Virus genome (UHGV): UHGV-0198360
Strand: one strand, 5' to 3'
Length of the DNA: 37,260 bases
Source of the DNA: a virus
Positions 1 through 37,260 of the stretch are shown here, in pieces; position 1 is the first letter of the stretch, and the number at the start of each line of letters is the position of its first letter. A model generated the notes under the pieces. It was not told the origin of the DNA and made no database searches. It saw nothing but the letters and a program-made list of their open reading frames with translations. Made by a program: the position numbers and the translations under genes.

Positions 1-1129
1 ATCAACTCAAGTATCGTTGCATGATGAACCGCAGCCAGTACCCCAGAATCACCAGCCTGCACAGAAAGAACATCACTTACGATCGTGCCGTCAGACAATT
101 CTTTATCGCCTACATTAATTGATGCTTCCGGGTAATCGTCATAAAGACCGTTGGCAAGAACACCAATGCCGAATCTGCCTTCCTGCCCCTTAATGTCAAG
201 ATTCCAGGTCGCTGCCGTTATCTTACGCATGGTCGATTTGGGGTTTTCAATGGGCTTCACATTAAGCTTAACGCGGACGTCTGAGGCACCGTTGACCCAG
301 GAGCCAGGGGCGGTCGCATCCCCACTGCCACTAAATCGATACGATGATCCTGAGATCCATAATCCTTGCGCAGAGAGTAATCCGCAATTGATATATGCGT
401 CGGAGACGGGTTGCCCCCACTGGTATCGCGCCTCAATGCTCGCTACAGCCCGGTCCACCCCGGCAATATTATGCACGGAAAGAACTGACGCGCCGTTAAT
501 CGTTACACCATTACCGGGTTCAGAAGCTGTCTCGTTTACTGACTTTATTTCTCCGAACGCTGATATCGTTGATGTTATTTTTCCCCCAGCCTTTCCATTA
601 ACAGAATTGAGCCGGGAGTCATTGCCCTGACAAAATTGTCCCGCTTTATCGCCAAATGGTTGAGAAAGTCCGGTACCGCCCTGCTCTTTCGGAACAACGC
701 CATCAACCTTATCTGCTTTATTGACCACACTACTGATTAACTTTTTCGCTGATGGACCTGTTGTCTGACTGGTGTCAGGCAGCGTGATCGTTACATCACC
801 GTCAGCGGTGAAAAACTGCTGCCAGTTTTGCTTGTCGTAGTTCAGGCCTCGCAGGGCTTCTGCACTTTGTGCCACCAGCGCCGCGGTAACCATATTCAGC
901 GCCACACGAGGAACCGCTGACCAGGCCGCGCCAGATTGTGTTGGCCCGGTGAAATTACTTACCAGCGTCAATGCTGTACCGCTTTCCACTGATTTAACCG
1001 GGAGCGTATAGGGGACGCCGCCGACAGTGACAACAATAAAATCTCCGGCTGCCACCTCGGTGGTAAACGCGGTCCCGTTGCCAGCGACCGCAGCAGAGTT
1101 ATTCGTCAGGGTTAAGGTTCCTGCTGACA
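1..1129 (-). CDS. Tail fiber protein, N-terminal part (3' end runs off window start)
   Basis: Hand translation of minus strand from ATG at 1129-1127 (SD AGGAAAAACT upstream) gives MSAGTLTLTNNSAAVAGNGTAFTTEVAAGDFIVV..., a Gly/Thr/Ser-rich fiber-like N-terminus; not in the ORF track because it has no stop in the window. Confidence 0.55.
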
Positions 1130-1139
1130 TAGTTTTTCC

Positions 1140-2084
1140 TCAGTACATGTTCGGAAGAATTAGAATGGGCATGGCGATATTTCTGTTACGGGTCATATCC
1201 CATGCGCCAGAATAGCGGTCCGCAAACACTTTGTTGTAGGCTGACCTGACGCTACCACCTGACATGACCACGCCTTTGGTTCTGATATTTCCCCATCCAC
1301 CACTCATACGCACCTGAACGCCGGTATAGACTATCTGGCAGAACCCGCCCCCAATATCCTGAAAGGCATCGGTAATCTGGATTTGCCGGTCATAGACAAA
1401 AGGGCGTTTCAGCGTGGAGAACGTGACCTGGCCTGCGGCGTTGGTCATTGTGATACCGTCGCCGCCGACAGGTGCTGTCTGATTGAATATCACCAGGTCA
1501 ATCGTCGCCGTTCCGGCCACGTCGTCCCGCCCGTAGTAGGAAATATCGCGAACGATGATGTCGCTGCCATTAAACCCCACAGACACATTCGGGTTATCCC
1601 ATTTACCAAAAGGAATACCACCCACCGGAAGCGGCGCGCTGCCGCTAACCGTAATGCGCCCGGAATAAGCGCAGGTCATCAGGGCGGCCTGGTTGGAGAT
1701 GGCGGTAAAGTCTGTCGAGTTTGAAATAAACAGCCCTTCGTTATAAGTCGCCGCGGGCAGCAGCTCCATGACGTAGCCTGACCAATCCGGAGTAAGGGCT
1801 TTACCACCGATTGTCTCAGCACCAATGATGACCCCGGCGTCCCCGTTTCGGGTGACTCCTGTCATAATGGCCACATCAAATTCAGCGAAGGAATAGATGT
1901 AAATGGGATTGGTGGGTACAACGATAGCCAGTGAGCCGGGAACAAGTGGCGTATTGACCGGGTACTGCATTGACTGGGATGACCAGCCCGAGAAGGATGT
2001 GCAAAAACTTGGGGCACGCAGCCCTGCAGTAATTGCCATTGCCGGGCGTCCATCATTGTAGTCGATCAGAATTCCTTCAGGCAT
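1140..2084 (-). CDS. Hypothetical tail-associated protein (314 aa)
   Basis: ORF track; lies between the J-like tail tip gene and the tail fiber gene on the same strand; no recognisable catalytic motif. Confidence 0.5.
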   Translation of the reverse strand: MPEGILIDYNDGRPAMAITAGLRAPSFCTSFSGWSSQSMQYPVNTPLVPGSLAIVVPTNPIYIYSFAEFDVAIMTGVTRNGDAGVIIGAETIGGKALTPDWSGYVMELLPAATYNEGLFISNSTDFTAISNQAALMTCAYSGRITVSGSAPLPVGGIPFGKWDNPNVSVGFNGSDIIVRDISYYGRDDVAGTATIDLVIFNQTAPVGGDGITMTNAAGQVTFSTLKRPFVYDRQIQITDAFQDIGGGFCQIVYTGVQVRMSGGWGNIRTKGVVMSGGSVRSAYNKVFADRYSGAWDMTRNRNIAMPILILPNMY

Positions 2085-2092
2085 AGTTCACC

Positions 2093-4813
2093 TTATGTCC
2101 AGCGTCCAACGACAACGCGACCACCTCCCGAGAGATTTACAGTGATCCCGTTGCCGTCAATGCGAGTAACGTTATTCACTCCGTTAAATGCAAACTCACC
2201 ACTGTCGGCATAGAGTTTTCCATGGAATTCTGGGCTACCAGATTTCGGTAAATTCCATCCACGCCCACCACCACCGGGGACGAAGTTCGCAGACTGAAGT
2301 GAGTCGGTAATTTTCGCAAAATCGATGGATGCTTCCTGAATTAATGCGCTGCGAATAAATACCTGCCCGTTATAGACAAAGAATGCAGCCTGCCAGTTAC
2401 CTGGATTGTTACCGGAGTAAATACCGAACTGATCGGCGGCAAATACAACTGTGGATTTATAGCTGTTTCCTGATGGCTCAATAGACATGCCAAATCCGGT
2501 ATTGTATTTAACACCGTCTCGCACAATGCCCATATTCAGGGTGTAAGAGGCTTTCGCTGTTCCGTCACTTTTTACTTCAGCCGTCATTTTCTGGTTGACC
2601 GCAGAAGTCAGGCTTCCTTCCGGTCCTATTTGAGCCTGTACATAGGTGGATAAATCAGCAAGCCCCTGCTCAGCAGTAGCCACCGTGGTTTTTACGACCA
2701 GAATATCAGCGCGTACCTCACCATATTGTTGATACTGATGCTCAACGGAGCCATGATTAGCCAGCGCATTTTCCATAATGCCTTCCAGGTTAGTATCAAC
2801 CCCGGCCTTAATATTCTGGAACGCGTCAGAGTTCTGAATCTGATCATCTATGATGTCAATCAGCCCGCCCGTGTCCATAGAGCACAACGCCGGAACTTCG
2901 ATAAAACCAGATGCACCAAAGGCGTTAACCGTTCTGATGTACCAGTAATAGGTATGTCCAACCTGTAGCTGATTGCTTGTCCATGTGGTTCCCATGCCTT
3001 CGCGGCTTGCATTCCCTTCCACGGTCGCTGTTGAGGTATCAGGTAGTTTCGTTTCACCTGAAGTCCAGAAATCAAACTGCGTGGAAACATTAGTGATCGC
3101 CGCCAGACGCGGGATCAGCGTGACGGCAAAGAAGCCCTGCTCAATATCTACATGGGAAGGTGCTGGCGGGGCTTCAATGCTGAATTCCAGATACCCTTCT
3201 GGCGACTCTGCCCCCATCTGGTTTACAGCAATAACGTGGGCTGTGTAGGTATTTTTCGGTAACCCGGTAAGACGCGTGAACGTCCCCGGAACCTGGACTG
3301 ACATCACCATCTGACCATTGCGGCGAATGACCACTTTGTTGTAGACCACCTGACCGATGTTTTGCCAGGACAGAATGCCCTGCACGACCTGGCCAATTTC
3401 TTCCACGGTGTACTTCAGATTCTGCGGCTGCGCCACTCCGCCTGATGGCAACTGGGTGAACGGCGGCCGCTCAATCGGTTTACCAACAGCGTCGCCCCAG
3501 ACATCTGCGGTTTCCTGCTTCAGCGTCAGTTGCACGCCATTCTGAACGCCGAACTTCCAGTCAGTTACCCGCATCTCAACATTCATGATACCGATAGACG
3601 GGAAATTCACCTTCACATACATTCCCGGGCGGTAACGGTACCCGCTCAGGTTTAACGTAACGTTCATGGTTCTGGCGATGCGGGTGCGCTTTAACTTCAC
3701 ATCTGCCAGACGCTGGGCCTGAAATTCAGAGGTCACAAATCGCAGCTTCATATCCTGCGATATTTCCACGCCGTCTTCCGTCACCCATTCACTGACAGAC
3801 ACAGAAGGGAAATCCGCTTCGGTATAGCCTTGCTGCGGATCGACAAATGTCCCCTTGATAGTGTTAACACGTTCCGCCTGAGAGACTTCCGGCATGATTT
3901 CGATATCACCGGCCAGCTGGCTCTCAGTGATCACCTCTGTCGCAGGACCATAATAAGCCCCGACCAGAAGGCCATGTTTGCCCGCGGTATACGTTACATC
4001 CCCGGCGCATGCTGCCAGCATCCCTTCCAGAATACTGACCTTGTTTTCACTGAGGTCGAACTCACCGTTGATGGTATAGCGCTTCTCAACGGTATTACCG
4101 CCAGTAATCACATCCTCATCACAGATATTCGCCGCTTCCTTAAACTGGTCCCAGAGAATATCGGTGTCGGGCACTTTCAGGTAATTGCGGTAATAGTCCA
4201 GGATAACCAGCGCCGCATTGTTGCTGTAACCCGCCAACCCGGTACGCGGGTCATAAACGGCACGCCCCTGTTTTTCTACTTTGATGTTAGGGATACCTGC
4301 CGGGAATTTTTCAGCGTTGAACTTCAGGGATACGCGTAGCCAGGTGATCCCTTTCCCGATCATGTCTTCTTTCCATGACGGGCAGTTTTCCAGCATGTAA
4401 GGGTCCGCCGTCTGGCGGTTGGTGTGCACCTCGAAAAAGGCATGCTCAGGATAGCTACTGATAGGCTCATCACCCAGCCAGACAGTCTGCACACCGGATA
4501 ACGGGTGCCCCGCCAGAGCAATGGCCAGATGCAACATTTCACCATCATCCTGTTCGCCAGCCTGCTCTTCGGAAAAGAACAGAGTGCCAGCAGATGTGGA
4601 ACGACCATAAACAACGGTTTTGGCACTGGCCGCTGCGCGCAGAACCTGTTTGCGTTCAGACGTATCACGGTAGGAATTCAGCGATGGGGTCTTGGTCAGC
4701 GCCTGAGTGGCAATCTGTGCGGCGACGGTGATAACCATCGCAATGGCATACATTTCATTTGCCGCTGCCACACCTGCGGCAATGGTGGCAACTATAGGAA
4801 CAGCAGCAGGCAT
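2093..4813 (-). CDS. Tail tip / host specificity protein (J-like, 906 aa)
   Basis: Large ORF at the distal end of the tail module; start ATG overlaps upstream stop (TAATG); size and position typical of central tail fiber / host specificity proteins. Confidence 0.75.
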   Translation of the reverse strand: MPAAVPIVATIAAGVAAANEMYAIAMVITVAAQIATQALTKTPSLNSYRDTSERKQVLRAAASAKTVVYGRSTSAGTLFFSEEQAGEQDDGEMLHLAIALAGHPLSGVQTVWLGDEPISSYPEHAFFEVHTNRQTADPYMLENCPSWKEDMIGKGITWLRVSLKFNAEKFPAGIPNIKVEKQGRAVYDPRTGLAGYSNNAALVILDYYRNYLKVPDTDILWDQFKEAANICDEDVITGGNTVEKRYTINGEFDLSENKVSILEGMLAACAGDVTYTAGKHGLLVGAYYGPATEVITESQLAGDIEIMPEVSQAERVNTIKGTFVDPQQGYTEADFPSVSVSEWVTEDGVEISQDMKLRFVTSEFQAQRLADVKLKRTRIARTMNVTLNLSGYRYRPGMYVKVNFPSIGIMNVEMRVTDWKFGVQNGVQLTLKQETADVWGDAVGKPIERPPFTQLPSGGVAQPQNLKYTVEEIGQVVQGILSWQNIGQVVYNKVVIRRNGQMVMSVQVPGTFTRLTGLPKNTYTAHVIAVNQMGAESPEGYLEFSIEAPPAPSHVDIEQGFFAVTLIPRLAAITNVSTQFDFWTSGETKLPDTSTATVEGNASREGMGTTWTSNQLQVGHTYYWYIRTVNAFGASGFIEVPALCSMDTGGLIDIIDDQIQNSDAFQNIKAGVDTNLEGIMENALANHGSVEHQYQQYGEVRADILVVKTTVATAEQGLADLSTYVQAQIGPEGSLTSAVNQKMTAEVKSDGTAKASYTLNMGIVRDGVKYNTGFGMSIEPSGNSYKSTVVFAADQFGIYSGNNPGNWQAAFFVYNGQVFIRSALIQEASIDFAKITDSLQSANFVPGGGGRGWNLPKSGSPEFHGKLYADSGEFAFNGVNNVTRIDGNGITVNLSGGGRVVVGRWT

Positions 4814-5211
4814 TAACGTACCCTCCAGACACTCAACGGTTTAACCCGCAGACTGACAAGACCAGTTTCGCCAGGCACCCACACAACGCCGGAATACACC
4901 ACCCCGGCACATCGCGCCCCGGCATTTTCAATCACGGCAATATCCCCACGCTGCGCCAGTTTCACAGGCACCTCGTCGAGATAACGGGCCAACACCTTTT
5001 CAAGCGAACCGCCACCGCGCAATATCGCCTTTTTCGCCCCATGCTCACTGTCGTAGGTTCCGCGCCAGCCTGCTGCAAAATCCTCGCCGCACATGGCCTG
5101 AGCACAGTCCGCCGCGAACAGGCAGCAGTCATGACTGCCCCATAAAAAAGGCCGCTTTTCAGCGGCCCTTATTACAGTGATTAATCTGTTATGCCAGTCC
5201 GGATGCTTCAT
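4813..5211 (-). CDS. Tail protein, possible NlpC/P60-like cysteine peptidase (132 aa)
   Basis: ORF track; Cys-rich motif GSHDCCLFAADCAQA; position immediately upstream of J-like gene as in GTA/HK97-like tail modules; SD GAGGAAGC before ATG. Confidence 0.5.
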   Translation of the reverse strand: MKHPDWHNRLITVIRAAEKRPFLWGSHDCCLFAADCAQAMCGEDFAAGWRGTYDSEHGAKKAILRGGGSLEKVLARYLDEVPVKLAQRGDIAVIENAGARCAGVVYSGVVWVPGETGLVSLRVKPLSVWRVR

Positions 5212-5217
5212 GCTTCC

Positions 5218-5802
5218 TCACTTATAGGTAAATCCTGGTGCATCTTTTTTACTGCCCCAGTAAATCGAACGTTCAGACATCTGCGCCACATACCGGAATA
5301 TGCGGTCGCCGGGATAAGCGGCCTGCTGCGATTCATCGGTATAACGATCGGGGAAAGGACGCTGCCAGTCTTCAAAAATATTACTGATGGTGTACTGCAG
5401 GGCGTTCGTCCCGCCAGCGGTCGCCCCCGTACTGGATACCCGCCCTTTAAACAGGAGATCAGCAACATGGACAACACCGTTATCATCCATGGCCACCAGG
5501 TAGATTTCGGCATTTCTGCCCACGCATCGCTCATTCAGCGTGGTTGCAAAGAGGGCCATATCCAGACCCGAGAGGGTCATTTTGACCTGCGTGGGGCTGG
5601 TCGTGCTGGTTTCACTGGCATCATCAACAGAACCCATGCGGCCCATGCCGTAATAAACATAGCCACCAAGAACCAGCGTTCCTGTACCGGAATGCACATA
5701 GACGGTACCGGATTCAAACTGAATATTGGCGGCGATCGCGACTGTCACCCTGTCGCGGGATAACCAGTCCACCATCGAGTCAGAAAAAGGGGAATACAGC
5801 AT
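5218..5802 (-). CDS. Minor tail protein (194 aa)
   Basis: ORF track; translationally coupled (TAATG overlap with upstream gene) within tail module. Confidence 0.55.
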   Translation of the reverse strand: MLYSPFSDSMVDWLSRDRVTVAIAANIQFESGTVYVHSGTGTLVLGGYVYYGMGRMGSVDDASETSTTSPTQVKMTLSGLDMALFATTLNERCVGRNAEIYLVAMDDNGVVHVADLLFKGRVSSTGATAGGTNALQYTISNIFEDWQRPFPDRYTDESQQAAYPGDRIFRYVAQMSERSIYWGSKKDAPGFTYK

Positions 5803-6395
5803 TAAAATGCCTCCTCAAGCTCCAGCGTGTAACTGGTAAAAACACCCGGCACACGGTTACCGGCGCCCTGCTGGTTATCCTTCAGTTTGAAAATGCCGTA
5901 GGGTTTCGCAACTTCAATGGCAGCATTAGCAGGTGGTGAGCTACGTAACATCGGCGCAAAGGCAATCATTGCGGTACCGTTCGCCGCGCTCGTCACGTCG
6001 GCTGTAACCATCTTCAGTTCATCGTTAACTGTGAAATAATCGCCCTGTCTGAGCACAACTGTTCCCGGCGCCCAGCCCTTGCTTTGAATCTGGGTCCCTG
6101 TCTGATTAGCTCCATCAACAACGGGCACGCCCGCTGGCGCTCTGCCACTTCTCCCCCAGTCGCGAACTTTTACCCTGCCATACTCACCATCGAGGGAAGC
6201 CACCAGGGCATCAATACGCCTGGATTTTTCGTCCGTCAGGTTATTAAAGGTCAGGGAACATACCCAGCGGGTGCCGGGAAAGCGAGCTGTCTGCGATGAG
6301 CCATTGAAGGGGGAACGAAAAGTTTTGGTATTACTCTCCGGTCGCCAGGTCAGCGACGCGGGACAGACATCTTCCGGCCATTCGAGTACAGCCAT
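5802..6395 (-). CDS. Minor tail protein, possibly distal tail protein (197 aa)
   Basis: ORF track; strong SD (AGGAGAATCT) before ATG at 6395; first conserved tail gene downstream of tape measure. Confidence 0.55.
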   Translation of the reverse strand: MAVLEWPEDVCPASLTWRPESNTKTFRSPFNGSSQTARFPGTRWVCSLTFNNLTDEKSRRIDALVASLDGEYGRVKVRDWGRSGRAPAGVPVVDGANQTGTQIQSKGWAPGTVVLRQGDYFTVNDELKMVTADVTSAANGTAMIAFAPMLRSSPPANAAIEVAKPYGIFKLKDNQQGAGNRVPGVFTSYTLELEEAF

Positions 6396-6559
6396 AGATT
6401 CTCCTGCATTATTCTGCGCACGTTGGCGCTACTGATCATTTGTCAGGATGTTACTGATTTACATACCTGGTTATGGTTGTTACTCAGCCCGTCAGTGGTG
6501 GGACACTGGCGTTTTCTGATTAGGAGGGATGGCTGATTACCTCTGGATAAGGAAGTTAT

Positions 6560-6775
6560 ATGGACGAAGTAAGTGCAAAAGTTCAATTTAATTCAAAAAA
6601 AGAAAGCCTGAAGGAAGTCGCTGATGAATTAAATGATATTAAAATGATCCTTCTTAGCGTAGCTTTGAAATTAGACAATGAGGGTCGCCAGCAAATCATT
6701 AAGGAGTTATCACAGATTGATTCCCCATCGATTCAGCAATGGGTTGGCAATCTCAAAGGACTGCATCAGTCTTAA
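6560..6775 (+). CDS. Hypothetical small protein (71 aa), opposite-strand moron gene
   Basis: ORF track; strong SD AAGGAAG 5 nt before ATG; sits in a visibly AT-rich island; opposite orientation to all flanking tail genes. Confidence 0.5.
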   Translation: MDEVSAKVQFNSKKESLKEVADELNDIKMILLSVALKLDNEGRQQIIKELSQIDSPSIQQWVGNLKGLHQS

Positions 6776-7082
6776 TTCCTAATTTTAAGGTATAAAAACC
6801 ATTCGCGGCCTGATTTGTGGCCGCTTCAATAATCTTCGTGACAACATTTTGAGCATGCCCTTTCGCCCGCTGATTGTACCCTTCCAGGGTAAGTTCTGGC
6901 GTTAAGTCTTCGCTGTACTGGATAGTAGCTACGGTTGCTTTGCCAATTTTCACCGACACGTTACTACCAATGCGCTGCGTAGATGACATGGCCAAATTTT
7001 CTCCGAAAGAAATTCTTACTCCATTTTCTTTCGGAAACCCTACTTTAAATTCAAGTGACTCAATTCGTTGTTCTAAAGTCAT
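6753..7082 (-). CDS. Hypothetical protein (109 aa) in AT-rich island between tape measure and tail tip genes
   Basis: ORF track; SD GGGAGA 5 nt before ATG at 7082; 3' end overlaps the convergent 71-aa gene by 23 bp. Confidence 0.5.
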   Translation of the reverse strand: MTLEQRIESLEFKVGFPKENGVRISFGENLAMSSTQRIGSNVSVKIGKATVATIQYSEDLTPELTLEGYNQRAKGHAQNVVTKIIEAATNQAANGFYTLKLGIKTDAVL

Positions 7083-7123
7083 AACAGTCTCCCGCCTTTC
7101 GGCTTAATGAATATTAATAATGC

Positions 7124-9598
7124 TTACACGCCAAGTAATCGCCTTGCCTGTCCTCTATTAGAGAAATCCTGAAGCAAATCCTTACGCGCCTGTTTTGCAC
7201 CATCATTAGCACCCTGTCGTGCAGCTTCCTGCATAGCCTGCTTCAGTGCGGCATCTCCGTTACCGGAAATAGAGAAATGCTGCTGAATAGTTTGCTGGAG
7301 CTGAGCACCACCACCGCCAACAGAAGAAACCGTGTCATCCACCATACGAACACCGAGGTTACCGTCAGCAGTACGCGTAAGGGGCATAATAGCTTCAGGA
7401 CCAGCTTCTCCCATGAGCCCCGCACCTTTGGCGAAAGCAAACATCGTCGGACTGTTCACGACGCCATTACGGAAACGACTAAGATCAGGCGAATCCATTA
7501 CACCACCCTTGGCGAATTTCAATTGAGATGCCGCACCTGTATAAGCTCCGGACGGTGTTGCACCGCCAGCGGATGCTGCGCCAGCCACTGAACTACCAAA
7601 CATCCCACCAAGTGAACCAAACCAACCGCTATCACCAGCAGATTTAAGCGTGTTGACCATAATTGCCCTGAGCAAGACTTTCTGCAGCTCATTCAACACA
7701 CTGTTCGCCCAACTTGCCCAGTCAGCTTTATTACCACTGAGGGCATCAGCCATGTTATCCACCAGGCCATCAAGGGTGTTACCGACTAAATCTGATACCT
7801 GAGTGTAATAATCGCTGGAAGTATCTACCCAGTTAGCCAGACCATTCTGAGCCCCTGCCAGCCAGTTTCCCTGTAACTCATCCAGTTGGTCATAATGAGA
7901 ACGGTATTTATCGAGTCGCTCAGCAAGCGCTTTGTCCAGTTCCTGGTTATAACGGTCATAATCCTCTTGGCTACGAATATCTCCGCTCTGATACCGCCGT
8001 TGCAAATCCTCTCGCTTCTCCAGAAATTCGCGTTCAATGCTGAGTTGCTCACGCATCCTTTCGCGGGCTTTATCACCGAGTCCTGCGCCAATGACATCTG
8101 CATCAAGAGAAGCCGCTGAATTCGCATTTTCACGCTGAAGGTTCGATACGTATTCAGCCAGTTTTAGATTTTCCTCGTTTGCCTTTTTTACGGAATTTAG
8201 GCGATCAACCTCTGTAGCCAGTTGTTCAAGGCGTTGCTTCTGTGTTTCATTAAGTCCATTTAGCTTTCCGTCAGCGATATCAAATTGTAGTTTTTGCTGT
8301 TCAGTAACTTCTGCGCTTTTCTTTCCAGTGGTGTCGATGAGAGCAATCTGACGGAGGTAACTTGTCTCCATTGATTTAAAAGCTGATTCAATTTTTTTTG
8401 CTGAAGTATCAGTTTTTAATTTCCCGTTTGATTCTCCTGCGTCAAGACCATAATCTGTTTTAGATGAAGAATAATTACCTATGGTTGCTGGATATAGAGG
8501 TAGGTTATTTCCTGCTTTAAGGATTGCTCGGCGGCGTTCAAGCTCTGATCGTTCAGCCCGTTTCCTTTCCACATCCATTCCTAATCTGTTGAAATCTGCA
8601 AGAAAACCTTCGTCATTTAAATCTGCATCAAGGTTTCTTATGCGACGATCAATTTCCTCTATAGATGCATTCTCCCCTACTGCCTGTCCCCCTTTGTAAA
8701 GATCGATGAGTTTTCCTGCTTCCGCTCCAACCTTAACAAGCCAGGTAGCGAGGTCGACCACGCCACTAACAAGGTTGGTGATACCTTTGATAACTTCATG
8801 GTCTTTAAATACATCACCCATGTCGCTAATTGATTTCTGCAGGTTAGAAAGGTCAACCTTTGCTAATCCAGCTGATAATTCAATCTTAACCCCTTTAACT
8901 TGGTTTTCCATATCCTCAAAGATTGAATTAACTTTTACGAGACTTTCTATATCGGTATCATCTGGTGCTACGCCAAATTCTTTCGCAGCCTTAATATATT
9001 TTTGTAATTTATCACCGCCCTGATCAAGCAAAGGAAGCAACTTAGAGAGATCGTTACCCAAGCTTTCAAGAATAGTAGTCTTTTCAGCGTTTGTTTTAAT
9101 CTTGCTTAGCGCATCACTTATGGCTAAAAGTTGCTTATCCGGCGATTCACTCGATAATTTTTTAGCTGATAAACCGAGTGCATCCAATGCATCTACTGCC
9201 TCACCTGATTTATTCAGTACCGAGTCACCAATTTTATCTCCGATATCTTTAAAAATATCAGCCATTTGATCGCCTGAAACACCTGCTTTTTCTGCAGCAT
9301 ACTGCCAAGCAAGTAATGATTGAGTAGACATGTTGAGCGACTTAGCCCAACGGTCAGACTCAGTAATTTGCCTGGAGGTGTTTTTTAACAGGTTGTATCC
9401 AGCCACACCTACGCCAATAGCAGCGGCGCTTGCTGCAGTTGCTGCCCCTGTGAATGCAACAGCTACAGATTTTGCATCCTCTTGAACCTGTTTTCGCCAT
9501 TTCTGCGATGCCCTTTCAGCCTGGCTTAGGCCGCCAACAAAGCCGCCAACTTTGGCAATTAAGTCTATCGTTAATGTACCTAATGATTTACTTGCCAC
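7124..9598 (-). CDS. Tail tape measure protein (824 aa)
   Basis: Long ORF, predicted coiled-coil-rich N-terminal and Gly/Ala-rich C-terminal region; GTG start at 9598 preceded by SD GGAGGA; position after G/GT chaperone. Confidence 0.85.
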   Translation of the reverse strand: MASKSLGTLTIDLIAKVGGFVGGLSQAERASQKWRKQVQEDAKSVAVAFTGAATAASAAAIGVGVAGYNLLKNTSRQITESDRWAKSLNMSTQSLLAWQYAAEKAGVSGDQMADIFKDIGDKIGDSVLNKSGEAVDALDALGLSAKKLSSESPDKQLLAISDALSKIKTNAEKTTILESLGNDLSKLLPLLDQGGDKLQKYIKAAKEFGVAPDDTDIESLVKVNSIFEDMENQVKGVKIELSAGLAKVDLSNLQKSISDMGDVFKDHEVIKGITNLVSGVVDLATWLVKVGAEAGKLIDLYKGGQAVGENASIEEIDRRIRNLDADLNDEGFLADFNRLGMDVERKRAERSELERRRAILKAGNNLPLYPATIGNYSSSKTDYGLDAGESNGKLKTDTSAKKIESAFKSMETSYLRQIALIDTTGKKSAEVTEQQKLQFDIADGKLNGLNETQKQRLEQLATEVDRLNSVKKANEENLKLAEYVSNLQRENANSAASLDADVIGAGLGDKARERMREQLSIEREFLEKREDLQRRYQSGDIRSQEDYDRYNQELDKALAERLDKYRSHYDQLDELQGNWLAGAQNGLANWVDTSSDYYTQVSDLVGNTLDGLVDNMADALSGNKADWASWANSVLNELQKVLLRAIMVNTLKSAGDSGWFGSLGGMFGSSVAGAASAGGATPSGAYTGAASQLKFAKGGVMDSPDLSRFRNGVVNSPTMFAFAKGAGLMGEAGPEAIMPLTRTADGNLGVRMVDDTVSSVGGGGAQLQQTIQQHFSISGNGDAALKQAMQEAARQGANDGAKQARKDLLQDFSNRGQARRLLGV

Positions 9599-9608
9599 GC
9601 TGTCCTCC

Positions 9609-9635
9609 AGGTAAAAAAAAGCCCCGCAAAGCGAG
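9609..9635 (-). terminator. Candidate intrinsic terminator downstream of the zinc-ribbon moron gene
   Basis: Hairpin GCCTCGC-TTT-GCGGGGC followed by T8 on the minus strand (plus strand aaaaaaaagccccgcaaagcgaggc). Confidence 0.5.
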
Positions 9636-9672
9636 GCATTTTAATGCTTATTAAATAGTGTAAATATTACTT

Positions 9673-10392
9673 TTATTTTTTCTTTGCTTGCTCTGGATAA
9701 TCTGAAACATCAAAATCGAACCCCTGTTCGCCAGATTGATAAAATGTCACTCCAATAGTGATTTTTTTATTGCTCTTGATATATTTTTCGAAAGACTGTG
9801 GGTTATCAAGAAAAATCATATCTGATCTTCCAGACGCCTCACTACTTGCAGTCCAGATTTTTACCTTTCCGTTATCGCCCTTCGTTCTTATTGAGCAATC
9901 TGAGTAACCACATACAATCTGACCTTTAGATATCACGACATAGGCATCAGTACCTTGTTTTCTTTTGCGGAAAACCAAGTTGAGTACAGAACCACCATCA
10001 ACGTTGTATGGGAATGGGAAATTAACATGGTTTTTCGATGTATTATAAAAAATCTCCCCAACCTCACCAGTAACGCTATCTTTCGTGGGTTGGTTATGCC
10101 AGTTAATAACTGTAACTGGTTCTTTTTTTACCTCTACTTCTTTTACGACATCATTTTTCAACTTATCAGTGCTTACCTGAGTGCTACCCACTGTTTGGCT
10201 AGGTGCTTCTTTTTTATTGCTTACTTTGCCAATAAACAAAAGAAGGATAAGAACCCCTACAAAAATAAAAAACACCATCATACATCCCGATGGGCCTTTG
10301 TTTTTTTTTGCTATGGGAGCTCCGCACTTTGGACATGATGCGGCCTTATCAGATACCTGTTCTCCACACTCTTTGCATTTAATTAAAGCCAT
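9673..10392 (-). CDS. Zinc-ribbon membrane protein (239 aa), moron between tail chaperone and tape measure
   Basis: N-terminal CxxC...CxxC (CKECGEQVSDKAASCPKCG), then a hydrophobic helix (MMVFFIFVGVLILLLFIG), then a Lys-rich soluble domain; strong SD AAGGAGATCAAGGA; AT-rich relative to flanks. Confidence 0.6.
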   Translation of the reverse strand: MALIKCKECGEQVSDKAASCPKCGAPIAKKNKGPSGCMMVFFIFVGVLILLLFIGKVSNKKEAPSQTVGSTQVSTDKLKNDVVKEVEVKKEPVTVINWHNQPTKDSVTGEVGEIFYNTSKNHVNFPFPYNVDGGSVLNLVFRKRKQGTDAYVVISKGQIVCGYSDCSIRTKGDNGKVKIWTASSEASGRSDMIFLDNPQSFEKYIKSNKKITIGVTFYQSGEQGFDFDVSDYPEQAKKK

Positions 10393-10454
10393 TCCTTGAT
10401 CTCCTTGTTTTTAGATAGGGTAGCAAGGAAAGCGTTTCTAATAAATTCTACTTT

Positions 10455-11143
10455 TCAATTCCACGTCCTCATCGCTTCCTGCAGGCTGATTGGTTCGTTA
10501 GCGGCGACGCGCTCTACCGCTGCTATGTGAGGGGCGAAATCAGTAATGCTGAATGCCGGTGTGTTTGAACCGCGATTAACATTAGCCAGCACAGAAGAAA
10601 TCAACGCTGCTCCCCATTCCGTCCGCATCATAGGGTTCAGGTTTCCGTATTTTTGACGATACTGAACCCACTGCTGAAACTCAAGAAAGCTAAGGCGTTC
10701 CTGCGCTTCTGAAATGGTACGTCCACCAATCCCGTTAAGGACTAGTTCGCACCAGATTTCGTCTTCTGCGCTGAGTCCGTCTTTCCCAGATCGTTAACTT
10801 CCTGAATAGCCACCAGCAAAGCCACTGTAAGATTGCCATCCAGTGCGCCACGTTCCGGATCAGCCTCGCCGGTCACATCAGCAACGGTAAACACCTGATG
10901 CCCGTCTTCATCACAGATTGATGCTGCAATACGACCAGCAACGCCATCAATCTTGCCAAGACCGGCGAGAACATCAGACGTGGCAGTGTGATAACCCAGA
11001 GGGCGAACATAAGTTATGGCAATATGTTCTTCCCCGTCAGCACCTTTCCATTTAATTTCTTTCTCAACAGGACGACCAGTAAAAGCACCTGTTTTTTTCA
11101 GCGTATCAAGAGTCAGTTTCATGTAGTTTTCCGGTATAAACAT
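10455..11143 (-). CDS. Tail assembly chaperone GT fusion, made by programmed -1 frameshift at GGGAAAG (10781-10787)
   Basis: After the slippery site the -1 frame stays open for about 110 codons (DGLSAEDEIWCELVLNGIGGRTISEAQERL...RTWN*), ending at TGA 10455-10457; same arrangement as lambda G/GT. Confidence 0.6.
10742..11143 (-). CDS. Tail assembly chaperone (gpG-like)
   Basis: ORF between major tail and tape measure genes; contains slippery heptamer G_GGA_AAG near its 3' end; start taken at the first ATG (track start 11146 is a TTG). Confidence 0.7.
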   Translation of the reverse strand: MFIPENYMKLTLDTLKKTGAFTGRPVEKEIKWKGADGEEHIAITYVRPLGYHTATSDVLAGLGKIDGVAGRIAASICDEDGHQVFTVADVTGEADPERGALDGNLTVALLVAIQEVNDLGKTDSAQKTKSGAN

Positions 11144-11174
11144 CAATGAGGCGGGGTATGATCCCCGCGTTTAA

Positions 11175-11666
11175 TTAACTGCCTGGCTGTTCTTTAGGAA
11201 TCCATGCCCCCTGGCCAGAGCGCTGGATGGTAGCAGACGTCTGCACGACGGTATTACCCTGGAAGTCAAACGGGAAGTCGGAAACATAACCTTTGAACAC
11301 GTACCAGGTACGATCTGAAGGTAGAATCAGTCCATCAACAGCATCAGGGGAACTCCCCGTTGTTGGTTTAGACTCGCCATCGGACCATCCGATCGCAAAT
11401 GTCACATCACTCTGATCATTTGATTCAGCCATATTACTGAGCATCAGATGGCTGGCATTCTGTGGATCAGCGTTAAGCGTGGCCGTCGCCTGCCCCGGTG
11501 TACGCAGACCCTTTTTATATTTTCGGGTGTTGCGTTCACTGAGGCACGTATCATCAATCTGATCTGCAGGGCTGCCGCCTGGTGAAAATGCCGTAATACA
11601 TTCGATTTCGCTCACGACACCATTCGCGAGCACAAAAAGTTGAGTGCCTTGAGTCACTACTGACAT
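11175..11666 (-). CDS. Major tail (tube) protein (163 aa)
   Basis: ORF track ORF trimmed to the ATG with SD GGAGA ([13 protein letters not shown]...); the longer track ORF would overlap the upstream gene and a terminator hairpin. Confidence 0.7.
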
Positions 11667-11682
11667 AGTCATCTCCGGATAT

Positions 11683-11704
11683 AAAAAAACCGGCTTATAG
11701 CCGG
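11683..11704 (-). terminator. Candidate intrinsic terminator/attenuator upstream of major tail gene
   Basis: Minus strand hairpin CCGGCTATAAGCCGG followed by T7. Confidence 0.5.
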
Positions 11705-11724
11705 TGTGATGTGAGTGGTTTAAG

Positions 11725-12090
11725 CTATCGGTTGACCAGCCAGTCAACGTCAAAGGAATATCGGTATTTGAGGGTTGCAGAGTCTCTGCCCTGTGCATCC
11801 CAGCGGGTAATGTAAGCTTTACGCTGAATGACATCGCGCAATGCTCTCGCCACAGCAAGAGCATCTTCATCGGTGTCGCCATACACATCCACCTGAATGG
11901 AATAACGGTCGATGTCAGGGTTCTGACTCAGGTAATTTTCAGGTTCACCGCCCACGTTCTGCCAGACCGCGTAGGGATACACAAGGTCATCATCATGCAT
12001 GCCAAACGGATAAAGCCTGACCGGGTTGGCACCAAGTAGCTCTTTTACTTTCGGGTCTGTCGAACAGACGGAAAAAACTGGAGCAATCAT
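11725..12090 (-). CDS. Tail completion / tail terminator-like protein (121 aa)
   Basis: ORF track; ATGA overlap with upstream gp10-like gene; position between head-tail joining genes and major tail gene. Confidence 0.55.
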
Positions 12091-12626
12091 GCTGTCGTTC
12101 CTTTTTTGTCGGCACGCCTAACTGCGCGATCGATAGCTTTTTCCATTTCTTCAGCGAAAACGCTGATTACTGCGGTATCAACACCATTCATCGCTGGTCG
12201 CAGTACAGGCTTTGCGGCGGCATGTTCGGTTCCAAATTCGAGAAAACGCCAGTACCAGGTATCGCCGCCAGGATTGCTTTTATCGCCCGGTGTTTTGAAC
12301 GTTTTCCCAGCCCTGCCTTTCCTGACGTTAGCCTTTGTGTTTGCATACTGACTGGCGCCGCCCATTACCCCAACACGAAATGCCAGATCACCCGTCCTGC
12401 GGAATTGTTTGCTGCTGAAGCTGGCGACAATATTTTTATATATCGCCTCTTTGGTGAGGGGATCATCAACTCTGGCTGCGTTACTTCTGGCGCGATCCCT
12501 GATTATATTCGCAGCCTTACGCAGCGCAGAACGCCCGGCTTTATTTCGGGTAACGTCGGAAACAGCCTCCATTTTTCCAAGCAGTGATTCGAGGCCTGTA
12601 AGGTTTACTTCAACACTATCAGCCAT
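12087..12626 (-). CDS. Head-tail joining protein, HK97 gp10-like (179 aa)
   Basis: ORF track; SD GAGGGGG before ATG; order and size typical of HK97 gp10 family. Confidence 0.6.
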   Translation of the reverse strand: MADSVEVNLTGLESLLGKMEAVSDVTRNKAGRSALRKAANIIRDRARSNAARVDDPLTKEAIYKNIVASFSSKQFRRTGDLAFRVGVMGGASQYANTKANVRKGRAGKTFKTPGDKSNPGGDTWYWRFLEFGTEHAAAKPVLRPAMNGVDTAVISVFAEEMEKAIDRAVRRADKKGTTA

Positions 12627-12951
12627 CGTTTACCCCCTCAGAACAAGGAAGCGTCAGATATTCACGACCACTTTTCGGATCCGGGAGCACGCCCTCAATG
12701 TTGTATACTGAGCCACGAAAGAGAATACGGTGCTTTCGGGTAATACCTGCACGGTAACGAATTGTTATGCGCGTTGTTATTTCGCCCTGTGATGCCTGGG
12801 CCGCTATAAACTCCCGTGCTGATAAGGGGGATATTTCGGCCCAGATAGTTGCGACATCGCGCCAGGTATTAATTACGGCTCCCGTTGTAGGGTTCTGTTC
12901 TTTTACCGGCGCCTGCAGGGTAACCCTGTGACGCAATTTCCCGGCTTGCAT
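12619..12951 (-). CDS. Head-tail adaptor / head closure protein (110 aa)
   Basis: ORF track; SD GGGGGTGAT; position between connector and gp10-like gene. Confidence 0.6.
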   Translation of the reverse strand: MQAGKLRHRVTLQAPVKEQNPTTGAVINTWRDVATIWAEISPLSAREFIAAQASQGEITTRITIRYRAGITRKHRILFRGSVYNIEGVLPDPKSGREYLTLPCSEGVNDG

Positions 12952-12952
12952 A

Positions 12953-13165
12953 TCACCCCCTGGGTTTTTGACTCAAGTAAACGGGTCGCTCATCACCTAA
13001 TGAAGTAGTATCAATTTCTTCATCTTCGGCCAGTGACTGGATAATGACATCACACAGAGCTGCGTTTGATTCAGCCAGGCGGCTTATCGCTTCCGTCTGT
13101 TCTCTCTGAGCTGCGGTTTGTTCCCGCAGCGCCGCTATTAGTTCCTTTACCAGTTGCTCGTTCAT
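12953..13165 (-). CDS. Hypothetical small head-module protein (70 aa)
   Basis: ORF track; acidic, helical-looking sequence; tightly packed in head-tail joining gene block. Confidence 0.45.
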   Translation of the reverse strand: MNEQLVKELIAALREQTAAQREQTEAISRLAESNAALCDVIIQSLAEDEEIDTTSLGDERPVYLSQKPRG

Positions 13166-13228
13166 AAGCTATTTTCGCCCACTTTTTTATCCATTCGCGC
13201 CTCTGCGCGCACCCGGAACAGGCCATAT

Positions 13229-13555
13229 TTACACCCCGTAAATTCGGTATGGCTGCAGCAAGGCTTCAACTGCAAACGGAACCTCTGCAACGGTCTGACC
13301 AACGACCACTGATTCTCTGTTGGCATACCAGTGACCTATCAGCAGTAACATGGCCGCTTTAACATCATCATTCAGTAGAATCGGGGCAGGGTCGTCTACG
13401 TAACCAGGGCTGTCTTCTTTTTCATAGAGCGTTCGCCGCGTCCATGTCTGAACGTAACGCGCCGCCGCGCCAGTGTATAAAGTCAACAAGGCATCATCAC
13501 CGGTAAAGTCGGTATCAATGCGGCAGTGCTGTTTCACCACATTTTGATCAAGCAT
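13229..13555 (-). CDS. Head-tail connector protein (gp6-like, 108 aa)
   Basis: ORF track; first gene after major capsid gene and its terminator. Confidence 0.6.
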   Translation of the reverse strand: MLDQNVVKQHCRIDTDFTGDDALLTLYTGAAARYVQTWTRRTLYEKEDSPGYVDDPAPILLNDDVKAAMLLLIGHWYANRESVVVGQTVAEVPFAVEALLQPYRIYGV

Positions 13556-13567
13556 TTTTCTGACCTA

Positions 13568-13590
13568 AAAAAAGCGGCCCGCAGGCCGCA
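13568..13590 (-). terminator. Candidate intrinsic terminator just downstream of major capsid gene
   Basis: Minus strand hairpin GCGGCCTGCGGGCCGC followed by T7 immediately after capsid stop codon. Confidence 0.6.
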
Positions 13591-13597
13591 GTGTTTA

Positions 13598-14809
13598 TCA
13601 GCTACCTGCGCCGGTGCTGAAGGAGCCATACACGAACGCTTCAGGGCGTTTGACGGCCAGCGCCAGACGTTCCTCGCAACGGATGGTGATCATGTTTTTC
13701 TCGAAATCGTCGGCGTTCTCCGTGGAGATAACGACATTCGCATCTTCGCGGTCGAAGATTTGCGCGCCAGCGTTGAAAGCACCAGTCAAAAATTTACCCT
13801 GGAAGGCTGCCGCTTCAGTGGCAACAACCGGCAGGCCCCACAGCGTCGGCCCAGTCAGCGCTGCAGGGTTAGCCAGGATGTAGCGGCCCAGGCTGTCTTT
13901 TGTCAGTTCGATCCGCGCCCAGTCGATGAAGTGAAGAACGTGACCGGATGCAGGGAAGCGCGCCAGTTGCGCCTGCAGCATTGCCAGACGCAGATCGTCA
14001 ATACTGCTCTGCTGTTCAACAGTAAACGCCGGGTTAAACGCTGACGCCTGAGGAACAATGCCATGCAGATGTACACCGGTACCGTCACCGAAGAGAATTT
14101 CCTGCTCTTCCGCGTACTTCAGTCCGTAGCGCATTTCGGCATCAACGGTTGACTGCAGCTGTGCGAAGTCATCCAGGATCTGCTTTGAGGCTTTGAACAG
14201 GTGAGCGATGGTGCTGACGCCCGTGATTTTTGGCGTAAACTCAATATCGCTGTATGGTTTCTGAGTATTTTCAGGAACCACCTTCGCTTTGTTGGTAAAG
14301 CCTGTCTGTTGCACCCAGAAAATAGCCGGGGAGGAAGTGCGGCCAGGCGCAATCAGATCGCGGATGAACAGGCGCTGTTTCGGTGCTGTATCAATGCCCG
14401 GAATTCGCTGGGGTTCGACGACGCCATCAGGCACATCCGCAGAAGTCAGTGCGGCCTTAACCGGGATACTGATACGTTTGCCACCTTCCACGCCGGAGGC
14501 AAAGGTTTTCAGAGCTTCAGCAGAGATGACCTGCTGACCGATTGATTCCACAACATGCTTCGCGTTTGCCAGCGGCATCTGGGCGACATGTTGCTCCAGT
14601 TCGCCCATCGCTGCCTTCAGCGTTTTTTCTGCTTCGCGCAGGGCGTTGAACTCAGAAGCCATTTTATCGACGGCTGCCTTTGTTTCTTCTGACAACTTGC
14701 CTGACTTCTGCGCCTCCTTCACTGCTTCTTCTGCTTTCGCGTTGAACTTGCCGGTTGCCTCTTCAATGCTGGCCGTGACTTTTTTCAGAATATCGTTTAC
14801 TTCAGACAT
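13598..14809 (-). CDS. Major capsid protein, HK97 family (403 aa)
   Basis: ORF track; size, position after prohead protease and N-terminal coiled-coil delta-domain-like region (KAEEAVKEAQKSGKLSEETKAAVDKM...). Confidence 0.85.
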   Translation of the reverse strand: MSEVNDILKKVTASIEEATGKFNAKAEEAVKEAQKSGKLSEETKAAVDKMASEFNALREAEKTLKAAMGELEQHVAQMPLANAKHVVESIGQQVISAEALKTFASGVEGGKRISIPVKAALTSADVPDGVVEPQRIPGIDTAPKQRLFIRDLIAPGRTSSPAIFWVQQTGFTNKAKVVPENTQKPYSDIEFTPKITGVSTIAHLFKASKQILDDFAQLQSTVDAEMRYGLKYAEEQEILFGDGTGVHLHGIVPQASAFNPAFTVEQQSSIDDLRLAMLQAQLARFPASGHVLHFIDWARIELTKDSLGRYILANPAALTGPTLWGLPVVATEAAAFQGKFLTGAFNAGAQIFDREDANVVISTENADDFEKNMITIRCEERLALAVKRPEAFVYGSFSTGAGS

Positions 14810-14818
14810 AAATGGTCC

Positions 14819-15667
14819 TTATTTGACTAACGCCGCCAGGGCGCTTTCAAGTGAATTGATAGTTTCAGGTTTGATATCTTCGGCAGCGCCCGGCGTACCG
14901 TCGTTGGTGGTGACAGCGCCAGGCATGCCACCGGATAAGGCTTTAATGAGTTTTCGGCGCTCAGAGCGCGGGGTGTTGGTCTTGGCCAGCAATGCATCAA
15001 GTTTGCGAAGCGCGGCTGCAGGCGATTCGTCGCCGTCGCTGACAGCATCAGCAGAAAGCAGGCTGTCTGCCAGTCCCTTCGCCACAGCATCACTGCCACC
15101 GATATAACTTTCGGCGTCCATCAGTTTCTGAACGGCGGCAATATCAAGGCCGGAGCGCGCCGCGTAGATATCAGCCATTGCGGTATCGAAGGGCTCCAGT
15201 GACTGTGCCAGTTCAGCAAAGTCATGGCGGTTTCCCATCGCGTATACCCAGCAGTTGTGGATCATCAGAAAGGCACCGCGGCCAATCTGAATATCATCCC
15301 CGGCCATCGCAATTATCGAGGCGGCACTGGCGGCAATGCCCAGCACCTTCACAGTTACACGGCCTTCGTATTCGCGGAGAAGGTTATAAATAGCCAGACC
15401 TTCGAACATGTCGCCGCCCGGGGAGTTGATATTCACCGTAACGTCGGCGCCATTCATCGCCCGAAGTGCACCGGCAATACGTTTAGCTGTTACCCCTTCG
15501 CCCCAATAGTCCTGTCCGATAACATCAAAAACAGAAATGCTGTTATCGTCGGTGGCCGCCGCTTTGATCCCGCCGTCCCAGCGGTCCAGTGCAGACGGTA
15601 ATGTTTCACAGGTAACGCGCGCGCAGGGGCGACCCGCCGGTGCTACCGGAAGTTGTTTTTTGCTCAT
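14819..15667 (-). CDS. Prohead protease, ClpP/S49-like (282 aa)
   Basis: ORF track; ClpP-like motif INSPGGDMFEGLAIYN; located between portal and capsid genes. Confidence 0.8.
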   Translation of the reverse strand: MSKKQLPVAPAGRPCARVTCETLPSALDRWDGGIKAAATDDNSISVFDVIGQDYWGEGVTAKRIAGALRAMNGADVTVNINSPGGDMFEGLAIYNLLREYEGRVTVKVLGIAASAASIIAMAGDDIQIGRGAFLMIHNCWVYAMGNRHDFAELAQSLEPFDTAMADIYAARSGLDIAAVQKLMDAESYIGGSDAVAKGLADSLLSADAVSDGDESPAAALRKLDALLAKTNTPRSERRKLIKALSGGMPGAVTTNDGTPGAAEDIKPETINSLESALAALVK

Positions 15668-15680
15668 CAGGAAAGTGCTC

Positions 15681-16985
15681 CTAAGCGGCCTGTTTCAGCG
15701 GAGATTGTTCAAAGGAAATATCGGGGAATACGTGGTTATGCAGCTCTCGCAGGGCCAGCGCCTGAACAGCAGGGTTGCTGCTTTCGAGATTTTTCAGTTG
15801 CGTCAGGTTGAGCTGAACGGTGTAAATATCGCCCCCTTCAATTGGCGGCATGTTCTCAAGACGACGAACGTCATTACGGGACATCCAGCCATTCTGAAGC
15901 GCGCTGGTATAGTATGCCGCGCGACCGGCACTATCTGCTCGCAGTAGACCTTCAACAGAGAATTCTGCAAACACTTCGTCATCGCTGTCGAGTAAGCACC
16001 GGCCAATTTCCTGCTCAATATTCACCAGCAGCGGTCGAAGAGTATGAGTCAGGAACTGCAGGTTCATACCCTCAAGGCTGGATGCCCAGCTGCTTTGTTT
16101 CGTGGTGTGGCCAACCATGAAAGGAGGTACACGAAACCAGCGGCAGATCTCCTCAATGCTAAATGCGCGGCTTTCGAGCATCTGAGCATCTTCCGGATTC
16201 ATGGTAACGCCCTGATACTTCAATCCGCCTTCAAGTACCATGATTTTCCCGGCGTTTTTTGAACCGGTAAATGCAGCCATGTAGCTCCGAAGTCTTTCAC
16301 GTTGTTCGTCACTCAGCGCATTATCAGCGGAGAGAAAACCTGAACTCTGAAGCCCCTGTTCAAATATCTTCGCAGCAGACTCCTCAACCGCCATTGCTGA
16401 ACCGATCACATCCCGTCCGGTTTTCATCGGCATCATGCCGCAAACACCGTCCAGACCGAACCCGCGAATGTGCATGATGTTTTTGACGGAAATGACGCGC
16501 TCGCTACCGTTTTCAGTGTATTTGTATTCCAGCGCCCCGGAAGTGAGACGTTTAACCACCATGTTCTGCGGCAGCAAAGGTACCAGCGAAACCAGGCGAT
16601 TTGCGATGAATTTCTTCTCAATGAAGGCGTTCCCGCGTAGGCAGATACTGGCGACCACCATCAACATAAAGCGTGATGGCGTCATTTCTGAATTGGGACG
16701 GCGGCACAGTATCGAATAGGCCGGGTGATCGGTTGCTGCTTTTCGTGAACCGTCAGGCTGTCGAATGTATATTTTCAGCGGAAGGGTTGAAATAGACTCG
16801 CTTAACAGCCTTACGCATGCCCACACAGCCGATAGTTGGATGGCTTTATCGGCCGTTACCACCTTTCCGCTGCTGCTGGTACCAAACCATTCCTCCCAGA
16901 ACGTGCCGGTAGTGAGGCTGATAGGCACACCGAGCCAGTTAAGCAGAGCGCTTTTCACCCTGCCTGGCTGTTTGTTTTTTTTCAT
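15681..16985 (-). CDS. Portal protein, HK97 family (434 aa)
   Basis: ORF track; size and position immediately after terminase large subunit with ATGA overlap. Confidence 0.8.
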   Translation of the reverse strand: MKKNKQPGRVKSALLNWLGVPISLTTGTFWEEWFGTSSSGKVVTADKAIQLSAVWACVRLLSESISTLPLKIYIRQPDGSRKAATDHPAYSILCRRPNSEMTPSRFMLMVVASICLRGNAFIEKKFIANRLVSLVPLLPQNMVVKRLTSGALEYKYTENGSERVISVKNIMHIRGFGLDGVCGMMPMKTGRDVIGSAMAVEESAAKIFEQGLQSSGFLSADNALSDEQRERLRSYMAAFTGSKNAGKIMVLEGGLKYQGVTMNPEDAQMLESRAFSIEEICRWFRVPPFMVGHTTKQSSWASSLEGMNLQFLTHTLRPLLVNIEQEIGRCLLDSDDEVFAEFSVEGLLRADSAGRAAYYTSALQNGWMSRNDVRRLENMPPIEGGDIYTVQLNLTQLKNLESSNPAVQALALRELHNHVFPDISFEQSPLKQAA

Positions 16986-18721
16986 CAGAAACCTACCATG
17001 ATGGGATTATTGAAGAATCCGGAAAGATCCTGCTGGTCGTTGCCACCGTTAACCAGAACGCGGCTCATTGCTGTGAACAATGCCGCTGGGCCATCAATCT
17101 TGGCCTCTGGTGTGGACTTGTTCGGGAAAATGTTCTCGTTCCGGTCAGGTTTGACGGTTACGTTGGACATCATCCAGTTCATTACCGGGTGATCGCTGTG
17201 ATGGAAGCGGCCACCATATACCAGTGCTTCGACCTCTTTCATCGCCTCAGAGAAATTGCGAACCGTCTGCGGCACCTCCACCAGTGGCAACCCTTCTTCT
17301 GCCAGCGCAAGGCTGAACTGCGTAGCACTCCAGGGATCGAAGCCAATTTCTTTCAGACTCTCGCCAGCAATCCACACCTGCAGCTCTTCCTTAATCTGAG
17401 CATGGTCGATTACATCCCCGTCTGTAAGGATCAGCTTGTCCATCCCGGCCCACTTACGATAGAGCTCTGCCATCTGGCGTGAACATTTCTCAAGGCGTCC
17501 CTCCGGCAGCCAGAATTTAAAATCTGCATGGACATGACCATCCGGAGCGCGCCAGACTTTAGCGGCCGCACAGATATCAATTTTGTTTGAAAGGTCAACG
17601 CCTACCCAAGAGGGATAGGTTTTAAGCTCGTGCTGCGGGGCGATAAACTCGCATTTTTCCCATTTCATCATGTCCATCCAGGCAGACTCAGCGGTAACCC
17701 AGATATTCATGTGCTTGGTGAAAAAGTTAATCCTGGCGGAAACCTGCTCTTTCGCCTTTTTAGCCAGACGGCGCAGGTCATCCCAGCGCTTACAGATACC
17801 CAGCCCCGGATTCGCCTTCTGCCAGACTTTTTCATCAAAGGGATCGTCACCTTCGTCTAAGGTGTAGATGATGGCAAAAAACGTATCGTCTTTTACCAGT
17901 CCGCGCAGCACCTTGATGGCGTAATCACGAAGTTCGTAGCAGATGCCTTCTTTGTTGAAGCCAGCGGTGGTGATACCAAAAAGCAGAGATTGCAGACGCG
18001 CGCCGGTTGCCGTCTCCAGAACGTCCCATACGTCGCGGGTTTTGTGAGCATGCAGCTCGTCAACGATGGCGCAGTGAATGTTCAGGCCGTCGAGGTTGTT
18101 CGCATCTGATGATAATGGCTCAAACTTGGAGGCCGTTTGCTCCTGGTAGATAGCGAGCTTGTTGAATTCGAAGATCCGCCCAAGAGTGGCTTTTGCCTTC
18201 TTGACCATATTCTTCGCGTCTTCAAAAACAATTCGCGCCTGGTCACGGGTGGTTGCAGCGGAATAAACCTCCGCCCCGCCCTCGCCGTCGGCACCAGCCA
18301 TATACAACCCCACGCCAGAGCACAGTGTTGATTTGGCATTTTTACGGGCCACCTCAACATCAGCTGTACGGAAGCGGCGAACCATTACTGGACGACCGCT
18401 GCCGTCATTACGCAGGACGGTTTCTCCTGTTTCCTCATTAACCAGCGGGATAACAAAACCAAAAATATTAATCAGTATGAAAACATGCCAGTCCATCAGC
18501 TCAATAGGCTGGCCTGCCAGCGCGCCTTTTACGTGAGGCACAAAATTATAGAAATTCAGAATGTGCTGCGCGCGCGGCTCACTGAAGAAAATTCCACGCT
18601 CTTCGCCATGTGCCAGATCGTCAAGAAAACGCTGACAGGCAAGGCGCACATACTCACAGGCAATAATTTCCCCCGCCACTACCCTCTCGGCGTAGCGGAT
18701 GCCTTCTGCAACCTTAGCCAT
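16985..18721 (-). CDS. Terminase large subunit (578 aa)
   Basis: ORF track; size and position between terminase small subunit and portal; stop/start overlaps on both sides. Confidence 0.85.
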   Translation of the reverse strand: MAKVAEGIRYAERVVAGEIIACEYVRLACQRFLDDLAHGEERGIFFSEPRAQHILNFYNFVPHVKGALAGQPIELMDWHVFILINIFGFVIPLVNEETGETVLRNDGSGRPVMVRRFRTADVEVARKNAKSTLCSGVGLYMAGADGEGGAEVYSAATTRDQARIVFEDAKNMVKKAKATLGRIFEFNKLAIYQEQTASKFEPLSSDANNLDGLNIHCAIVDELHAHKTRDVWDVLETATGARLQSLLFGITTAGFNKEGICYELRDYAIKVLRGLVKDDTFFAIIYTLDEGDDPFDEKVWQKANPGLGICKRWDDLRRLAKKAKEQVSARINFFTKHMNIWVTAESAWMDMMKWEKCEFIAPQHELKTYPSWVGVDLSNKIDICAAAKVWRAPDGHVHADFKFWLPEGRLEKCSRQMAELYRKWAGMDKLILTDGDVIDHAQIKEELQVWIAGESLKEIGFDPWSATQFSLALAEEGLPLVEVPQTVRNFSEAMKEVEALVYGGRFHHSDHPVMNWMMSNVTVKPDRNENIFPNKSTPEAKIDGPAALFTAMSRVLVNGGNDQQDLSGFFNNPIMVGF

Positions 18722-19218
18722 TAATCCCTCGCTTTCATAAACTCGGTCAGCGGGTCAACCACGTCAGGACCTTTTGCATTCACCTTAGAGCGGCTGGCTG
18801 GCGTCATGCCAAACTCACCGAGCATGGCGCGAAGACGTTTCCAGGCGTCAGCTTTCATGATGGCGGCCGGGTGAGCCTTGATCATGCGTATTTCTCGCTC
18901 TTTGCCTTCGTCTGGATCTTCGTCGCTATATACGGCGTAGGTGTAGCCTTCTCTCTCCAGCGTATCGCAGTGATGCCGGTACTCGGTGTATACCTCAACC
19001 AGAAGCTCAAGTGCTCTCGCGTCCAGCTGCGACATGACGCCAAGCGCATCGAGCTCTTCGGCCATACGCTTGAACCAGTATTTCCCCTGCTTGTCGAAAT
19101 GCTTCGGTGTTGGGGGTACCCCAGCAGCAGGCTTTGGTTCGTTTTCATTGATCGGTCGTTTTGATGGGTTACCCCTCACCAAACGTAGATGTGTCGGGGT
19201 TTTCGGTGGTCCAGACAT
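18721..19218 (-). CDS. Terminase small subunit, P27-like family (165 aa)
   Basis: ORF track; N-terminus LRLVRGNPSKRPINENEP typical of P27-family small terminases; directly upstream of large subunit. Confidence 0.75.
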   Translation of the reverse strand: MSGPPKTPTHLRLVRGNPSKRPINENEPKPAAGVPPTPKHFDKQGKYWFKRMAEELDALGVMSQLDARALELLVEVYTEYRHHCDTLEREGYTYAVYSDEDPDEGKEREIRMIKAHPAAIMKADAWKRLRAMLGEFGMTPASRSKVNAKGPDVVDPLTEFMKARD

Positions 19219-19375
19219 AATCGAAAACTCCTATTAATCATCGAATGGGGGACCCCATAAAAAAGTTTTCTAACCTGCGGCGATGTGAAAAGAGGTTAGG
19301 CGGCGGTCCTTTGGCGCGTCGTTCCTGAACTTTCAACCCGCCCTCCCCCTCTGTCGTTGCAAGTGAGAATTTATA
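19219..19375. other. Candidate cos / packaging-site region
   Basis: Non-coding gap between HNH and terminase small subunit genes containing GC-rich GGCGGCGGTCCT, similar to the lambda cohesive-end sequence GGGCGGCGACCT; inference only. Confidence 0.3.
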
Positions 19376-19726
19376 TCATTTGAGCCTATCGACCGCTGTC
19401 TTTGCCCTGTGGCAGGGCTTGCAGAGGCTTTCGAGGTTGGACAGGTCATCGGTCCCCCCATTTGCTTTGGCGGTGATGTGGTCCACCGTCTCAGCGGGTG
19501 TATACCTTCCATTTCGCAGGCATTCCTGACAAAGGTGTTTATCTCTGTCGAGAACGATTGGGCGCAGCCTGTCCCACTTGCTGCCATAACCTCGCTGATG
19601 CCTGCTCTGTCCTCGCTGATGCTGCTGCCAGCCTTCGTTAAGGTGCTTGGGACAATAGCCTGAGCGGTCAGTGGTTGTGCCAGGGCAGCCACGCTTGCGG
19701 CATGCTCTCGGTATTAACGCAGGCAT
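19376..19726 (-). CDS. HNH endonuclease, packaging-associated (116 aa from ATG)
   Basis: ORF track; C-terminal HNH motif (VDHITAKANGGTDDLSNLESLCKPCH); start moved to the ATG in a TGATG overlap with upstream stop, SD GGAGG 8 nt upstream. Confidence 0.75.
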   Translation of the reverse strand: MPALIPRACRKRGCPGTTTDRSGYCPKHLNEGWQQHQRGQSRHQRGYGSKWDRLRPIVLDRDKHLCQECLRNGRYTPAETVDHITAKANGGTDDLSNLESLCKPCHRAKTAVDRLK

Positions 19727-20316
19727 CAGGCTAACCTCCACGCCCGGCGGCGTTCTGTTCGTGGAGCTGAGTCAGGGTGACGCTCAACCGGTTCGCCGTC
19801 TGCATGGTCCACCAGCGACCAGCAGGGATAGACGACAACGCCACCATAAGCATCGCCCACGGCATAATCGGCAGGCTTACTGCAGTCCCATTGAGACAGC
19901 ACACGGCTGATGCTTTGAGGCGGTATGCTGTAGCACACGCCATGTATCAGGCGTTGCAGCATAATGAAGTCAGACCTCACCTTATCCGCATTAATCAGGC
20001 GTTCAGCTATCTGCATTTGGTATTGCGGTGGCCGCCCAGTGCCCAGATAAAAACTAAGCATGTCGCCAGGGAAACGAGCCAGCCAGCCCGTAATCTTGTC
20101 TCTGAATCCACGTACAGGCAGCGCGTCGTCTTCCAGCACCACTACCCGGCAAGGTTGCTCAGCAGCCCATTCGATAGCGCGCCGGTGATTCCAGTTCGCA
20201 CCGTGATTCCCTTCATCGATAAGCAGGTGTGCGCCAAGTTCGCCAGCCAGCAATGCAGCTGAGGCATAGCGGGAATGGTGACCAATCACAACATACTTCA
20301 CTTGTGTTTCCACCAT
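19726..20316 (-). CDS. Hypothetical protein, possible small glycosyltransferase-like enzyme (196 aa)
   Basis: ORF track; strong SD AAAGGAGA; beta-strand then acidic VVVLEDD motif reminiscent of DxD glycosyltransferases; assignment tentative. Confidence 0.4.
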   Translation of the reverse strand: MVETQVKYVVIGHHSRYASAALLAGELGAHLLIDEGNHGANWNHRRAIEWAAEQPCRVVVLEDDALPVRGFRDKITGWLARFPGDMLSFYLGTGRPPQYQMQIAERLINADKVRSDFIMLQRLIHGVCYSIPPQSISRVLSQWDCSKPADYAVGDAYGGVVVYPCWSLVDHADGEPVERHPDSAPRTERRRAWRLA

Positions 20317-21755
20317 GCGGTCTCCTTTCCGAAGCCATCCGTTTTAAAGATGGTATGCACCAGAGGGCCGGTAACGATTCGATTACCGAATGACTTTGCA
20401 GCCATCCCGAAAGCGCCCATGTCCACCAGCGTGGCGGGAGCTGCTTCCATCTTCCAGAAGCGGTGGCTTTCAATAAGGTAATGCTGACGGATGATCCGGT
20501 GGGCGAACTCCATTACATCTTCACGGTAGCCACCAATCAGGCCAGCATTAAGCAGTTGCTCATCCCGGTGCAGTTCGAAGAACTCGCTATAAGCTTTGCC
20601 GTGGTGATTGTCCTTCATCCATTCGTCAAAGTAGGTTTTGTGCTCGGAGCCAACGTAAATTTTACCCGGCGCCATCTCTGCCCAAGGCTCACGCAGCATT
20701 TCAACGTCTGTCCCGTCAGTACACCAGACAAGATGGTATTCAGGGTGGGCACGAAGATACTGATAGATGTGAAGCCAGCGAGCAAAGTATGGGCTCATGC
20801 CCAACGGCGGGACTTCAAACAGACCGGCGCCAGTTGGCGACTCTTTTAATTCGTCAGCCAGGACAATCGGCAGCGCGCCGGATATTGAATCTGCCCAAGC
20901 CTGAAGAGCCTGCGGGTCGGGTTTCATCTTCCTGCCTCGCTGTGGGTCTGGCTGGCTTGTGAGCAGCGTCGTAATCACTAGATTTGGATTTCTGCTGTAC
21001 GAGGCAAAGCCTGTATAACCGCTGTCGCGTCGAGCGTTGAAGATGCCAACGTTTCTTTTTACCAGTGCCTCTCGGTCAGGCCGTGGTATTGAGCGCACGC
21101 CCTCTTCGTACTCGTCCATTGAGTGAATCAGCTTTTCAGAGCCAACTACATCAGCGAACGCCCACGACGTTAAACCAGCGTTGTGAATCCGAAGCGCCAG
21201 ATCGGGATGCTCGTACATGCCGCGACCGTATACCGGATCGAATCCGCCAACCTTCTTGATGGCGCTGCGGTGGTAGTAAAGCATCACCCCGCGCTGACCA
21301 GTGTAAGCAACATGCTTATCATCACGGTACAGCTCCGCCATGTCGTTCAGCTTATTGCGACCAGCCAGATCCAGAAACTGGTAAGCCAGGTGCGGCTCTG
21401 GTGATTCGATGTAGGGAAGATGCCAGTTATCGGCGATGGGCCAGGCATCATCATCCCATAAAAACAGATGCTCGCACCCGACATCCATCAGGGCTGACAG
21501 GCTGGCGTTCTTCGAGGCAACAATGCCGAGTGATGTTTCATGGCGAAGCAGTTGCACGCCGTCGGGTGCTATCGCTGCAGGTTTTGAACCATCATCGACA
21601 ACCACCAGCAGCGCACCGGCTGGCAGATGCTTCTGGTGCTGCTCAACAGCACGCTTTAAAACGTCCGCCCGGTTGTGGGTGGTAATCGCAATGCCAATCC
21701 GTGACGCTGAAGCACAGGCAGGCAAATACGGGACACCATCAATAGTGACCTGCAT
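20298..21755 (-). CDS. Glycosyltransferase family 2-like protein with extra C-terminal domain (485 aa)
   Basis: ORF track; N-terminal GT-A-like motifs (GIAITTHNRADVL, VVVDDGS, LWDDDAW); SD GGAGA before ATG. Confidence 0.55.
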   Translation of the reverse strand: MQVTIDGVPYLPACASASRIGIAITTHNRADVLKRAVEQHQKHLPAGALLVVVDDGSKPAAIAPDGVQLLRHETSLGIVASKNASLSALMDVGCEHLFLWDDDAWPIADNWHLPYIESPEPHLAYQFLDLAGRNKLNDMAELYRDDKHVAYTGQRGVMLYYHRSAIKKVGGFDPVYGRGMYEHPDLALRIHNAGLTSWAFADVVGSEKLIHSMDEYEEGVRSIPRPDREALVKRNVGIFNARRDSGYTGFASYSRNPNLVITTLLTSQPDPQRGRKMKPDPQALQAWADSISGALPIVLADELKESPTGAGLFEVPPLGMSPYFARWLHIYQYLRAHPEYHLVWCTDGTDVEMLREPWAEMAPGKIYVGSEHKTYFDEWMKDNHHGKAYSEFFELHRDEQLLNAGLIGGYREDVMEFAHRIIRQHYLIESHRFWKMEAAPATLVDMGAFGMAAKSFGNRIVTGPLVHTIFKTDGFGKETAWWKHK

Positions 21756-21772
21756 AATTTCTCCATCAGGGT

Positions 21773-22000
21773 TTATTGACGCTTAATGGTGACCTTCCCG
21801 TAAAGCGACCGCCGTTTCACTTCGCCGTTCTCTGCCGTCATATACCCGCGCTCATCGGGTACAGCGGCAATCACCTCGCCTTTTTCATCATCAGCAGTGA
21901 AAACATGCTTAACCTCTACACCGTCGAGATAAACGGTGTATCGTTCCTGAGCGAGATTAATTTTTCTGCCGGGATCGTCATCTAATACAGTGAGACGCAT
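21773..22000 (-). CDS. Hypothetical protein (75 aa)
   Basis: Track ORF trimmed to internal ATG (MRLTVLDDDPGRKINLAQERY...) preceded by SD GGAGGA; avoids overlap with upstream gene. Confidence 0.5.
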   Translation of the reverse strand: MRLTVLDDDPGRKINLAQERYTVYLDGVEVKHVFTADDEKGEVIAAVPDERGYMTAENGEVKRRSLYGKVTIKRQ

Positions 22001-22019
22001 AAATCCTCCACAGGATTCC

Positions 22020-22253
22020 TTAAGTGAAAGAGATGCCAAAACTAACCAGGACGGTTTTCTTTTCCTCAATCCGGCGATTAAGTTCAGCCACTGCATGTGG
22101 GCGAATAGCATCAACAAAGGCTTTATCCTGATAGGTAGACTGAATTGTCACACCAAGCCCATCACCACTTTCCAGTATGCCTTTCTGTCGTTGTAGCTCT
22201 TTTATCCCGTTGTTGATGTAATATGCTTCGGTCAGATTTTCGACATTCATCAT
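22020..22253 (-). CDS. Hypothetical protein (77 aa)
   Basis: ORF track; start ATG overlaps Rz stop (ATGA). Confidence 0.45.
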
Positions 22254-22783
22254 TCAACCCTTTTGTTATTCGACTCTCTTACCGAGTCGTAAACACGCTC
22301 ACACGTCATTCCAGCGTTGTAGCGGTCGTCAGCGATTCCAGCATATCGTTTAGCCTCTTCTGCAAGGCGTCCGAGCATGTTGGCAAGCAATCCTGCGTTG
22401 GCTCCGCCTGTTTTGCTTCTGACGGCAGCGGCAAGATCTGAGGTGTGCTTTGCTGCGTCCAGGCGGGCGGCAAGCTTTGTTGCTTCGGTACGCAACTGGC
22501 TAACAATGGCAGACAGGCCAGCAGCAGTGGCAGCAGATTTAGCGGCTTGTGCTTGTGCATCTTTAACAGCCTCATCACGGGCAATAATTCGCCCTTGTTC
22601 AATCATGCGGGCGGCGGTCTGGGCGTTCGCTTCCTGTGAAGATTCCACGCTATTGCGGTCAGCCCACTTCTTTTGCCAGCCCCGCTCACTCCAGACATTC
22701 CCGGCAAGAAACGCGCCAGCTAACATCAGCAAAACAATGATTGTATTCCACCGCGCCTTAACAAAAGCAAAGACCGCTGTCAT
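22250..22783 (-). CDS. Rz-like i-spanin (177 aa)
   Basis: ORF track; N-terminal transmembrane helix ([14 protein letters not shown]), Ala/Gln-rich coiled-coil periplasmic domain; immediately downstream of endolysin. Confidence 0.75.
22306..22560 (-). CDS. Rz1-like o-spanin, embedded in the +1 frame of Rz
   Basis: Embedded ORF with lipobox LLASC followed by a Pro-rich sequence; start taken at the internal Met of the track ORF ([23 protein letters not shown]...). Confidence 0.6.
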
Positions 22784-23397
22784 ACCAGCAACGCCGCCCG
22801 CGCTTTGTTATAACGACTATTTCTGTCAGCCAGCCCGTTCTGGCCACCGTTGATGATCTGCGTGACACGAACAACATCACCTGAATACATAAGGCAACCA
22901 CGTAAGGTGAAGTACCATGCCGCCGAACGAGCCGCATGTCGCTCTTGCGTCAGAAGTTCTGGCGTACTGACAAGGTCAAGCTTCAGCGCCAAACCGCATT
23001 TGGTGTAGTTCTCGCGGCCGGTGATTTGAAGCAGGCCACGACCGCGATATTTCCAGCCATCACCCGGGCTGTTATTTCCCATGCGGTCACCATAAACCAG
23101 ATTGGCTATTTGCGGCTGGTGGGCCACTTGCTTACCATCTACTCGCCCCAGCATTTCACACTGATACGGTGTCAGGCGTTTACCAAAGGTTTTCTTTAGC
23201 CCGTCTACCGAGTAGTTGAAGCTCTCGACCAGCGAGGTAAAACCAGCAGATTCATGCCCAATTTGTGCAATGAACATAGCCAGATCGTTTACTGCTGTGA
23301 TTCCAAACTCTTTCATTGCCGCATCAATGTGCGGAAACCAGCGTGCAGAAAGCCCGGCGCTGATACCAGCCGCCTGCTGAAATTGTTGTTGGTTCAT
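22780..23397 (-). CDS. Endolysin, glycoside hydrolase family 19 (chitinase-like) type (205 aa)
   Basis: ORF track; motif [12 protein letters not shown] and overall pattern typical of GH19-type phage lysins; overlaps Rz start. Confidence 0.7.
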
Positions 23398-23406
23398 GGG
23401 GATCCT

Positions 23407-23742
23407 TTACTTGGCGTCGCCACCAAAGCGAACATTGAAAACGCGTGTGGCCACCGAGCGCACCTGCTCAACGCCAACGAACCCCAGCGCGCCACCGATA
23501 GCAATGGAAAGTGACTGCGGAAGACTGAAATACTCGAGTGCGGAAACAGCCGTCAGTGTCATGGCGCCACACATCAACCCTTCCAGCACCATCTTTTTCC
23601 AGCCGCCGCCACCATATGCAATCCGCAGTACAGCCATCGCTACCGATAAAAGAACTGCGCCAATTGGCGTATCACCGCGCCACCAGCTATGAAGTAACTC
23701 AATTAACTCCGTCCAGGAGTGAGGGTCGTTGTGCATTTTCAT
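23407..23742 (-). CDS. Holin, lambda S-like with MKM dual-start motif (111 aa)
   Basis: ORF track; N-terminus MKMHND parallels lambda S Met1-Lys2-Met3; hydrophobic segments; SD GGAGGTG; directly upstream of endolysin. Confidence 0.7.
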   Translation of the reverse strand: MKMHNDPHSWTELIELLHSWWRGDTPIGAVLLSVAMAVLRIAYGGGGWKKMVLEGLMCGAMTLTAVSALEYFSLPQSLSIAIGGALGFVGVEQVRSVATRVFNVRFGGDAK

Positions 23743-23909
23743 GGTCTCTCACCTCCGATTCTTCGGATGGCGCTGTGTGATGAAAGGAGGATCAGGCTTC
23801 TGGGCTCTTATGCAAAGGTGAAAGTAATGGTGATTCCCAGAGCCTGAAATAGAAAAGGCCGCCAAATGGCAGCCTATAGATTATGTCCCGCGTTTTACTA
23901 GAGAGTGAA

Positions 23910-24152
23910 TTAAGCCTCTAGTTCATTTAAATAGCGATGACCCTTTGACGTGATTCTATTCACTATCCAGCTGTCGTCACGTTCAGACGTACTCTGCACA
24001 GCATTTACCAGTCCCAACTCAGCGAGATCAGAAATAGCAAAATTTACCGCTTCCGCTGGTATGTGAGGCAGATTTAAAGATTGAATTACTTCATGTGGTC
24101 CAAGAGCGCTTGCGCGACGCAGAATTTCGATATGAACAGATGTTAATTTCAT
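23910..24152 (-). CDS. Hypothetical protein (80 aa), cargo gene between tR' and holin
   Basis: ORF track; AT-rich; lies at the position occupied by stx and other morons in lambdoid phages. Confidence 0.45.
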   Translation of the reverse strand: MKLTSVHIEILRRASALGPHEVIQSLNLPHIPAEAVNFAISDLAELGLVNAVQSTSERDDSWIVNRITSKGHRYLNELEA

Positions 24153-24233
24153 TATGCCGCCTTTGTGTTGTCGTTTTGCTTGCGGCTATTGTAACACATT
24201 GATTTTGACGTAGATTGAATGGCCTAGCACCCA

Positions 24234-24258
24234 AAAAAACCCGCTCGGTGGCGGGCTT
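24234..24258 (-). terminator. Candidate tR'-like intrinsic terminator downstream of late promoter
   Basis: Minus strand hairpin CCCGCCACCGAGCGGG followed by T7. Confidence 0.6.
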
Positions 24259-24268
24259 CTTAACTCTG

Positions 24269-24296
24269 AACATACAATGCCCATCGTTAATGTCAA
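24269..24296 (-). promoter_or_regulatory. Candidate late promoter (PR'-like)
   Basis: Minus strand TTGACA - 16 nt - TATGTT located 44 bp downstream of the Q-like gene stop and just upstream of the terminator. Confidence 0.55.
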
Positions 24297-24339
24297 ATAT
24301 ACACAAAAACGGCAACATTGCAAACATCGTGACGCTAAA

Positions 24340-25170
24340 TTACGCGATATTTATCACATCTTCACTTTTAGTCACCCGGTTCAGTTGAGAACTTGAATAA
24401 CTCTCCTCCTGGAAACATTTGGTCACCAAGATTTCATAGAATGGTTTCCAGCTATAACGCCACGTCCGGTCTGGCAGACTGGGCAACTCGGAAAAAACAC
24501 CGCGATAGGCAACCGATGATTTTGGCCTGCTGTATCCCCGACCTTCACAGCGCTTACATTCTTTGTAAACCGGTACGCCCTGCAGTTCTGTCGCTTTACG
24601 GTCAATAGTCTTACCTGTGCCGCCGCACTGGCATCGCTTACTTAACTTTCCGGTGCCATGGCAGCGGGAACATAACGTATGATCAGTGTCAGTTACATCG
24701 CGCTTAACCTCAAAGTCAGATGGTGACTGTCTCAGGTCTTTTGCCCATTGTGGCAATCGCATTGTGTAATGGCTTTTAGTCACGGTTTTAGTGGTTGTAA
24801 GCAACCCTTTACCACTACATTTTGGGCATGCCACACAATCAGCTGCTGATGAGGAATAATCGTTATAGGCAAACCGGGCAAGGATACGCATGCAGAGGGG
24901 AAACTTTTTCCCTGATGCTTTACGAATAGCCATGGGAGCATGCTCTTTCGCGTACTCCGTTAGCCAGGCAATTGACGCCTCCCTGTCCTGGCTGCTGATA
25001 CAAGCTTTACCCAGAAACATTGCCAGCCCGATGCCCGCATCAGCCTGAGTCATCCCCAGTGCCGCCATTACATCAGTCACAGTAAGTTGCTCACTTGCTG
25101 TCGCTCTGCTGGTATCTGAGATGTGCATGCCTTTAGGCGCAAAAAACTTTAAAACATTGTCCAGATTCAT
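24340..25170 (-). CDS. Late antiterminator Q-like protein with four CxxCxGxG zinc-finger repeats
   Basis: ORF trimmed to ATG at 25170 (SD GGAGA); repeats CPKCSGKG, CSRCHGTG, CQCGGTG, CKRCEGRG; position immediately upstream of late promoter/terminator and lysis genes. Confidence 0.6.
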   Translation of the reverse strand: MNLDNVLKFFAPKGMHISDTSRATASEQLTVTDVMAALGMTQADAGIGLAMFLGKACISSQDREASIAWLTEYAKEHAPMAIRKASGKKFPLCMRILARFAYNDYSSSAADCVACPKCSGKGLLTTTKTVTKSHYTMRLPQWAKDLRQSPSDFEVKRDVTDTDHTLCSRCHGTGKLSKRCQCGGTGKTIDRKATELQGVPVYKECKRCEGRGYSRPKSSVAYRGVFSELPSLPDRTWRYSWKPFYEILVTKCFQEESYSSSQLNRVTKSEDVINIA

Positions 25171-25186
25171 ACGGTCTCCATACTTC

Positions 25187-26146
25187 TTAAGCTGTCGCAA
25201 TTACGCCGATCGCCAGCGCCCGATCCATAAAACGCAGTAGCAGCTCAAGCTGCGTACCATGCTTTTGCTCGAATGCCGGTACATCGGCGTGTAACTCATC
25301 GTGGCACTCTCTGCACAGAGGGATCACGAAGAGGTCATGGGCTTTTGTTGCTGTACCACCCATACCGTGCCCTACGATATGGTGCGGATCATCTGCTGGC
25401 CGTCGGCAACACTCACAGGGTTGTGTTTTAACCCAGCGGGTGTACGTCTCATTTATCCAGCGGCGTCGCTTTGGCCTGAGCATGAAAGACTCTGGCGACT
25501 CTGGATCAACAGAGAGCGTGAGGATCTTCTTCGCCTTCTCCTGAACGAGTCTGGTTGCTGACGAGGAAGGCACTATGTCGCTTTCCCTCATGACAGAACG
25601 GATCTTCTCATCCGGAAGGCGCAGCCCTTTGTGCGCAACGCTTTCCGGAATAATATCAGCCAGGTCGTTTCTGACCATCCACCAGCACAGTTCCGGAAGC
25701 GTCAGGATATGCGACTCGGGAAAACCAGAATCACGCCGAATGACTTCCAGAATCCAGGATACCAGGTTTCCGGCCGCTATACCTGCAAGCTGTTCGGTAT
25801 GCTGCCCCGACAAAGTGTGATCGCAATGCCAGCACAGGCGAATACTTCCTGGTGGGTGCCGCATTGTTGTGAAGTTCTTGTCGTGCCACGATGAATGTGG
25901 CCACTGGCATTCAAACCGATTACTCAACCATTGCTCAAGGGAAGAAATCCCACCGGCACGCTGAATAACCCTCTCATTCTCGAAGACCTGACGCATTACC
26001 GGATCATCAGTCAGCGGCTGAATGGCTGCCGGAACAGCCCCGGTACTGAATGACGCCATTTCTTCTGGTTCAGGCTCGAGCAGAACGCGACCACGCATGA
26101 AGAGGTGCATCAGTTCCGCACCAGGACGGAACAACACAATCCCCAT
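25187..26146 (-). CDS. DUF968-like protein with C-terminal HNH-like Cys/His motif (start uncertain)
   Basis: ORF track (342 aa from GTG at 26215); C-terminal CECCRRPADDPHHIV...CRECHDELH; several in-frame Met candidates and none has a strong SD. Confidence 0.5.
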   Translation of the reverse strand: MGIVLFRPGAELMHLFMRGRVLLEPEPEEMASFSTGAVPAAIQPLTDDPVMRQVFENERVIQRAGGISSLEQWLSNRFECQWPHSSWHDKNFTTMRHPPGSIRLCWHCDHTLSGQHTEQLAGIAAGNLVSWILEVIRRDSGFPESHILTLPELCWWMVRNDLADIIPESVAHKGLRLPDEKIRSVMRESDIVPSSSATRLVQEKAKKILTLSVDPESPESFMLRPKRRRWINETYTRWVKTQPCECCRRPADDPHHIVGHGMGGTATKAHDLFVIPLCRECHDELHADVPAFEQKHGTQLELLLRFMDRALAIGVIATA

Positions 26147-26178
26147 ACGATGGGCGATCTCGGGGGTAAGCAGAGCTC

Positions 26179-26862
26179 TCACGCGACCTGCCCCCTGGCA
26201 ATGTGTTCTGCCCACAGTCCACCAATCCAGCGCACGCCTTTCGCCGTGAAACGTGCCTGGCTGAATGCATGATTTGAGGTTACGGATGTGCCGGTTTTCA
26301 CTTCAAAACGGCCCGCATCAATATGCTGATGCCGTGGGGTCATCGTTCCGCCAAGGCGATACATAATGTCGTTCTCAAGGAGGAATAACCGCAGATCTGG
26401 CTCTTTGGCCTTAAGCAGTTTTGCCACCTGGCGGAATGACATTGACCCACTGGCTGTACAGTACCGATCAACAAACGCTACCTTCGGCGCCGCGGCAGCC
26501 AGTTCGTTAGTCAACTGCTGTTTTTGTTCTGCAAGGTCAGCTGCAAGACGTAGGGCTTCAGAGAATGATTGAGGAATCGTCTGCTGCTGTGCCTGCTCAA
26601 GCTCCTGCCAGCGATCAACCAGACGCGCGGTAAACTCCGGCGACAGCTGCGCGACAACGATATAACTGTCCCGCTTCCCTATCAGATAAACCGATACCGA
26701 CTGATTGAGGTGATTTTTAACTTCCCCCATTGGGGGGAGTTCAATAACACCGCGCTCTGCCAGGCGTTCAATGGACCGTTTAACATGGTCATGTCGTGAT
26801 TCCACCAGCTCAGCAATATCGCTGCTGGACATGGTTAATGCTGTTGTTGCTAACTGGCTCAT
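26179..26862 (-). CDS. Rha-family phage regulatory protein / antirepressor-like (227 aa)
   Basis: ORF trimmed to ATG with SD GGAGAAAAGT; N-terminus MSSSDIAELVESRHDHVKRSIERL matches the Rha-family pattern. Confidence 0.6.
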   Translation of the reverse strand: MSQLATTALTMSSSDIAELVESRHDHVKRSIERLAERGVIELPPMGEVKNHLNQSVSVYLIGKRDSYIVVAQLSPEFTARLVDRWQELEQAQQQTIPQSFSEALRLAADLAEQKQQLTNELAAAAPKVAFVDRYCTASGSMSFRQVAKLLKAKEPDLRLFLLENDIMYRLGGTMTPRHQHIDAGRFEVKTGTSVTSNHAFSQARFTAKGVRWIGGLWAEHIARGQVA

Positions 26863-26875
26863 ACTTTTCTCCATA

Positions 26876-27262
26876 TCAGGCGGCTGCACCCGCCGGTTCA
26901 TATCTGCTGATCGTTATCTCTACCCGACCTTTCGGCACTACGGGTCCCCATTCCACCAGCATGCGCTTAATCTGGCTGTCGTCTTCCCAGACACCCGCAT
27001 GCGTCAGCGCGTCAAACAGGGCTTTGTTGTAATTATCGATATCCCGGCGGCGCGCATCCGGCGGGTACAGAGTGATTTCTACCGCTGCCAGTTCAGTCGA
27101 TGGCTTCGGGAGACGTCGTAATTGCTCAATGATCGCCACGCAGGCAGCGCTCTGGTATTTACGACCATCAGCGCTAATGAGGTGACGACCGGCCAGCGGC
27201 CCCTTATTAGGGGCGCGCCAGTACGTGTTCACGCTCGGAGGGAACGGGAGCACAAGTTTCAT
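26876..27262 (-). CDS. rusA: Holliday junction resolvase RusA (128 aa)
   Basis: ORF trimmed to ATG (SD AGGAGGTGGC, ATGA overlap with methyltransferase stop); MKLVLPFPPSVNTYW and Asp-rich catalytic region typical of RusA. Confidence 0.8.
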   Translation of the reverse strand: MKLVLPFPPSVNTYWRAPNKGPLAGRHLISADGRKYQSAACVAIIEQLRRLPKPSTELAAVEITLYPPDARRRDIDNYNKALFDALTHAGVWEDDSQIKRMLVEWGPVVPKGRVEITISRYEPAGAAA

Positions 27263-29076
27263 GCCACCTCCTGCTGTTGCACTGCACACAGTTCCGGAAG
27301 ATTTGCCTCCACCAGCGCCCTGGCGAATGGTGGTGGTACCGCATTACCGCAGCGGGCTACCTGCTTATCTTTTGCATAGAGATTTCCACGGTAGTCCTGA
27401 TCAATAACGTAACCATCCGGGAAGCCCTGCGCTTTGTAGAGTTCATGCGGCTGCAACATGCGCATTCCGATATCAACGATCTGGTATTTAACCCCATCGA
27501 TCGTTACCAGCCATTCATCGTCACTTTCCCCGCAATACGTCTCGAGAAATGTGCGTACCTCACCCACGTGTTGGCCACCAGCGGTGATTGTTGGCATTGG
27601 CACATCAAGGCGTTGCCCGTCGCGGCATGTTCCACGCAGTTTCACCAGATGAGAGGCAACTACCGCATGATGGTCGACAGTGGTCACTGAATGCGCGGGT
27701 TCATCCATACTGACACCCGGCCCCGTATAGTTACCGCCGTAGTGTTTCGCCAGGAACGCGCCCACCAATTGTGATTTACCGCCACCACCAGCTGTAATTG
27801 TGGCGCTCGGTTCGTCTGCCCGGTGGCCGACGCTGGCCCCAAACTGGCGGGCTATCACTGGCGCAACAAGACAGGCGCGGGATTGCTTCAGAATGGTATG
27901 AGCAGGTTTATCCAGCGGGCGCGGTTTAGCCTGGTATTCACTACCACCATTACCCGCCAGAAATGGTGTTAGTGCAGCCTCAACAATCCCGAGAGCATGC
28001 CCATTCCCACCCGGACGTTTTGATGTGCCAGCGGTTACCGTCGGGACAGGTTCGGTAACGGGCTGCCCGGTTGCGCCAGTGCGGAATTTTGTCAGATGTG
28101 GAACAGCTAACGCGTAACCGTGGGTTTTAGTAATAGTTTGCAAAGGCTCGTCCAGCTTCTGACCGCGGAAACAGTCGTAACTCGTTTTGGTGCTGGTGTG
28201 ATTGCACTTCACGATAAACGGCGACGCACTTTCGATAACAAAGCGCTGTATGCCGCGCGCGATCCGCTTCAGAGTGTTCTCCGCCAGCGGTTTTTTGCGG
28301 TCGAAGATGGACAGGGCCGGAACATTCCAGTCGATACATTCCGCAGCGGTACGCCATGGCATCAGCCTGCCACTTTGCACCTCCAGCGACTTAGGATCCC
28401 CATGGCTAACAGCAGGCCACTGGATTGGGCAACCATCGCAACGCATAACCATGAAGAAGCGTTTGCGGATCGTCGGCGCGCCGTAATCACACGCGCGTAG
28501 TTCGCGATAATCAACATCATATCCGAGCCCATCCACCAGCTTTTGCGCCTGCTCGCTACCTCTTTCGATAGACAGAAACTCACAAACCTCAGCCAGTGCC
28601 GGGTGATCAGCAGGAATGCCAGTGGACAGCATGCCGACAAATGCATTGAATGTTTCGCCAGTGCGGGCAGGATCCGGACGCATTTCATCGGCCAGCAGCG
28701 GTCCCCACGTTTTGAACTCTTCCACGTTCTCCAGCATCATCACGCGCGGTCGCTTTGCCAGTGCCCAACGCAGAACAATCCAGGCCAGACCGCGTATCTC
28801 TTTTTTCACTGGCTTTGCGCCTTTTGCCTTCGAGAAGTGTCGGCAGTCCGGGCTAAACCATGCCAGGCCGACAGGATTACCGCCGGTGGCAGCTACCGGA
28901 TCCACGTCAAAAACGGATTCACAATAATGCAGTGTGTCCGGGTGGTTCGTCTTGTGCATCGCAATGGCGTTTTCGTCGTGGTTGATCGCAATATCCACGC
29001 TGCGCCCGATCGCCAGTTCAATACCCGTTGATGCGCCACCGCCACCAGCAAAGTTATCAACAATAATCTCACGCAT
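27259..29076 (-). CDS. DNA cytosine-5 methyltransferase (605 aa)
   Basis: ORF track; motif I DNFAGGGG, PC motif region SPDCRHFS, ENV motif MLENVEEF. Confidence 0.8.
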   Translation of the reverse strand: MREIIVDNFAGGGGASTGIELAIGRSVDIAINHDENAIAMHKTNHPDTLHYCESVFDVDPVAATGGNPVGLAWFSPDCRHFSKAKGAKPVKKEIRGLAWIVLRWALAKRPRVMMLENVEEFKTWGPLLADEMRPDPARTGETFNAFVGMLSTGIPADHPALAEVCEFLSIERGSEQAQKLVDGLGYDVDYRELRACDYGAPTIRKRFFMVMRCDGCPIQWPAVSHGDPKSLEVQSGRLMPWRTAAECIDWNVPALSIFDRKKPLAENTLKRIARGIQRFVIESASPFIVKCNHTSTKTSYDCFRGQKLDEPLQTITKTHGYALAVPHLTKFRTGATGQPVTEPVPTVTAGTSKRPGGNGHALGIVEAALTPFLAGNGGSEYQAKPRPLDKPAHTILKQSRACLVAPVIARQFGASVGHRADEPSATITAGGGGKSQLVGAFLAKHYGGNYTGPGVSMDEPAHSVTTVDHHAVVASHLVKLRGTCRDGQRLDVPMPTITAGGQHVGEVRTFLETYCGESDDEWLVTIDGVKYQIVDIGMRMLQPHELYKAQGFPDGYVIDQDYRGNLYAKDKQVARCGNAVPPPFARALVEANLPELCAVQQQEVA

Positions 29077-30391
29077 GGGTTACCCCCTGCATGCTGCCGA
29101 CAAGACCACGCGCAATTGTGATGATTTCGCTGGTGGCCGTTCGTTCCAGCCAGAGTTGATTGATGTTGGCTTTCAGCTTGTTCTGCTGTGATTCATCCAG
29201 CATGTCAGCGCCGTCTACCTGGTCGAATACAATTCCAACCTCCAGCGGCCAGATACGGGACTCGGGAAGCGGATCCGATACTGGTTTAGCTTTCTCACGG
29301 ATGTGCATGCGGATCTGGCGAATATTGGACCAACTGGAAACATCCAGGCTTCCCATAGCTGCAATGAAATCAGTACTGTTCATGCCATATTCACCAGATG
29401 CTTCGAGGGCAACAGTACGAATACGTTCCGACATATCCAGGCGCGCAGCAGCGTCATCGAATTCAATCGACAACAGCCACTCATCCACACCGAACAAAAT
29501 ACTCTCACGAATAAGCAGCTTCGCTTTGTCGATCGTTAATGGTGATACCTGAGTGAATTCCGGTGCTTCGACAGAATCCGCCGCCCAGGTATGCCCAAAC
29601 TTCGATTCACTGAATGTGTATTCTTCTTTATCGCCGAACGCAGCTCTAACGCATGCCCACGCCTCGACACCGCTGATATCAAAAATATCTTTCTGGGTAA
29701 GTGGCAACTCTGCTTCTGGCTTGTCAGCTACAGATGGTATGGCAGTTGCAGGTTGAGACTTGCTGGCAGCAAATTGCGCCAAAGTCATAAACGCCCGCCC
29801 TTTTGCCTCCAGTTCAGTACGGTTGATATAGCTGAACCGCTCACCACGCCATGAGTTATCGAATACAGCTATGGCACCGGCAAAAAACGCGCTGGTGGGC
29901 TTCTGTTTTTCGTCAGCAGGTACAAACCACACTGGCAGATCGAACCCAATGCGCCCGCGAATGAATACAATGTGATCGGCATCTTCCGGCCACCACGTTT
30001 CACTTGGCGCGGCTTTTATCAGGAATACATAGCGACCGCCCTTCTCGCGCTGGGCTGCTGCGTACTTCATGATGTGCGTCATACCAGTGATCGCCTGTTT
30101 CTCGTGGTACTGCGAACGGCTATACGGTGGGTTGCCATAACCTGCACCACCCAGTTCTGCCAGACGTTCAGACCAGTCCTGGGTCAGCGCGTTATCTTCG
30201 GCGGTGTACCATGCCGGGCATTTCGCGTTGTCGTCGTCAGCAAACAAGTCCAGAACTAATGGGCCAAATAACGCGTTGATCCCCCAGAAAAGCAGATCAG
30301 GTGTCCTCCACTGATCTCCAACTTCTTTCAATTCGTGAGCTGGTTTACTGCGCAGTTCTGCCAGCGCCTGGCAATATTTATTTGGCATCAT
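29069..30391 (-). CDS. Phage Dam-like N6-adenine methyltransferase domain fused to a ~250-aa domain of unknown function (440 aa)
   Basis: ORF track; NPPY motif (GYGNPPYSRS) in N-terminal third; C-terminal part unrecognised; ATGA overlap with upstream replication gene. Confidence 0.6.
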   Translation of the reverse strand: MMPNKYCQALAELRSKPAHELKEVGDQWRTPDLLFWGINALFGPLVLDLFADDDNAKCPAWYTAEDNALTQDWSERLAELGGAGYGNPPYSRSQYHEKQAITGMTHIMKYAAAQREKGGRYVFLIKAAPSETWWPEDADHIVFIRGRIGFDLPVWFVPADEKQKPTSAFFAGAIAVFDNSWRGERFSYINRTELEAKGRAFMTLAQFAASKSQPATAIPSVADKPEAELPLTQKDIFDISGVEAWACVRAAFGDKEEYTFSESKFGHTWAADSVEAPEFTQVSPLTIDKAKLLIRESILFGVDEWLLSIEFDDAAARLDMSERIRTVALEASGEYGMNSTDFIAAMGSLDVSSWSNIRQIRMHIREKAKPVSDPLPESRIWPLEVGIVFDQVDGADMLDESQQNKLKANINQLWLERTATSEIITIARGLVGSMQGVTHA

Positions 30392-31254
30392 GAGCGGAAC
30401 CCCGAATTTTCTGGCAGTGAATAGTCAACATTTTGGAAGTTGGCGCGGCTGGCTGAGTTAGTCGCCCATTTACCGTTAACGCGTTCAGGTCGCCCAGCGG
30501 CAGACCATTTGGTCGCGCTTTGCAGGTAACCGGGGAAGTTTTTTGGAATAAACAGAGTTGCCGGGCGGAGGTATTGAGCCTGCTCGCTATCACGCCAATC
30601 AGCGTTTTTGTAATCCACCACAAGGCACAGATCATCAACAGTGAACTGTTCCCGCAGACGGGCGCGAATGTTCTCCAGCGACGTGCTGCATACCTGGTAG
30701 CGTGAACCAGTTGTCTGGTTCAGGTAAGACAAAACCTGTCTGGCCTGATCAGTAATCACAACCTCAGGGTCGGGTTGCGCCGCAACCGGACAAGAGGGTT
30801 TTGAAGTTACTTGTGGATCTTGTTTTGATTTTACTGACGGATCCCCGCCAGATTCTGACGGGTCAAAACCGCCTTTTTTGCCAGATTTCGACGGGTCAGT
30901 TTTTGAGGCGTCAAAATTTGATGCGTCAGATTTTGACGTGTCAGAATCTGACAGTTGAGAAAATGCGGCAGCCTGAAGTTTCGCCACATTCAGGCGGTAC
31001 ACGTTCGAAGCATTACGGTTACCATTACGGCGCTGTGTACGCGTGAGCCAGCCATCTTTTTCAAGCTTTGCGATTGCCGTTCTGATAGTGCTCGGCCCTG
31101 CGCCAAGCTGGCGAGCAATAGTTTCAATGGACGGCCAGCACACACCCTCATCGCTGCTGAAATCAGCGAGACGGGCCATGATCGCGACACTAGACAACTT
31201 CATGCCCGACGCCGCGCAACCATCCCATACGTAGCCGGTTAATTTAGTGCTCAT
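30388..31254 (-). CDS. Replication initiator (lambda O-like; N-terminal HTH, C-terminal conserved phage domain) (288 aa)
   Basis: ORF track; SD GGGAGAT; N-terminal winged-HTH-like region; internal iteron array encodes a low-complexity linker (SDSDTSKSDASNFDASKTDPSKS). Confidence 0.7.
   Translation of the reverse strand: MSTKLTGYVWDGCAASGMKLSSVAIMARLADFSSDEGVCWPSIETIARQLGAGPSTIRTAIAKLEKDGWLTRTQRRNGNRNASNVYRLNVAKLQAAAFSQLSDSDTSKSDASNFDASKTDPSKSGKKGGFDPSESGGDPSVKSKQDPQVTSKPSCPVAAQPDPEVVITDQARQVLSYLNQTTGSRYQVCSTSLENIRARLREQFTVDDLCLVVDYKNADWRDSEQAQYLRPATLFIPKNFPGYLQSATKWSAAGRPERVNGKWATNSASRANFQNVDYSLPENSGFRS
30826..30953. repeat. Iteron-like repeat array (candidate origin of replication) inside the initiator gene
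   Basis: Copies of the ~12-bp motif GATTYYGACGKG at 30851, 30883 and 30928, plus palindromic TCAGAATCTGA and TCAAAATTTGA elements. Confidence 0.55.
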
Positions 31255-31423
31255 GATCGTCCGTTATCTCCCTGAACTTTTGCCTGAAATGCTCAAGTGG
31301 GCTGAAGCATTCGTGTGGATATCCATCACGCAGGTAGATAACGCGCTGTGTTTCTGGCTCCCAGCGGATAACACGAACTGGCACTCCGCGATGATCTTTG
31401 AACCTTCGGTTAAGTTCGCGCAC
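31244..31423 (-). CDS. Possible small protein (~59 aa, GTG start) between YdaT/CII-like and initiator genes
   Basis: Hand-translated frame (VRELNRRFKDHRGVPVRVIRWEPETQRVIYLRDGYPHECFSPLEHFRQKFREITDDHEH*); SD GGAGGG 10 nt upstream; below the ORF-track length cut-off. Confidence 0.3.
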   Translation of the reverse strand: MRELNRRFKDHRGVPVRVIRWEPETQRVIYLRDGYPHECFSPLEHFRQKFREITDDHEH

Positions 31424-31595
31424 AGGCGTTTTGCCCTCCGGTTGTAGACCCCCACAATTGAAACCGCCCTACTGTGGTTACACGGAACCCAGCGGTTTGA
31501 TAATCTGCGTTCATACCGAAACAACGGAGTACCCGAAACCGGGATCATCCTGAGTTGCGGTAGACGGTTAAAAGCCGTTAAACTGCTCATGCGGA

Positions 31596-32147
31596 TTATT
31601 TCTCCATACTCGAAGAGTTGTTCGCCAAGGCGCCCGGAGCTGCACACTCGCGGGCGTCACTCTTTTCAGCGACACAAAAAACTCGATAAAGAAGCGCTAC
31701 GTGCTCCTGGAACTTCGCGATAACCTGATAGCTGTTTTCCTCAATCTGAGCGCGCTCATCTGCGTCAATCACCCCATCAGCCGTGGCTTTACGTACAAAA
31801 TTAGAATGACGGCCTATCCATTCGATGGACTCCATCAGGCGCTGGTTGATATCGGCGTTATCCAGATCATCAACATCTGCCAGCGGTACAAATACGCCCT
31901 GAGAATGGCGCGCAACGGCATCAGCGATATGAGTTGAACCACCAGCACGTTGTAAAACCATTGCCCAGCCCAGCGGGAAGATCTGATCGCCGTCAACACG
32001 AAGGCGGTTAAACAATGCGTTCTCTGTCACACCCAACCATTCCGCCGCCTCGGCATAACCACCAGGTAGATCGGTGATCGTTTTTTTTATCGCGGCCACC
32101 AGCCAGGCTGGCTGACGTTCGACTTTCCAAACAGGTTCGTTACCCAC
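31596..32147 (-). CDS. YdaT / CII-like regulatory protein (183 aa)
   Basis: ORF track; GTG start with SD AAGGGG; HTH-like segment AEWLGVTENALFNRL; second gene of the rightward early operon after Cro-like gene. Confidence 0.5.
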   Translation of the reverse strand: MGNEPVWKVERQPAWLVAAIKKTITDLPGGYAEAAEWLGVTENALFNRLRVDGDQIFPLGWAMVLQRAGGSTHIADAVARHSQGVFVPLADVDDLDNADINQRLMESIEWIGRHSNFVRKATADGVIDADERAQIEENSYQVIAKFQEHVALLYRVFCVAEKSDARECAAPGALANNSSSMEK

Positions 32148-32175
32148 GGTTAACCCCTTAATTCTGTGGTTTTAA

Positions 32176-32373
32176 TCACGCAGCCGAGTGGCTACGCTTT
32201 TCATAAAGTGATTGGTCAACTTTCAATACACCTTTGGTCAGCGCTTGGATCTCAAAAGCTCGTCCCTTTGGAATAATTTCATCCCATCCCGACACGGACG
32301 CATGAGAGATATTCAAAGCCTTAGCGGTTTTCCCTACGCCACCGAAGTAAGAAATAACGTCATTCTTTTTCAT
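32176..32373 (-). CDS. Cro-like repressor (YdaS-type HTH protein, 65 aa)
   Basis: ORF track; HTH GGVGKTAKALNISHASVSGW; divergent from cI across an operator region. Confidence 0.7.
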   Translation of the reverse strand: MKKNDVISYFGGVGKTAKALNISHASVSGWDEIIPKGRAFEIQALTKGVLKVDQSLYEKRSHSAA

Positions 32374-32472
32374 TTTTCCCTCTGGAGTTAAGTAATGCAG
32401 TGCACTGATAGTAGGATATCTTACATTGATTGGTCAAGCACTCCTACATCAGATAATGGTAGGATTACCTAC
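32374..32472. promoter_or_regulatory. Divergent promoter/operator region (OR-like; PR for cro, PRM for cI)
   Basis: Minus strand TTGACC - 18 nt - TACTAT upstream of cro; plus strand GATAAT about 15 nt before the cI start; operator-like ATAGTAGGATATCTTACATT (32408-32427) and inverted TCCTAC...GTAGGA (32442-32464). Confidence 0.55.
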
Positions 32473-33129
32473 ATGAAAATGAATGATCGAATCCGAAGCA
32501 GACGAAAAGAGCTAAAGATGACGCAATCCGTCCTGGCAAAGCTCGTCGGGGTTAATCGCGTCACTATCACCGGTTGGGAATCCGGTGACTACAAACCGGG
32601 TGGTGAAAACCTCCAGGCGCTTGCGGCTGCATTAGAAAAGACACCGCAGTGGTTACTGGATGGAAAGGATGATGGAAGTCAGCAGCCACCAACTATGGAC
32701 CCGGAGCAAAGATTCGGAATTAGGTCAGTTCCCGTTCTCACATGGGTACAGGCCGGGGAATGGACGGCCAATTGCGTAGCGATCACAGAGCGGGACATTC
32801 ATGACTGGGTCTATACTTCGGCTGCCGTTTCTGAAAGTGCATTTGCACTCATTGTTCGCGGCGACTCGATGACCAACCCTACAGGTGCACCAAGTATTCC
32901 CGAAGGTTCTATTGTCGTTGTAGAACCTGATTTTGGTGATGCCAGTCAAGCTAATGGTAAAATTGTTATTGCACAGCTTATGGGCAGTGATGAAGCCACT
33001 ATTAAAAAGTTCGTCATCGATGGGCCGCTGAAATACCTAGTACCTCTTAACCCCAATTACAGGACTTTAGAAGTCAATGGCAACTGCCGATTGGTAGGAT
33101 TAGTAAGACAAGTAATAATGGATTTATAA
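32473..33129 (+). CDS. CI-like repressor with LexA-type S24 autopeptidase domain (218 aa)
   Basis: Track ORF trimmed to ATG at 32473 (SD AGGA); N-terminal HTH (MTQSVLAKLVGVNRVTITGWE), C-terminal S24 motifs (GDSM, KIVIAQL). Confidence 0.8.
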   Translation: MKMNDRIRSRRKELKMTQSVLAKLVGVNRVTITGWESGDYKPGGENLQALAAALEKTPQWLLDGKDDGSQQPPTMDPEQRFGIRSVPVLTWVQAGEWTANCVAITERDIHDWVYTSAAVSESAFALIVRGDSMTNPTGAPSIPEGSIVVVEPDFGDASQANGKIVIAQLMGSDEATIKKFVIDGPLKYLVPLNPNYRTLEVNGNCRLVGLVRQVIMDL

Positions 33130-33130
33130 G

Positions 33131-33156
33131 AAAACCGGGAATACCCGGTTTTTTTT
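33131..33156 (+). terminator. Intrinsic terminator after cI
   Basis: Hairpin ACCGGGAATACCCGGT followed by T8. Confidence 0.65.
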
Positions 33157-33162
33157 CGCCCC

Positions 33163-33219
33163 TCAATGTAAGTTATCCAACATTTCCACTTGACCCCAAA
33201 TAGTAAGTTATCCTACATT
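33163..33219 (+). promoter_or_regulatory. PL/OL-like promoter-operator region
   Basis: TTGACC (33190-33195) - 18 nt - TACATT (33214-33219); operator-like repeats AATGTAAGTTATCCAACATT (33165-33184) and ATAGTAAGTTATCCTACATT (33200-33219) resembling the OR site. Confidence 0.55.
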
Positions 33220-33324
33220 AATAACATTAACAGCGAACGGGCAGGACGCCCACGAAGTAGCCGCCGGTGGCGTATGAATAACCGGATGATTCGCTGAGCA
33301 TGACTAAAAACTGAGGGTTACACG

Positions 33325-33537
33325 ATGAATGCAGCACAACGGCGCAAGGCTTATCGCAAGCACCCCAAGGCTGGGGAAGTGGTGGTTTTACGTGGGGTTC
33401 CTCGCACAGTTCTGGGACCGTGCATGTTCAATATCTTTACCGGCGAAGAACGCAGCAAGCCATCAGTGAACCGCGTCAAGGTACAAATGACTGGCGGTTC
33501 TACAGCTGCTCCACTGATACGCAATTTGACGTTTTAA
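33325..33537 (+). CDS. N-like antiterminator candidate with arginine-rich N-terminal motif (70 aa)
   Basis: ORF track; SD GAGGG; N-terminus MNAAQRRKAYRK resembles lambda N ARM (MDAQTRRRERRAEK); first gene downstream of PL-like promoter. Confidence 0.5.
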   Translation: MNAAQRRKAYRKHPKAGEVVVLRGVPRTVLGPCMFNIFTGEERSKPSVNRVKVQMTGGSTAAPLIRNLTF

Positions 33538-33766
33538 CAGCAGACAGGTGTCTTCGGGAGGGGTAACAGAGGCGCGGCCTGATTAACCGCAACTCATAGT
33601 CAAATTCCTATAGCTGGTGGCGATACCCAAGCCAGGAATACCAAAACCAGCAGGAGTGTTAGGGAACAGGGTCAATCCCCCCCCTTAGCACCCCGCCCGA
33701 AGATACCTACCACCGCGCCTGATGTGGTTAAAAGCAGGCCAAAGCAATAACAAGTAACTCCCTGTT

Positions 33767-33815
33767 CTGGCGGCCCGGTGTTTTCCCGTTTGTCCGGTCA
33801 CCGCCAGCCTTTTTC
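33767..33815 (+). terminator. Candidate tL1-like terminator downstream of N-like gene
   Basis: Inverted repeat CTGGCGG...CCGCCAG with internal CCGG/CCGG stem, followed by CCTTTTTC. Confidence 0.4.
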
Positions 33816-34154
33816 AGGGCACAACGACGAGAGCATTGACGAGCAAGGCATAAGTGCTGGTTCGATTCCAGACAGTCCCATTCAGTTGGGAGGGTTGGGC
33901 AGGGAAAAGGTTCGTTCGATTCGAACACCGGCAGTGCTCTCTTCGTTGTGGTGAATGCGCAGGCTGATGCGCTAAACCGTGAGGGAGTGTCCCGAAAGGG
34001 TGCGTCACTGGTAATCAACCCATGCCGGAATATCGCAGTACCGGCCACCACAACCAAATCACGCTTAGGACCGTGATAACCGTAGTTCCAGTATTGCTGT
34101 GAGTAGTCTTGGCGGTACCAGGGTCTTCAACCTTATGCAAGGGGGACGAAGATA

Positions 34155-34382
34155 ATGTTCTACCTCGGTACCGCCCTTTTTACGCAACAGAAAAGGGCAT
34201 CACCGGGCGACGGGCTCATAACCCAATCCACCCGGGCAAAAAGAAAGCGGTATCTGCAAGCCGCCGACCAATGCAGGTGCCCTTCTCTGTTGTGTATGGA
34301 GAAAGTTCGGCGGTGGCAGCCGCCACAACTTCGTGTATGGACTAAAACCTTGTGCAGAGGAAAGTTAAATGAAATTACCTAA
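34155..34382 (+). CDS. Possible small basic protein (75 aa) upstream of rdgC
   Basis: ORF track; SD GGGGGA 8 nt before ATG; stop overlaps rdgC start; composition somewhat atypical. Confidence 0.3.
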   Translation: MFYLGTALFTQQKRASPGDGLITQSTRAKRKRYLQAADQCRCPSLLCMEKVRRWQPPQLRVWTKTLCRGKLNEIT

Positions 34383-35286
34383 GTTCCGTAACGCAATCGT
34401 GTACCGCGCCACACTACCTGGCATTGAAGCAATTGAAGGCCATCTTCTCGAACTCCCCTATTCTGAGATAGGTGAGACTGAATTGTCGCGAACATCTTTT
34501 GTGCCTAATCCAATCACCGGCGAACTGGTTACCCCTATTACTGGCGGTTACGCCATAGTTGTACGTCGCGATCAGAAAATTATTCCGCAGCATGTGCTTA
34601 TGAAAGAAGCCACGGCACGTATTCAAAATATTGAGAACATGTCCGGGCATAAATTAAAACGTGCCGAGCGTTTAGCCATTATTGATAGTGTTCTGGCGGA
34701 GTTATGCAAAAAAGCATTTGTGAAGTCGACGCTGATCCTGGCGCTGTATAGCACTGATGAAAAATTACTGGTGATTAACACGACCAACAAGCAAATCGCC
34801 AGCATGGTGTGCGCAATGCTGATTAAGGTTGTCGGTTCAGTGAAAACAGAAACAATCAACATTAGTGATATCAAGAATGGACTGACTACACGCCTGAAGA
34901 ACTACATCAATGGTGCAGCCAATGCATTCGAAGGATTCACTGTCGGGAATTATATTCAGCTATCACGCTACGCAGATCAAAAGGAAGTTATTCGCTACTC
35001 AGCTGAGCATGAGTCAATTCAAAGCGAACTGGCCGATAGCCTTAGTAGTAGTTTCACTGCTGATAAAATGGAGTTATCCGGTTGCGGTGTGACCTTCATT
35101 CTGACCGAAAATTTCCATTTTTCGCGCATCAATACCCAATCTCAGACATTTAATGATGAAGATGACAAAGCATTCCAGTGGCGTCATCAGGCAGGCGCTG
35201 ACCTTTTCCAATTCAGCAAGGTAGTTAATTTGATGTGTGACCTTCTTTCATACAAAGAAGAACAGCCACAAAAACCAGCAGCATAA
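34369..35286 (+). CDS. rdgC: Recombination-associated protein RdgC-like (305 aa)
   Basis: ORF track; SD GAGGAAA; size (~303 aa) and N-terminal pattern (MKLPKFRNAIVYRA...) matching RdgC-type proteins. Confidence 0.6.
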   Translation: MKLPKFRNAIVYRATLPGIEAIEGHLLELPYSEIGETELSRTSFVPNPITGELVTPITGGYAIVVRRDQKIIPQHVLMKEATARIQNIENMSGHKLKRAERLAIIDSVLAELCKKAFVKSTLILALYSTDEKLLVINTTNKQIASMVCAMLIKVVGSVKTETINISDIKNGLTTRLKNYINGAANAFEGFTVGNYIQLSRYADQKEVIRYSAEHESIQSELADSLSSSFTADKMELSGCGVTFILTENFHFSRINTQSQTFNDEDDKAFQWRHQAGADLFQFSKVVNLMCDLLSYKEEQPQKPAA

Positions 35287-35365
35287 CAAACCTATCGAAA
35301 TTACCCCATGGCAATGGGTTGGGTTGCTGTACGCCAAATCTGGCGATATCTGGTTCGGAGGTTAA

Positions 35366-35620
35366 ATGAATCACCTCGAATTTATTGAGAAGAACGTCAG
35401 GGAAATCCTTATTAAACAAGGCTTTTCCTCTTCAGTAGCGCAGGGGGGGGCGTGGCAAGCGCTTGATTTATATAAGCGCATGTCACAAGCCAGTAAAAAG
35501 GGTGCAATTTTTGATGACGTGATGAGGCATGCGAAAGCATGGGCAGATAAACAGGTTTCGAAAACTGAAGTCACGAAAAGTAAACGCAATCAACCTAAAA
35601 ACCAAGGTGGCCTGTTTTAA
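35366..35620 (+). CDS. Hypothetical protein (84 aa)
   Basis: ORF track; strong SD GGAGGTTAA. Confidence 0.5.
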   Translation: MNHLEFIEKNVREILIKQGFSSSVAQGGAWQALDLYKRMSQASKKGAIFDDVMRHAKAWADKQVSKTEVTKSKRNQPKNQGGLF

Positions 35621-35672
35621 ATATTCAGGCCAAGAAATTTGCGCGGTGCAGCGCGCCAATATGGAGAAAACC

Positions 35673-36212
35673 ATGAGCTACATTCAGACATTATCCGGTA
35701 AAAAATTTAACTACCTGACCGCCACAATCGACGATATCGATGTTGAGGATATCGCGACTGCTCTTTCCAACATCTGTCGATTCGCTGGGCATCTGCCAGA
35801 GTTCTACAGCGTGGCCCAGCACTCTGTGCTTGTAAGCCAGATAGTGCCGCCAGAGTTCGCCTTTGAAGCGCTGATGCACGACGCTGCGGAGGCATATTGC
35901 CAGGATATTCCAGCCCCGCTCAAAGCCTTGCTGCCTGACTACCAGCGCATGGAAACTTATATTGATGGTCTTATCCGCTTTAAATTCGGTATCTCGCTTG
36001 AACAAGCTGCTGTCGTGAAATATGCCGATCTAACCATGTTAGCTACCGAGCGCCGTGATCTGGAAATCGATGACGGTTCAAAGTGGGAAATTCTCGAAGG
36101 TATTCCCTGCTCTGATCTCGTTCAGGTTATCCCTCTCCGTCCTGGTCAAGCCTATGGCCTATTCATGAACCGCTTTAACGAACTGGTGGAGCTGCGCCAA
36201 TGCGCCGCATGA
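35673..36212 (+). CDS. HD-domain phosphohydrolase (YfdR-like) (179 aa)
   Basis: Track ORF trimmed to ATG with SD GGAGA (MSYIQTLSGKKF...); His...HD motif (AQHSVLVS...LMHDAAEAY). Confidence 0.6.
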   Translation: MSYIQTLSGKKFNYLTATIDDIDVEDIATALSNICRFAGHLPEFYSVAQHSVLVSQIVPPEFAFEALMHDAAEAYCQDIPAPLKALLPDYQRMETYIDGLIRFKFGISLEQAAVVKYADLTMLATERRDLEIDDGSKWEILEGIPCSDLVQVIPLRPGQAYGLFMNRFNELVELRQCAA

Positions 36213-36376
36213 AGGTAAAAGAACTCGTTGCGGAGGCTTTTGCCTCCGTTGCTGAATTGCCACCAAAGCATGCACCGCTTATGCGCGAAGTCGCCACCAG
36301 ACTGGAAGCTACGTTCGCAGCATTAAAAGAGTCTCTGGTGCAACTGGAACAGGAACGTAAAGGTAAAACGCCATGA
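36197..36376 (+). CDS. Possible small protein (59 aa), translationally coupled at both ends
   Basis: Hand-translated (MRRMKVKELVAEAFASVAELPPKHAPLMREVATRLEATFAALKESLVQLEQERKGKTP*); ATG overlaps upstream stop, stop overlaps downstream ATG (ATGA); below track cut-off. Confidence 0.4.
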   Translation, partial: PMRRMKVKELVAEAFASVAELPPKHAPLMREVATRLEATFAALKESLVQLEQERKGKTP

Positions 36377-36627
36377 CCGTATTTGAATATCTCCAGGCTC
36401 ATCCGAATACCACCAGCGGTGAAATCGCCAAAGGTATGAACAAAACGACGCCCGCGGTCGCTGGCGCATTATCGCAACTCTATGGCACCGGCCGGATCGT
36501 GAAGTCTGGTGTTCGCAAGGGCATTCCAACATACCGTGTTAACGATATGCCGTTTGGGTGCAGTAACAGCCTAACCATGATGTTTAACCAGTTATTGAGC
36601 AGAGTCAGAAAAGGAACAGTCCAATGA
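36373..36627 (+). CDS. Small winged-helix-like DNA-binding protein (84 aa)
   Basis: ORF track; HTH-like segment TTSGEIAKGMNKTTPAVAGALSQL. Confidence 0.5.
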   Translation: MTVFEYLQAHPNTTSGEIAKGMNKTTPAVAGALSQLYGTGRIVKSGVRKGIPTYRVNDMPFGCSNSLTMMFNQLLSRVRKGTVQ

Positions 36628-36655
36628 CCGAACTTAACAAACAGGAGCGTGCAGC

Positions 36656-37216
36656 ATGACAGTGCATACAATTAAGCAATGCCGTCCTGACCAGAAAGAA
36701 ACCGAGTATTTCTGGAAGTTGTTTCATGCGGCACAACGCAATGACGCTCGCTGGCACGGTAGTGAAAGCAGCATTATCGCTGATGAGCTATCCCGAACGG
36801 ATTTAGATCGTAACCAAAAACTGTTTCTTCTCCGCGCCTGGCAAGTGCTTGTAGACGACAAAGGTGGATTCGGGCGCTTTATTGGTGCCTTTGATACTTA
36901 CGTCTACAACATGCAGGACCCGGATGATGACTGCGTAGCGTGGAAGCCTGAACTTAGCAAACTGCTGTGTGACGGGCAATTGTTGGACGTGGTTATCGAT
37001 GCTTATCAGTCTGCTCGGCAGCGCATAGCAGAACTGGAGACGCGGACTATAACCGTGAAGTTTGAGCCAATACCTATGGAAGAACTAGGCAACCGTCGAG
37101 ACGGTAAAAAGCACCCGTATATGTTTGGGGCTGGCTATAACAGCGCTGTAGTTCACTGTGAAAGCGTATTGCATCAGGCATGTGCCGCCGCTGGCTTTGG
37201 CGTGAAGGGTGAGTGA
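36656..37216 (+). CDS. Hypothetical early-left operon protein (186 aa)
   Basis: ORF track; SD AGGAG; no motif recognised. Confidence 0.5.
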   Translation: MTVHTIKQCRPDQKETEYFWKLFHAAQRNDARWHGSESSIIADELSRTDLDRNQKLFLLRAWQVLVDDKGGFGRFIGAFDTYVYNMQDPDDDCVAWKPELSKLLCDGQLLDVVIDAYQSARQRIAELETRTITVKFEPIPMEELGNRRDGKKHPYMFGAGYNSAVVHCESVLHQACAAAGFGVKGE

Positions 37217-37217
37217 G

Positions 37218-37260
37218 ATGGCAGAAGTAACTCTTCGCAATGCCGACTGTTTCGACGTCT
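37218..37260 (+). CDS. Start of a further early-left gene (5' fragment, MAEVTLRNADCFDV...)
   Basis: ATG 1 nt after upstream stop with SD-like GAGTGAG; open to window end. Confidence 0.3.
   Translation, partial: MAEVTLRNADCFDV

Follow-up and report, generated by a model that had tools for sequence, protein, structure and literature searches.

The control circuit of phages lambda and P22 comprises CI, OR, PR, Cro, a gene in the CII position and a promoter directed back through cro into cI, and the CII-type site of these phages is the direct repeat TTGC-N6-TTGC. Comparable arrangements have been described in prophage e14 of Escherichia coli K-12 (ymfK / ymfT-ymfL-ymfM), where a divergent repressor is accompanied by a small Cro-like gene, ymfL and ymfM, and many prophages of Enterobacterales, e14 included, encode a YmfL protein. 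In phage 186 (apl-cII-fil), cII is directly followed by the gene of a small division inhibitor, fil, and the CII site in the GenBank annotation is the inverted repeat ATGTTTG-N13-CAAACAT, which extends over the start codon of cII and belongs to the leftward cI promoter, pE. Expression of cI in 186 is activated by CII, a protein that FtsH and RseP degrade by way of its C-terminal part (PMC7708051). The Rac prophage (racR / ydaS-ydaT) and CP-933P likewise carry genes in the Cro and CII slots beside a divergent repressor (PMC5917428), and YdaT has been described as functionally equivalent to CII, with an inverted repeat as its binding site (PMC9986795).

Here, we analysed the corresponding region of a viral genome of 37,260 nucleotides (UHGV-0198360), which as a whole is referred to as the window, focusing on two small regulatory genes that an earlier note, made from the sequence alone, had likened to ydaS and ydaT. 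A comparative set of 73 loci around ymfL was used throughout.

Organization of the immunity region

The minus strand between 31596 and 32373 holds exactly two open reading frames, whose products of 65 and 183 aa each contain an HTH-type DNA-binding domain (Pfam P22_Cro and Phage_CP76, respectively), and these genes are the first two behind a PR-like promoter, divergent from the repressor gene (Table 1). The ORF list and the Pfam domains thus bear out the earlier description of two HTH proteins opening the early operon; the position of this operon stands, while the term "rightward" holds in the lambda convention only, the operon here lying on the minus strand.

Table 1. Features of the immunity region and adjacent genes of the window.
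Feature	Coordinates	Strand	Description
DUF4222 gene	31244..31423	-	59 aa, Pfam DUF4222 (E 4e-17), overlapped by the ymfM tail
ymfM-like ORF	31264..31590	-	108 aa, starts 5 nt past the ymfL stop
Site 2	31452..31477		CCAC-N18-GTGG inside ymfM codons N-H-S...V-G; minus strand AACCACAG-N14-TTGTGG
Second leftward promoter (predicted)	31477..31506	+	-35-like GTTACA 31477-31482, -10 TAATCT 31501-31506
ymfL-like gene	31596..32147	-	183-aa CII-position regulator, GTG start preceded by AAGGGG
Site 1	32144..32169		CCAC-N18-GTGG overlapping the ymfL SD and GTG start; minus strand AACCACAG-N14-CCGTGG
First leftward PRE-like promoter (predicted)	32193..32198	+	-10 TACGCT; predicted start ~32205, antisense to cro, sense to cI
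cro	32176..32373	-	65-aa P22-type Cro repressor, ATG start, first gene of the PR operon
OR/PR region	32408..32472		PR and two 14-bp palindromic operators
cI-like repressor	32473..33129	+	HTH_3 and Peptidase_S24 (Pfam), PHROG 4, LexA-type self-cleaving

A promoter scan placed PR on the minus strand as TTGACC-18-TACTAT (32437 to 32408), and two 14-bp palindromic operators were located between cro and cI, at 32411-32424 and 32459-32472. The same palindrome occurs again at 33168-33181 and 33203-33216, the four copies being assigned to OR and OL, and it has 7 matches in the window against 1.36 expected. The ATG given in Table 1 is the probable start of cI; the longest cI ORF begins at 32395 and would extend across the operators. 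No Rfam family reached the gathering threshold in the whole window, nor E <= 1 between 31000 and 34400, and a tRNA scan yielded nothing.

The pair of ORFs is not a chance arrangement, since the gene order repressor, Cro-like gene, ymfL, ymfM, and then DUF4222 and replication genes recurs at no fewer than 70 independent Enterobacterales loci. Sequences identical to the 65-aa and 183-aa proteins are already annotated in Citrobacter freundii, as "Cro/CI family transcriptional regulator" and YmfL family, respectively, and the host of this lambdoid prophage is probably Citrobacter. The two genes are ordinary Cro/CII-like switch genes, the first two regulators of the lytic operon of a lambda-like prophage, and they take the places of Cro and CII in a lambdoid immunity region and are most likely part of the prophage's lysis-lysogeny switch, a role that the earlier note had also put forward and that is backed by the divergent S24 repressor, PR and the operators. 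In itself the pair amounts to routine annotation, the identical sequences and their names being present in public databases.

Family assignment of the two regulators

The 65-aa protein matched Pfam P22_Cro (PF14549) with 75.4 bits (E 2.9e-21; gathering cut-off 30.2), its residues 2-59 covering profile positions 1-58 of 60, and it aligned end to end, over residues 1-59, with the P22 Cro structure 1rzs (E 7.3e-11); it was also assigned to PHROG 409. These matches show it to be a Cro of the P22 type. Against YdaS_toxin (PF15943) it scored 26.6 bits, under the gathering cut-off of 30, and BLASTP against the K-12 Rac YdaS returned no alignment. Rac YdaS itself scored 107.7 bits on YdaS_toxin and also matches P22_Cro, the two families cross-hitting each other; by these profiles, the likeness of our Cro to YdaS is at superfamily level only. 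The first gene also differs from those of the other relatives: it has no BLASTP similarity to the e14 YmfT, which is YdaS/XRE-like, and the first gene of the 186 operon encodes the Cox-like Apl instead of a Cro.

For the 183-aa protein, the NCBIfam YmfL equivalog NF041471 was matched with 187.5 bits (E 9.7e-56; cut-off 90), and the K-12 (e14) YmfL showed 64% identity over 173 residues (E 1e-85). It also matched Phage_CP76 (PF06892), the Pfam family to which both YmfL and the 186 CII belong, with 39.1 bits (E 8.6e-10; gathering cut-off 26), residues 18-149 aligning with profile positions 5-139 of 146, and corresponded to PHROG 101, "CII-like transcriptional activator" (E 1.4e-58). An AlphaFold2 model (pLDDT 67) displays an N-terminal five-helix HTH bundle followed by two long helices, and the top eight Foldseek matches of this model in the PDB were 186 CII structures (6vli/6vpe/6vmh), although these matches are weak (E 7e-3 to 0.2, TM 0.33-0.68, at that model pLDDT). 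Pairwise searches were blank, with E 11 for BLASTP against 186 CII and E 0.17, too weak for use, for hhalign of the YmfL alignment against the single 186 CII sequence, and a sequence search of the PDB gave no match; the likeness to 186 CII is therefore confined to the profile and fold levels. Taken together, the homology searches show that the 183-aa protein is orthologous to YmfL of e14 and belongs, as a remote relative, to the family of the phage 186 CII; it is not related to the CII of lambda or the C1 of P22. Residues 157-183 form a tail that is conserved among YmfL proteins and disordered in the model, and the GTG start of ymfL is almost universal among the loci.

Similarity to YdaT was absent by every approach used: the Pfam search for YdaT_toxin (PF06254) gave no match at E <= 0.01, BLASTP against Rac YdaT returned E 4.8, hhalign of the YmfL alignment against the YdaT sequence gave a probability of 0.5%, and the YdaT structures (8bt1, 3c4r) were not among the top 50 Foldseek matches of the model. 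Pairwise BLASTP with Rac YdaS, Rac YdaT and 186 CII, the comparison by which the YdaS/YdaT proposal was to be checked, thus produced nothing significant, and among the BLASTP comparisons made for the two regulators the one with YmfL alone was informative. What remains of that proposal is the superfamily-level resemblance to YdaS; membership of the YdaS family and any likeness to YdaT are lost, and the label of the second gene is corrected from YdaT to YmfL/186-CII type.

Exchange of Cro partners and inheritance of ymfL with ymfM

The ORF directly downstream of ymfL encodes a product with 39% identity to the K-12 YmfM by BLASTP (E 2e-14), both proteins falling in PHROG 1170 (E 4.2e-14 for the ORF of the window), and on this basis it is identified as a homologue of the e14 SOS-inducible division inhibitor YmfM. 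The order ymfL-ymfM recalls that of cII and fil in phage 186; no relationship between YmfM and the 186 Fil was detected (E 0.045), and the two fall into different PHROGs. Past ymfM, the replication module is intact in the window, in contrast to e14, which has a remnant (oweE/ymfN).

Among the 73 loci, the neighbours of ymfL on the cro side vary, including genes of P22_Cro, YdaS, XRE and lambda-Cro types, and the identities of the two proteins to those of the window vary independently: locus L053 has a Cro 95% identical and a YmfL 60% identical, and locus L005 the reverse (55% and 88%). Because ymfL is accompanied by Cro proteins of different families at different loci, cro and ymfL are not a co-evolving pair. 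In about 66 of the 73 loci, ymfL is immediately followed by the conserved YmfM core, and as judged from these comparisons the co-inherited unit is ymfL with ymfM, not cro with ymfL.

Conserved inverted repeats and predicted leftward promoters

An inverted repeat, CCAC-N18-GTGG, was found at two places in the window (2 matches against 0.57 expected), one at the ymfL start (site 1) and one inside ymfM (site 2). Of the 73 loci, 71 have site 1 at the start of ymfL, 69 of them with the 18-nt spacing, and 66 have site 2 at a distance of 681-700 bp from the first; only five other matches occur in 455 kb. The repeat takes the consensus form CCACAG-N14-CYGTGG, with half-site centres 20 bp apart, and its arms are asymmetric past the 4-bp core, the left being nearly always CCACAG and the right mostly CCGTGG at site 1. 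Both repeats also occur in the K-12 e14 (L001 4247-4272 and 4945-4970), together with the leftward TAATCT hexamer described below. In the 186 CII site, too, the repeat is inverted and its half-site centres are separated by 20 bp, although the half-sites are ATGTTTG rather than CCACAG and there is one site with one promoter, against two predicted sites and promoters here; unlike the lambda/P22 site, the predicted YmfL site is not a direct repeat.

Site 1 is retained in loci without ymfM, and it is therefore tied to ymfL. Megablast homology of the window to E. coli prophages stops at the edge of this site, at about 32170-32173, and site 1 is predicted to be both a YmfL binding site and the left edge of the ymfL module. 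At site 2, synonymous positions of ymfM are fixed (AAC in 57/57, CAC in 66/66 and GTG in 66/66), and the third positions of neighbouring codons are randomised whereas those exactly under the repeat and the hexamer are not; protein constraint contributes at this site, since the best-conserved residues of YmfM are encoded by the bases of the motif itself.

Beyond each repeat, on the strand opposite to ymfL, a hexamer of the form TAnnnT was detected at a nearly constant distance. It lies 22-24 nt past site 1 in 30 of 32 unrelated sequence clusters of the cro 3' end, against a background of 4.4%, and at offset 23 from site 2 in all 63 unique sequences; in the mirror direction from the repeats no TAnnnT was found. 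The TA of the site-2 hexamer is supplied by codon 33 of ymfM, which is always NTA (GTA in 45/45). At site 2 the promoter scan called GTTACA-16-GATAAT, with a start predicted at ~31513 and a transcript that would be antisense to both ymfM and ymfL. In the window, neither putative promoter has a good -35 region (GTTTTA and GTTACA). As the 23-nt distance between repeat and TAnnnT is fixed in unrelated flanking DNA, we argue that repeat and promoter act together, and infer that both units are PRE-like promoters activated by YmfL. The matching starts in the K-12 e14 are predicted near 1203211 and 1203908, on the complementary strand.

Two further candidate elements were set aside: the palindrome CAGCCAGCCTGGCTG in ymfL codons 12-16, which encodes the near-invariant peptide QP(A)WL, and a 15-nt direct repeat (32119-32133 and 32216-32230), taken as a chance occurrence because its two copies encode the similar peptides VWKVE and VLKVD.

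Proposed mechanism and alternative explanations

In the proposed circuit, Cro would bind the 14-bp palindromic operators also used by the divergent LexA-like CI, and is predicted to repress PRM and PR. YmfL, by analogy with 186 CII, would be an unstable oligomeric activator for the establishment of lysogeny, predicted to bind CCACAG-N14-CYGTGG at two places, over the GTG start of ymfL and ~690 bp farther downstream, within ymfM, and from both repeats it would turn on two weak leftward promoters. Transcription from the first would run antisense through cro into cI, as that from lambda PRE and 186 pE, and transcription from the second would run antisense through ymfM and ymfL. We consider this model as a whole, a Cro paired with a YmfL/186-CII-type regulator that activates leftward promoters at the repeats, to be probable.

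The same repeats and promoters might be put to the opposite use, YmfL acting on CCACAG-N14-CYGTGG as a repressor or roadblock that limits read-through from PR into ymfL, ymfM and the replication genes, with the leftward promoters constitutive or otherwise controlled. The placement of the sites would suit such a function, since the SD and start codon of ymfL lie under site 1 and site 2 is a short way ahead of the DUF4222 and replication genes, and the geometry differs from that of 186 pE: by our count the repeat is centred near -48 in the window, against about -36 in 186, and no -10 element exists at the 186-like distance (~10 nt beyond the repeat), the conserved hexamer being at 23 nt. Poor -35 regions at both leftward promoters are, however, what would be expected of activator-dependent promoters, and the nearest characterised relative, 186 CII, is an activator; we regard a roadblock as unlikely. 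A somewhat different objection is that the repeats are not YmfL sites at all but RNA hairpins gating ymfL translation, sites for host proteins, or junctions of module exchange. Both repeats indeed coincide with edges of the ymfL-ymfM module, the GTG start of ymfL lies in a stem, and sense-strand hairpins are somewhat more stable than those of shuffled sequences (means of -9.8 against -5.8 kcal/mol at site 2 and -5.2 against -3.4 at site 1); in addition, the left arm, xTAACCACA, agrees at 7 of 9 positions with the DnaA box consensus TTATNCACA. The hairpin would nevertheless have only four invariant pairs around an 18-nt loop, with a mismatch at the fifth pair of site 1 in 55 of the 59 unique sequences and no compensatory change or covariation, and an RNA element leaves unexplained why TAnnnT recurs at a set distance on the opposite strand and on that strand alone, while the half-site spacing equals that of the 186 CII site. 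Such origins of the repeats therefore seem quite improbable to us, and activation by YmfL is the reading retained.

The earlier note had also raised the idea that the gene pair is a toxin-antitoxin-like or growth-inhibiting module. In such a module, one protein would poison the cell and its partner or the divergent repressor would restrain it. The idea draws on the Pfam names of related families ("YdaS_toxin" and "YdaT_toxin"), the first of which our Cro matches below threshold, and on Rac ydaS/ydaT, whose de-repression is reported as toxic; over-produced lambda CII is toxic too, as cited in PMC5917428, where the toxin-antitoxin label of YdaS/YdaT itself is disputed on grounds of genetic context. 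Against it stand the lack of any YdaT similarity in the 183-aa protein, a PADLOC search without hits, and published over-expression of the e14 YmfL, which left cells at normal length (3.5 um) without filamentation whereas ymfM gave filaments. Nor do the two genes form the specific cognate pair of a type II system, ymfL standing beside Cro proteins of at least four families with uncoupled identities. This proposal is thus not supported and appears very improbable; inhibition of growth or division from the region would be expected from ymfM, not from cro and ymfL.

A possible ymfL-ymfM cassette and the overlap with DUF4222

A more far-reaching reading, which we offer tentatively as a possibility somewhat short of even, is that ymfL and the ymfM core constitute a self-contained, portable cassette of ~720 bp with a 26-bp repeat at both ends, able to fit lambdoid phages of any immunity type. 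Its activator would drive the two bracketing leftward promoters, one yielding the cI message via cro and the other an antisense RNA over ymfL and ymfM, YmfM would arrest division, and the ymfM tail and DUF4222 would be truly overprinted. If true, this would be the first mechanism for the widespread YmfL family, and the repeat with its two fixed-distance promoter elements makes the YmfL mechanism open to direct examination in K-12.

The conserved core of YmfM corresponds to the N-terminal ~57 aa, and its C-terminal half overlaps the DUF4222 gene out of frame, the latter being followed by a replication gene (30388-31254). The annotation of this overlap is in conflict: K-12 has ymfM without an embedded DUF4222 gene, whereas PGAP does the opposite, annotating the DUF4222 gene in an E. 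coli relative, and this conflict matters for the question of which product is responsible for the SfiC filamentation phenotype.

Organization of the immunity and early region

The interval 31596-32373 is occupied entirely by two minus-strand ORFs of 65 and 183 aa encoding helix-turn-helix proteins. Their position at the head of the early operon, reported in the earlier note, is borne out by the ORFs themselves, a PR-like promoter, a divergent repressor gene and operators, with the 14-bp operator palindrome GTAGGATAnCTTAC displaying 7 matches versus 1.36 expected. The surroundings are those of an ordinary immunity and early region of the lambdoid type, which confirms the observation.

Features of the immunity and early region and related repeats in Escherichia coli K-12
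Feature	Position	Strand	Remarks
cro-type ORF, 65 aa	32176-32373	minus	ATG start
ymfL-like ORF, 183 aa	31596-32147	minus	GTG start with AAGGGG 5' of it
ymfM-like ORF, 108 aa	31264-31590	minus	begins 5 nt past the ymfL stop
DUF4222 gene	31244-31423	minus	out-of-frame overlap of ~160 nt with the ymfM-like ORF
DUF4222, replication-initiator and Dam-like methylase genes	downstream of the ymfL-like gene	minus	Pfam
PR-like promoter	32437 to 32408	minus	TTGACC-18-TACTAT, upstream of the 65-aa ORF
Repressor gene	32473 (probable ATG start) to 33129	divergent from cro	HTH_3 and Peptidase_S24 (Pfam)
OR operators, 14-bp palindrome	32411-32424, 32459-32472
OL operators, same palindrome	33168-33181, 33203-33216		flank the PL-like promoter
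PL-like promoter	33190-33219		TTGACC-18-TACATT, amid the two OL operators
Site 1, repeat at ymfL start	32144-32169
Site 2, repeat inside ymfM	31452-31477
Repeats of K-12 prophage e14	4247-4272 and 4945-4970 of the fetched locus (L001)		record 1203246-1203271 and 1203944-1203969

A terminator-like hairpin with a T-run (33131-33155) lies 3' of cI, and the OL operators come next. The first ORF past the PL-like promoter (33325-33537, plus strand) encodes a 70-aa product whose N-terminus is rich in arginine, MNAAQRRKAYRKHPK, and recalls the RNA-binding motif found in N-type antiterminators. The 28-nt spacer between cro and ymfL has no apparent boxB-like hairpin. The ~830 bp upstream of rdgC (33540-34368) contain no plus-strand ORF of 80 aa or more and no Rfam match, and its Megablast matches were only patchy, falling in parts of other lambdoid phages that carry no annotation. 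In the Dam-like methyltransferase ORF (29069-30391, minus strand, 440 aa), the Pfam Dam domain spans residues 19-199 only, with no Pfam assignment for the C-terminal ~240 residues.

Family assignment of the two HTH proteins

The 65-aa protein matches Pfam P22_Cro with 75.4 bits (cut-off 30.2) and aligns along its full length with the solved P22 Cro structure (1rzs; E 7.3e-11), while its YdaS_toxin score of just 26.6 bits is under the cut-off of 30. No match to Rac YdaS or e14 YmfT was found by BLASTP. Rac YdaS itself scores 107.7 bits on YdaS_toxin and 36.8 bits on P22_Cro, and these families are therefore related; the label 'YdaS-like' holds only at this between-family distance.

The 183-aa protein is a YmfL equivalog (187.5 bits, cut-off 90), 64% identical to e14 YmfL (E 1e-85), and is included in PHROG 101, 'CII-like transcriptional activator'. 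It also belongs to Phage_CP76, the family of phage 186 CII (39.1 bits, cut-off 26), with no BLASTP match to 186 CII; this kinship is real at profile level, yet distant. An AF2 model built with 30 homologues in the input (pLDDT 67) displays a helical HTH bundle at the N-terminus, a pair of long helices and a tail disordered from residue 157. The best eight Foldseek matches in the PDB were all chains of phage 186 CII (6vli, 6vpe, 6vmh), with weak E values (7e-3 at best), and the YdaT structures 8bt1 and 3c4r were absent from the top 50.

The earlier note had likened the pair to YdaS/YdaT of the Rac prophage, which have been discussed as toxin-antitoxin-like, and considered a lysis-lysogeny switch, a growth-inhibiting module or both, an interpretation that is partly supported. 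The reading as switch genes in the Cro and CII positions stands, the families being P22-Cro and YmfL/186-CII in place of YdaS/YdaT, and nothing supports a toxin-antitoxin pair. The YdaS resemblance survives only through related families, and none to YdaT was found by Pfam, BLASTP or hhalign. Both proteins are already catalogued, the 65-aa sequence identically as 'Cro/CI family transcriptional regulator' in Citrobacter freundii and its relatives, which makes the finding an ordinary one; what it adds is a model that can be tested for the YmfL family, so far uncharacterised, and a pointer to ymfM.

cro and ymfL as separate modules

We compared 80 loci encoding YmfL relatives, fetched from species-representative genomes, nearly all of which display a divergent repressor (160-250 aa), a small Cro-like gene and ymfL, in that order. 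The genes cro and ymfL belong to different mosaic modules and are not a cognate pair, because the Cro partners vary in family (n=72: P22_Cro 32, YdaS_toxin 43, these two sets overlapping, HTH_3 21, lambda Cro 2), because identities are uncoupled (Cro 95% and YmfL 60% in locus L053, 55% and 88% in L005), and because Megablast homology of the window to E. coli prophages ends between the two genes, at ~32170-32173. This exchange of partners speaks against a toxin-antitoxin pair, as do the lack of a PADLOC match and the one relevant published experiment, in which cells over-expressing e14 YmfL kept their normal length, while ymfM produced filaments (bioRxiv 10.1101/2020.11.19.390815). For YdaS/YdaT, the toxin-antitoxin label is itself disputed, the argument being that they are equivalents of Cro and CII (PMC5917428).

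ymfM and the overlapping DUF4222 gene

The 172-bp 'gap' 3' of ymfL is not empty, as it holds a ymfM-like ORF whose product shares 39% identity with e14 YmfM (E 2e-14; PHROG 1170 for both). The N-terminal core of YmfM (~57 residues, MxSLT..LPQLR.IPV.G..FRYER..S.RWV.CNHSRA..IVGV) directly follows ymfL in ~66/73 loci, including those with a short ORF of 59-71 aa and without a DUF4222 gene after it; the co-inherited pair is thus ymfL-ymfM. A similar arrangement exists in phage 186, where cII precedes the division inhibitor gene fil, although YmfM and Fil display no detectable relationship.

Among 45 unique DUF4222 genes, 32 have a ymfM frame that stays open until 45 nt or less from the DUF4222 stop, versus ~7% expected by synonymous recoding, and both overlapping frames may therefore be kept, with the caveat that these sequences are related by phylogeny. 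The K-12 annotation lists ymfM alone and that of PGAP lists DUF4222 alone; given the overlap, the published ymfM clone included the greater part of the DUF4222 ORF as well.

Conserved repeats and promoter-like hexamers

In aligned ymfL starts, homology sets in abruptly at AACCACAG, 18 nt 5' of the GTGG holding the GTG start. These elements form an inverted repeat, CCAC-N18-GTGG (site 1), present in 71/73 loci, and the same repeat recurs within the ymfM core, 681-700 bp downstream (site 2, 66/73), with 5 further matches in 455 kb. Loci devoid of ymfM keep site 1 and miss site 2, tying site 1 to ymfL. With the arms taken as 6-mers (CCACAG-N14-CYGTGG), 20 bp separate the centres of the two half-sites; in phage 186, the annotated CII site (ATGTTTG-N13-CAAACAT) has equal half-site spacing and also overlaps the cII start codon.

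Leftward of each repeat, towards cro and cI, a poor -35-like GTTACA or GTTTTA is followed by a TAnnnT hexamer at 23 nt, found in all 63 unique sequences at site 2 and in 54/70 at site 1 (offset 22 or 24 in 14 more). As an ancestry control at site 1, the flanking DNA, consisting of 3' ends of unrelated cro genes, was clustered at below 55% identity; the hexamer was kept in 30/32 clusters versus a 4.4% background, and the repeats read in the opposite direction yielded nothing. Furthermore, ymfM synonymous positions are fixed right under the repeat and hexamer (AAC 57/57, CAC 66/66, GTG 66/66, codon 33 GTA 45/45), with neighbouring third positions randomised.

A possible regulatory role for YmfL

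The identities and setting of the genes, the conservation of the repeats and the constant distance of the hexamers are direct observations. In the proposed mechanism, YmfL would bind both repeats and activate two weak leftward promoters. The first predicted promoter (-10 TACGCT, 32193-32198; start ~32205) would run antisense via cro into cI as an analogue of PRE or pE; the second (-10 at 31501-31506, start ~31513) would run antisense across ymfM and ymfL. The repeat is centred at ~ -48 versus ~ -36 in 186 pE, its arms are symmetric in the 4-bp core only, and the sense RNA of the repeats can fold into modest hairpins, three caveats for activation by YmfL. It is possible that YmfL acts at the repeats as a repressor or roadblock, that they have an RNA role, or that a host factor acts there.

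In phage 186, CII activates the expression of cI; FtsH and RseP degrade it, and loss of its C-terminal residues stabilises it (PMC7708051). By analogy, the disordered conserved YmfL tail may do the same job. Codons 157-183 of the ymfL-like gene (31596-31676; pLDDT below 50) encode this tail, predicted to be disordered, whose ARECAAPG motif is nearly invariant across genera. Shorter YmfL variants without ymfM behind them lack the tail, which may serve as a protease tag or be linked to YmfM. Prophage e14 of K-12 has both repeats and, at the ymfT end, the leftward TAATCT hexamer, and the model of activation by YmfL is therefore open to testing in a standard laboratory strain.

Follow-up and report, generated by a model that had tools for sequence, protein, structure and literature searches.

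Does a motif of about 20 bp that recurs on both sides of a cI-type repressor gene mark the repressor-binding sites of a temperate-phage switch and, if so, how closely does that switch follow the known ones? A preliminary description of this locus reported three copies of the motif, each overlapping a TTGACC promoter directed away from cI, and read them as operators laid over PR and PL with cI directly between OR and OL. We examined this reading across the whole 37,260-bp stretch of DNA analysed (the window), using the sites themselves, the encoded proteins, related prophages and the immunity regions of P22 and lambda (Table 1). The sequence evidence indicates that the 20-bp repeats are almost certainly the OR and OL repressor-binding sites of an ordinary lambda/P22-type prophage switch. 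The earlier interpretation appears incomplete rather than wrong, since OR seems to hold three sites and only one OL site lies over PL.

Table 1. Features of the immunity region and of the start of the PL transcript, in window coordinates.
Feature	Coordinates	Strand	Description
cro-like gene, 65 aa	32176..32373	-	first gene of the PR transcript; Pfam P22_Cro, 2.9e-21
PR	32408..32437	-	-35 TTGACC 32437..32432, 18-nt spacer, -10 TACTAT 32413..32408
OR1	32408..32427	.	ATAGTAGGATATCTTACATT; over PR spacer and -10
OR2 (putative, degenerate)	32431..32450	.	right half TCCTACAT, a perfect half-site; left half poor, holds PR -35
OR3	32456..32475	.	ATGGTAGGATTACCTACATG; PWM 22.0 bits; last three bases are the cI ATG (32473)
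candidate PRM	32457..32465	+	extended -10 TGGTAGGAT within OR3; invariant in relatives
cI repressor gene, 218 aa	32473..33129	+	HTH_3 3.5e-15, Peptidase_S24 7.2e-20
cI HTH helices 2-3	32521-32586		
cI Ala-Gly cleavage site	32746-32763		in VQAGEW
cI Ser	32860-32874		of GDSMT
cI Lys	33001-33012		of IKKF
intrinsic terminator of cI transcript	33128..33155	+	12-bp stem, AAUA loop, U8
OL2	33165..33184	.	AATGTAAGTTATCCAACATT; 5 bp upstream of PL -35; centre 35 bp from OL1
PL	33190..33219	+	-35 TTGACC 33190-33195, 18-nt spacer, -10 TACATT 33214-33219
OL1	33200..33219	.	ATAGTAAGTTATCCTACATT; over PL spacer and -10
structured leader RNA, 69 nt	33229..33297	+	predicted 5' end of PL transcript; not part of the operators

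Copies and symmetry of the probable operator motif

Searched at zero mismatches, the pattern ATAGTARGWTATCYTACATT occurs at 32408-32427 and 33200-33219, and these two copies stand as originally described: both coincide with a promoter. The third reported copy, at 33165-33184, departs from the degenerate consensus by three mismatches, and instead of lying over the promoter it stops 5 bp short of the -35 at 33190. Beyond 32408, 33165 and 33200, neither strand of the 37,260 bp holds a further match to the pattern, for which 100 shuffles give an expectation of 0.00. A PWM scan, with a PWM trained on the same sites, returned four sites at 22-27.6 bits, followed by a next-best score of 9.5 bits that falls below the shuffle maxima, and no operator copies elsewhere in the window. 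The preliminary description had missed a strong copy at 32456-32475, together with a degenerate one at 32431-32450. The sites are imperfect palindromes of 20 bp with the half-site AWKGTARGAT and 10-14 of 20 positions self-complementary, and this dyad-symmetric motif is found on either side of cI and nowhere else. An 11-mer at 33092, in the 3' end of cI, repeats the left half of OR3 exactly (TGGTAGGATTA) and was considered as a third OL site; it is unconserved at synonymous positions even in relatives that are 95-98% identical, so we regard it as a chance match and rejected it.

Promoters and arrangement of the sites

The claim of matching promoters is borne out, as TTGACC-N18-TACWWT occurs exactly twice in the window (0.02 expected), at 32437..32408 on the minus strand and 33190..33219 on the plus strand. 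Both score 9/12 in the promoter scan, their 18-bp spacer being non-optimal; at the level of generic promoters, the scan gave 3 sites where 2.3 were expected, which is not significant, and the region is not enriched for promoter-like matches. Transcription from PR would begin near 32401. For PL, we place the probable start at A33226 by analogy with P22, where PL is annotated to begin at the A of ATCAGCAGGACGC, a position 7 nt past the -10 and homologous to the window's ATTAACAGCG.

The cro and cI genes are divergent, with their start codons 99 bp apart, and the short regulatory region between them carries tandem dyad sites about 23-25 bp apart over PR and the candidate PRM, provided that the putative OR2 is counted as a site (its centre lies 23 bp from that of OR1 and 25 bp from that of OR3). 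With OR3 and OR2 also present, OR would be tripartite, comprising two strong sites and one degenerate one. The promoter scan made no call for PRM, whose extended -10 was read by eye; by analogy with P22, such a promoter would yield a leaderless or near-leaderless cI mRNA starting at about 32472-32473. On the far side of cI, an intrinsic terminator (-15.5 kcal/mol, z = -3.78) is followed by OL2, so that cI does lie directly between two operator clusters, as had been proposed; relatives carry a hairpin and T-run at the same place, with differing sequence. The OL cluster overlaps PL and contains two sites, not three.

The repressor and Cro proteins

The product of cI combines a helix-turn-helix domain with an S24 autocleavage domain containing the Ala-Gly bond and the Ser/Lys dyad. 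Its N-terminal domain matches that of P22 C2 at 1e-14. For the C-terminal domain the match is to lambda cI (1e-20), in which VQAGEW, GDSMT and IKKF align to A111-G112, S149 and K192. The divergent cro-like gene belongs to PHROG 409 (transcriptional regulator) and is 62-98% identical in relatives. A CII-like (CP76) gene adjoins cro. Protein domains, site symmetry, conservation and a layout like that of P22 immC all agree with a cI-type repressor gene placed between OR/PR and OL/PL.

Conservation among related prophages

We drew footprints from related prophages, comprising 57 distinct OR sequences and 47 distinct OL sequences. Across the 57 OR sequences, conservation reaches 1.91 bits per column in OR1, 1.88 in OR3, 1.84 in the -35 and about 1.6 in the OR2 halves, compared with 0.43-0.78 in the spacers and 0.9 in the cro leader. 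OL2, TTGACm and OL1 are conserved among the 47 OL sequences, and OL2 was not an anchor of that alignment. The 18-bp length of the promoter spacer is kept in more than 50 distinct relatives, and the spacers between sites vary.

The recognition helix of the repressor, GVNRVT[IV]TGWESGDY, is invariant in relatives. Among those with less than 90% overall cI identity, identity is 11-36% in the linker and 42-73% in the C-terminal domain. Loci L061-L074 combine the same N-terminal domain and operators with a C-terminal domain that is very different, overall identity of cI being about 40-48%. Phage mEp390, Yersinia phages YeP1-3, E. coli phage vB_EcoM-720R4 and Stx phages of the Stx2a_1447/WGPS2 type share the operator motif and the OR/OL layout. 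Their cI proteins are 60-68% identical overall to that of the window, with the recognition helix again unchanged; they differ in spacers, in the cI linker and C-terminal domain, and in the genes and RNA elements downstream of PL. No DNA-level relative of the whole immunity region was found in 50,697 phage records or 5,426 E. coli genomes, in which the PL leader alone was matched. The host of this prophage is probably Kluyvera. In the literature searched, the operator strings appear in no paper, no operator data were found for the mEp390, YeP, 720R4 or Stx relatives, and no mEp390 paper concerns immunity.

The conservation of operators and recognition helix together gives indirect support to the prediction that CI and Cro would physically bind these operators and repress PR and PL. 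A lambdoid (HK97/mEp-like) prophage immunity region, with CI acting at OR1-3 and OL1-2 over PR, PRM and PL, is an interpretation that we hold with high confidence. Counting against it are an OL that has two sites, spaced by 35 bp, where lambda and P22 have three, the modest scores of both promoters with their non-optimal spacers, and a PRM that the scan did not call.

Alternative explanations

An unlikely but not negligible alternative is that OR is bipartite, with only OR1 and OR3 serving as operators and the block between them consisting of the PR -35 (GGTCAA) and PRM sequence. Only about 2-5 of the 10 positions in the left half of OR2 agree with the half-site, the whole site is self-complementary at 4/20 and it has no score in the PWM scan of the window. 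Conservation of GTCAAG is explained by the PR -35, to which alone that of the left half could be due, and some relatives differ at the final two bases of TCCTACAT (TCCTACCT, TCTTACCC). The right half nevertheless is an exact half-site at the position of P22 OR2, with the P22 spacing to both neighbours, it holds 1.59 bits per column against 0.78 in the adjacent 5-bp spacer, and phage 720R4 has a fuller match at the middle site, AATGTCAAGAATCCTACAT.

The resemblance between the two flanks could also reflect duplication or common descent of the promoters, with no protein-binding site involved. Aligned in the same orientation, PR and PL match at 22 of 30 bases, with identical -35 hexamers and equal 18-bp spacers, and because they are alike over their whole length, some of what OR1 has in common with OL1 could indeed be of this origin. 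As an explanation of the shared sequence as a whole it is very improbable: in OR3 and OL2 the palindrome stands apart from any promoter frame that matches, all sites are dyad-symmetric, the conserved promoter columns track the palindrome rather than non-operator spacer bases (for instance the 4-6 variable bases that follow the -35), and the operators and recognition helix stay constant where all else diverges. The least probable alternative, which we consider scarcely credible, is that the palindromes are bound by host LexA or by the phage CII-like activator instead of CI and Cro. The proximity of the CII-like gene to cro would suit it, as would the TGT...ACA within the motif, which resembles the LexA box, a palindrome with the consensus CTGT-N8-ACAG; yet TGT and ACA are 10 nt apart here rather than 8, and the C and G of CTGT/ACAG are absent. 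In relatives, even where the C-terminal domain has been swapped, the sites moreover follow the N-terminal domain of CI, and those on the far side lie past the cI terminator, where they would be unable to serve a CII-dependent promoter for cI establishment.

Under the CI operator model, a CI dimer would bind the 20-bp imperfect palindromes through its P22-C2-like helix-turn-helix. Occupation of OR1, OR2, OL1 and OL2 in the lysogen would shut off PL and also PR, with its cro, cII-like and replication genes; OR2 would probably be filled cooperatively via the lambda-like C-terminal domain, CI at OR2 would probably assist PRM, and filling of OR3 would limit cI expression. RecA-stimulated self-cleavage of CI at Ala94-Gly95 would lead to prophage induction, after which Cro would occupy the same sites.

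Comparison with P22 and lambda

P22 immC has the same gene order of cro, OR, repressor gene and OL/PL, and in each phage the centres of neighbouring OR sites are 23 and 25 bp apart. OR3 meets the repressor ATG in both, abutting that of c2 in P22 and including that of cI in the window; P22 PRM starts 4 nt before the c2 ATG and gives a near-leaderless mRNA of the kind predicted here. P22 PL likewise has TTGACC as its -35 and carries OL1 across its spacer and -10, and the two PL transcripts have homologous 5' ends. The specificity differs: P22 operators (ATTAAAGAACACTTAAAT, ACTAAAGGAATCTTTAGT and ATTTAAGATGACTTAACT at OR, as taken from the record) are 18 bp with half-site ATTTAAG, against 20 bp and AWKGTARG in the window, none of whose sites fits the P22 C2 operator. 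The recognition helix of the window reads NRVTITGW, its counterpart in P22 C2 being SNVAISQW. Relative to PR, the window sites are shifted by about 20 bp compared with P22, so that OR1 lies on the spacer and -10 and OR2 on the -35, as in lambda. Unlike P22, the window has two rather than three OL sites, an intrinsic terminator between cI and OL, a cI C-terminal domain closer to lambda cI, and neither gene 24 (N) nor nutL boxA/boxB after PL.

Lambda follows the same logic, in that cI and cro diverge from a tripartite OR, with OR1 over the PR spacer and -10, OR2 over the -35, and cI co-directional with PL. A leaderless cI mRNA, as in lambda, is likely in the window as well. The differences lie in the N-terminal domain, which is of another subfamily in the window (HTH_3, P22-like), in the operators, which are 17 bp in lambda and unrelated in sequence to those of 20 bp, and in the left operator region, where lambda has three OL sites and an N/nut system and the window has two sites and no N/nut. 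The absence of rexAB between cI and OL in the window leaves OL and OR about 790 bp apart, compared with 2.4 kb in lambda.

The predicted PL transcript

Just downstream of PL, the window encodes a structured leader RNA, which folds into a closing helix (P1), a GGC/GCC hairpin (P2) and a covarying hairpin (P3). Its covariance model (R1, built from alignment A1) has a single match in the window, of 96 bits. P3 shows double compensatory changes at three pairs, with 96% of cells paired compared with 19-41% in slid controls, and in 46 distinct loci the leader lies past cI on the plus strand. Further on, about 830 nt (33540-34368) consist of shuffled, tRNA-like structured RNA modules, cassettes of 115-165 nt that are independently shuffled and each closed by a 19-22-bp stem; some contain hairpins like a tRNA T-arm, and one contains a copy of the initiator-tRNA anticodon stem-loop. 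Module B has a hairpin at 33770-33818, and the modules occur 148 times in phages and 719 times in E. coli. Searched with the whole window, Rfam gave nothing at gathering thresholds, and with 33150-34450 it gave nothing at E<=1; ARAGORN found no tRNA at default settings and made weak calls only at its 80% threshold, and the leader and module strings are in no paper of the literature searched. The Pas sRNAs (bioRxiv 10.64898/2026.05.13.724894) are late-region and unrelated.

No N/nut system was recognised at PL: no boxA or boxB was seen by eye in the leader, and no N-like protein was found among the ORFs downstream of PL to 37216. The ORF at 33325-33537 has an arginine-rich N-terminus, but it has no Pfam or PHROG match and is absent from sibling prophages, marking it as an insertion, and we rejected it as an N analogue. 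The closest likeness is to putL of HK022 (PMC9378689), a conserved structured RNA of about 70 nt that begins within a few nucleotides of where PL starts and belongs to a phage that has no N gene. The window leader is likewise about 70 nt long, begins a few nucleotides from the predicted PL start and is accompanied by no N gene. HK022 put, though, consists of two side-by-side stem-loops (PMC9378689), in contrast to a closing helix with two internal hairpins; R1 has no match in the HK022 immunity region and no second match in the window, and we rejected the leader both as a homologue of HK022 put and as one of a putL/putR pair. We offer antitermination by the leader as a hypothesis.

Implications for this immunity type

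These analyses define the operator sequence, site layout and promoters of an immunity type without operator data in the literature searched. Its half-site, AWKGTARGAT, suggests an uncharacterised immunity specificity, and the type is common to mEp390, the Yersinia YeP phages, some Stx2 phages and many prophages of Kluyvera, Enterobacter, Kosakonia and Rahnella; given their shared recognition helix and operators, phages of this type are predicted to be homo-immune. DNA-binding domain and operators travel as one module that recombines with different C-terminal domains. In terms of mechanism, nothing is added to the lambda/P22 model.

The RNAs downstream of PL are both a more unusual and a more valuable lead than the operators. 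With a PL start at about 33226, widespread, unannotated structured RNAs would be the first early-left product in these phages. As a tentative reading, less likely than not, PL would drive about 1.1 kb of conserved non-coding RNA with no N-type gene, such that the operators would control an undescribed early RNA programme, in which the leader may represent a new class of put-like cis-antiterminator or a platform for a regulator, and the cassettes may mimic tRNAs, perhaps serving as decoys against host defences that target tRNA.

Predicted operators and promoters on both sides of cI

The preliminary description placed cI between two operator clusters, and the gene found there does encode a repressor, a 218-aa product with HTH_3 (3.5e-15) and Peptidase_S24 (7.2e-20) domains. 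Compared with solved structures, its N-terminal 65 residues resemble the P22 C2 DNA-binding domain (1e-14) and residues 86-211 the lambda cI C-terminal domain (1e-20), with the Ala-Gly cleavage site and the catalytic Ser and Lys all aligned to the latter. The divergent gene encodes a 65-aa P22_Cro protein (2.9e-21), followed by a CII-like CP76 protein. An in-frame ATG at 32395 was rejected as the cI start: the start at 32473 is kept in all relatives, and the HTH runs from residue 7. A mechanically called ORF adds 26 upstream codons (32395-32472, + strand) that span OR1-OR3, the predicted operators on the cro side, and automatic annotation from ATG 32395 could thus make cI too long at its 5' end. 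Between the cI stop and OL2, the nearer to cI of the two far-side sites, lies a terminator with a 12-bp stem and U8 (-15.5 kcal/mol, z = -3.8).

PR and PL, the promoters pointing away from cI, have the hexamers and 18-nt spacers first attributed to them. The pattern TTGACC-N18-TACWWT occurs twice in the window, at PR and PL only, against 0.02 expected; generic promoter-like matches are not enriched there (3 versus 2.3 expected).

The degenerate 20-mer originally proposed as the operator matches exactly at OR1 and OL1 and with three mismatches at OL2, and a search of both strands of all 37,260 bp finds it nowhere else, shuffles expecting no match. Contrary to the statement that every copy overlaps a promoter, OL2 stops 5 bp short of the -35 and overlaps no hexamer. 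Two sites had been overlooked: a fourth strong copy, OR3, which ends in the cI start codon, and a degenerate middle site, OR2. Every strong site is an imperfect palindrome, self-complementary at 10-14 of its 20 positions, and the eight half-sites give the consensus A-W-K-G-T-A-R-G-A-T. A PWM built from the same half-sites, which is circular for the four strong sites but informative for the remaining window, scores these at 22-27.6 bits and its best match elsewhere at 9.5 bits, under the shuffled-sequence maxima. We discarded a half-site within cI at 33092 as a chance match, synonymous positions there not being conserved. The OR sites are centred at 32417.5, 32440.5 and 32465.5 (spacings of 23 and 25 bp); the two OL sites lie 35 bp apart, about one helical turn beyond the usual 24 bp, and would therefore keep to the same face of the DNA.

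Features of the immunity region and downstream RNA elements. Information content (bits per column) was computed over 57 distinct OR sequences.
Feature	Position	Strand	Bits per column	Remark
Gap in PR operon	31424-31596	-		about 170 nt
cro leader			0.90	
PR -10	32413..32408	-		TACTAT
OR1	32408-32427		1.91	
PR -35	32437..32432	-	1.84	TTGACC
OR2	32431-32450		1.64 and 1.59 (halves)	
OR3	32456-32475		1.88	ATGGTAGGATTACCTACATG
Inter-site spacers in OR			0.43 and 0.78	
Extended -10, candidate PRM	32457-32465			TGGTAGGAT, inside OR3
OL2	33165-33184			
PL -35	33190-33195	+		TTGACC
OL1	33200-33219			
PL -10	33214-33219	+		TACATT
Leader RNA	33229-33297	+		69 nt
ORF, 70 aa	33325-33537	+		
RNA module array	33540-34368	+		about 830 nt; z = -4.9
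Module A	33546-33708	+		
Module B	about 33708-33826	+		3' end: terminator-like hairpin, then T-run
Module C	33820-33950	+		z = -4.7; 6 compensatory pairs; + strand preferred
Module F	34181-34296	+		z = -4.9; 8 compensatory pairs; + strand preferred

Comparison with P22 and alternative readings

The P22 record gives OR1-3 as a 66-bp stretch next to the c2 ATG and puts the PRM start 4 nt ahead of this codon; it also annotates PL, and places OL1-3 directly after c2. In the sequence itself, the three sites of P22 OR can be read as 18-mers with 5- and 7-bp gaps, so that their centre spacings, 23 and 25 bp, equal those in the window. P22 PL likewise has a TTGACC -35, and OL1 falls within its spacer and -10; the annotated PL start, the A of ATCAGCAGGACGC, 7 nt past the -10, corresponds to A33226. 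The P22 operators themselves differ (ATTTAAG, 18 bp), as do three further features: the window's sites are shifted by about 20 bp relative to PR, giving a lambda-like PR side, there are two OL sites rather than three, and a terminator separates cI from OL.

This comparison bears on whether OR is bipartite, its middle block being merely the PR -35 and PRM sequence, which we consider improbable given the perfect conserved half-site that the block holds where P22 has OR2. If the shared sequence instead reflected promoter paralogy with no protein binding, the palindrome should keep to the promoter frame, and its presence outside that frame at OR3 and OL2 contradicts this reading. Nor do LexA or the CII-like activator account for the palindromes: the TGT-N10-ACA spacing is wrong for the former, and the latter cannot explain the sites beyond the cI terminator.

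With the palindromes read as repressor operators, CI dimers at OR1/OR2 and OL1/OL2 would block the -35 and -10 regions of PR and PL. OR2, with one good half-site, probably depends on CI at OR1 for cooperative binding mediated by the lambda-like C-terminal domain. The extended -10 inside OR3 is a candidate PRM, which would yield a leaderless cI mRNA starting at about 32472-32473; occupancy of OR3 would thus autorepress it, and CI on OR2, at about -32 (about -30 for the P22 counterpart), could activate it. SOS-induced self-cleavage of CI would end repression, and Cro would then use the same sites.

RNA elements downstream of PL

Downstream of PL we found no N gene, and no boxA or boxB is evident in the leader, which begins 3 nt past the inferred PL start. 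The leader is present, unannotated, at 90-97% DNA identity in ST64B, 118970_sal3 and 264 E. coli genomes, and 46 distinct loci carry it past cI on the + strand. Its fold consists of a closing helix and two hairpins, one with a GGC/GCC stem and the other (P3) with a covarying CCGGU/ACCGG stem and a conserved 12-nt loop. P3 shows compensatory double changes at three pairs, with 96% of cells paired versus 19-41% when partners are slid, and none of 500 shuffles reached the leader's covariation score. A search with its covariance model gives a single copy in the window and no match in HK022 or mEp390-type leaders, and Rfam yields none. The first 30 nt or so resemble the P22 PL leader (CAGGACGC...GUAGCC) and that of lambda; a put-like role is our hypothesis. 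In mEp390 (locus L001, 2290-2400) and six related loci (L046, L047, L050, L051, L053, L054), the equivalent post-PL position is taken by another conserved element (GTATGGCACATGCG...GGGTAGCCGGAATGTGCAAG); visual comparison shows short strings in common with HK022 putL (CAUGCGUCG..AGCGG), and the element could be a put-like RNA that has already been published. In the PR operon, the gap that separates the cII-like gene from a conserved 59-aa ORF (PHROG 1343) carries strings (CAGGAUGAUC, GGUAUGAACGC) reminiscent of the PL leader and putL, and the leader covariance model has no match in it.

The 70-aa ORF that follows has an arginine-rich N-terminus (MNAAQRRKAYRK) and matches no family in Pfam or PHROG; the sequence of sibling prophages runs directly from ...GATGATTCGCTGAC to AGGTGTCTTCGGG (window 33546), which marks it as an insertion particular to this prophage. 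The array beyond it, upstream of rdgC, holds no convincing ORF and folds far better than shuffles. Its modules, each closed by a 19-22-bp stem, are present, absent or reordered among sibling prophages; 148 phage records and 719 of 5,426 E. coli genomes contain them without annotation. Stx2a_1447 carries them at the equivalent place after cI, and in SPC32H one adjoins a genuine tRNA-Arg. Two hairpins of module C are T-arm-like, their loops reading TTCGATT, and module F includes CGGGCTCATAACCC, which resembles the E. coli initiator-tRNA anticodon stem-loop. The modules match nothing in Rfam at E<=1 and no tRNA by ARAGORN at default settings; we hypothesise that they may act as tRNA mimics.

Conservation among relatives

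The immunity region has no DNA-level relative among phage records and complete E. coli genomes. Protein searches recovered cI genes 60-68% identical in Yersinia phages YeP1-3, mEp390, vB_EcoM-720R4 and Stx2 phages, 72 related IMG/VR loci and, among 11 matches to enterobacterial genomes, 6 loci with cI identity of at least 51%. One of these loci, in Kluyvera cryocrescens, has a 97% identical cI, which suggests Kluyvera as the host. All relatives share the cro-side order OR1, GTCAAG (the PR -35), TCCTACAT, OR3 with ATG, and the far-side order terminator, OL2, TTGACm, OL1, with 18-bp promoter spacers.

Although the type of system is very well known, its operator specificity is uncharacterised, since neither the operator strings nor an analysis of mEp390 immunity was found in the searched literature. 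Among relatives below 90% overall identity, repressor identity is 66-86% in the N-terminal domain, 11-36% in the linker and 42-73% in the C-terminal domain, and the recognition helix, GVNRVT[IV]TGWESGDY, does not vary; Cro identity among relatives is 62-98%. Extra genes lie between cI and OL/PL in L048, L059 and the IMG/VR loci L061-L074. These last (cI at 1501-2150) have a very different C-terminal domain, with overall cI identity of about 40-48%, yet retain the same N-terminal domain and OR operators. The DNA-binding domain and its operators thus appear to act and recombine as a single module, as they should if the motif is what the repressor binds.

What the first reader, a model, noticed from the sequence alone, without database searches (positions are those of the whole stretch)
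33538..34368. About 830 bp downstream of the N-like gene with no convincing protein-coding ORF
The stretch between the N-like gene and rdgC contains a tL1-like terminator, GC-rich inverted repeats and two T-loop-like GGTTCGATTC motifs (33859-33868 and 33909-33922), but the ORFs the track places here look like random reading frames. This suggests structured RNA (an sRNA, an RNA-based anti-defense element or a processed antitermination leader) rather than coding sequence. I could not fold a tRNA cloverleaf around the T-loop motifs.
Basis: seen in the sequence. Interest (0 to 1): 0.5.

Follow-up and report, generated by a model that had tools for sequence, protein, structure and literature searches.

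The report
Unannotated tRNA-like RNA array in prophage
The 830 bases between a small phage gene and rdgC do not encode protein: they are a chain of folded RNA modules, one of them a widespread 130-base tRNA-like RNA with two T arms that I found in no database or paper searched.

Summary
Window 33538-34368 is the untranslated middle of the early-left (pL) transcript of a lambdoid prophage, probably from Citrobacter. It is a tandem array of self-contained RNA modules.

- Module Z (33546-33708) is closed by a 19-bp stem.
- Terminator A is at 33767-33814.
- Block B (33820-33949) holds both "T-loop" motifs.
- A tRNA-shaped "slot" element (33947-34056) sits where relatives carry a real tRNA-Arg(UCU) or an STnc100-like sRNA.
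- A DicF-like terminator hairpin is at 34111-34181.
- Block E (34181-34296) is closed by a 19-bp stem.

Block B is a four-helix RNA: an 18-bp closing stem, two canonical T arms and a variable hairpin. Covariation is strong: 15 pairs change on both sides, and 0 of 500 shuffles reach the observed score. G·U pairs place the fold on the + strand. It occurs in phages and prophages of at least 12 Enterobacterales species and in 78 of 5,426 complete E. coli genomes, never annotated, with no Rfam match.

Its layout resembles the bacterial Y RNA YrlA, but it fails the YrlA membership tests.

Function is inferred. It is probably a tRNA mimic released by processing next to the tRNA-like element, flanked by terminator-defined sRNAs.

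The parts
33190..33219 (+). pL-like sigma-70 promoter (TTGACC-18-TACATT) flanked by operator repeats TAAGTTATCCNACATT. It drives the whole region.
   Evidence: Promoter scan and sequence. It lies directly downstream of the cI/LexA-type repressor gene 32395-33129, which has Peptidase_S24 and HTH_3 domains.
33229..33299 (+). Conserved 71-nt pL leader RNA, a three-way junction. It lies outside the finding's coordinates but on the same transcript.
   Evidence: Model R2 scores 96.1 bits here. Helix P3 covaries and 93% of cells are paired, with 0/500 shuffles reaching that. It is present in 53 phage records, whatever sequence follows it.
33325..33537 (+). 70-aa ORF (the 'N-like' gene). It is a real conserved small protein of unknown function on an indel cassette.
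   Evidence: Homologues at 77-96% identity, mostly 70 aa long, occur in Citrobacter, Serratia and Salmonella. There is no Pfam or PHROG hit. The ORF is precisely absent in L007, L043, L045, L049, L050, L066 and L073, where the leader joins 33540 directly.
33546..33708 (+). Module Z: a 163-nt element closed by a 19-bp stem (AGGTGTCTTCGGGAGGGGT / ACCCCGCCCGAAGATACCT).
   Evidence: Inverted repeat I3. The fold has a z-score of -2.3. It is conserved at roughly 93-98% identity in 10 other distinct sequences from the loci, with one G-C to A-U compensatory change and wobble-to-Watson-Crick changes in the closing stem.
33767..33814 (+). Intrinsic terminator A (tL1-like): CTGGCGGCCCGG...CCGGTCACCGCCAG + CC + T5. 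It lies inside conserved block A (33709-33819).
   Evidence: Sequence. It is conserved in the window and in the E. coli FAM21845 and Nissle 1917 prophages.
33820..33949 (+). Block B: a 130-nt tRNA-like RNA.
- P1 closing stem: 33821-33838 / 33932-33949.
- P2, T arm 1: 33855-33860 / 33868-33873, loop UUCGAUU 33861-33867.
- P3, variable hairpin: 33874-33880 / 33887-33893.
- P4, T arm 2: 33909-33914 / 33922-33928, loop UUCGAUU 33915-33921.
   Evidence: Covariation: 89.3% of cells are paired, 15 pairs change on both sides, and 0/500 shuffles match; slid controls give 37-52%. RNAalifold finds the same helices independently. Model R1 scores 146.6 bits on the + strand and 27.6 on the - strand. The fold z-score is -4.5.
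33947..34056 (+). Slot element, a cloverleaf-shaped tRNA-like RNA. It has an acceptor-like stem UGUGGUG 33947-33953 / CACCACA 34046-34052. An abutting 5-bp hairpin (GCCGG 34024-34028 / CCGGC 34041-34045) follows, then ACCA at 34053-34056. Its first three bases are shared with P1 of block B.
   Evidence: The minimum-energy fold is a cloverleaf, z-score -2.6. The same site holds tRNA-Arg(UCU) in SPN9TCW-type phages. In L068 it holds a tRNA-like element scoring 44.5 bits on Rfam tRNA. In other loci it holds STnc100-like elements.
34058..34077 (+). Small conserved hairpin AUCACG-CUUAGGAC-CGUGAU, immediately 3' of the slot.
   Evidence: Sequence. It is conserved after the tRNA in SPN9TCW and in phiNP.
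34092..34181 (+). Block D: a single-stranded stretch UAUUGCUGUGAGUAGUCUU followed by terminator hairpin GGCGGUACC...GGUACCGCC + C + U5. The frame is DicF-like.
   Evidence: Rfam DicF scores 15.1 bits against a gathering score of 48. The terminator frame is conserved with a variable loop in relatives. The K-12 DicF control scores 76.7 bits.
34181..34296 (+). Block E: a 116-nt structured RNA. P1 is a 19-bp stem (34181-34199 / 34278-34296) enclosing CCGGG...CCCGG, GGG...CCC and a variable hairpin. An invariant GGAGAAA follows at 34298-34304.
   Evidence: 94% of cells are paired and the covariation score is 0.181 against 0.105 for shuffles (0/500); slid controls give 35-52%. The fold z-score is -3.5.
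34308..34324 (+). Hairpin CGGCGG-UGGCA-GCCGCC just upstream of the rdgC ribosome-binding region. In relatives the stem sequence differs while a GCAG-containing loop is kept.
   Evidence: Variant sequences (GGCGG/CCGCC, CGACC/GGTCG, GGCGGCC/GGCCGCC, AACGCC/GGCGTT). This was judged by inspection only.
34369..35286 (+). rdgC, the first protein-coding gene after the RNA array.
   Evidence: Pfam RdgC, E = 2e-32.

Best explanation
The stretch is the untranslated, highly structured part of the early-left transcript that starts at the pL-like promoter (33190-33219). It is a tandem array of independently folding RNA modules that are gained, lost and swapped between phages.

SHOWN
- The modules are real RNA structures on the + strand. 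This holds for block B, block E and the leader by covariation and G·U asymmetry. Module Z has weaker support.
- Block B is a new four-helix RNA. It has an 18-bp closing stem, two hairpins whose stems and 7-nt loops match the tRNA T-arm consensus (G53, U54, U55, C56, R57, A58, C61), and a variable hairpin directly after the first T arm.
- In every context examined by eye, and in all copies that carry the block B 3' end, block B is followed at once by GUUGUG. This starts an element framed like the top half of a tRNA, with an acceptor-like stem. In most variants inspected a 5-bp hairpin abuts that stem, followed by ACC or ACCA. In a few phages the element is a genuine tRNA-Arg(UCU).

INFERRED MECHANISM
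1. RNA polymerase that is not modified for antitermination stops at terminator A or D. Modified polymerase reads through to rdgC.
2. The tRNA-like slot element attracts tRNA-processing enzymes. RNase P would cut at its 5' end, which is the 3' end of block B.
3. The long closing stems (18-19 bp) could be RNase III targets, as shown for the DicF precursor in the equivalent operon of prophage Qin.
4. Processing would release block B as a stable RNA. It would also release a downstream RNA of about 125 nt (34057-34181) that ends at terminator D, with the build of an Hfq-type sRNA.
5. Block B would act as a tRNA mimic that engages host factors recognising T arms or the tRNA elbow. These factors are conserved across Enterobacterales, which would explain why its loops and junctions are nearly invariant in unrelated phage backgrounds.
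For: - Modularity: a clean presence/absence of blocks separates the window, FAM21845 and Nissle prophages. The same blocks occur in phiNP, 1720a-02 and SPN9TCW.
- Block B structure: 89.3% of cells are paired against 80.9% for shuffles (0/500). Fifteen pairs change on both sides. Slid controls give 37-52%. RNAalifold predicts the same helices, with 12 of 34 pairs compensatory.
- Strand: U·G at columns 18/119 in 18 of 31 sequences, and R1 scores 146.6 bits on + against 27.6 on -.
Twelve Enterobacterales species genomes carry it, as do 78 of 5,426 complete E. coli genomes, never annotated.
- Slot: a true tRNA-Arg(UCU) starts within the last bases of block B in SPN9TCW-type phages. The L068 slot passes the Rfam tRNA threshold. 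Eight of 98 contexts have a canonical T arm. Other variants score 33-37.5 bits on STnc100.
- Block E covaries, as does the leader.
- No coding signal.
Against: - There are no expression or end-mapping data, so every processing step and the trans-acting role are inference.
- Block B has no anticodon arm or D arm, so which tRNA-binding factor would recognise it is unknown.
- Close relatives such as the Nissle 1917 prophage lack block B, the slot and block D. They keep the flanking blocks and rdgC, so these modules are dispensable for early-left gene expression.
- The window's own slot variant has too few and too similar homologues to test its internal helices, and one substitution breaks a predicted pair.
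- Block D scores far below the DicF threshold, and its best duplex with ftsZ is no better than shuffled sequences.
- The homologues were gathered with patterns that fix the T loops and the linker. The invariance of those parts is therefore partly imposed by the search.
Confidence: 0.6

Rival explanations
1. The stretch is a graveyard of decayed tRNA genes. On this view the T-arm motifs and the cloverleaf-like slot are remnants of a phage tRNA cluster drifting without function.
For: A bona fide tRNA-Arg(UCU) occupies the slot in SPN9TCW-type phages. Intermediate forms with canonical D and T arms but no anticodon loop exist in L068 and L107. ARAGORN finds nothing in the window. The window-type slot shows an uncompensated change.
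Against: The block B helices keep pairing through 15 double changes. Its junctions are nearly invariant across phages of Escherichia, Salmonella, Edwardsiella, Erwinia, Brenneria and Buttiauxella. Drift would erase both features. The frame of the slot is kept while its interior is replaced. The frame is the acceptor-like stem and, in most variants, an abutting 5-bp hairpin and ACC(A).
Confidence: 0.12
2. The modules are cis-acting transcription or RNA-stability signals for the early-left operon. They could be nut/put-like antitermination sites, Rho-blocking structure or 5'-UTR stabilisers, with no trans-acting product.
For: They lie between pL and the first long gene. The stretch contains two intrinsic terminators. 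In relatives that lack the 70-aa ORF, about 1 kb of untranslated RNA precedes the first gene. Dense structure there would hinder Rho loading, by general knowledge. Block E always directly follows terminator D and precedes whichever gene comes next.
Against: Block B with its tRNA also occurs in Uetakevirus genomes, in a stand-alone unit between structural genes and outside any pL operon. Block B, the slot and block D are missing from the Nissle prophage, which keeps terminator A, block E and rdgC. The leader model finds no second copy downstream of pR and nothing in HK022.
Confidence: 0.2
3. Block B is a bacterial Y RNA of the YrlA type. It would bind the host Ro60 orthologue (Rsr) through its long stem and tether it to an effector through its tRNA-like module.
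For: The order of elements in the 5' half is the same as in YrlA: terminal stem, variable region, T arm, then a hairpin of variable sequence directly after the T arm (PMC4201824; YrlA sequence in bioRxiv 10.1101/312249). YrlA-like RNAs have been reported in phages.
Against: - There is no D arm. A G-rich linker and a second T arm take its place.
- The 5' motif GNCGAAN0-1G is absent; block B has GACGAG.
- None of the nine ORFs of 330 aa or more has a TROVE domain.
- Most E. coli strains lack rsr (my own knowledge), yet 78 E. coli genomes carry block B.
- No Rfam family matches block B, even at E up to 10.
Confidence: 0.06
4. The region encodes small proteins that standard annotation misses, or pseudogenes of such proteins.
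For: Some phage records annotate 'hypothetical proteins' over homologous DNA. Two ORFs give partial PHROG hits. A 28-codon ORF starting at 34297 overlaps the rdgC start.
Against: The PHROG hits cover only 23-41 residues of conserved DNA. No Pfam hit exists. Length variants of block B differ by non-multiples of three. The would-be start of the ORF at 34297 is ATG, GTG or ACG in relatives, and the reading frame is not kept. The substitution pattern preserves base pairs rather than codons.
Confidence: 0.03

Closest known systems
YrlA, the bacterial Y RNA of Salmonella Typhimurium and relatives (Chen et al. 2014, PMC4201824)
   Same: Both are modular RNAs of about 110-130 nt. A long stem is formed by the two ends. 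Then come a variable region, a canonical T arm, and a hairpin of non-conserved sequence directly 3' of the T arm. This is a circularly permuted tRNA layout. Both are reported in phages.
   Different: Block B has a second T arm and a G-rich linker where YrlA has a canonical D arm. It lacks the proposed Ro-binding motif GNCGAA. It is not next to an rsr gene, and it occurs in E. coli.
STnc100 (Rfam RF02076) and PasD prophage sRNAs (Zhu, Shabalina & Storz, bioRxiv 10.64898/2026.05.13.724894)
   Same: The element in the slot shares the RF02076 frame: a closing stem UGGUG/CACCA, then AAU, a first hairpin, and a 5-bp hairpin abutting the 3' strand of the closing stem. Slot variants in relatives, and the dicF-dicB spacer of K-12 Qin, score 33-37.5 bits.
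   Different: The window's own slot gives no RF02076 hit even at E up to 10. All hits in relatives are below the gathering score of 47. The copies of STnc100 and PasD whose positions are given in the papers I read lie in the late region: near stx2 for STnc100, and near Q and the holin-lysozyme genes for PasD. A link to a tRNA site is not mentioned in the papers I read.
DicF (Rfam RF00039) of prophage Qin
   Same: It holds the same position, in an early-left pL-type operon downstream of the repressor gene. The frame is the same: UUGGCGGUA...CCGCCC followed by a U-run terminator. [quoted passage not shown]
   Different: The window scores 15.1 bits against a gathering score of 48. Its terminator loop is 47 nt, much longer than DicF's. 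Complementarity to ftsZ is no better than for shuffled sequence.
Phage tRNA genes with co-transcribed stable RNAs. Examples are the T4 tRNA cluster with its species 1 and 2 RNAs, and 3'ETS-leuZ-type sRNAs cut from tRNA precursors (from my own knowledge)
   Same: Structured non-tRNA RNAs sit directly beside a tRNA or tRNA-like element. tRNA-processing nucleases could set them free.
   Different: No sequence relationship was tested. In most copies here the tRNA itself has been replaced by a tRNA-like element.
HK022 put RNAs (PMC9378689)
   Same: This comparison concerns the leader at 33229-33299, not the finding proper. The leader is about 70 nt, begins just downstream of pL, and is conserved regardless of what follows. 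Terminators lie downstream that must be read through.
   Different: The leader is a three-way junction and not two stem-loops in a V. No second copy was found after pR. The leader model finds nothing in HK022.

Membership tests
tRNA (Rfam RF00005 / ARAGORN) | A cloverleaf with acceptor, D, anticodon and T arms that tRNA scanners recognise | tested here: not met
   ARAGORN finds 0 genes in the window. Rfam gives no tRNA hit at gathering score or at E up to 10 over 33100-34500. As controls, the SPN9TCW tRNA scores 71 bits and the L068 slot 44.5 bits.
tRNA (Rfam RF00005 / ARAGORN) | A T arm with a 5-bp stem closed by G53-C61 and a loop U54 U55 C56 R57 A58 N N | tested here: met
   Two copies are present: CUGG-UUCGAUU-CCAG (33857-33871) and GUUCG-UUCGAUU-CGAAC (33910-33926). 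Both stems covary.
YrlA-type bacterial Y RNA | The order terminal stem, V region, T arm, 'AS' hairpin | tested here: met
   The structure was compared with the YrlA description and sequence.
YrlA-type bacterial Y RNA | A canonical D arm after the AS hairpin | tested here: not met
   The linker UGGGCAGGGAAAAG and a second T-arm hairpin occupy that position.
YrlA-type bacterial Y RNA | The motif GNCGAAN0-1G near the 5' end, the proposed Ro60 contact | tested here: not met
   The 5' strand reads CACAACGACGAGAGCAUUGACGAGCAAGG. It contains GACGAG but not GNCGAA.
YrlA-type bacterial Y RNA | Encoded next to an rsr (Ro60/TROVE) gene | tested here: not met
   None of the nine ORFs of 330 aa or more in the window has a TROVE domain. 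The neighbours are a repressor gene, a 70-aa ORF and rdgC.
YrlA-type bacterial Y RNA | Binds Rsr/Ro60 | not testable with these tools
   This needs immunoprecipitation.
DicF (RF00039) | Reaches the Rfam gathering score of 48 bits | tested here: not met
   The window scores 15.1 bits at 34098-34176. The K-12 control scores 76.7 bits.
DicF (RF00039) | Base-pairs with the ftsZ ribosome-binding region | tested here: inconclusive
   RNAduplex gives -38.5 kcal/mol, and 72% of shuffles do as well or better. The same crude test does not separate genuine DicF either, where 17% of shuffles match it.
STnc100 (RF02076) | Reaches the Rfam gathering score of 47 bits | tested here: not met
   The window gives no hit at E up to 10. 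Slot variants in relatives score 33-37.5 bits and the K-12 dicF-dicB spacer 34.4 bits.
STnc100 (RF02076) | The frame: closing stem UGGUG/CACCA, then AAU, with a 5-bp hairpin abutting the 3' strand | tested here: met
   The window has UGUGGUG-AAU...GCCGG-12 nt-CCGGC-CACCACA. This was compared with the RF02076 consensus line, by inspection.
HK022 put antiterminator RNA (applies to the leader 33229-33299) | About 70 nt just downstream of pL, with a second copy downstream of pR; two stem-loops; sequence similarity to putL/putR | tested here: not met
   The position and size fit. However, the structure is a three-way junction. No second copy is found in the window, and nothing is found in the HK022 loci with filters off.
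Lambda N / nut antitermination (applies to the 70-aa ORF) | An N-family protein with an arginine-rich motif, plus boxA/boxB sites on both early transcripts | tested here: inconclusive
   The N-terminus MNAAQRRKAYRK is arginine- and lysine-rich, but no Pfam or PHROG family matches. No boxA/boxB pair was identified. Relatives with the same leader and terminators lack the ORF.

The most novel reading that the evidence does not exclude
Block B is a previously undescribed class of phage tRNA mimic. It presents two tRNA 'elbows' on a long stem and acts in trans on a host factor that reads T arms. Candidates are RNase P, TruB/TrmA, the CCA-adding enzyme, or a tRNA-directed defence nuclease. Its obligatory 3' neighbour records an evolutionary path from a phage tRNA gene to STnc100/PasD-type regulatory sRNAs.
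Probability: 0.25. Interest if true: 0.8.

Novelty: new variant of a known kind. Interest (0 to 1): 0.6.

Why it matters
- Temperate phages of enterobacteria, including Stx2-converting phages and prophages of pathogenic E. coli, carry a conserved structured RNA that no annotation or Rfam family captures. It sits in the first transcript made after induction.
- A covariation-supported RNA with two canonical T arms is a ready candidate for a tRNA mimic with a host target. It could be tested directly with the covariance model built here.
- The same locus links three things that have so far been treated separately: DicF-type terminator sRNAs, STnc100/PasD-type prophage sRNAs, and phage tRNA genes. 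It suggests that some prophage sRNAs arose from tRNA genes.
- In practical terms, ORFs called across these blocks in phage records are probably spurious.

Tried and rejected
- Rfam at gathering score on the whole window gave nothing. At E up to 10 on 33100-34500 it gave only chance-level hits: SNORD95, DicF at 15 bits, and beta_tmRNA at 8 bits on the first T loop.
- ARAGORN on the window and on the first five loci found only the SPN9TCW tRNA.
- Hammerhead ribozyme: variants read CUGACGAG, and a GAAA lies downstream. However, the strand between P1 and the next helix is 17 nt, the T arm that would have to be broken covaries, and no Rfam ribozyme model hits. I rejected this reading.
- HK022 put: the leader model finds nothing in HK022 and no second copy in the window.
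- A hairpin resembling 34309-34324 at 26879-26894 (- strand) lies inside a coding sequence and was dismissed as chance.
- Targets of the single-stranded part of block D: there is no complementary site elsewhere in the window. The ftsZ duplex test was uninformative.
- Literature search for three core sequence strings of blocks B and E found no paper. Supplements of the YrlA paper are not held.
- My automatic search for the acceptor/T-stem minihelix downstream of block B was too permissive; it picked internal false positives, including in the window. I therefore rely on inspection of the variant list rather than on its counts.
- BLAST of 33300-33720 against E. coli genomes and against phages found nothing. 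The homologues of this part came from IMG/VR loci.
Full report
**Setting**

The window is a lambdoid siphovirus prophage. It encodes an HK97-type capsid, portal, large terminase, tape measure and tail-tip J protein. At 32395-33129 (+) lies a cI/LexA-type repressor gene (Peptidase_S24 plus HTH_3). Downstream is a promoter-like site TTGACC-18-TACATT at 33190-33219, flanked by two copies of TAAGTTATCCNACATT. This is the expected layout for pL and its operators. Everything from here to rdgC (34369-35286; Pfam RdgC, E = 2e-32) is on the + strand.

The closest protein match of the 70-aa ORF is from the Citrobacter freundii complex. The ORF and its 3' flank have no DNA match in 5,426 E. coli genomes or 50,697 phage records. 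The host is therefore probably Citrobacter or a near relative.

**Check of the observation**

- GGTTCGATTC is at 33859-33868 and GGTTCGTTCGATTC at 33909-33922.
- The 9-mer GTTCGATTC occurs twice in 37 kb, both here, against 0.33 expected.
- A terminator-like hairpin with a T5 tail ends at 33814, and a second ends at 34181.
- Long inverted repeats bracket 33546-33708, 33820-33950 and 34181-34296.

The stretch shows no sign of coding.
- None of the five longest ORFs in the stretch hits Pfam.
- Two of them give PHROG hits, but over only 23-41 residues. I read these as translations of conserved DNA inside ORFs that other phage records annotate as hypothetical proteins.
- Homologous copies of the central block have lengths of 126, 127, 129, 130, 132 and 133 nt. 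These differences would shift any reading frame.
- ARAGORN and Rfam at gathering score find nothing.

**The region is modular**

I aligned the window with two E. coli prophages that share its rdgC. The alignment shows sharply bounded blocks.
- A 66-nt leader just after pL is about 97% identical in all three. The promoter and the first ORF differ completely: a 70-aa ORF here, a 121-aa ClpX-zinc-finger ORF there.
- Block A (33709-19, with terminator A) and block E (34186-34305) are in all three.
- Block B (33820-33949), the following element and the second terminator are in the window and in FAM21845. They are cleanly absent from the Nissle 1917 prophage. There the sequence jumps from CAGGGCACAAC straight into block E.

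Citrobacter phage phiNP and Escherichia phage 1720a-02 have the same plan. In both, a repressor gene is followed by 0.8-1.0 kb with no annotated gene, then the early-left genes.

In nine IMG/VR loci the 70-aa ORF is missing, and the leader joins window position 33540 directly. In those phages about 1 kb of untranslated RNA precedes the first long gene.

**Block B, the home of the two T-loop motifs**

Pattern scans of IMG/VR returned 71 contigs with the exact core. These gave 60 distinct block B sequences. A MAFFT alignment of 31 diverse ones (A3) supports four helices.
- P1 is an 18-bp stem formed by the two ends.
- P2 and P4 are hairpins, each with the loop UUCRAUU and a closing G-C pair. This is the tRNA T-arm consensus.
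- P3 is a hairpin of variable sequence and length directly 3' of P2.

The counts on my structure are as follows.

| Measure | Observed | Control |
|---|---|---|
| Cells paired | 89.3% | 80.9% shuffled (0/500) |
| Pairs with changes on both sides | 15 | 9.9 shuffled (0/500) |
| Covariation score | 0.258 | 0.108 shuffled (0/500) |
| Cells paired with 3' partners slid by 1-3 columns | n/a | 37-52% |

RNAalifold, run without my structure, returns the same four helices. Twelve of its 34 pairs are compensatory.

G·U pairs fix the strand. Columns 18/119 are U·G in 18 sequences, C-G in 8 and U-A in 5. On the opposite strand the U·G pairs would be C·A mismatches. A covariance model built from A3 scores 146.6 bits on the + strand of the window and 27.6 on the - strand.

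The junctions are almost invariant: GACGAGCAAGG, UGGGCAGnGAAAAG and CACCGG. My search patterns fixed the T loops and part of the linker, so that part of the invariance is partly imposed.

**Spread of block B**

One scan of species-representative genomes found 12 true copies (128-153 bits for the 11 complete copies; one is cut off at a contig end). They are in Brenneria, Citrobacter, Rouxiella, three Buttiauxella species, Ewingella, Erwinia, Izhakiella, Edwardsiella and Symbiopectobacterium. The non-enterobacterial pattern matches were chance.

BLAST finds block B in 78 of 5,426 complete E. coli genomes, one copy each, with no annotated feature under any of the 30 records listed. It also finds it in phages of Escherichia (including Stx2-converting phages), Klebsiella, Salmonella, Edwardsiella and Citrobacter.

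No Rfam family matches block B, even at E up to 10. A full-text search for three core strings found no paper.

**What follows block B**

Block B always ends ...CGUUGU and is followed by G. The bases UGUG start a second element, which I call the slot.
- In Salmonella phages of the SPN9TCW/SPN1S type (Uetakevirus), the slot is a genuine tRNA-Arg(UCU). Its first bases overlap the last bases of P1. There the unit sits between structural genes on the opposite strand. It consists of an upstream block, block B, the tRNA, a small hairpin and a DicF-like terminator, and it appears to have its own promoter. Block B is therefore not tied to pL operons.
- In L068 the slot has a canonical D arm and T arm but a tetraloop in place of the anticodon loop. 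It scores 44.5 bits on Rfam tRNA against a gathering score of 29.
- Of 98 distinct downstream contexts, 3 have the abutting tRNA-Arg and 8 have a canonical T arm.
- The other variants, 72 to about 210 nt long, keep only a frame. That frame is an acceptor-like stem UGUGnnn/nnnCACA. In most variants I inspected, a 5-bp hairpin also abuts its 3' strand and is followed by ACC or ACCA.
- One common variant (GGUGAAUGCGGCUCAGCG...) scores 33-37.5 bits on Rfam STnc100 (gathering score 47). The spacer between dicF and dicB in K-12 prophage Qin scores 34.4 bits. The RF02076 consensus shows the same frame.

STnc100 and its relative PasD are prophage sRNAs of unknown function. Their copies whose positions are given in the papers I read lie in the late region.

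The window's own slot (33947-34056) folds into a cloverleaf shape. It has a 7-bp acceptor-like stem, an abutting GCCGG/CCGGC hairpin and ACCA. It gives no tRNA or STnc100 hit. It has only four near-identical homologues, one with an uncompensated change. I treat its frame as supported and its interior as unresolved.

**The other modules**

*Block D (34092-34181).* A single-stranded stretch is followed by a terminator hairpin. The frame, UUGGCGGUAnCAG...CCGCCCUUUUU, recalls DicF. The Rfam score is 15.1 against a threshold of 48, and genuine DicF scores 76.7. A crude duplex test against ftsZ was uninformative. Block D is DicF-like in place and build, but it is not a member of the family.

*Block E (34181-34296).* It has a 19-bp closing stem that begins in the U-tail of terminator D, plus two inner helices and a variable hairpin. 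On 19 distinct sequences 94% of cells pair. The covariation score is 0.181 against 0.105 (0/500 shuffles), and slid controls give 35-52%. An invariant GGAGAAA follows. It is not a conserved start, because the preceding codon is ATG, GTG or ACG and the frames differ.

*Module Z (33546-33708).* It is closed by a 19-bp stem. It shows one compensatory change and several wobble changes among ten near-identical homologues. The support is weak but consistent.

*The leader (33229-33299).* It lies outside the finding. It is a three-way junction whose P3 covaries. It occurs in 53 phage records, including ST64B, SfV, SfII, SfIV, ZF40, YeP2 and mEp460.

**How it probably works**

What is shown: the modules are conserved, strand-specific RNA structures, and they are shuffled as units.

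What is inferred is the following sequence.
1. Terminators A and D would stop unmodified polymerase. Some antitermination must carry polymerase to rdgC. The leader is a candidate RNA signal, but it fails the tests for the HK022 put family. The 70-aa ORF cannot be the general factor, because relatives with the same leader and terminators lack it.
2. The slot keeps the part of a tRNA that RNase P and other tRNA enzymes read. Cleavage at its 5' end would create the 3' end of block B.
3. The 18-19-bp closing stems are of the size RNase III cuts.
4. [quoted passage not shown]

I therefore expect block B to be released as a stable RNA of about 130 nt, and 34057-34181 as a terminator-ended sRNA.

The loops and junctions of block B are conserved across unrelated phage types and host genera. 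This points to a conserved host partner that reads T arms or the tRNA elbow. Which partner that is, and to what end, is unknown.

**Comparison with known families**

Block B works most like YrlA, the tRNA-mimicking bacterial Y RNA. Both follow the order terminal stem, variable region, T arm, then a non-conserved hairpin. Block B is not a member, for four reasons.
- The D arm is replaced by a linker and a second T arm.
- The GNCGAA motif is absent.
- There is no rsr gene nearby.
- It occurs in E. coli.

The slot is related in frame to STnc100 but does not reach that family's threshold. Block D is related in frame to DicF but likewise falls short.

**Verdict**

The stretch is a chain of structured RNA modules. 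One of them is a widespread, unannotated tRNA-like RNA family with strong comparative support. Its function is not established.

Noticed in passing
window 33229-33299 (+): A 71-nt leader directly after pL is conserved at 80-98% identity in more than 60 fetched loci and in 53 phage records (ST64B, SfV, SfII, SfIV, ZF40, YeP2, Pantoea AH07, mEp460, an Aeromonas phage). Neither the promoter before it nor the sequence after it matters. It folds as a three-way junction, and helix P3 covaries (CCGG/CCGG, CCCGA/UCGGG, CCCCA/UGGGG). It could be an RNA antitermination signal, but it does not match HK022 put.
   Followed up: partly
window 33298-33539: The 70-aa 'N-like' ORF is an insertion cassette. In L007, L043, L045, L049, L050, L066 and L073 the leader joins position 33540 directly. 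The protein is conserved (77-96% identity, mostly 70 aa) in Citrobacter, Serratia and Salmonella but matches no Pfam or PHROG family. In E. coli relatives a 121-aa ClpX-type zinc-finger ORF takes its place.
   Followed up: partly
L077 2433-2642 (E. coli K-12 prophage Qin, between dicF and dicB): The spacer between dicF and dicB matches Rfam STnc100 over the full model, at 34.4 bits (gathering score 47, E = 7e-4). It has the same acceptor-like frame as the slot (UGUGAUG...CCUGG-AGGCA-CCAGG...CAUCACA). In K-12 the order is therefore DicF then a slot-like element, the reverse of the window.
   Followed up: partly
L068 7975-8099; L107 slot: These are tRNA-like elements with canonical D and T arms. 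In L068 the anticodon loop is replaced by a UGAA tetraloop and there is a long insert. Rfam tRNA scores the L068 element 44.5 bits, but ARAGORN does not call it. In L107 a real tRNA-Arg(UCU) follows about 100 nt further on.
   Followed up: partly
window 33820-33825, 34047-34054, 34185-34189 and 33944-33949, 34289-34294: Module boundaries reuse the same words. CACAAC or GCAAC lies at 5' ends and at the slot's 3' end. GUUGUG lies at 3' ends. The deletion in the Nissle prophage runs from one CACAAC to the next. These words may serve as recombination points for module shuffling, or as a shared processing site.
   Followed up: no
window 33947-33949 versus 33821-33823 and 34050-34052: The three bases UGU at the end of block B can pair either with ACA at the start of block B (in P1) or with ACA at the end of the slot (in the acceptor-like stem). 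The two helices compete for them. This could act as a switch or as a stacked junction.
   Followed up: no
window 34166-34205: The 3' arm and U-tail of terminator D (CGGUACCGCCCUUUU) are complementary to the start of block E (AAAAGGGCAUCACCG). This gives an alternative pairing to P1 of block E (inverted repeat I8).
   Followed up: no
window 32325-32344 (-): A hairpin CGGUGGCGUAGGGAAAACCG lies within the first codons of the cro-like ORF. It resembles P3 and the loop of the pL leader (10.5 bits, E about 0.9). It may be chance, or a shared protein-binding hairpin on both early transcripts.
   Followed up: no
window 32395-32472: The repressor ORF as listed starts 26-28 codons upstream of the likely start (MKMNDRIRS...). 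The first ~78 bases probably belong to the cro-cI operator region and not to the gene.
   Followed up: no
L003 44-245 and L080 4100-4301 (relatives, - strand): C4 antisense RNA (80-82 bits) and isrK (59-64 bits) lie side by side near the antirepressor genes of the 1720a-02-type phages. No such hit was found in the window itself.
   Followed up: no
window 27259-30391 (-): Two DNA methyltransferase genes lie in tandem in the rightward early operon: a Dam-type N6-adenine enzyme (29069-30391) and a C5-cytosine enzyme (27259-29076). A 485-aa ORF at 20298-21755 has no Pfam match.
   Followed up: no
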